Source: Chiloscyllium plagiosum (taxonomy: Eukaryota). Taken from it: a stretch of 32,977 nt of DNA. Shown here one piece after another: positions 1 to 32,977 of the stretch. Position 1 is the first letter of the stretch. Every line of letters starts with the position of its first letter. The position numbers and the translations under genes are program-made. The stretch is from positions 39,381,489-39,414,465 of the forward strand of contig NC_057719.1 in assembly GCF_004010195.1 (NCBI RefSeq). Direction: 5' to 3'. Below the pieces are notes generated by a model. That model was not told where the DNA came from, made no database searches, and saw nothing but the letters and a program-made list of their open reading frames with translations.

Positions 1-483
1 CAGATCGTGACCTTGCAGTCTGCCGCCATGTGGCCTGACCTCCCACAGGTTCGGCACACTTTTGGCTGCCCTGCATAAGTCAGGTACCCTCTGCTCCCTC
101 CGGTAGCAAAGCTGGAGGGTGGGTGGAGGATATTCCCACTGGCGTCAACCCTCAGGGTTATCTTGACCTGTCGTTTGCTGGTCCAGATCCCGAACGGGTC
201 AACCACGTCGGTGCTTTGACCCTCGACCTGCACATATCTTCCCAGGAACGTCAGGACATCAGTTGCTGGCACGTAGGGGTTGTACATGTGGATTGTAACA
301 ACCCGGCTCCTCTGTGCAGGAAGCACACACAACGGGACCGCCGACAAGATGGAGAACAGCGGCTCCCCTTCCTTTTCTTTGAAGACCTTCAGGAGCTGCT
401 CACATTGCTTCACGCTCCTGAAGGTGACATCGAAGTAGCCTGCCCCAGGGAAATCCTGCAGGCAGTACACGTCTGCTGCGGCA
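1..483 (-). mobile_element. Tx1/L1-clade LINE ORF1 fragment (zinc-knuckle nucleic-acid-binding protein), running off the window's left edge
   Basis: Minus-strand translation reads DVYCLQDFPGAGYFDVTF...VVTIHMYNPYV...DPFGIW...GYLTYAGQPKVCRTCGRSGHMAADCKVTI. The CX2CX4HX4C knuckle preceded by YxGQPK is typical of Tx1-type ORF1p. Confidence 0.8.
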
Positions 484-664
484 GAGGGATTGTCTTAGAG
501 AAGGAGGGAAACACTGCTGTGATGTAGCGTTTGGACTTCAAGCGACCCTTGATACCAGGCCCATGCCATTCCGCTCTAGAGTGCGGGTGACTGCTTCCAG
601 GCTGTAATGTAAGCGCTGAAGTGATGCCTTTCCCTCTTGGACGCCCTCTGCTGGATGTTCTTGT

Positions 665-950
665 TGTGAATCCAATGGATATTTACAACAATGTGGCATG
701 AATTCAGGGACTAGCTTGCAATTCCAGATTTATTGACTGAATTTGAATTCCACCAGCTACTGTGGTGTGATTTGAATCCATGGTTATAATTTGGAAAGGA
801 TCACTGGACCGAAACATTAACTGATTTCTCTCCACTGATGCTGCCAGACCTACTGAGCTTTTCTAACAATTTCTGTTTTTGTCCCAGAATATTAATATAG
901 AACTCTGGATTACTCGTCAAGTGACATTACCGCTACATCACTGTCTCCCT
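665..950 (-). mobile_element. Decayed tRNA-derived SINE fragment (same family as 23140-23456), interrupted at about 795-882 by an old Penelope-type terminal fragment
   Basis: Shares ATTCCAGAT-TTATTGA...AATTCCACCA and CTGGATTA...GTGA-ATTACC with 23330-23445. The insert has GAAACATTAACT...GATGCTGCCAGACCT, resembling Penelope tails elsewhere in the window. Confidence 0.5.
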
Positions 951-1719
951 GTCAGAATTCAAGATGTCTGTTGTTTCAAAGTGCATCCTTCCACTATTGT
1001 CATCAAGCACCCAATCTATTTTCAAAAATGCAATAGATAGAGCAGCAAGAAATACTATGATTACATTTGCATTGAAAGTCATTTCTTTTCAACAAATGTT
1101 TTTAGAAGTTGCAGACAGTTAATGATTGCCTGATCTTACTGAGGCACCATTCATGTCACAGTCCACTTTAATTACAGCTGTTATTCTAAGTCCAGTGTAA
1201 CAATTCCCTTTAGGAAAACTTCAGTTTTGAATATACAATGATTAGAACCATAGAAATAGGAATGATACACAAAAGATGACCATTCAGTTAGCTTTAGAAA
1301 ATTTCCAGCTTTTGCCATACCAGCACATCGAGATAATTTTTCAAAGGTCTGAGTAGTGTGGGCTATGGTGACATGTGTGGCATAACTGGGCAACAAATGT
1401 GGCAATGTCCATCTCAATGACATGATCAATTCGCTCCAGCTGTGAGATGCCAGTTGACAATCATTATTGCTTGTTAAACATCTTAAAGCCACTAAATCAC
1501 CTCATTAATATTCAGACTTCCATTCCACTAAATTCACAAAACAAGCTAGACCTGGGGCAAAACTCAACAAGGTAATCAGAATGTGTAGCTGGCAGATCCA
1601 GCTTGCTGCTTGCTCCAAATTACCTTCATGTTCGACAGCTAGAAACAACATCTTGGCCCAATCTATCACACCAGCCAACTGTACTCCTCCTCGATTGAAA
1701 TTGACATCTGAACTAGCCA

Positions 1720-1932
1720 GGAGAAAGTGAGGTCTGCAGATGCTGGAGATCAGAGATGGAAATGTGTTGCTGGAAAAGCGCAGCAGGTCAGGCAGCATCT
1801 AGGGAACAGGAGAATCGACGTTTTGGGCATTAGCCCTTCTTCAGGAAGAAGGGCTAATGCCCGAAACGTCGATTCTCCTGTTCCCTAGATGCTGCCTGAC
1901 CTGCTGCGCTTTTCCAGCAACACATTTCCATC
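1720..1932. mobile_element. Palindromic non-autonomous Penelope-derived insertion (fold-back of the hammerhead-bearing terminus), copy 1
   Basis: Inverted arms 1750-1842 and 1845-1937 with one mismatch; 13-bp TSD TCTGAACTAGCCA at 1707-1719 and 1933-1945; homologous to the terminus of the Penelope element at 24992-25120. Confidence 0.88.
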
Positions 1933-2298
1933 TCTGAACTAGCCAACCCATTGTGACATTCCTCGCACTTCTACTCTATACTGTCAGTGCAAATGCTTCA
2001 ATGGAGACACTTTGCACACAGAGAAGCACCCAACCCTCAAAGTGGATTAGGCTGCATCTTAGGGATGCTCATTTGCTCTCTTAGCACTTGGTCACTGAGT
2101 GCCTACCTGCATTATCACAGCATTCTTGCCTTGCCTTGCTATTCCAATTAGCACTCACACAACCAAGTTGCTTGCCTTGCATCTAAGCAATCTTCAGTCT
2201 AGTGGGTGCACATCTTGCTCTGCACATCAATCTCATACCTGCTACATGCCAACAGGTTACACAGCAAACACAGTGGATCTGTAGCAGACAGCCACATA

Positions 2299-2507
2299 CA
2301 GTCAGTTCTGCTAAAACGCAGTAGTTCCATTCCTGTGCAATCCCGTGTTATAAGAAAATTGCATAAAAGCAGCATTATTTAAACTAATGGGTCTGAATCA
2401 TGTTATAACCTGTACACGCTTTAAAAGTTTGCTCTATAGCGTCCCCAATTTGTCACTATTATAGCAAATTAACATTAACAAAACCCTTATTATAGCAGAA
2501 TGACTTG
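2299..2507. mobile_element. Tc1/mariner (Tigger/pogo-like) MITE
   Basis: Imperfect terminal inverted repeats CAGTCAGTTCTGCTA / TAGCAGAATGACTTG, each flanked by TA (2297-2298, 2508-2509); no ORF. Confidence 0.7.
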
Positions 2508-2729
2508 TATTCAACTCTGAGGAGAGCAGTCCTCACTGAGGTCCACGGATGCAAAAGCCAGTCAGAGGATTTCAGCATAATAACTCAAGGACAGCCTCCA
2601 ATACCAGAGAAGGGCATTGGTTGCAGTCAAACATACATTTATGTGTCGGTGGGTTGGGGTGTCCGTGGTCAGGGTGCCCTTAGTATTAGGCCTACTTCCA
2701 ATACTATCAGGGAGATATTTGGCATTCAC

Positions 2730-3640
2730 TCATTAGATGAGGGCATTGCTGTTTGGGCCAATATTTATTGTCTGTACATGGCTGCCTTTGATCAGCTTCC
2801 TTGAACCTCAGCTGGCCATTTACTGTAGGTGGATCCACAGTGCCATTACAGAAGGAATTCCAGGATCTTAACATAACAGAAGAAATGGTGATATATTTCC
2901 AAGTCAGTATGGTAAGTGAGTTGGAGAGCAGCTTGCAAGTGGTGGTGTTCCCATGTAGCTATCAGACCATAAGAAAGAGGAGCAGGGTTAGACCATTTAG
3001 CCCCATTGTCCTGCTCTACCATTCAATATGATCATGGCTCATGTCAACTTTCCTGCCCTTTCCCTATAACCCATGAGCCCCCAACTGATCAAGAATCTAT
3101 CTCAGCCTTAAATATATACAAGGACTCCACCCCATAACTCTTAGTAGCAAGGAGCTCCAAAGACACTCAACCAGCTGAGAAGAAATTTCTCATCTCAGTC
3201 TTAAATTAATACCTCTTTATAGGCCACCTGGTTCTAGACTCTCCCATGAGGGGAAACATCCTGTCAGCATTTACCCTTTCAAACCTTTTAAAAATTCTAA
3301 AGGTTTCAATCAGATCACCCCTCATTCTTCTAAATTCTGGTAAATAGAGTCATAGTCTGTTTACTGAAAAGACAATCCCTCCATCTTTATCGGATGCCCT
3401 TGTCCTTCTAGACAGTAGTGAGCTTGGGTTTGGAAACTGATGTCAAAAATACCTTGGTGAATTTCTGCACTGCATCTTGTCGACAGTACACATTACTGCT
3501 GCTGAGCATTGGTGGAGGAAGCAGAATGTTTGTGGATGTAATGCCGATCAAGTGGGCTACTTTTTCTGGATTGTGTCAAGCTTCTTGAATATTTTTAATA
3601 CTGCACTCATCTAGGCAAATGGACAGTATCCATCACCTGG
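2730..3640 (-). mobile_element. Nested decayed CR1/L2-type LINE 3' fragments (one family at about 2960-3385 inserted into another)
   Basis: Typical LINE 3'-region words on the minus strand (e.g. CCATTCAATATGATCATGGCT, GATATATTTCCAAGTCAG); boundaries approximate. Confidence 0.5.
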
Positions 3641-4646
3641 GCTGTAGGGAGGAAGGAGAGATGCATCACAGTGGTTGGGTGTAGCTGTTTACATTGCAGC
3701 TTTTCAAAGTAAAAACAACTACAATTTTACTGTTAATTTTACTGGTCTCAAAGATTGGCCATTTAAGCCGTGCCCACCCTTAAAAGCAATTCAGGTATTT
3801 AAAGGGAACTCACATCTGTAAGTGTTTGGTGATCTACAAGACCCATTGACGCCAAAGTTTCTGCTCGTAAGCCCACTGATGAATATGACCTGCACTTTGC
3901 AAAGCTCTTGGGTAGGTGCTGAGAAGATACTTTCCCTTTCTAGAGAGAAAGTAATCTTTCACATTTCCTGCCCAAGAGCTATATGGTTGAGCTATTGATT
4001 ACACTTTAGGTTAAGGTACACAGATTATTAAATTGTACAGGAAGAGATTAATAGGGAGTCAAGAAGGTAACGTTAAAGCCAAGATAGATCAGCCAATATC
4101 TTACTGAATGGAAGAGAAAGCTTTAGCAAAATGGCCAAATCCAGCTAGTCGAGGTATTGCACTTAAGTGTATGACAGAATTTTTACAAAGCATGAAGAGG
4201 CCATTTTGGCCATCATGGTTCTGTAAATGGGAAATGGCACTGGGTGAATTGCCCATTCTCACCAATTAACCATGCACATTTTAAGTTAGATCCTTTTGAC
4301 TGCTTGGATTGAATCTGCCTGCCTACATCTCAAACAGTGCAGTCCAGAGCTTAATTACTGGCTGAATTTTAAAAAAAATTCACGTCACTTTTGCAACTTA
4401 TGCAAATTACTATAAATCTTTTCCCTCTCATTCTCACTCCTTTCATGAGTGGGAAGAGTTTCTCTATAATTTATTATGTTCAGTTTTAAAATATTTTAAT
4501 GACACAAACTGCAATAGGGCTCTTTCATTCAAAACATATAGTTTTATGTAATTGTTAAAAGGGACTATGGTATTACAGCATTATATTCACAGAGAAAGAG
4601 AAATATAAAACATTTCTCTCACATCGATTGGCTCCTTCAATTCCAT

Positions 4647-4747
4647 AGGCAAAAGTGAGGACTGCAGATGCTGGAAATCAGAGTCTAGATTAGAGTGGTG
4701 CTGGAAAAGCACAGCAGGTCAGGCAGTATCCGAGGAGCAGGAAAATC
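4647..4747 (-). mobile_element. Solo Penelope terminal fragment (3' product of hammerhead cleavage)
   Basis: Matches the Penelope tail at about 24995-25090; flanked by direct repeat TCAATTCCAT (4637-4646, 4746-4755). Confidence 0.8.
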
Positions 4748-4884
4748 AATTCCATGTTATGTCTTTTTCATTAGAATATTGAAACACCAAGAGTGGAGGG
4801 AGGGGTGAGCTATTTTTGTTAAAATAGTGGAAAATCATTCAAATTACTCATTTTAATCCTTTCTATTCAGTCATAGATATACAT

Positions 4885-4998
4885 GATGTGGAAGTGTCAG
4901 TGTTGGACTTGGGTGAACAAAGTTAAAAATCCCACAAAACCAAGTCATAGTCCAATAGGTCTACTTGGAGGTACAAGCTTTTGGAGCGTTGCTCCTTC
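4885..4998 (-). mobile_element. Terminal fragment of a second Penelope-like family with a truncated hammerhead-like hairpin
   Basis: GATGTGGA..GTGTTGGACT.GGGTG..CAAAGTTAAAAATC is complementary to 32546-32593. The minus strand ends in GAAGGAGCAACGCTCCAAAAGCT (stem II plus a degenerate GAAA). Confidence 0.5.
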
Positions 4999-5002
4999 CC
5001 CA

Positions 5003-6440
5003 GCTATGCTTGCATCTTTGTTGGCTATGTCGAATAGTCCCTCTTTGGTACCTACACAGGTACCGTGCCCTAACTCTTCCACCATTGCATCGATGACTGC
5101 ATCAGTGCTGCATCCTGCACCCAGGCTGAACTGGAGCAATTCATCAATTTCGTCTTCAACTTCCGCCCTGCCCTTAAATTCACTTGGTCTATCTCAGACA
5201 GCTCCCTCCCCTTTCTTGACCTCTTTGTTTCCATTTTCGTCAACAGTCTACAGTTGGGCATTTACTATAAACCCACAGACTCCCTCAACTACCTGGACTA
5301 CTCCTCTCATCCACTATCCTGCAAGAACTCCATCCCATTTTCCCAATTCCTCAGCCTCTGTCGCATTTGCTCAGACGAGACATTCCACTCCCAAACATCC
5401 CAGATGTCCACCTATTTTGAAAATGCTTCTTTCCCCTCCCCCATCATGTAGACAACCCTTCACTGCACCTCCTCCATTCTCCACTCCACTACTCTAAACC
5501 ACCCTCCACCTCACCCTTGTCCTCTCCCACCACCCCACCATTCTCCACATCCAATGTATCATTCTTAAGCACTTCCGCCAACTCCAGTTAGACCCAACCA
5601 CCAAGAACATGTTTCCCTCCCACCCAACGCAACGGTTCCCTTTGCTAATCTTTGGTTTGTGTTACTCTTCCCACTAACCAACACCACCCCTGCTCCACTC
5701 CCCCTCCCCCCACCAAAATCCCTGGTACCTTCCCCGGCAACCGGAAAAGATGCAAAACATGCTGGCACACACTACCCCTTATCTCCATTCAGGGCCCCAA
5801 ATAGTTCTTCCAGATGAGACAGAGGTTCACCTGCTTCTCCTTCAATCTAGTTTTCTGTATCCGGTGCTCCCGAAGTGGTATTCTGTACATTAGGGAGACC
5901 AAACATAAACTCAGGCCATGTTTCGTCAAGCATCTCAGCCAGGCCCACAGGGGCCAGCCTGGCCTCCTGGTCACCACCCATTTTAATTCGCCCTCCCACT
6001 CCCTTTCTGACATGACCATCCTCAGCCTCTTCCATTGCCACAGTGAATCAGATCGCAAATTGGAGGAAAAACACTTCATCTTCTGCCTGGGCAGCCTATA
6101 GCTCAGAGGATTCAACATTGAGTTCTCCAATTTGAAATAACCGTCCTTCCTATCCCCCAACTCCCTTTCTAGCCCTTGCCCTTGCCCCTGCCCCTACCCC
6201 TCCCTTCCATTGTTCTGACCAACCCTTCCTTCCAGCTACCAACTGGATTAATTCCTTTCATTAACCAATCAGGTCATACTCACTATCTGTGTTCACACAT
6301 CCCTACCTCACCACTCCACCCCTCTCTGCACCCAGTACCCTTCCCACCCACTCAGTCCTGAAAAAGGGTCGCACCCGAAACGTTGACTTTTTCACCTCCT
6401 GATGCTGCCTGCTGAGTTCTTCCAGCCTCCTGCTTGTTAA
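5003..6440 (+). mobile_element. 5'-truncated, decayed Penelope-like element (RT C-terminus, GIY-YIG endonuclease, 3' hammerhead)
   Basis: ORF pieces IYYKPTDSLNYLDYSSHPLSCKNSIPFSQFL (PLE RT thumb) and NLVFCIRCSRSGILYIRETKHKLRPCFVKHL...LEEKHFIFCLGSL (GIY-YIG); frameshifted. Confidence 0.88.
6354..6388 (+). ncRNA. Minimal hammerhead ribozyme of the Penelope terminus, core mutated
   Basis: AGTC-CTGAAAA-A-GGGT-CGC-ACCC-GAAAC-GTT-GACT: stem I AGTC/GACT and stem II GGGT/ACCC; the CUGANGA core has G8>A, so it is probably inactive. Confidence 0.6.
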
Positions 6441-6489
6441 TACTATACATTTTTCAACTATATAACATATAATTCAGGGGACATGGGAG

Positions 6490-6835
6490 CATATGGCACT
6501 AGTACTCCAGATGCCTAGCTAATACAGATGTGTTCAACTCCAACAATAGCAACTGAACTTAATTACTAAACCTGGAATCTAAAGGTTGCTCTCAAATTAC
6601 TGTAACCATTTTTAAGTATTGACAAGTATTGTAAAAACCTGGTTCACTTGAAGTACTTTCAGGAAGGAAATCTACCATCCTTATCTGCTCTGGCTACAAG
6701 TGACTCCAAATCCATGGCAACGCAGTCTCTTAACTGCACTCTGATATGGCCTAGCAAGCAAGTCAGTTCAAGTGCAGTTAGGGATGTGCAACAAATAATG
6801 GCCTTGCCAGTGAAACCCACATCCTGGGAAAGAAT
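6490..6835 (+). mobile_element. Decayed tRNA-derived SINE (likely DeuSINE/SacSINE1-like)
   Basis: Reverse-complement similarity to 23140-23456 (GTGACTCCAAATCCATGGCAA...CTCTTAACTG; TTAGGGATG.GCAA.AAAT). Family name is from recall only. Confidence 0.55.
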
Positions 6836-6887
6836 AAAAGGTTCAAAATCTTTAGTACCTAACCAGGTCCAACCTGATAGTATTTAC

Positions 6888-7087
6888 AGTCACAGAGATG
6901 TACAGCACAGAAAACAGACCCTTAGGTCCAACTTGTTCATGCTGAGCAGATATCCTAACCTAATCTTGTCCTATTTGCCAGCATTTGGCCCGTATCCCTC
7001 TAAATTCTTCATAATCATGTACCCATAAAGTCGCTTCTTAAATGCTATAATTGTACTAGCCTCCACCACTTCCTCTGGCAGCTCATT
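6888..7087 (-). mobile_element. CR1 LINE 3'-end fragment
   Basis: Reverse complement of the CR1 3' end at about 30655-30855. Confidence 0.8.
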
Positions 7088-8218
7088 TTGTTGAAAAATA
7101 CTCAGTCATAGAGTTGTACAGCACGGAAACAGATCTTTCGGTCCAACTCATCCATGCTGACCAGATATCCCAACCCAATCTAGTCCCACCTGCCAGCTCC
7201 CGGCACACATCCCTCCAAACCACCCCCCTCCACCGACTCATATACCCATCAAGTTGCCCTCCAAATGTTGCAACTGCACCAGCCACCACCACCTCCTCCG
7301 GCAGCCCATTCCACACAGGCATCATCCTCCGAGTGAAAAATCTGCCCCCCATGTCTCCCCACATCTTTCCCATCTCACCCCAAACCCATGCCTTCCAGTT
7401 CTGGACTCCCCAACCCCAGGGAAAAGACTCTGTCATCCATCCCATCCATGCCCCCTACAATTTCACAAACCTCCATAAGGTCACCCCTCAGCCCCCTACA
7501 TTCCAGAGAAAACAGCCCCAGCCCATTCAACCCCTCCCAATAGCCCAAATTCTCCAATCCTGGCAACATCCCTACAAACCCCCTCCAAGCTTCACAACAA
7601 CCCCCGATAGGAAGGAGACCAGAACCACACGCAATACTCCAACAGTGGCCCAACCAATGCCCTGCACAGCCGCAACACCACCCCCAAACACCGCACTCAA
7701 TACTCTGACCAACAAAGGAAAGTATACCAAACGCCTTCTTCACTATCCCATCCACCCACAACTCCACCTCCAAGTAGCCATAAACCTGCACTCCAAGGTC
7801 TCTTTGTTCAGCAACACTCCCTAGTACCTTACCATTAAGTGTATAAGTCCTGCTAAGATTTGCTTTCCCAAAATGCAGCACCTTATATTTATTTAAATTA
7901 AGCTCCATCTGCCACTTCTCAGCACATTGGCCCATCTGATCAAGATCCTGTTGTAATCTGAGGTAACCTTCTTCGCTGTCCACTACATCTCCAATTTTGG
8001 TGTCACCAGCAAACTTACTAACTTTACCTCTTATTCTCACTTCCAGATCATTTATACAAATGATGAAAAGTAGTGGACCCAGCACAGATCCTTGTGGCAC
8101 TCCACTGGTCACAGGCCTCCAGTCTGAAAAACAACTCTCTACCACTACCTCTGCCTTCTACCTTTGAGCCAATTCTGTATCCAAATAGCGAGTTCTACCT
8201 GTATTCCATGAGATCTAA

Positions 8219-8425
8219 AATGTGTTGCTGGAAAAGCGCAGCAGGTCAGGCAGCATCCAGGGAACAGGAGAATCGACGTTTCGGGCATAAGCCCTTCTTC
8301 CTGAAGAAGGGCTTATGCCCGAAACGTCGATTCTCTTGTTCCCTGGATGCTGCCTGACCTGCTGCGCTTTTCCAGCAACACATTTTCATCTCTGATCTCC
8401 AGCATCTGCAGACCTCACTTTCTCC
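8219..8425. mobile_element. Palindromic non-autonomous Penelope-derived insertion, copy 2 (opposite orientation to copy 1)
   Basis: Inverted arms 8217-8300 and 8303-8386 with one mismatch; 15-bp TSD TTCCATGAGATCTAA at 8204-8218 and 8426-8440. The equivalent CR1 site near 29740-29760 is uninterrupted. Confidence 0.9.
8299..8333 (+). ncRNA. Minimal hammerhead ribozyme core
   Basis: CTGAAGA(8301-8307)-A-GGGC-TTAT-GCCC-GAAAC-GTC; predicted cleavage after C8328; the 5' strand of stem I is mostly replaced by the inverted arm. Confidence 0.6.
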
Positions 8426-9837
8426 TTCCATGAGATCTAACCTTGCCAATCAGTCTCCCATGTGGAACCTTGTCAAACACCTTACTGAAGTCTATATAGA
8501 TCACATCCACTGCTCTACTCTCATCAATCCTCTTTGTTACTTCCTTAAAAAGCTCAATCAAGTTTGTTAGACATGATTTCCCACGCACAAAGCCATTTTG
8601 ACTATCCGTAATCAATCTTTGCCTTTCCAAATACATGTACATCCTGTCCCTCAGGATTCCCTCCAACAACTTTCCCACCGCTGACATCAGGCTTACTGGT
8701 CTGCAGTTCTCTGGCTTGTCCTTACCACCTTTCTTAAACAGTGGCACCACGTTAGCCAACCTCCAGTCTTCCAGCACCTCACCTGTGACTATCCAGGATA
8801 CAAATATCTCAGCAAGAAGCCCAGCAATCACTTCCCTAGATACCCACAGAGTTCTAGGGTACACCACATCAGGTCCTGGGAATTTATCCACTTTTATGCG
8901 TTTCGAGACATCCAACATTTCCTCCTCTGTACTCTGCACTCCACAAATTCATTGGAGTCCATTGCCAAAACACGGAATTTCAGTCAGTGTTATTTGTGAT
9001 TAGACAGAACCCCGCTCGAGTACATAATCTATACGGTTTGTTGCTACACTGTCAAACGTGTTCAGCTTTTTTTAAATCTGAAAATGAGCCCATTTGCTTT
9101 CATAAATGCATGTGAAAGATCGCATGGTGTATTATTTAGAGGACGAGAGTTCTTTATTTATTATTTATCGCCGCATAACTGGTCGTGAACTATTTGTTCA
9201 CTAATATGTTTCTATATATAACTGCAGAAACTTCATTTCAAACGGACTTCATCATCTGTCAAGTCTCTTTGAGATTGTGAAAGTCGCTATATAAATGCAG
9301 ATATCAATCCCTATCGTTTTTCTCCCGCAATTATTAACATATACTGTGATCGATACACAATCTCAAGCAGACGAAATAAAAATTGATGCGCACTCTGCAT
9401 CTTTACTGTTTATATAACTGCTGGAAACACGACCACGCTGCAGCCGATTCTTCTAGAAACTTAAACTGACCCGTTTCACCCAGCAGCAGAGACAATGGCT
9501 CTCAATTTCACAACCTCTCTCATGATGCAATCAGCTTCAACCCTGCCAACTGCTCAGCCAACCGACACACCAGTCCGCTCTCGCGAGATCACCAACGCCT
9601 ACACGCGTTCACCTCAACCAAACTTCACAACCTTGCGCGTTGGCGTCACACTGAATGACTAGCCGCTGAAACACGTACAACAAAAGCCGCAGCCACGGCT
9701 TTCCAATGAGCAAACCAGTAGCTGAGCAACAGCCAATCGTAGCACGGGCTGGAGGCGGGTTTAGCATGCTATCAAGCTAGGTTGCACCGTCACGAACTGG
9801 CGTCGATATAGAAAGGCGTTTTTTTTTTGTGGGTGGT

Positions 9838-9855
9838 GGGGCAAACGTCGTGGAG
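9838..9855 (+). other. EIF5: Putative EIF5 non-coding exon 1 (start inferred about 30 nt after the TATA-like box)
   Basis: Strong donor GAG|GTGAGC at 9855/9856; the transcription start position is an inference. Confidence 0.45.
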
Positions 9856-9990
9856 GTGAGCGTGGTGGAGGGAGTAGAGCGGGAGGGCGAGCTTGTTAAA
9901 ATAATTTAGTCGGGCCAAATTGCAAGAATTAAGGCGGCAATTGGGAACGTTTGGGATTCACGTTGACTTTGTGATTTTTCTCGCTCACAG

Positions 9991-10149
9991 ATTGCCGCAA
10001 ACGAGGGCGTCTCGCTCCACCGACGGGCTTTTTTTATTTGTTGCGCACAGAAGGAGTTCGGCGTCTCGGCACCGTTACGTGCCGTCCAGTAGTTCACCTA
10101 TATCCAAGAGTGATTAGGCTTGTGTTTATGTCTTTGTTTTGTGAAAACG
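9991..10149 (+). other. EIF5: Putative EIF5 5'UTR exon 2 carrying uAUG1
   Basis: Acceptor TTTTTCTCGCTCACAG ending 9990 (alternative acceptor ending 10050); donor ACG|GTAAGG at 10149/10150; single ATG at 10128. Confidence 0.6.
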
Positions 10150-10994
10150 GTAAGGTTCTCCGTATAAGGTAGCTAATTTAACTTGGGGTGCGGTTAGGTG
10201 GATGGGTGATAGCTGAAACGTGTTGGGAAAACTGGATGAGGGGTTTCTCAAAATGGCGCCGTGCGGCCCGGCTGGAACTGAGTGATCCCTCCCTCCCTCC
10301 CTCCATGACCGTGTGACGCAGTCTGCGCCACTTGGTCGGATGGTCCTGGCTTGTACTGATATACTATGGTGGGCCCCTCCCGAGTGTTGCAATCTCGCAA
10401 CCTTGTTTCTCCTTGAATGCCCGTCGATGGGTAGTCGCTCAGAAGTGCTCCACTGAGGTGAGTGGAATATTTTTTTCGCTGCCCTGCAAAGTGTGCATTG
10501 CGCATGGTAGTGCTGGGCAGTGACTCACGTGTTGCGGACGCTGGGTTGCTGCATCAGGCGATGACTCAGCGCTTGGCTGCCGCCTCCTTCTCAATAAACC
10601 CCCTTGTCACCAAAATGCCACCTGGCTGATCGTTTATTACTCTCGTTAGTGTTGGTTCGTGCCATTGGCTCAAGTGCATTTTTTTTTCATCTATACAACT
10701 ATAGATGAGTACTTTGTATTTGTCACAAACTTTGAATATGTGACTGAGGTGAACACTTATGTATTAAATCCATCTGTGTTAGGAGAGGTGCTTGTATTTT
10801 TAACTCTTCTTTTCCTTTCTCCTGTTTTAAGGAAACAAAGCTACATAATTTTTATTGATCTAATGTAATGATTGTAGAACACTTTATAAACTATAACTTC
10901 CAATCTGCAGTCCAAAGATGTCCCTATGCAGAGTATGAGAGAAGTAATATACCTTGTTTAATTTCTCACCCTTTATTTCTCTCTTGCACCACAG

Positions 10995-11202
10995 AGCTGT
11001 TGCGCAGCCATTGGTACCTGTGTCGGGGAAACCTAACCAACAAACGGGGGACTTGCAGCCTGAGTGGCGCAAACTTTTTCATGTCAGAGACCGAGTACAC
11101 TTGCAATTGTTTATGTCATCCATTCTTCTTCAGACAGAAGATACCAAAAAATTCCATTCAAAGATCTTTTCACTTTACTCATAAATCTAATAGTAAACCA
11201 GA
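10995..11202 (+). other. EIF5: EIF5 5'UTR portion of the first coding exon
   Basis: Polypyrimidine tract plus CAG acceptor ending 10994; closely resembles the mammalian EIF5 leader as recalled (AGCTGTTGCGCAGCCATTGGTACCTG...TTTTTCATGTCAGAGACCGAG...CAGACAGAAGATACCAAAAA). Confidence 0.8.
11113..11184 (+). promoter_or_regulatory. Short uORF (23 aa, MSSILLQTEDTKKFHSKIFSLYS) from uAUG3, same frame as EIF5
   Basis: TTT-ATG-T poor context; stop TAA at 11182-11184. Confidence 0.7.
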
Positions 11203-11274
11203 ATGGCTGTCAACGTCAACCGCAGTGTGTCTGACCAATTCTATCGGTACAAAATGCCCCGTCTGATTGCTAAG
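11203..11274 (+). CDS. EIF5: EIF5 coding exon 1
   Basis: [24 protein letters not shown], donor GTAAGA. Confidence 0.96.
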
Positions 11275-14200
11275 GTAAGAGTGATTGGAAATGTTTGAAT
11301 TGGTTTCAACTTGGAACTTGACTGTCAAAAGCTAAAATGTAATCTTCCTTAGGTCGAGGGCAAAGGGAATGGTATAAAGACAGTAATAGTCAACATGGTT
11401 GATGTTGCCAAGGCGCTTAATCGGCCTCCAACGTGTAAGTATTAATTCTAGCTTCATATGCCAGAGGTTATGCCATTGTCTAGCTCTAACTAGAAATTTT
11501 ATTACAGTTCACTTTCTTAACTGTTCTACACCGATGCAAAAGCTTTAGCTATTAAAATCTCTCTCATTCTATTTTAGAAATAGGTAGCTAGTCTGACCAC
11601 TTGTGCCATCTGGTTATTTTAATGAAAAATTCCAACAGTTGACAATAGTGTTGGAGAGTGTAATGTAGATATGTGCAGCATGGGAAAGGGCCCTTTGGTC
11701 CAACTTGTCCATGTCAGCCAGATATCTTGACCTAATCAAGTGGCATTTGTCACCATTTGGCCCATATCCCTCTAAATCTTTCCTGATCATACACCCATCC
11801 AGATGTATTTTTAATGCTATAATTGTACCAGCCTCCAACACTTCCTCTGGCAGCTCATTTCATACAGGTACCACCCTCTGTGAAAAAGTTGTCTCTTAGA
11901 TCCCTTTTATATCTTTCACCTCACCCTAAACCTATGCCCTCTAGTTCTGGACTCTTCCAACCCAGAGAAATGATCGTGTCTCTTCATCTTATCCATGCCC
12001 CTTGTGATTTTATAAACTTCTATAAGGTCATCCCTTAGCATCCATTCCAGGAAAAAAACTGTCCCAGCCTATTCAACCTCTCCCTATAGCTCAAATCTTC
12101 CAACCCTGGCAGCCTCCTTGTAAATCTTTTCTGAACCATTTCAGGTTTCACAACATTCTTTTTGGTTGAAGCCCACCACATAACAATGGCTTATTAAATC
12201 TGCATTTTCTGTAGAATTTCCCATTGAGCTGTTCTGAATCAGCCTTTTAAAACAAAAACATTGAATTTCAATATCTGTCTTGGAGCTTATTCCACCCTGA
12301 AGGGAGGTGATGAATAAGGGCATATTTTCCCAAAATAATGAAGGGATTTAATGAAATCTGCTTTATTCTTTACATGGTGAAATAACTAGATATTTGGCTG
12401 TCGGTTATAAATATAAGAATTGAGGTTATCTTCGGCTGTATGTACTATGGAGCACATCTGTACAGCTTTCTCAAACCATAAATCCATTGCACCCTTTTTA
12501 AATAAACAATCCCAGCACTACATGTACTTATATCTAGGTTTTAATAGCTGAATTGCTGAGGCATAAAGTCACTTTGTCCACTTCATTTTTTTTTTTAGAT
12601 TATGTAATTTGGGGAAAATGAGGTCTGCTGCAAAAAAATTGAGGTACTTTTGATTGCAGTTAGTCCTTTCATCTAATGCCAAACCCTAGTCGTCGGACTG
12701 TCCTGGTGCAGAAAATGAGATCACTGAATTAAATCTGTGATTTGCAGGTGGTAAATGCTGGTTGCTGAAACAATGCAAAAGTCAGCTGTACTATCTTATT
12801 TTGGCTGAGCTTGATGATCACTGGATATTAAAAGTTGAAAATTTTACTAATTCTGTAATGTTTTGATTTGAACATTTTTGTTTAAAATCTTAGATCCCAC
12901 CAAGTTTTTTGGTTGTGAGCTGGGAGCTCAGACCCAGTTTGATTCAAAGAATGACCGTTATATTGTGAATGGATCTCATGAGGCGAATAAGCTGCAAGAC
13001 ATGCTGGATGGATTCATTAGGAAATTTGTCCTTTGTAATGAGTGTGAGAATCCTGAAACTGACCTGGTGAGTGTTCAGTAAGTATGAAATACTGTTGGTC
13101 AGTACAGAACACTTTTTTTTCTAGCTTTACATGGAGCATGATTAAAACCATTTTGAGGGTAGGGGTCTCTTGAAAAGCTTGGTGCAGTTTGTCACTTTGT
13201 CTGTAGGTTTGAATGTTTTCAATTTGCCAGTGTCTATCACAAGCTCCACAAACCTGTGCATTTTATTCATTCAGTTCTTCTGTCTTTGCAGCCTGCCATG
13301 CTGTTCATCTCCATTTGAGGATTTCTGCCTAATGTTGGCAGGCCACTATCATGTCTAATAGACTTCATGTACTGACACCTTCAAGGCCCTCTTCAATCTT
13401 CTGCCAATTTGTTCCTCACCAGCCACAGCATGATGCCACAGCCATGTCCTCCAGTATTTCAAAAGGGCTTTTGTCATTTTTGGGAGAAGGAAGACTAACC
13501 TTTTTCCTCCCAAGTGACAGTTTGTACTTTTTAAGCATACAGTTACTGCTGTTCAATGATCCAGTTAACAGACTAGTCACTGCACCATATCCCTGTTGAG
13601 GCCACAGGCATGGACCCAAGTTTTTTACTTTTTTTAATCTTCTACTTTAGTGCTTGCTATTGTGACCTGAAGCTTTCCAATGAAAGCTTGAAGCAAACTT
13701 GAGAAACAGATCTTCTAACTACTTTTGGCTCTGCACTGATTTTCAAACTCAACATGAGTATAATTTTCATTGCCTCCTGTGCCCACAAAACCTAAAAAGT
13801 ACATTTGCTGAATTCAGGTGGTTGCTGTTCAGGTGTTTACACCTCATGTAGCTGCCAGCATTACTCCTGTACTGAGTTTACTGTGGCGTTAGTATAAGTT
13901 ATTTTAGACTTCAATTTTCTTCTCTCCCCTCTAGTTTGATGGGGGGGGGGGGAGAGTTGTTACTGAGCTGATGTAAATAGGTAGCAGGCAGAGAATTATA
14001 ATACTTCTATTAGACTTGCAGAATATCCAACATTAAACCTTTAGACATAGACTTGAACCCAGTTACTTTTTTCTCCTTGGTTTAAATGGAGTTTTGTAAA
14101 CTGTACATGACCTGCAGTTTTTCAAATTTAACAAAGATGTGATCTTAATTTTTCAGCATGTCAATCCAAAGAAACAAACTATTGGTATTTCCTGTAAAGC

Positions 14201-17133
14201 CTGTGGATACAGAGGCATGCTTGACACACGCCACAAACTCTGCACGTTCATTCTTAAAAATCCACCTGGTAAGTGTAGTGTTTGTTTTTCTTTACCATTT
14301 GAGTTGCAAAGCTGAAATCCAGCAGTAATTAAGATATTTACATAATGTGTTCCAGAAAATGGAGATGGTGGCTCAGCCAAGAAAGAGAAGAAAACCAAAA
14401 AGGGTAAAGACAAGGAGAATGGATCAGTACCTAATTCAGAATCATCCACCCACAATGAGTTTGATGCACCAGAAGCAGTGGTAAATCTTCACCTTGTACA
14501 TAAGAATTTGCAGAACATCCCAGACAGGCTATTTCAGCTGCTAGTTCTTGACAATTTAACAAGTTACACTCCTTATTGTTCTCCTTTCTCCTTTACTGGC
14601 TTGTTTTTTTTTCCAAATGTTTTATCCAATTTTTTTTTTGGAAGCTGATTTGAATATGCTGCTTGTGAGCAATACAGTCTGGATCCTAAACACTTCCTCA
14701 ACCAGACCTACCACTTTGGCTGCTTGGCTTGCACACAATTTTAGTTAAACTGCTTGATGTTCATAGAGTCTCTGGAGGGGGAAAAGTTAATCTATTAACC
14801 CACTTCTCCGTTAGGATGGTGAAGATGATGACGATGATTGGTGTGAAGAAACTACAGAGGAAGCCCAGAGGCGTCGAATGGGTGAAATCAGTGAGCATGC
14901 CAAAAACTTGACACTCAGTGATGATCTGGGAAAAACATTAGAGGAAAGAGTGAACTTATTCTACAACTTTGTCAAGGTATTCATTATGTCCTGCATCTTC
15001 AAATATATTGGCCCCTGAGTTTATGGCTTTGCTTCTGAAATTCAAAGTCTAACTTTCTCATGGTTTCCATTTAGAGACTTAAGTAGAGTCTATGCAGCAG
15101 AGAAACTGGCTTTTCATCCCCACTCATCCATGCTAACCAGGTTTCCTAAACTGAACTATCCCTTTTTGCCTATGTTTTGGCCCATATCCCTCAATGTTTC
15201 CTATCCATGTACCTGTCCAAATGTTTTTTAAATGCTGTGTTGTACCTGTCTCTACTATTTCCTTTATCATTCCAAATAAGCCTCGCCTTAACTCAAATAC
15301 TCCAGTCTTGGCAACATAGTAAAAAAAATTTTGCTCCCTTTTGCAGTTTAATAACATCCTGTAGCAGGTTGACCAGAACTGTATGCAGTATTCAAATTAT
15401 GGCTTTGTATAGCTGTATCATAATGACATCCCAACTCCAGGACTTGATGCTCTGACTAAAGGCAAGCATGAACAATAAGTATTTATATAGGCTGTACAGA
15501 AGTTGGGTTTAGAATCACTCTGATCTAATACCAATTATGGAAATTTGCCTTTAAGTTTGGTTCCTCTTCTCCCATGTGTGGGTGCATTAGCTATAACAAG
15601 CTTTATTGACTTCGCTTGATTTCTGAACAGAGATTATTGAAAGTCTGAAATCTTATCAACTTGCTAACTTTTGCTGTGATATCTAAAATGCAGAAAAAGA
15701 AGGAAGAGGGCATTATTGATTCTGCTGATAAAGATCTTCGATCAGAAGCTGAAAGACTGGATGTAATAGCTATGGGCCCTCTCATACTAAGTGAACTGCT
15801 TTTTGATGAGAACATACGAGATCAGATCAAGAAATATAAACGGCACTTTCTACGTGTAAGTAGTTTTTCCCTCCAACTGAACAAATCTTCAGATGCTAGA
15901 AATCTGACATGGCTGGAGAAACTCCACCAGTCTGGCAGCATCCATGGAGAGAAGGCAGATGGTGGGTCTGAAAGTTCCCTGGAATCAACCCTAACTGCTT
16001 TTGCTTCATAGGTGTTGCTGGAATGGAGTATCTCCAGAAATTCGTTTTTAAAAAACTTTAGATTAACACTGCCTTACAAACTGTTCACTTGACAGTTCTG
16101 CCATGGTAATAAAAAGGCTCAGAAGTATTTACTCGGTGGCTTTGAGTGTCTGGTGAAAATACATCGGGACCAACTGCTGCCCAGAGTTCCACATGTATTG
16201 AAGCAGCTTTATGATGCTGATCTCTTGGAAGAAGAGGTTATTCTTGCCTGGGCTGAGAAAGTAAGTTGAACAAATGTGAAAACTATTTTTGGCTGAATGT
16301 TGATATGTATTGGGTTTTTGTAAAAATTGATGGAAAAAGTTGGGGTGGATGTACTACTATGCACTGGCAATTAATGGATTGTTTATCAGTATTCTGTATT
16401 TGAAATTAAGAGCCATTGAGAATTTGGCTGAATGACATCCGTTCAATTTCAAGGGTAGTTGAGTGAAAATCTCAATTTTAAAGTTTGAGAATTCCTAGTC
16501 TGACTTTTTTGAGTTAGAGGTGACTAATTCTATGCACCTTGTTTGTTCTTAGTCAAGGTTCTGCAATCTGAAGTCTAATACTTAAAAAAAAACTAGTAGC
16601 TTAACATTGTGTATGGGTTTCAGTATTGATGTTTAGTTCTGATTTAACTAGAATTTTTATTGTATGCAAGGTATCCAAGAAGTATGTCCCCAAAGAACTT
16701 GCCAAAGAGATACATGCAAAGGCAGATCCATTTATTAAGTGGCTAAAAGAAGCTGAAGAGGAATCTGAAGAGGAAGAGGAGGAATCTGAAGAGGAGAAAG
16801 ATGTGGAGGTAAATATTTAAATTATAACTATCTTAGTTCCCTTCTAACTTATGAAGTTAGAACACTAGTGCTCCAATGTGTACTAAGTGTTGATTTCAGT
16901 TGTCAATGTACCCTTTGATCTAGTACATCTATCCAATTTTTTTTTTGGTTTTGGCAGCTCTAATTTGGAGAAATCTGGGATTTTATGCATAATGTGGGTG
17001 TGTTGCATTCATTAAACAAATCCTGTTTATTTTACAGGTGGTTTACGATAGCTCTGCAAGAGAACTGAAAGTGGAAACTCTGAAACCCATTAAGACAAAA
17101 GAGGAAGAGGATATAGATATTGATGCTATTTGA
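11203..17133 (+). CDS. EIF5: Eukaryotic translation initiation factor 5, 428 aa; join(11203..11274,11353..11434,12894..13066,14157..14268,14356..14480,14815..14976,15694..15855,16096..16260,16671..16808,17038..17133)
   Basis: All introns are GT-AG, phases are consistent, and the CDS totals 1287 nt with no internal stop. Protein begins [34 protein letters not shown] (GAP Arg15) and has the C4 zinc site CNEC/CKAC, the DWEAR motif, the W2/HEAT domain with AA-boxes, and the C-terminus DIDIDAI*. Confidence 0.97.
11353..11434 (+). CDS. EIF5: EIF5 coding exon 2
   Basis: [30 protein letters not shown] acceptor, GTAAGT donor. Confidence 0.96.
11660..12160 (-). mobile_element. CR1 LINE 3' fragment in EIF5 intron
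   Basis: Reverse complement of about 30355-30845. Confidence 0.85.
12894..13066 (+). CDS. EIF5: EIF5 coding exon 3
   Basis: (Y)[57 protein letters not shown], donor GTGAGT. Confidence 0.96.
14157..14268 (+). CDS. EIF5: EIF5 coding exon 4
   Basis: [37 protein letters not shown], donor GTAAGT. Confidence 0.96.
14356..14480 (+). CDS. EIF5: EIF5 coding exon 5 (linker)
   Basis: (E)[41 protein letters not shown], donor GTAAAT. Confidence 0.9.
14815..14976 (+). CDS. EIF5: EIF5 coding exon 6
   Basis: [54 protein letters not shown]. Confidence 0.94.
15085..15470 (-). mobile_element. Decayed CR1 LINE 3' fragment in EIF5 intron
   Basis: TTTTGGCCCATATCCCTC...GGCAACAT...ACATCCCAACTCC...AAAGGCAAGCATG match the reverse complement of the CR1 3' region. 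Confidence 0.65.
15694..15855 (+). CDS. EIF5: EIF5 coding exon 7
   Basis: [54 protein letters not shown]. Confidence 0.95.
16096..16260 (+). CDS. EIF5: EIF5 coding exon 8
   Basis: [55 protein letters not shown]. Confidence 0.95.
16671..16808 (+). CDS. EIF5: EIF5 coding exon 9
   Basis: [49 protein letters not shown] acceptor. Confidence 0.94.
17038..17133 (+). CDS. EIF5: EIF5 coding exon 10 (stop)
   Basis: [34 protein letters not shown]. Confidence 0.94.
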   Translation: MVYDSSARELKVETLKPIKTKEEEDIDIDAI

Positions 17134-19125
17134 TGTATTCTTGCAGGGGACAAAATCAACCCATAAATCTTGCAGCAGAGCAGTCAGTAACGAAGAAATT
17201 GCTGTGTTTAAACGGCAGTTGCTGAATTCGGACTCTGCTAGTCAAATTCTCCAATATGACTCTAGTAACACTTCACCATCGCCTCCCTACCAGTTAGGAA
17301 CTGACAGCATGTCCAAAGTCTAAATGGTAGACTGGTCCTGCAAATTTTTTTTTATTTGTCTATACATTTTCTCTTGTTGCTATTGGGTAACACTTCAGCA
17401 TTTACTATGCATTTCTACAGGGATGTAAATTACAAATTAAAGGGGTTTGTGTTCTGCATACCAGCACCTGGGTTTTTATTCAGTATATAAATATAACTTG
17501 TCAAACAAGTTTCAGGTTTTAATTCCCTATTAAAATCTGAACTGCTTCACTGGATGTGGAGGCTATTGCTTCAACTGCCTAACTATATGTAAGAGTATAC
17601 TGCTATTGAGTGCTTCATGATTTAAGCAGTTTGTAGTGAGGTAAGAAACAGTCCATTTAATTACACATTTCCTGTGCAATATATTTGTCTTTTGGATGAT
17701 GGGTGAACTTTTTTGCAGAGTCTGAGTGCTCTCACCCACTTAACTTACCTGTGTATGTGTGTTTAACAGTCCTGTTTAGTCATCGAAACTCAGAATTTGC
17801 TGCTTTTTCTTTTTGTGGGTGCAATAGCTGGTATTGATGCACATGGTATGACAATGGAATTACTTATTGCTTGGTAGAAGTGAAGGTTTTTCACTTACAC
17901 TTACAATTTAAATGCATGTTTATTTTGGCAGTTTTTCTAATGTTTGGTAGTTCAATTACTTAGTCTTGAAAGTATAAAAATTGGAGATTTAAAATCTTGG
18001 ATACTTTGAATCTTGGCCACTGTGGATTTCATTTTGAGTAAAGCTTCTCCTGATCCAGAACAACTTTGAATTTCCCTCTAGTTTTGTTGACCTTCTCTAC
18101 TTGAATCAGGTCTGAGATTTGGCTTTTGGGGTCTAGCATTCCTATAACATAACATGATAGCAAAAACTGCAAGGGGAAGATGGTAAATTTATCCTGATCT
18201 GGGGTATGCTTCACATGTGCCTTTTGATCTTCAAAGTTTGTGTACAGACTTTAAGGAAAAAATCTAGATTAGGCACCCAATTGTGAAAGGTAGCCATTGA
18301 TTTGAGAATATGTACATAACTGCAAAATTGACTTTAAATTTGCTCAGTCTACTAGCAACCGTTGCACATCACTTGTTCACGCATCATTCTAGTTGTAATT
18401 GACCTACATTGAAAAAATCTTTAAATATTTGCTACTTAAAAGTATTAACTAGTCACAATAGTGCCAGTGTTCTCTTTTAAAGTCTGAGATCTTCAGTTAG
18501 GATGTGACAGACCAAATTTTTATCAGTTTTCAATTTTGTGGTTTGCATTAAAGCATGGTATGTCAATTTATCTAGCTGAACAAAAGATAACAACTGAAAT
18601 TTACATCTCTTGGATGCAGGACTGCTACTGTTTCATATATTTGCACCCTGCTGATAAGGAATAACACTTTGAGCCATACCACTTTCTTTTGATTTCTGGG
18701 CTGTGAATAAATCCTCACTTACTGAGAGCCTCTGATTTCAATTAGTTTTTCTTACTGCTTTTTTCCCCTCCTTCACTGGACCAGGCCAGCAACAAAAGAT
18801 TTTTTTTTCCTGAATATTATCCGTATAAGGTCAATGCCTTTCCAAGAGAATGAATCCTTTAAAGTCGACACAGTATAGGATTGTGGTAAGGCAGTATGTT
18901 GTGAAGTGTTTTATATTGAAACAATCAAGGCTTAACAGCTTTTTATATTTTGATATACAATTTGCTGATTCTCAACCTGGCCTCCATTCTTGACTTCAAG
19001 TCATTGGCATCTAAAGGATAAACCATAGAGCATGAGTTCAAAACCAATTGAAATCTGATCAGTTCTCTATTTTCTTGTAGAAACATATTGCATGTGAATA
19101 AAGTTAGCTTAGCTTTTATGTAAGC
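17134..19125 (+). other. EIF5: EIF5 3'UTR with candidate poly(A) signals
   Basis: T-rich, apparently repeat-free stretch; ATTAAA 17529-17534, AATAAA 18706-18711 and 19097-19102; the true end is unknown. Confidence 0.55.
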
Positions 19126-20398
19126 TATTTCAGTTGTGCTTGTCATCTTTGTAAGTCTTTCAACTTATCCACTTAACTCCAGTATCTACTCATGGCTACA
19201 ATTCTCAATGTTTCATAAATAACTAATTTCACTAAACTACATTAGAGCTGCAGCTCAATTCTTAGTTCTTCACCTGCATTAATGAGCAGTGTTGTCAGAT
19301 GTCTGGCTACCAGGATATCCCATAGCAACCATGTTTTAGCTGCCTCAAAGTGCTGGAGAAGTTCAGTACGTTTATGAGACTCAGATTTGTAAAATGTTAC
19401 CTTCCACACAACTAAATGTTGAATTTCTCTACTTCATTTTTACTACTGTATACTCAGGTTGCATATAAAACCCATCATTGTACCTACCTCAGCAAAAATA
19501 ATGTGAGATCATGTAGTTCATCCTTTTGACCACCAAACTGCAAAGTTGTGGTGGGCTTTTATGCAGGACTGAGTACTGAGACTTGTATGTGGAATCTGTG
19601 CACCAGAATAACCAAATTTAAAAAGAGACTTCATTTGAAATGAAGTGCACATTTAGACGGAATATGGAGTGGAAATCTCCAGTCAGCAAATCATTTGAAA
19701 CTGAAAACAGATGCAGAATCTTTAGGGTGCATATCAACCAAATTTCCCAGGTGGTATCTTTTACCTTGAAGAATTCTCACTCAAATTTACTTAGTCCAGC
19801 TCCAGTCCACAGATGTAATTATAAAATGTTGATGTTCTATAGCCAATAGCACTCGTGCTGTGAACCTAAAGTGGGAAAGTTTTGGCTCCGTCTACGCCAA
19901 ACTGTATGCTAATCCCATTTTCATAGAACTTGGTCCATACTACTATTCCAGCTGTTACAACAGAAACCAGGAGTATAATGTGTGATAATAGTTATATTAT
20001 TCACGAGGTTACACAAACCTTTTGAATAACATGCATCATGATTTAGATACGTATTTCTTAGTGTCAAAAGAAAAGCTGCACAAAGGGGTCAACTTAGAGC
20101 AGTTCATTACCTTTGATCAATTAATTTGCAAGAGAATCACAGGTCTTATTAAAAAAGCTGCTTGGAGAACTGGCAAATCGTGAATACTGACTGTGGTGGC
20201 TAACCATACTTAATGTGCATTCACTTATGTAGTATAAAGTTAGGGTTGTGATAATGAGCTGAGAAAAACAGTTGGTCCATTGGGGATGGAGTGTCAAATA
20301 CCTCCTAGGAGATTTAGCTACTCAAAAGCAGTAATTTAACCTTGTTTGAAAAGTATACATTTTTGACCTCTGATCTATCTGAAATAGCGTTTAAGTGA

Positions 20399-20710
20399 GC
20401 GGCATGGTGGCACAGTGGTTAGCACTGCTGCCTCACAGCACCAGAGACCCGGGTTCAATTCCCGACTCAGGCGACTGACTGTGTGAAGTTTGCACGTTCT
20501 CCCTGTGTCTGCGTGGGTTTCCTCCGGGTGCTCCGGATTCCTCCCACAGTCCAAAAATGTGCAGGTCAGGTGAATTGGCCATGCTAAATTGCCCGTAGTG
20601 TTAGGTGAAGGGGTAAGTGTAGAGGTATGGGTGGGTTGCGCTTTGGCGGGTCGGTGTGGACTTGTTGGGCCGAAGGGCCTGTTTCCACACTGTAATGTAA
20701 TCTAATCTAA
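20399..20710 (+). mobile_element. Full-length tRNA-derived SINE, HE1/V-SINE type
   Basis: A box TGGCACAGTGG, B box GGTTCAATTCC, V-domain GTTTGCACGTTCTCCCTGTGTCTGCGTGGGTTTCCTCCGGGTGCTCCGG, CR1-like tail GGGCCGAAGGGCCTGTTTCC, (TCTAA)n end. Confidence 0.9.
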
Positions 20711-20949
20711 TGAATTTTTGAACATTTGACAATTTTGTATGCCTCTATGAAATCAGTATGCATTTCCATAGGGCATCTAGCTAAGACACCTGTTATCCTC
20801 CACCCAGGTTTCCTATCATCTACGCGGTGGCCTATTCCATAATGTCTAGATTTATGCCTCAACTTTTAACTATAAAACAATGAGCGGAAGTAAGCCATTC
20901 AACAAAGTGACTGTTCACCTGTACAATGAGATGACTGCTCTTCAGCAGT

Positions 20950-22175
20950 TATACTGGCACTATCCCCCACCTTTTCCTCCGCTACATTAATGACTGCATC
21001 GGTGTTTCCACAAGGAGCTCAAACAGGTCATCAACTTCACCCACACCTTCAACCCTGACCTCAAATTCACCTGAATCATCTCCTGAGACTTCGCTTCCCT
21101 TCCTGGACCTCTCCATCTGTTTCTCGCAACTGCCTTAACACCATGTCTATTTTAAGCCCAAACCTATCTTGACTACACTCCTTCATGCAAAAACATGATC
21201 CTATACTCCCAATTCCTCTGTAGCTGCTCCCAGGATGAGCAATTATATTCCAGGATATCCCAGATGTTCTACTTCAAGGACTGCAATTTCCCCTCCCCTG
21301 TGATCAATGATGCCCTCAATCACTTCTTCCTCCCCACACCTCTGCCTTCAAACTGCACCCCCAACTACAACAAGAACAGTGACTCCGGTCCTCATTCCAC
21401 CCACCAGGTCTCCAAATCCAACGTATCATCATCCAACATTTTCACCTCAACACCCAAAAGGATATTTCTTTCTTCACTCATATCTACTTTCCATAGGCAC
21501 CATTTCCCTCATTAGGACCATATGTTCCCCACCAACCTCTCCTCCATACTTTGGTACCTTTCCATGTGGCTGCTAAATCTTCTCTTTTACCTCCAGTCAA
21601 GACCCCAAAGAATCATTCCACGTTTGGCAGAGATTCACCTGCATTTCCGCTAACCGTTGCTCCCGCTGTGGTCTCTTCATTGGGGACACCAAGCACAAAC
21701 TCTGAGGCCACTTCAGGGAACATCTCTGGTCCACATGCTCCAATCAACCCTACCTCCTAGTTGCCAGCCATTTCAACTATCCCACTCCCACAATGACAGG
21801 TCCATCCTGGATCTCCACCATCAAAATAAGGCCACAGACAAACTGAAGGAAGAACACCTCATATTTCGCCTCAGGACCTTACAACATTATGGCCTAAGAA
21901 TTCAGCAGCTTTCAAATCTCCCTCTCCACCCCACCCCCTTGACTTGACCTGACCTAATCTTTCCATCTTCCTTCCCATCTATCCGCTTCACTGTTCCCAC
22001 TGACCAATCACATCTTACCGACATCCACCTATTGCTATCACACATACCTTTCCCCCAACCCCACCCTCATATATATTTCTCACTCTCCTTACCCCTCCCC
22101 AATCCTGATGAAGAGTCCTGCCTGAAATGTTGACTCTCCTGCTGTTCGACTTGCTGTGTTTTCTCCAGCTCCACA
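20950..22175 (+). mobile_element. Heavily decayed Penelope-like element with degenerate hammerhead at 22101-22136
   Basis: Collinear with 5003-6440; KLKEEHLIFRLRTLQHYGL (GIY-YIG end); CTGATGA 22105-22111 ... GAAATGTTGACT. Confidence 0.8.
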
Positions 22176-22230
22176 TGTTATCAACTGGAACTCCATGCCG
22201 TACTCCAATTGTGACCTGGCTATCTCTCCT

Positions 22231-22525
22231 GTGCAGAAACAGGCCCTTCGACCCAACAAGTCCACATCGACCCTCTGAAGAGTATCTCACCCAGACCCAT
22301 TCCACTACTATCCTATATTTACCCCTGACTAATGCACCTAACCTACACATTCCTCAATACTATGGCCAACTTAGCATACTCAATTCACCTAACTTTGGAC
22401 TGTGGGAGGAAACCCACGCAGACACGGGGAGAATGTCCAAACTCCACACAGATAGTCGCCCTAGACTGGAATCAAACCTGGGTCACTGACGTTGTGAAGC
22501 TGCAGTACTAGCCACTGTGCTGCCC
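22231..22525 (-). mobile_element. HE1/V-SINE type SINE
   Basis: Reverse complement of the 20399-20710 family (GGAAACCCACGCAGACACGGGGAGAATG.CAAACT; GAAACAGGCCCTTCGACCCAACAAGTCCACA). Confidence 0.85.
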
Positions 22526-23139
22526 CATTATATATAGTCAATTATTAATAATAATTATTCATAACTTATTAATAACATTATATATAGTTTCATCACAACA
22601 TCCATGGTTATAGTAGGCTCTATCCAACTCAATACAATCGGAGGCTAAGCTTCAAGGAGATGTCACAGCACCAATGTCCATGAAAACCACATCTCTCCAG
22701 ACAAGAGTTGGCAGAGCTCTGCAGAATGCTGGAGTTGATGCAGCTGTGAAGGGGCAGACACAATGTTTGCTGTGTTAAAGATGACATTGAGATTCAAACC
22801 TTCAGCCTATGGTTTGTACCAGGTATTGTCTAAGAGATTTATGTGATATCTCTTGGTCAACTGTCTTTGCTGCATGAAGGAAATCACAAGTTATGTATGA
22901 ATGGCTGAACAATATATCAAGTTCACAACTGGTCAGGCTGAGGTGTTGTTGACTTTGGTGCCATAGTTGAGTTTCTTCAGGTACAAGGTCATTTGTTGTA
23001 ATTACACTCCTTCAGAGCAAACAAACACCATTGCAAACAGAAAAGATCTTCACTCCTTAATGTTAAAGTAATTAATTTGCAAGCAATGCAGGTCATGCAG
23101 CTGGAAATGTTTTTAACAAAACTGCTACAATTTTTAAAT

Positions 23140-23456
23140 TCATTTATGGGATGTCAGCATCATTAGCTGGACTAGCATTTATTGCTCATCCCTAATTGGC
23201 CAACCGGCAATTAAGAGTCAACCACATTGCTATGGGTTTGGAGTCACATGTAGGCTAGTCGAGGAAGGGTGAACCAGACAGGTTTTTCCAATAGTCAGCA
23301 ATGGATTCATGGTCATCATTAGACTGTTGATTCCAGATGTTTATTGAATTCAAATTCCACCATCTGCCATGGCAGAATTCGGACCCGAGTCCCCAGAACA
23401 TTTTTTGGGTCCCTGGATTAACAGCCCAGTGATAATACCACTAGGTCATTGCCTCG
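23140..23456 (-). mobile_element. tRNA-derived SINE (likely DeuSINE/SacSINE1-like)
   Basis: Minus strand begins GAGGCAATGACCTAGTGGTATTATCACTGG (A-box-like); homologous to 6490-6835 and 665-950. Confidence 0.6.
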
Positions 23457-24991
23457 CACAACTATGTACATACTTAGACAGTTCTCAGCCTTTCAGCCAC
23501 CCAAATATCTTAGGGGTTGTATGAGTGAACAAAGGATATTCATTGAAGATATGGCTTCTGACCTCTGTACGTGATCCTAACACACAGATCATGAACATAT
23601 GCAACTGCCACTACATGACTACAATGCCATCATCGGATGATCTGAATAAGCAATGTGCACTTTCAAAGTAGTCTTGTGTCAATGTCACTTCCATTACACA
23701 ACCTGATGTTTCAGAGGGGAGTAGCATTCAAGTCTGAGAAAGACAATAATTGAGCAGCATCCTTGGGAGGATGAGCATGAGACACCTCAACAGCTAACGA
23801 AATGATAATGCCACTGGATTGGTAATAACAGGTCTACACCAATGACCTGGGAATCCCACCACAGCAGCCACTGGAATTTAAATTCAAATATAATTAAATT
23901 TAAAATTGAAAGTTAGTCTCAGTAATAGAGAATTATTGTAATAGCACTTGAAGATACTTAAGGACAAAGAAAGTTGTTCGCCCATTTCAGTTTGATCATC
24001 TACACAACCTTACCCCTCCTTTCATTGTCATTTCTAGATTCTAGAGTTTTCACCTGTGCTATTCTGCATGAAGTCAATTCTAAGTATTGATCATTCTGTT
24101 CTACATAACAGAATATTAAACAAGGTCAAAGCCATGTTTGATGGAGCCTCCAATGCTTAATGGCATTGATGCAACTCATTTCTTGCACTGCTTTCTCTCT
24201 AGAGCCAAATGTTTCACTCCATCAGAGTATTACCTTCATTTAGGAAACTTCTTTTTGCCAAAGGTGACATTTATAAATGCATATTTGTAGCAAACATGTC
24301 AAACAGAAGGCTTCCCAACTGGAAGGAGTACCAGTGGACCTTCATTAATCTAGCTTCTAATAAAGTGTAGGTGACCCTGTCAGGAGATATAGATTTGTGA
24401 AAAATAAAACTTGGGATCATAGGAGCATACAAGCCACCAAGGTGTAACCATCAGGGAAGATGAATCTCATACGGTACATGCACTAAAACGTGTTAAGATA
24501 AATTGAAAATGATGTTAGTTGACAGCAATACATAGTACATTTGTAGGTGACAGGGTGGTTAATAGACATCAGTGGGGTGCCACAGGCCCAGAAGGAGGTT
24601 TGATGGGTTTTGTCAAAATAATAAGTTTCTCTAGCTGCTATAGAAACATTGATGAATGATGTAGCCGCACAGGCTTACATCATCAGGGTCCACTGAACTA
24701 TCAAAGAAACAATGTTCTATGTTAGCAGACACACTGCATTCAGCTTATTAATAATGGAATAGAAGAATAGACCCCACAGGCTGACAACACTATTTGTCTC
24801 ATCAGCACTCTATCACTTCCAGTGACACATTACCAACTTTAATGACAATTGAGTTCTGTACAATGCTATCGATCTTGATAACAGTGTGCTAACTTAAGCA
24901 GAACTCTACAAATCTCAAAAATAATAACTATACATAACTCTAGCTTCTTCAGAAACAGTTTATTAGCACCAGTCTACCAATTTCAATAACA

Positions 24992-26447
24992 GGGTAAAAA
25001 CAATGACTGCAGATGCTGGAAACCAGATTCTGGATTAGTGGCGCTGGAAGAGCACAGCAGTTCAGGCAGCATCCGAGGAGCAGTAAAATCGACGTTTCGG
25101 GCAAAAGCCCTTCATCAGGAATAAAGGCAGAGAGCCTGAAGGGTGGAGAGATCAACTAGCGGAGGGTGGGAGTGGGGAGAAAGTAGCATAGAGTACAATA
25201 GGTGAGTGGGGGAGGGGATGAAGGTGATAGGTCAGGGAGGAGGGTGGAGTGGATAGGTGGAAAAGAAGATAGGCAGGTAGGACAAGTCATGGGGACTGTG
25301 CTGAGCTGGAAGTCTGAAACTAGGGTGAGGTGGGAGAAGGGTAAATGAGGAAACTGTTGAAGTCCACATTGATGCCCTGGGGTTGAAGTGCTCCGAGGCG
25401 CAAGATGAGGCATTCTTCCTCCAGGCATCTGGTGGTGAGGGAGCGGCGGTGAAGGAGGCCCAGGACCTCCATGTCCTCGGCAGAGAGGGAGGGGGAGTTG
25501 AAATGTTGGGCCACAGGGCGGTGTGGTTGATTGGTGCGGGTGTCCCGGAGATGATCCCTAAAGCGCTCTGCTAGGAGGCGTCCAGTCTCCCCAATGTAGA
25601 GGAGACTGCATCGGGAGCAACGGATACAATAAATGATATTGGTGGATGAGCAGGTAAAACTTTGATGGATATGGAAGGCTCCTTTAGGGCCTTGGATAGA
25701 TGTGAGGGAGGAGGTATGGGCGCAGGTTTTGCAATTCCTGCGGTGGCAGGGGAAGGTCCCAGGATGGGAGGGTGAAAACAGGTCCCAGGTAATCACGGAG
25801 GGAACGGTCTTTGCGGAAAGGAGTGGGGAGGGAAATATATCCCTGGTGGTGGGGTCTTTTTGGAGGCGGCGGAAATGTCGGTGGATGATTTGGTTTATGC
25901 GAAGATTGGTTGGGTGGAAGGTGAGCACCAGGGGCATTCTGTCCTTGTTACGGTTGGAGGGGTGGGGTCTGAGGGCAGAGGTGCGGGATGTGGACAGATG
26001 CGTTGGAGGGCATCTTTAACCATGTGGGAAGGGAAATTGCGGTCTCTAAAGAAGGAGGCCATCTAGTGTGTTCTGTGGTGGAACTGGTCCTCCTGGGAGC
26101 AGATACGGCGGAGGAATTGGGAATACGGGATGGCATTTTTGCAAGAGGTAGGGTGGGAAGAGGTGTAATCTAGGTAGCTGTGGGAGTCGGTGGGTTTGTA
26201 AAAAATGTCAGTGTCAAGTCGGTCGTCATTAATGGAGATGGAGAGGTCCATGAAGGGGAGGGAGGTGTCAGAGATGGTCCAGGCAAATTTAAGGTCAGGG
26301 TGAAATGTGTTGGTGAAGTCGATGAATCGCTCAACCTCCTCGCAGGAGCACGATGTGGCGCCAATGCAGTCATCAATGTAGTGGAGGAAGAGGTGGGGAG
26401 TGGTGCCGGTGTAATTACGGAAGATCGACTGTTTTACGTAGCCAACA
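24992..26447 (-). mobile_element. 5'-truncated Penelope-like element (RT YIDD motif, GIY-YIG endonuclease, hammerhead-bearing 3' end) with TSD
   Basis: FLHYIDDCIG...DIFYKPTDSHSYLDY (RT); CHRRNCKTCAH...NIIYCIRCSRCSLLYIGETGRLLAERFRDHL (GIY-YIG); 13-bp TSD AATTTCAATAACA at 24979-24991 and 26448-26460. Confidence 0.93.
25085..25123 (-). ncRNA. Minimal type I hammerhead ribozyme with intact core
   Basis: Minus strand ATTC-CTGATGA-A-GGGC-TTTT-GCCC-GAAAC-GTC-GATTTT; predicted cleavage between 25091 and 25090. Confidence 0.75.
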
Positions 26448-26739
26448 AATTTCAATAACACTTTTACCATCTTCAGCAGAATTCTACCAACCTCAGCCAC
26501 AGTTTACCAACTTCAGTGAAAACCATCCAATTTCAATATCCCTCTGCCAAACTCACTAAGTGTTGAAAAATTGTTGTAAATGAACACAATAAACAGCTAT
26601 TTCTACTATTGTTGGCAGAATTGTTGCTCAACATCAACAATTAGAAATAAATTGTGGATTTATTCAACAGAAAAAGTATTTTGCTGGATTATCCTGACAT
26701 TGAGAACCTTTGATTTGTTAGAAGGAATTTTACCTAAAA

Positions 26740-28690
26740 CATCCAAATTTGCAAACAATACCAGTTTGAAAGCAAATGGTGAATACGAAGATGTACAAAT
26801 TCTAAAGGATCTTGTGAAACTTGATCAGTAGGTGAAGAAATGGCAGATGCAATTTACTATAGAAAAATTGATATGTCTGAGATTGGGCAGAAGGAAGGTT
26901 GTGCTCACCATTAATTTACTTGAAATATCAGAATAGAATAACAACTTATATTTGTTTAGCGTCATGAATATAAAATGCCCCAAAGTGCTTCACGTGAGTA
27001 TTATAAAACAATAGGAGAGATGTAATGGGCTATTAAGAGACATGCCAATAAAACTGTCTCCAGGATTCTGAAAAAATAAGCAAAATTTGGGATGTGTATA
27101 AAGGGAGTACTTTTCAGTCAGAAAGGTAATTTTCAAATTTTGTTTGGTCCTGGTGAGAGCATATCTGACCACTCTGTGCAGTTTTATTCTGCCTCCTTCA
27201 AGAAGCATATTCAGTTACTGGGAGATCAGAGAGAAGGTTACAGAGTTGATTCCAGAACTTAAGGGAATAATGCATGAACAAGAATTGATAATTGTGTTTG
27301 TCAATTGTCAAAAGTGATGGTTCTAATATGAAACGATCAGTTTGAAACATTAACTCTACTTCTCTGCACAGATGACCTGCTAGCCACCTCCAGCATTTCT
27401 CTTTTTATTTCCGATTTCTAGCATGTACATATTATTGCTTCTGTAACAGGCAAGTTGTATTACCTGGAATTTAGAAAATTAAAAGATGATTTGATTGGCA
27501 TTATGAAGGCACCAAGTGCTGGCTGGGGCGTCTAGGACAAAGGGCATTGTGTGAAAGTTAAAGCCAGACCTTTCACAAGTGAAATTTGGGAAAACACTTC
27601 TACACAAAGTATGGCAGAAGTCTGGAACTTCCTTTCACAACTAGCATCTAATATGAGATCAATTATAACTTGAAGTATATTTGTTTTTGTAAACGTAGAT
27701 TTGTGTTGCTGATCAGCCATTATTTCAAAGAATTGCTTAACATGCTTAGGGGCTGATGACCTTCTGTACTTATATTTCTAAAATTGTGGCATTTTTCTTC
27801 AAATCCATAACAGGCACACTTTCCTGGTGAGTAAAATTCAACTTCAACAGACTTGAGTGCCAATTGATCCTCATGCAATAGAATAATCTCTTCACAGGAG
27901 GGGCAGTATTAAGATATCTTAAATTATGTTCAAAGAAGCGGTAACAATGATTTCTACTTACACATTTTGAATATAAGCAGTACAGTTTCACTTTGTGGAA
28001 ATATGGGAACTTGTCCACATTTTCAAGAGAAATAGGAAAGCAACAGATTTTAAATCAAGGAAGATAGCAGAATTCTAAATGTCTAGGGATCTGAGTGTCC
28101 TCATATATGAACTACAAAGAGTTAGTATGAAGGTATAACAATTTACTAGGACAGCAAATGGGATGTTGTCATTTATTAGAAGGGGAATAGAAAATAAAAA
28201 CAGAGATGCTTTGTTACAATTGCATGGCGAATCGATGAAGTCCACATCTGGAGTACCCATGTATAGTTTTGATTGCTTAATTTAAGAAAGGATGCAAACG
28301 CATTAGGGGCAATTCAGAAAAGGGTCTCAGTACCAATAACTGGGATGGGGGGGGTAATTATTTTCTGAGCAATGGTTTAAACAGGCTGTGCCTGTATCCA
28401 TTTGAGCTTAGATGAATGAGAGGTGATCTTTCACATCTTGAGGGGATTTGACTGCGTGGATGCTGAAAGAATGCTTCCCCTGCAAGATATATTAAAACTA
28501 GAGCACATAGACAGGAGTGAACAGGCATCATTAAATATGTTTAAGGCAGGGGTTGATGAATTCTTGACTAATGAGGGAGTCAGTAGTTATCATGGGTAGA
28601 CGTGTATGTCGAGTTGAGGCCACAATCAGTTGAGTGACGGGGCATATTTGAGGGGCCAAAGGGCTCAGGATTCAAATGTTTGTACTTTGC
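26740..28690 (+). mobile_element. Cluster of old CR1-type LINE fragments (about 26740-27300, 27450-27770, 28075-28690) with a decayed Penelope tail at about 27340-27425
   Basis: KFANNT-like RT remnant, GAAATGGCAGATGCAATTT, CCACATCTGGAGTAC and other CR1 ORF2 words; boundaries approximate. Confidence 0.55.
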
Positions 28691-29562
28691 TTTCCAGACA
28701 TAAAACCTGTATTTCAGATAATTTTCCCACTGAAATAGACTTGTTGTTTCTATAAAAGATAGCACTTATACAACAATGCCAAGGACAGTTGAAAACCCAG
28801 CCCCTTTCCCCTTATCATGCAAGTTTAGACAACATTTGGTTAGGCCACTAGATGGAGTAATTCCTAGACCAGTGCTGTAGTTCAAGTCTTCACAGCATAG
28901 AGCAAGATCAGATTTTTAACAGTTTACAGTGTTCAATGTTCACAGCCTATACCCAAGACAGACACAGATGGGGGAGATCATTTTAACTCATTTGTTCAGT
29001 GTATAAAAAACTTATTTTCCCCTATTATATTAAATTATCTCTTTAATGAGCAAGTTTTTTCAATGACTATCACAACTTGTTGAAGGGATATTTTAAACAC
29101 CTAGGTTCAGCATGAACTAGGCAGTTAGGCAAATAAAATTGCTCGTGATTTATCTAGTGACATTCCATTTCCTTCTTGCAGTCACCTGTTTCAAACTGTG
29201 TTCAGAGCAGGTATGAAGAATAACTTCCTATCAGTCTTGCTTCAAAATATGAAAATTGGTTTCTGATTATTGTAAATCATTGGGGGCTGACTATTAGTTT
29301 AACCAGTATCCTGTGTGGGGAAGCCGCTGTAACTAATCTAGTAGGAAGTAGATTCAGGACCAGCAGAGGATCAAACAAGAATCTTTAAAAAAAACTGTTA
29401 TAGTGTCCCTTTTCAAAAAGGGTGGTAATGACACTCATTTACATTGGCTGAATACCAAATAAAATAATGTAATCAATTCACAGAAAGTTTGAAGATGAAT
29501 AAGTCTACAAATAACGATCAGGATTTAGAATGGAAGAACCTGTTTGATAATCTTCTTGAATG

Positions 29563-30859
29563 AAGGACTGATTAGGGATAGTCAACATGGCTTTGTGCTG
29601 GGAAATCGTGTCTCACAAACTTGATTGAGTTTTTTGAGGAAGTAACAAAGAGGATTGATGAGGGCAGAGCGGTAGATGTGATCTATATGGACTTCAGTAA
29701 GGCATTCGACAAGGTTCCCCATGGGAGACTGATTAGCAAGGTTGGATCTCACAGAATACAGGGAGAACTAGCCATTTGGATACAGAACTGGCTCAAAGGT
29801 AGAAGACAGAAGGTGGTGGTGGAGGATTGTTTTTCAGACTGGAGGCCTGTGACCAGTGGAGTACCACAAGGATCGGTGCTGAGTCCTCTATTTTTTGTCA
29901 TTTACATAAATGATTCGGATGCGAGCATAAGGCGTACAATTTGTAGATGACACCAAAATTGGAGGTGTAGTGGACAGCAAAGAGGGTTACCTCAGATTAC
30001 AACAGGATCTGGACCAGTTGGGCCAATGGGCTGAGAAGTGGCAGATGGAGTTTAATTCAGATAACTGCAAGGTGCTGCATTTTGGGAAAGCAAATCTTAG
30101 CAGGACTTATACACTTAATCGTAAGATCCTAGGTAGTATTGCTGAACAAAGAGACCTTGGAGTGCAGGTTCATAGCTCCTTGAAAGTGGAGTCGCAGGTA
30201 GATAGGATAGTGAAGAAGGCATTTGGTATGCTTTCCTCTATTGGTCAGAGTATTGAGTACAGGAATTGGGAAGTCATGTTACAGCTGTACAGGATATTGG
30301 TTCGGCCACTGTTGGAATTGTATGCAATTCTGGTCTCCTTCCTATCGGAAAGATGGTTGGAAACTTGAAAGGGTTCAGAAAAGATTTACAAGGATGTTGC
30401 CAGGGTTGGAGGATTTGAGCTATAGAGAGAGAGGCTGAACAGGCTGGGTCTGTTTTCCCTGGAGCGTCGGAGGTTGAGAGGTGACCTTATAGAGATTTAC
30501 AAAATTATGAGGGGCATGGATAGATTAAATGGACAATGTCTTTTCCCTGGGATGGGGGAGTCCAGAACTAGAGGGCATAGGTTTAGGGTGAGAGGGGAAA
30601 GATATAAAAGAGACCTACGGGGCAACTTTTTCACAGAGAGTGGTACATGTAAGGAATGAGCTGCCAGAGGAAGTGGTGGAATATGGTACATTTCAACATT
30701 TAAAAGACATTTGGATGGGTATATGAATAGGAAAGGATTGGAGGGATATGGGCCAGGTGCTGGCAGGTGGGACTAGATTGGGTTGGGATATCTGGTCGGC
30801 ATGGACGGGTTGTACCGAAGGGTCTGTTTCCATGCTGTACATCTCTATGACTCTATGAC
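29563..30859 (+). mobile_element. 5'-truncated CR1 LINE (RT pseudogene plus 3' UTR)
   Basis: DVIYMDFSKAFDKVPH, SGVPQGSVL, LERVQKRFTRM, RGDLIE; frameshifts; tail (CTCTATGA)2. Confidence 0.93.
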
Positions 30860-32756
30860 CAAATAATCTATCTAGACAATGCACTGCCCTATCATGAGGT
30901 GGTTCTAGTCTTCTAAAAAGAATTTAAGGAAGTTTGATATAAAAGGTTACTGGTCAAATTTAAAATAGTGGGAATTCAGGATAAATTTGGAATAATATTT
31001 TTTTAAAATTGTGGTCAATAGTTAATAAGTTATGTAACAAAATGGGAAAGCTGTGAGAACATGTAAAGGAATTAACATTATGACCTCCACCAGTTCTGTT
31101 TTCTATCAATAAGTTGGAAACAGAAACGTGATCTATTAGACAAATTTTCCCGATACTAGTACAGAATGGACAAATTTGGAACTGATGAAAATATAAATTG
31201 CCAATAAATGGATATTATGATGTATAAAATAGAAAAATGGGCAATTTAAGGATCAATGAATGGTATTGAAATAACTAGGGATGTCATTGAACAAGATATA
31301 GCCGTCCTTAATATTATTAATTGTGTGCTTATTTTTGTCCTGAGAAGCCTGTGGCTGTCCTCCTTGAACAAATGGCTTCCCTGTGATAATGAGGGTCCAC
31401 AATAGTGTTAGCTAGGGAATGCTAGGTGACCCAGCAATGACGAAAGAATAGTAATACCAAGATAAATCAGAAAACTAAATCTGAAGATGGTAAATGATAT
31501 AGCTAAAACAGTGGAGTGCAAATCTGAAAAAGACAAGCTCAACCTATACATTCTGATCAGACTAAACCATGAGTAATTTCTGGCCATCCTGCCATCAAGG
31601 CAAACATGCAGATACTGCTGCCTTTGTCATCTCAGATCCAGTCTACTGGTCCCTTAACATCTTCCCATTCTCCATCATCTAGAAACCTCAGTACACCCAA
31701 AGCATCCCCACCATTTTCCTCTCCTACTCACCCAGCACACCTATCCTTGAGAGCTACAATATCTCCCAATATCTTAAATTTAAAGCTGTTTCTCTCATAT
31801 TTAATCTTTGTGGCCTCAGCTTGCACCGTCCTAGTAATCTTATCAAGCCCAATAACCTCCCGCCAAACATCCCCTTCATATAACTGACCTCTGGTGCACC
31901 CTCTTCTCTCACAATTGGTGGTCAAGTTTCCATGGGCTCTTTTATTCTCAATCAACTCTATTCTTTCAGACCTGCTCTTTTACCAAGGTTTGGGTAAATC
32001 GTTCTAAAATTCCCTTCCCATTCAGCCTTTGTAAAACACGTAGATCAAGACTTTAGTCAATATTGTTATATATATAAATAATATATAAATCATGCGGCAG
32101 AGGAATCAGGTATGCAGACCAATTGGAGAAATACGAACTGATAGAAAGGCATTTTTTCAGAGGTGACCTAGATATTCGAATGAAGCTTTAAAGAAAAAAA
32201 AGTTACAAGCTAATCTGGACCCATTCAGTGAGCCTAATTTTGCTGTTGCTGAGGGTCCATGAACATTTTACTGAGAATGCAACAGAGCTATGTTGAATGG
32301 ATTTACAATCCGTCGCATTTTATTTTGTAAATAAAGAACAGATAATGATTAAAACCAACACAGGAGACAGAGACTATTAAGATGCCTCCAGTGGAGGTAT
32401 GCGGGACAATAGAAGAATAAAGGTAACCAGTTTTGAAGAGCTTTATAAACTGTCGCATTTCCACATAATTGGGCTTGCAAATCTACAGTTGTTTTAGTGA
32501 ATTCAAGCAGACGGCCTAATCTAATGATAAAGTTAAAAATCACACATTTTTAATCTTGTACACCCCAGTCCAACACCGGCATCTCCAGATCATAACCTAA
32601 TTATAAGTCGCTAAGAGTGTGTCCTTGGATCTGGGGAGAAGGATGTTTCTGTGTCAATTAACCGACTGAAAGGGATTCTTTGGGTGAGCGCCAGAGCCGG
32701 CTCGATTCACTTGTCTGTCAGTATGAGGTTTCCCTGATGCAGTGCGGCCCAGATCC

Positions 32757-32977
32757 AACCTCTTCCCTTCCACCCCCACTACCCCCACCTCACCCTCCTC
32801 CTCCCCCAACCTCCTCCTCCTCCTCCTCCCCACCCTCCTCCTCCTCCTCCCCCAACCTCCGCCTCCTCCTCCCCACACTCCTCCTCCTCCCCCAACCTCC
32901 TCCTCCTCCTCCTCCCCCAACCACCTCCTCCTCCTCCTCCTCCCCCATCCTCCTCCTCCGCACCCTCGACCCTCCTC
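32757..32977. repeat. (CCT)n / C-rich low-complexity tandem repeat, running off the window's right edge
   Basis: Units such as CCCCCAACCTCCTCCTCCTCCT are repeated; almost no G on the + strand. Confidence 0.92.

Follow-up and report, generated by a model that had tools for sequence, protein, structure and literature searches.

Head-to-head palindromes of a Penelope-like element in the shark Chiloscyllium plagiosum as probable products of twin priming

A 213-bp head-to-head insertion of the 5' repeat of a Penelope-like element (copy 1) was analysed in a window comprising 32,977 nucleotides of Chiloscyllium plagiosum DNA (contig NC_057719.1, positions 39,381,489 to 39,414,465), together with its relatives across the genome. 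The palindrome consists of 5'-end sequence from a Penelope-like family present in very high numbers, and there is a strong case that two cDNAs, in one form or another, contributed to it. Copy 1 was probably made by twin priming, with both cDNAs probably copied from the same RNA and their ends joined by host repair. The original prediction had taken the second arm as a fold-back record of second-strand synthesis; this reading was given up, as the short arm owns the extra bases at the centre in 45/86 and 22/40 palindromes of two samples. Features are listed below. Element positions were numbered from C3 of the ribozyme (+1), which is window position 1844 on the minus strand.

1707 to 1719: left target-site duplication (TSD), 13 bp, present once at the empty site of a related species
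1720 to 1847, minus strand: long (tailed) arm, element positions -2 to +125, the putative cDNA from the distal start site
1720 to 1749, minus strand: unpaired portion of the optional 30-40 nt Penelope 'tail', as defined in PMC11167929
1813 to 1847, minus strand: minimal type I hammerhead, assigned from its sequence, with features as in PMC4209133
1840 to 1847: junction TTC-AG-GAA, where the two arms meet head to head through 3 nt of microhomology; in copy 1 the long arm owns the AG
1845 to 1937, plus strand: short (tail-less) arm, +3 to +90, or to +95 with the microhomology, lacking C3-U4
1933 to 1945: right TSD, whose first 5 nt (TCTGA) also fit the element
8204 to 8440, plus strand: copy 2, with the same junction as copy 1, of another subfamily and in opposite orientation

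The inverted arms of copy 1 (1750-1842 and 1845-1937, 93 bp each) are separated by the spacer AG at 1843-1844 and differ by a single mismatch, 1824 T vs 1863 G, a case of CpG decay. The TSD, TCTGAACTAGCCA, occurs at both 1707-1719 and 1933-1945. Contigs of a related species (runs X9 and X10) fuse window position 1706 to 1933, with one TSD copy and no insert; the insertion therefore postdates the split from that species. The arm length, 2-nt spacer, single mismatch and 13-bp TSD of the original prediction were all verified by coordinates and by this empty site. The short arm stops at an ordinary priming site. Its outer-end microhomology of 5 nt is at the high end of the range among copies, and the proposed TCTGA overlap is real in that 1933-1937 fits both element and target. 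The flanks (1300-1743 and 1911-2351) showed 0 differences to contigs of one run, which is possibly the assembly's own source. No independent contig or long read bridging the palindrome centre was found, and data from a second individual (X5) neither spanned the insert nor passed over it.

The copy 1 junction is the reverse complement of that of copy 2 at 8294-8309, as predicted. Copy 2 has a 15-bp TSD (8204-8218 and 8426-8440) and sits in a LINE whose paralogue at 29.6-29.9 kb is without the insert. LINE remnants were seen at 6900-9000, 11670-12160 and 29580-30850, with RVT_1 fragments at 7378-8157 and 8418-8948; the copies near 8 kb and 30 kb are mutually inverted. A low-complexity C-rich repeat occupies the window end (32770-32977).

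The arms represent the 3' part of a Penelope pLTR: upstream, longer copies continue into a GIY-YIG domain; downstream, other copies continue into an ORF starting about 160 nt past +1. A 26-mer from the arm had 46,789 exact genome matches. The GIY-YIG domain in the ORF of locus L301 just missed the PF01541 cut-off (E 4e-4, 21.1 bits; cut-off 22.6), and that of a sister element in the window (25323-26015) scored 24.1 bits. Two cysteines lie between GIY and YIG in the L202 translation (IIYC-x2-CxxC-LYIGET); the L199 fragment gave no Pfam match. Judged by sequence, the family thus has the C-terminal GIY-YIG with two cysteines upstream of the pLTR that distinguishes EN+ Penelope-like elements, and it also has their TSDs, partial tandem or inverted pLTRs and optional 30-40 nt tail, with ends at about +91 and +126. 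Traces of reverse transcriptase (RT) comprised a YIDD motif in L193 upstream of a masked gap and a homologue (P0006) with PF00078; no intact ORF was recovered, and six 6.5-kb stretches searched for a full-length element held partial tandems or truncated copies only. The nearest proteins to the element ORF were carpet-shark proteins (62-69% identity). The element belongs to a known class and is an ordinary representative of it. A MITE or foldback DNA transposon was ruled out by the unequal arms, variable centre, 12-17-bp TSDs and many single-arm copies.

Related elements are present elsewhere in the window. A 5'-truncated Penelope of a sister subfamily (24993-26500, minus strand) has a YIDD RT remnant, GIY-YIG (PF01541) and a tailed 3' end, and contains an intact CUGAUGA hammerhead at 25085-25124. 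A more decayed Penelope fragment lies at about 5017-5700 (plus strand), and diverged, older pieces of related pLTR families at 821-879 and 15900-15958.

The hammerhead of copy 1 (1813-1847, minus strand) comprises the stem I 5' strand without A-3, CUGAAGA, a bulged A, stem II (GGGC/GCCC) and a palindromic CG. Its GAAA core is mutated to AAAA at 1824 (G12), and the predicted cut falls between 1817 and 1816. Neither arm is predicted to cleave, since one lacks C3-U4 and the other has G12 mutated. The anatomy includes the core, bulge, stem II and palindromic 15.2-16.2 of minimal hammerheads in Penelope-like elements (PLEs), in agreement with the pLTR and ribozyme originally proposed. The turn had been placed within the hammerhead; it lies at the 5' edge (stem I and C3-U4) and outside the core. 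One subfamily carries a change that completes a 4-bp stem I. An Rfam search of the palindrome returned no ribozyme family, only chance microRNA-hairpin matches far under gathering scores, and the long arm showed no folding signal (z -0.05). Element 5' ends at the predicted cut (+29) were counted at about 17/30 of 328, vs 13/30 of 194 at +30; this is at most about twofold over the neighbouring position and under 1% of arms. A solo tailed copy of a sister subfamily at window 4637-4755 (minus strand, 10-bp direct repeat) has its 5' end at +29, the first base past the predicted cut.

The variants of copy 1 are mirrored in both its arms, as are those of copy 2. They had been called copy-specific and instead mark a subfamily, with 3,289 + 3,295 exact 38-mer matches (6,584 arms). 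Arms were compared in 67 of 92 palindromes with the copy 1 junction, those with N, a complex junction or a short arm under +80 being dropped. Divergence was 2.6% between the arms of a copy, and alike in the three arm pairings between copies (7.9, 7.7 and 7.8%); in this check, set out in the original prediction, same-side arms did not cluster. At ten diagnostic sites, 0-3 of the 67 copies were discordant per site vs 17-31 expected with random pairing. Low within-copy divergence and few discordant sites indicate that both arms came from one source. Changes not common to both arms were mostly CpG decay (57 on long and 56 on short arms), and A-to-G editing was not dominant among arm mismatches (6 A>G, 13 T>C). 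Outside CpG, the 67 palindromes showed no recurrent substitution specific to one arm, apart from one 3-nt deletion in a repeat. In old copies the arms have diverged, and independent CpG mutations separate them. Because the variants are subfamily markers and one source is predicted by all models, mirrored variants cannot discriminate between the models.

Junctions are diverse, contrary to the fixed turn that had been proposed. The copy 1 junction had 1,790 genome matches, a 5-nt-loop motif had 2,957, and 4,792 palindromes retain the full start of the core in each arm. Loops of 0 or 1 nt were found in 27 of the first 50 of the latter: a 1-nt centre in 15, both arms reaching A(-3) with one base between them in 8, and no spacer in 4. 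Within the copy 1 subfamily, the first 100 matches listed include 16 inverted pairs, and 4 of them have the spacing of copy 1. The copy 1 junction occurs in every subfamily and in both polarities, each subfamily has many junctions, and many junctions contain short templated insertions. Annealing of cDNA ends ...CCCTTCTTCAGGAAT by 0-3 nt would yield all of them, and the GAA microhomology suggested at the turn is supported as GAA:TTC pairing. Junction diversity and equal between-copy arm distances also bear out the proposal that palindromes were formed at insertion and not copied from a palindromic master.

The polarity of the loop separates the models. A fold-back arm cannot exceed the first strand, and the loop must therefore belong to the tailed arm. 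Polarity was scored in individually examined copies, mostly from the start of contig C1. The sample for the copy 1 junction comprised 92 copies: the two in the window and the first 90 of the 1,790 matches, all 90 on contig C1. Of the 92, 86 combined a long with a short arm; the other six were one long+long copy and five without a visible long arm (two with N gaps). The extra ribozyme bases were owned by the long arm in 41/86 and by the short arm in 45/86 (p 0.75), and where the tail-less arm owned them the opposite arm carried about 35 nt of tail. Short ends were distributed equally in the two polarities (medians +91 and +91; KS p 0.94). For the 5-nt loop the polarity was 9:9 (30 examined: 19 simple, one of them unclear, and 11 complex), and in older CUGAUGA subfamilies the loop owner was the short arm in 10 and the long arm in 6 (16 scorable of 30). 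Of 40 unselected palindromes, 22 had the extra 5' bases in the short arm and 14 in the long arm, while one was a tie and three were unresolved; 7 of the 14 long-owner palindromes had a loop of 3 nt or more.

Outer ends were scored in an unselected set of 96 insertions (83 from the first 100 of the 26-mer matches, 13 from the first 30 subfamily matches). These were 31 solo short, 18 solo long, 40 long+short, 2 long+long, 0 short+short and 5 inverted tail+short; one long+long copy (L042) is by eye long+short, and one inverted tail+short copy (L059) is doubtful. A tailed arm was paired with a tail-less arm in 40/42 palindromes. From the solo frequencies about 20 long+short, 6 long+long and 17 short+short would be expected, vs 40, 2 and 0 observed (p 1e-11). 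Long+long copies do exist (L055, and 1/92 in the junction sample). Long ends fell at +120 to +128 in 40/40 long+short palindromes. Short ends fell at +83 to +97 in 36/40 palindromes and at +88 to +97 in 29/31 solo short copies; the short-arm ends of palindromes coincide with the 3' ends of solo copies, which are priming sites. In four insertions (L049, L064, L104 and L111; 4/96) an inverted tail stops at +82 to +103 and is joined to a short arm; these are classical non-overlapping twin-priming products. The TSD and microhomology checks of the original prediction gave, in 43 copies, TSDs of 12-17 bp (mode 14-15) and a mean of 1.7-1.8 nt microhomology between outer ends and TSD, with at least 2 nt in 21/43 short ends. 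No target consensus besides A/T richness was found. Ten solo or tail-only copies (L304, L306, L313, L325, L396, L398, L400, L413, L420 and L423) carry self-complementary additions of 4-19 nt. These are snap-back patches at the cDNA 3' end, made via GAA:TTC pairing, and they indicate that fold-back through GAA pairing is real chemistry.

The 5' ends pile up at the edge of the hammerhead, 33/49 solo copies starting between -9 and +7. Where the base before A(-3) is not the templated C, the first 100 of 9,143 matches had G 64 times, A 22 times and T 14 times; 28% G was expected (p 5e-14). Natural upstream sequence was kept in 0/30 examined A(-3) copies, and the G was clearly outside the TSD in 2/30; many extra Gs equal target or partner-arm bases. 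An extra G is a known trace of a copied cap, and A(-3) lies within TCATTCC, which matches the initiator consensus. The RNA 5' end at the hammerhead edge is thus probably capped. Alternatively, a jump to the 3' fragment left by cleavage, with GAUUC at its start, may have supplied the extra G, but this route, too, depends on run-off at -3. As no AG precedes the 5' edge, a splice acceptor there of the D. virilis kind was rejected. Nor does a start at A(-3) apply generally, since the D. virilis start site is well upstream of the ribozyme (PMC2377424, PMC4209133).

Of 30 copies that include the ORF start, 14 have a further unit that begins at -3 to -7 and is fused to varied points of the ORF, as expected under run-off and template jump. 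Short partial tandems with a unit near A(-3) joined within the first 800 nt of the element were also seen at L269, L270 and L274-L303; these are likely template jumps following run-off, a path to pLTR formation. Further 5' ends cluster at about -69 to -85 (L066, L072, L273, L275, L276, L282, L302 and L303); they include two longer long+short palindromes and possibly mark a second start site or an RT stop. In a single-cell poly(A) run the repeat was covered on both strands, with no pile-up of starts. RNA reads of both strands were present at L269:250-760 (run X21), with A>G the commonest change (14 places) and a few opposite-strand joints; transcribed palindromes may be edited there, and paralogue variation looks identical.

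The proposed order of events, with strand displacement, the cap and the repair pathway, is read from end products. The element endonuclease would cut both target strands 13-16 bp apart, and the 3' ends so released would serve as primers for reverse transcription, each at one of two sites (about +90 and +126). In copy 1 the short arm would represent the cDNA begun at the proximal site with the other target strand as primer. Each cDNA would extend to the probably capped RNA 5' end at the hammerhead edge and run off there, with RT from the distal site displacing the short cDNA strand, and host repair would unite the two cDNA ends via the 3-nt microhomology. Polymerase theta-like repair is a candidate pathway for such joining. 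Tail-only inversions would arise where distal RT halted at the first cDNA without displacement. One long and one short site per RNA would explain the long+short pairing, and priming close to the RNA 5' end would explain why 95-130-bp fragments outnumber long copies. On these grounds we lean towards two cDNAs on one RNA. We give about even weight to the wider reading that inverted repeats with a one-sided tail reflect programmed twin priming by one RNP at two fixed sites of one RNA, with a 14-15-bp staggered cut, displacement of the first cDNA and run-off at the capped first base of stem I. Several points weigh against the proposed mechanism. No intermediate was observed, strand displacement by the element RT is an assumption, and long+long copies need two RNAs or repeated priming. 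The 14/40 unselected long-owner palindromes could come from fold-back. The extra Gs often match target or partner bases, and the samples are mostly from the start of contig C1. Finally, PMC11167929 saw neither a start-site difference between strands nor priming homology, whereas outer ends here show the microhomology given above.

Twin priming on two RNAs, either two transcripts of one locus bound by a protein dimer or two repeats of a tandem transcript, is unlikely, though the most credible of the rival explanations. One subunit would start at each site and no strand displacement would be required. Poseidon is predicted to form a dimer, dimers are also considered the active form of minimal hammerheads (PMC11167929, PMC4209133), and this arrangement fits the long+long copy L055 and all polarity data. 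It needs an extra rule against short+short palindromes (0/42), though short copies are 31/49 of solo copies; tail-only inversions near the short start site suit one RNA better; and arms of mixed subfamily were found in 0/67 copies, though the subfamilies were perhaps not active together. Self-primed fold-back of one cDNA or antisense RNA, with pairing of the 3' GAA to a TTC further upstream and copying of the entire second arm from the first, has been proposed in print (Arkhipova et al. 2013; PMC3846280) and is improbable here. The snap-back additions on solo and tail-only copies, the permitted polarity of copy 1 and the constant single subfamily of the arms speak for it. It cannot yield the tail-less loop owners and is refuted by them as a general route, and self-priming on an antisense template (PMC3846280) fails here because it makes the same polarity prediction. 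Fold-back also leaves the second-arm ends at the solo priming site in both polarities unexplained, and demands 0-2-nt loops in thousands of copies (in copy 1, a 3-bp stem and a 2-nt loop). Singly, some long-owner copies, copy 1 included, may have formed in this way.

Pre-formed palindromic masters, transcribed either way and 5'-truncated, would give two polarities and mirrored variants, and a few junctions do recur thousands of times. This explanation, which we hold to be slightly less probable still than fold-back, is largely refuted by the junction diversity (one junction in every subfamily and both polarities, many junctions per subfamily), by equal arm-pairing distances and by ends at the priming site, which truncation would miss. 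Short+short products are absent, the arms show no recurrent specific substitution outside CpG, and their mismatches are chiefly CpG decay and not A-to-G editing. That the assembly collapsed a longer spacer, or that gene conversion later made the arms alike, scarcely comes into consideration. The centre of copy 1 is unbridged by independent records, which leaves room for collapse; against both stand the identical flanks (in a run that may be the assembly's source), independent CpG mutations between arms, diverse junctions with insertions and the diverged arms of old copies.

Head-to-head pLTRs, the junction palindrome and the one-sided tail have been described before (PMC3846280, PMC8557442), and the origin of PLE inverted repeats with a one-sided tail is a named open problem (PMC8557442). 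In a search mostly outside subscription journals, with supplements unopened, no paper applying twin priming to Penelope inverted repeats was found, and the available text of bioRxiv 10.64898/2026.07.22.740005 and PMC5625713 held nothing further on mechanism. The structure is thus known, and a genomic case for twin priming of Penelope palindromes was not found in print. The inverted pLTRs of Adineta vaga Pen2a and Pen3, present in few copies, were read as self-priming on an antisense template (PMC3846280). They share with the shark family the junction palindrome, a 30-40 nt tail on one end, a TSD, partial tandems and a GIY-YIG with two cysteines between its motifs. In contrast, the shark genome has thousands of ORF-less palindromes, 13-16-bp TSDs and a polarity that speaks against self-priming as the main route. 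The minimal type I hammerheads of metazoan PLEs (PMC4209133) likewise have CUGANGA, GAAAC-GUC, a bulged base before stem II, a G10.1-C11.1 pair and a palindromic CG replacing stem III; unlike them, the copy 1 arms are predicted not to cleave, and the ribozyme is apparently at the very 5' end of the RNA.

In LINE-1 twin priming, the nearest known mechanism, reportedly described by Ostertag and Kazazian in 2001, both target strands are said to prime cDNA on one RNA, leaving a TSD-flanked inversion with cDNA ends joined by microhomology. The two cDNAs reportedly cover abutting parts, the second site being found by chance homology. The four tail-only inversions match this directly. Priming from opposite strands with outer ends at priming sites is also indicated here, indirectly, by the solo 3' ends and symmetric polarity. 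Unlike in LINE-1, the second site appears programmed and the cDNAs mostly copy the same stretch, giving a palindrome: inverted and direct parts overlap fully in 42/96 insertions and are non-overlapping in only 4/96.

The closest biochemical parallel is the Poseidon element PAc of Anolis carolinensis, which in vitro cuts and extends both target strands from a pair of RT start sites that flank the tail some 35 nt from each other, with uncleaved RNA as the main template (PMC11167929). It too has a minimal hammerhead close to the ORF start. The PAc ORF starts in stem II, and here about 160 nt past the ribozyme start; PAc is described with an ATT cut preference and no priming homology (PMC11167929), whereas the shark insertions show 1-2 nt of microhomology and an A/T-rich target only. 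The copy numbers in the shark genome suffice to separate models of inverted-repeat formation, and the result ties to the two-site, two-strand activity of purified Poseidon, making it testable in an existing in vitro system. If twin priming is correct, the thousands of shark palindromes are a quantitative fossil record of the Penelope cycle and of head-to-head cDNA joining.

Follow-up and report, generated by a model that had tools for sequence, protein, structure and literature searches.

The window analysed here (the whole stretch of 32,977 nucleotides from Chiloscyllium plagiosum) contains a LINE copy, hereafter Q, in which an internal tract is densely substituted from A to G on the element's sense strand. 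The question raised by this locus is how so one-sided a tract came to be written into a genome. Q has a CR1-like structure, with 5' truncation, a conserved 3' tail and a short tandem terminal repeat, and we take its family to be CR1, a label carried over from an earlier reading that fits the usual form of such tails. Pfam RVT_1 matches (non-LTR reverse transcriptase ORF) were found in Q at 7378-8157 and 8418-8948, and also in two sister copies. The features of the locus are collected in Table 1.

Table 1. Parts of the hypermutated copy Q and its sister copy in the window.
Feature	Position	Strand	Basis or counts
Q: CR1-type LINE copy, 5'-truncated (C-terminal ORF2 part with RT domain, 3' UTR, short terminal repeat)	7104-8920	-	5' end approximate
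Hypermutated tract in Q: A>G on element sense strand (T>C on +), 62/144 A	7208-7779	-	59-sister alignment and independent contigs
Q 3' tail, unedited: predicted stem-loop and terminal repeat	7104-7207	-	0/15 A changed in 7100-7194
Q part 5' of tract, unedited	7780-8203	-	A>G 3/106 in 7787-8200
Later insertion in Q: near-perfect 84-bp inverted repeat, not hypermutated	8218-8425	.	14-bp duplication 8204-8217, 8426-8439
Q 5' remainder, background divergence	8440-8920	-	A>G 11/142, T>C 8/127 versus one natural copy (8426-8920)
Sister copy, inverted, ~22 kb from Q, unedited	29563-30859	+	A>G 2/292, T>C 2/285; comparator

Several other elements were observed in the window. An older CR1 3' piece at 6888-7087 on the minus strand lies directly behind the tail of Q in the same orientation and is unedited (A>G 4/45). 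Penelope-like fragments occur at 25031-26503 and at about 5017-6420, and a GIY-YIG domain was matched in 25320-26012 (Pfam E 4.5e-5). The palindromic insertion (208 bp), which was put into Q later, differs from a sister at 1719-1927 by 7 mixed changes in 209 nt (97% identity), and the element is young; we take its centre to resemble the minimal hammerhead motif of Penelope-like elements, and Rfam gave no match at gathering score for it. A CpG island at 9001-11000 (observed/expected 1.06 and 0.75) lies about 100-1000 bp from the 5' end of Q, and an exon at 15685-15858 on the forward strand matches eIF5 residues 246-303 (E 2e-22); together they probably mark the start and one coding part of an eIF5 gene on the forward strand, the island being its promoter and the match an exon.

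Hypermutation of copy Q

Each substitution was scored relative to the majority base of its column in an alignment with 59 sister copies, which were the best scored matches to Q and to the window's sister copy, and only columns with at least 80% agreement were used. Between 7195 and 7786, 62 of 144 A (43%) were read as G, whereas T>C was found at 1 of 152 positions, G>A at 8 of 197 and C>T at 9 of 69 (Fisher p = 5e-22 for A>G versus T>C). Outside the tract, A>G was found at 3 of 121 A in all (p = 2e-16 for inside versus outside), and the changed sites span about 570 nt with both edges sharp. Over the same columns the sister copies had a mean A>G of 1.6%, the highest being 8/147 (n = 59). The 16 transversions in the tract are somewhat above the range of the sisters (0-14), and G>A is to be compared with 3.6% in the sisters, so the clusters of sense-strand G>A left by APOBEC-type editing are not seen in Q. 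The original prediction had claimed a dense one-sided tract with one sharp edge, and both of its examples were exact: read on the minus strand, 6 of 12 A of the sister at 30167-30212 are G at 7741-7786, and 7834-7880 is identical to 30073-30119 over 47 nt including 15 A. The spectrum is strongly asymmetric.

Most of the G variants in the tract are present in 0-2 of the 59 copies, and outside Q nothing scored came closer to the tract than 79% identity (best 40 of 13,550 candidates scored). The proposal of a G-rich subfamily was therefore rejected, and Q appears to have founded no subfamily visible to this search. Nine of the 59 copies (among L002-L060) share six diagnostic bases with Q at columns 8074-7939, all of them 5' of the tract.

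The frequency of change in Q depended on the 5' neighbour, being 24/34 (0.71) after T, 19/35 (0.54) after A, 7/24 (0.29) after C and 12/51 (0.24) after G, and a 5' G was depleted (12/48 versus 49/91, p = 0.001). Of the contexts originally said to be favoured, TA and AA were indeed preferred, and CA was hardly above GA. When eight sense-edited copies were pooled (A>G 319/722, 44%; T>C 11/638; A>T 8; A>C 4), the rates were 117/170 (0.69) after T, 114/182 (0.63) after A, 36/115 (0.31) after C and 52/243 (0.21) after G, with a 5'-G depletion of p = 2e-20. The triplets most edited were TAC, TAG and AAG and the least edited was GAC; the 3' neighbour had at most a small effect, with rates of 0.48 before G, 0.45 before C and before A, and 0.38 before T, in line with the G>C~A>U expected of ADAR. 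ADARs are general in vertebrates. Human ADAR1 and ADAR2 acting on long duplex have a 5' preference of U>A>C>G, as the relevant passages and Table 3 of one study have it (PMC3113232), and the order in Q and in the pooled copies is the same, which amounts to an ADAR signature. This signature makes an ADAR the probable enzyme.

Editing at CA sites creates CpGs, and the original prediction had held that some of these had since decayed to TG. The counts bear this out: in the eight tracts CA had become CG at 23 sites and TG at 9, whereas it had become TA at only 3 sites and was unchanged at 75 (p = 7e-4). The excess of C>T where the A had been edited indicates that CpGs created by editing have since decayed.

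Age and recurrence of the tracts

The edited letters are present in independent contigs (contigs rather than raw reads). Contigs from 4 of 24 listed sequencing runs were compared, and no single contig spans the whole tract. Under organism label A, a contig of run X1 covers 7478-7725 with 0 differences and 22 edited sites, and contigs of run X2, from another study, cover 7502-7676 and 7735-7805 with 0 differences and 17 and 6 edited sites; X1 and X2 represent two studies, either of which might be related to the source of the assembly. Under label B, contigs of X5 match 7181-7417 with 15 differing letters and 7461-7687 with 13, and under label C a contig of X9 matches 7264-7417 with 6; these three intervals contain 25, 23 and 17 edits, respectively. 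As 7 of the differences listed for X5 at 7181-7417 are at non-edited sites, at least 17 of the 25 edits there are common with Q, and at least 11 of the 17 are common in X9. Between the flanking contigs of labels B and C and the window there are 10 mismatched letters per 250-270 or so. Edits common to labels A, B and C imply that both the insertion and the edits predate the split of these lineages, and the tract is old germline sequence.

Q is one of a series. A search of the genome (3.56 Gb, in an assembly fragmented into 101,977 contigs) for other A>G-clustered LINE copies, as originally suggested, yielded 12 clear loci and 1 weak one beyond Q. L064 and L108 were found among matches to edited query sequences; a pattern requiring three G at TAG sites had 6 matches, all of them hypermutated (L121-L126, one of which is L064); a four-site sense pattern matched only Q and L064; a two-site sense pattern had 7 matches, of which Q and L180 were hypermutated and 5 were at background; and L186 and the weak, noisy L187 were found by further patterns. 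None of 41 unselected copies was hypermutated, and over 201 alignments the cluster score showed a gap between 45 and 10. The edited tracts are 170-690 nt long with ends that differ between copies, and edited copies share 0-3 non-A>G changes per pair, which together indicate separate events. A degenerate 29-letter pattern from the 3' part of Q's family has 24,774 exact matches in the genome; taking 6 of 24,774 and correcting for the chance that all three sites are edited gives a crude frequency at that position of about 1 copy in 2,000. A hyper-edited insertion is therefore a rare but recurrent outcome for this family, at very roughly that frequency.

Two antisense control patterns were also applied. 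Where two T>C were required, none of 6 matches was hypermutated, suggesting strict specificity for the sense strand; where three were required, 3 of 3 were hypermutated (T>C 41/135 in L182, 22/68 in L183 and 63/108 in L184), and this overturned it. The claim of sense-strand editing thus stands for Q and fails genome-wide, and both strands of a duplex can get fixed in the genome. The 5' neighbours T, A, C and G gave 25/36, 24/51, 10/48 and 3/20 in L182 and L183 together; in the antisense arm of locus L190, which includes L184, a 5' G was not depleted (13/19), and in the three antisense copies pooled the depletion was not significant (16/39, p = 0.17). Inspection by eye places a retroposon tail downstream of each of L182, L183 and L184, on the strand that carries the edits. 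At L182 the piece is followed by a SINE tail, the piece and SINE lying at one point of an older CR1, and at L183 about 20 nt resembling a CR1 terminus lie downstream, its flanks giving no contiguity pair. The antisense-edited CR1 pieces at L182 (1347-2205) and L183 (1422-1720) are without a 3' end of their own. An inverted piece produced by twin priming would carry A>G rather than T>C, which makes antisense RNA the probable template of the antisense copies.

Among the copies with a tail, the spared part comes down to roughly the last 30 nt. Stringent LINEs recognise the 3' tail, according to the passages of PMC3747384 that treat it, and such recognition may be the reason for the spared tails; L180 limits the spared part to those last 30 nt or so, since it is edited to about 30 nt from its end, inside a predicted inner hairpin. 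The idea that an intact 3' stem-loop is needed is weakened by this, and the tail folds did not clearly surpass those of shuffled sequences (z -0.07 to -1.79), the fold of Q's tail being no better than shuffles (z -0.21). In L180 (1045-1716, minus strand) edited sequence also lies on both sides of an unedited piece, and one segment occurs in both states side by side, a mosaic that could have arisen from template switching or later repair. That editing shortens insertions was not supported by 5 edited versus 41 unselected copies (p = 0.08), a comparison in which local alignment ends are rough and L125, whose 5' end is in an N run, was left out.

A probable edited fold-back and possible routes into the genome

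At L190 the duplex partner is part of the locus. Its order is an antisense CR1 arm, a 720-nt spacer of other sequence, a sense arm and then a further copy in sense orientation that is longer, the antisense arm being split by a later CR1 insert that is unedited (9/292). The antisense arm has T>C at 63/108 and 32/64 and the sense arms have A>G at 91/217 and 124/290, such that all three arms carry A>G on one and the same strand. In the long sense copy 5 of 126 A are edited in bins 19400-19999 and 122 of 266 in bins 20100-21099, and pairing with the antisense arm begins at 20076. Editing thus begins where pairing begins, and the edits are bounded by the inverted repeat. The sense arms have 65 edits in common and 20 and 16 private ones, more than independent copies share. 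L190 4810-10000 and L216 (G000:C28, about 32,356,000-32,362,450) are a single 6.4-kb insertion, a block that ends in a CR1 tail and lies at one point of an older repeat; its flanks were contiguous in 2 of 38 loci matched, other copies of the older repeat, with gaps of -2 and -8. No second copy of the spacer, and so no source locus, was found (best 40 of 129 candidates scored). L190 looks as a retrotransposed fold-back transcript should; it is the clearest fossil of the process, and it shows a duplex in cis. The single-copy spacer and the undepleted 5' G of its antisense arm count against this reading.

The explanation that we consider very probable for Q is that ADAR hyper-edited double-stranded CR1 RNA, which was then retrotransposed. 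CR1 RNA would have paired over about 570 nt with antisense CR1 sequence, the partner probably being either carried in inverted orientation by one and the same read-through transcript or supplied in trans as antisense RNA. ADAR would have converted about 43% of the duplex adenosines to inosine. Reverse transcription by the CR1 enzyme would have started from the unedited 3' tail, with inosine being taken for G, and the resulting copy would have been inserted into germline DNA. Q would then be a dead-end copy, passed to related lineages and ageing normally, including the decay of CpGs made by editing. The double-stranded, hyper-edited and retrotransposed template put forward in the original prediction is supported by these results, with a duplex partner seen at L190 and not at Q. 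None of the four refuting conditions named in that prediction was borne out: the G variants belong to no subfamily, the spectrum is one-sided, a 5' G is depleted, and independent contigs carry the edited letters. A search of the window and of 20 kb upstream, about 8 kb of it being N, yielded no partner corresponding to the tract, none was found within 5 kb of most other edited copies, and the sense strand contains no long self-duplex (z +1.17 for the unedited sister). The inverted sister in the window is larger in extent than the tract, and its ends do not match the tract ends. As Q is a 5'-truncated insert, the partner would be expected to have been left at the source locus, and its absence carries little weight for or against. 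Also counting against the explanation are the weak effect of the 3' neighbour, the slightly raised number of other changes in the tract of Q and the lack of significant 5'-G depletion in the antisense copies.

An improbable alternative is that Q was inserted unedited and that the tract, like some others, was rewritten in place: a local transcript from the neighbouring promoter would have been ADAR-edited and reverse transcribed, and the cDNA would have recombined back to replace the locus. Q does lie just upstream of the CpG island of the probable eIF5 gene, where divergent transcription would be expected to read its sense strand, an internal tract that is sharp at both ends is compatible with conversion, and the spacer of L190 is single-copy (best 40 of 129 candidates scored). 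Against this, the L190 block including the spacer is one insertion in an older repeat, the nearby inverted copies at Q and L108 are unedited and do not match the tract ends, and at L182 and L183 the edited strand is the strand with the downstream retroposon tail. For a template switch, conversion or subfamily switch at the edge of Q, no diagnostic positions were found inside the tract. In-place rewriting, if true, would be a heritable route from RNA editing to the genome in the vertebrate germline without a new insertion.

It is less probable still that the deamination took place in DNA, ADAR or another adenine deaminase having acted on one strand while it was part of an RNA:DNA hybrid or folded as a DNA hairpin, either at integration or later. 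The same context signature would be expected, and ADARs can deaminate deoxyadenosine in model RNA:DNA hybrids, as described in the relevant passages of PMC12925331. However, the edits at L190 do not run beyond the intramolecular inverted repeat and the rest of the strand is spared, which argues against an RNA:DNA hybrid because a hybrid with a transcript would not spare it, and the near-perfect 84-bp palindrome inside Q is unedited. Hypoxanthine in DNA is also normally repaired.

Error-prone synthesis, by a polymerase eta patch or by a reverse transcriptase under unbalanced dNTP pools, has a slightly smaller chance again. Polymerase eta prefers WA contexts, which overlap the T/A 5' preference of the tracts, but its clusters contain substantial A>T and A>C, are of low density and are confined to WA. 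The pooled tracts, with 44% of A changed and only 8 A>T and 4 A>C among 722, are far from the error rates and spectra of such synthesis; GA and CA sites were also changed (0.21-0.31), and the edges follow the inverted repeat at L190. Thus, although polymerase eta favours A>G in the part of PMC13716900 that concerns it, this explanation is largely refuted.

Least credible of all, and refuted by the independent contigs, is an assembly or sequencing artefact, or a G-rich subfamily: the assembly is fragmented and no single compared contig spans the tract, but there are exact matches in two studies and diverged orthologous matches under labels B and C, the CpGs made by editing have decayed, and no close copy of the tract was found (best 40 of 13,550 candidates scored).

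Relation to known editing systems

The edited copies give direct genomic evidence that LINE RNA bound for insertion can be double-stranded, hyper-edited in the germline and still copied. They are a countable fossil record of past ADAR activity and sequence preference, and they also preserve traces of the RNAs, antisense or read-through, with which LINEs had paired, and of the copying of antisense strands and flanking sequence by the reverse transcriptase. Hyper-edited copies appear older and more G-rich than they really are. Full-text literature searches, mostly outside subscription papers, turned up no description of ADAR tracts in LINE copies of the germline, which is not proof of novelty. 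The genome screens for edited retrotransposons looked for G>A, as described in their relevant sections (PMC2873906, PMC4866542, PMC3880073).

One known system counts against an ADAR-edited LINE. In the restriction of human L1 by ADAR1, as here, ADAR meets LINE RNA, but unlike here no editing was found: the sections of PMC5224506 on the L1 reporter describe none by ADAR1 in more than 2.5 kb of RNA and an editing-independent restriction, and leave rare editing open.

APOBEC-edited vertebrate retrotransposons resemble the present loci in being rare, heavily hypermutated copies made during retrotransposition, and their frequency, 0.26% of lizard L1, is of a similar order, as far as the relevant parts of the sources go (PMC4866542, PMC3880073). 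That system produces G>A on cDNA, whereas the change here is A>G on RNA. In the passages concerned, PMC4866542 screened LTR elements and termed other clustered types negligible, and PMC3880073 found G>A editing in neither CR1 nor L2 of the lizard.

A closer likeness is found in the avian retroviruses RAV-1 and avian leukosis virus, in which ADAR-type A-to-G hypermutation has been described (Felder 1994, Hajjar and Linial 1995, as cited in PMC12925331 and PMC8586724). According to those citations, A was changed to G at about half of its positions where a reverse-transcribed RNA was double-stranded, and the change was recorded in DNA, as here; unlike there, the element here is a non-LTR retrotransposon, and the copies are germline-fixed, common to lineages and present at many loci, with both duplex strands recorded. 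The A-to-I hyper-editing of inverted repeats in transcripts shares its chemistry, context and substrate with the tracts, as set out in the pertinent parts of PMC2873906 and PMC3113232. Such editing is normally seen in RNA against an unedited genome, whereas here the genome itself holds the edited form.
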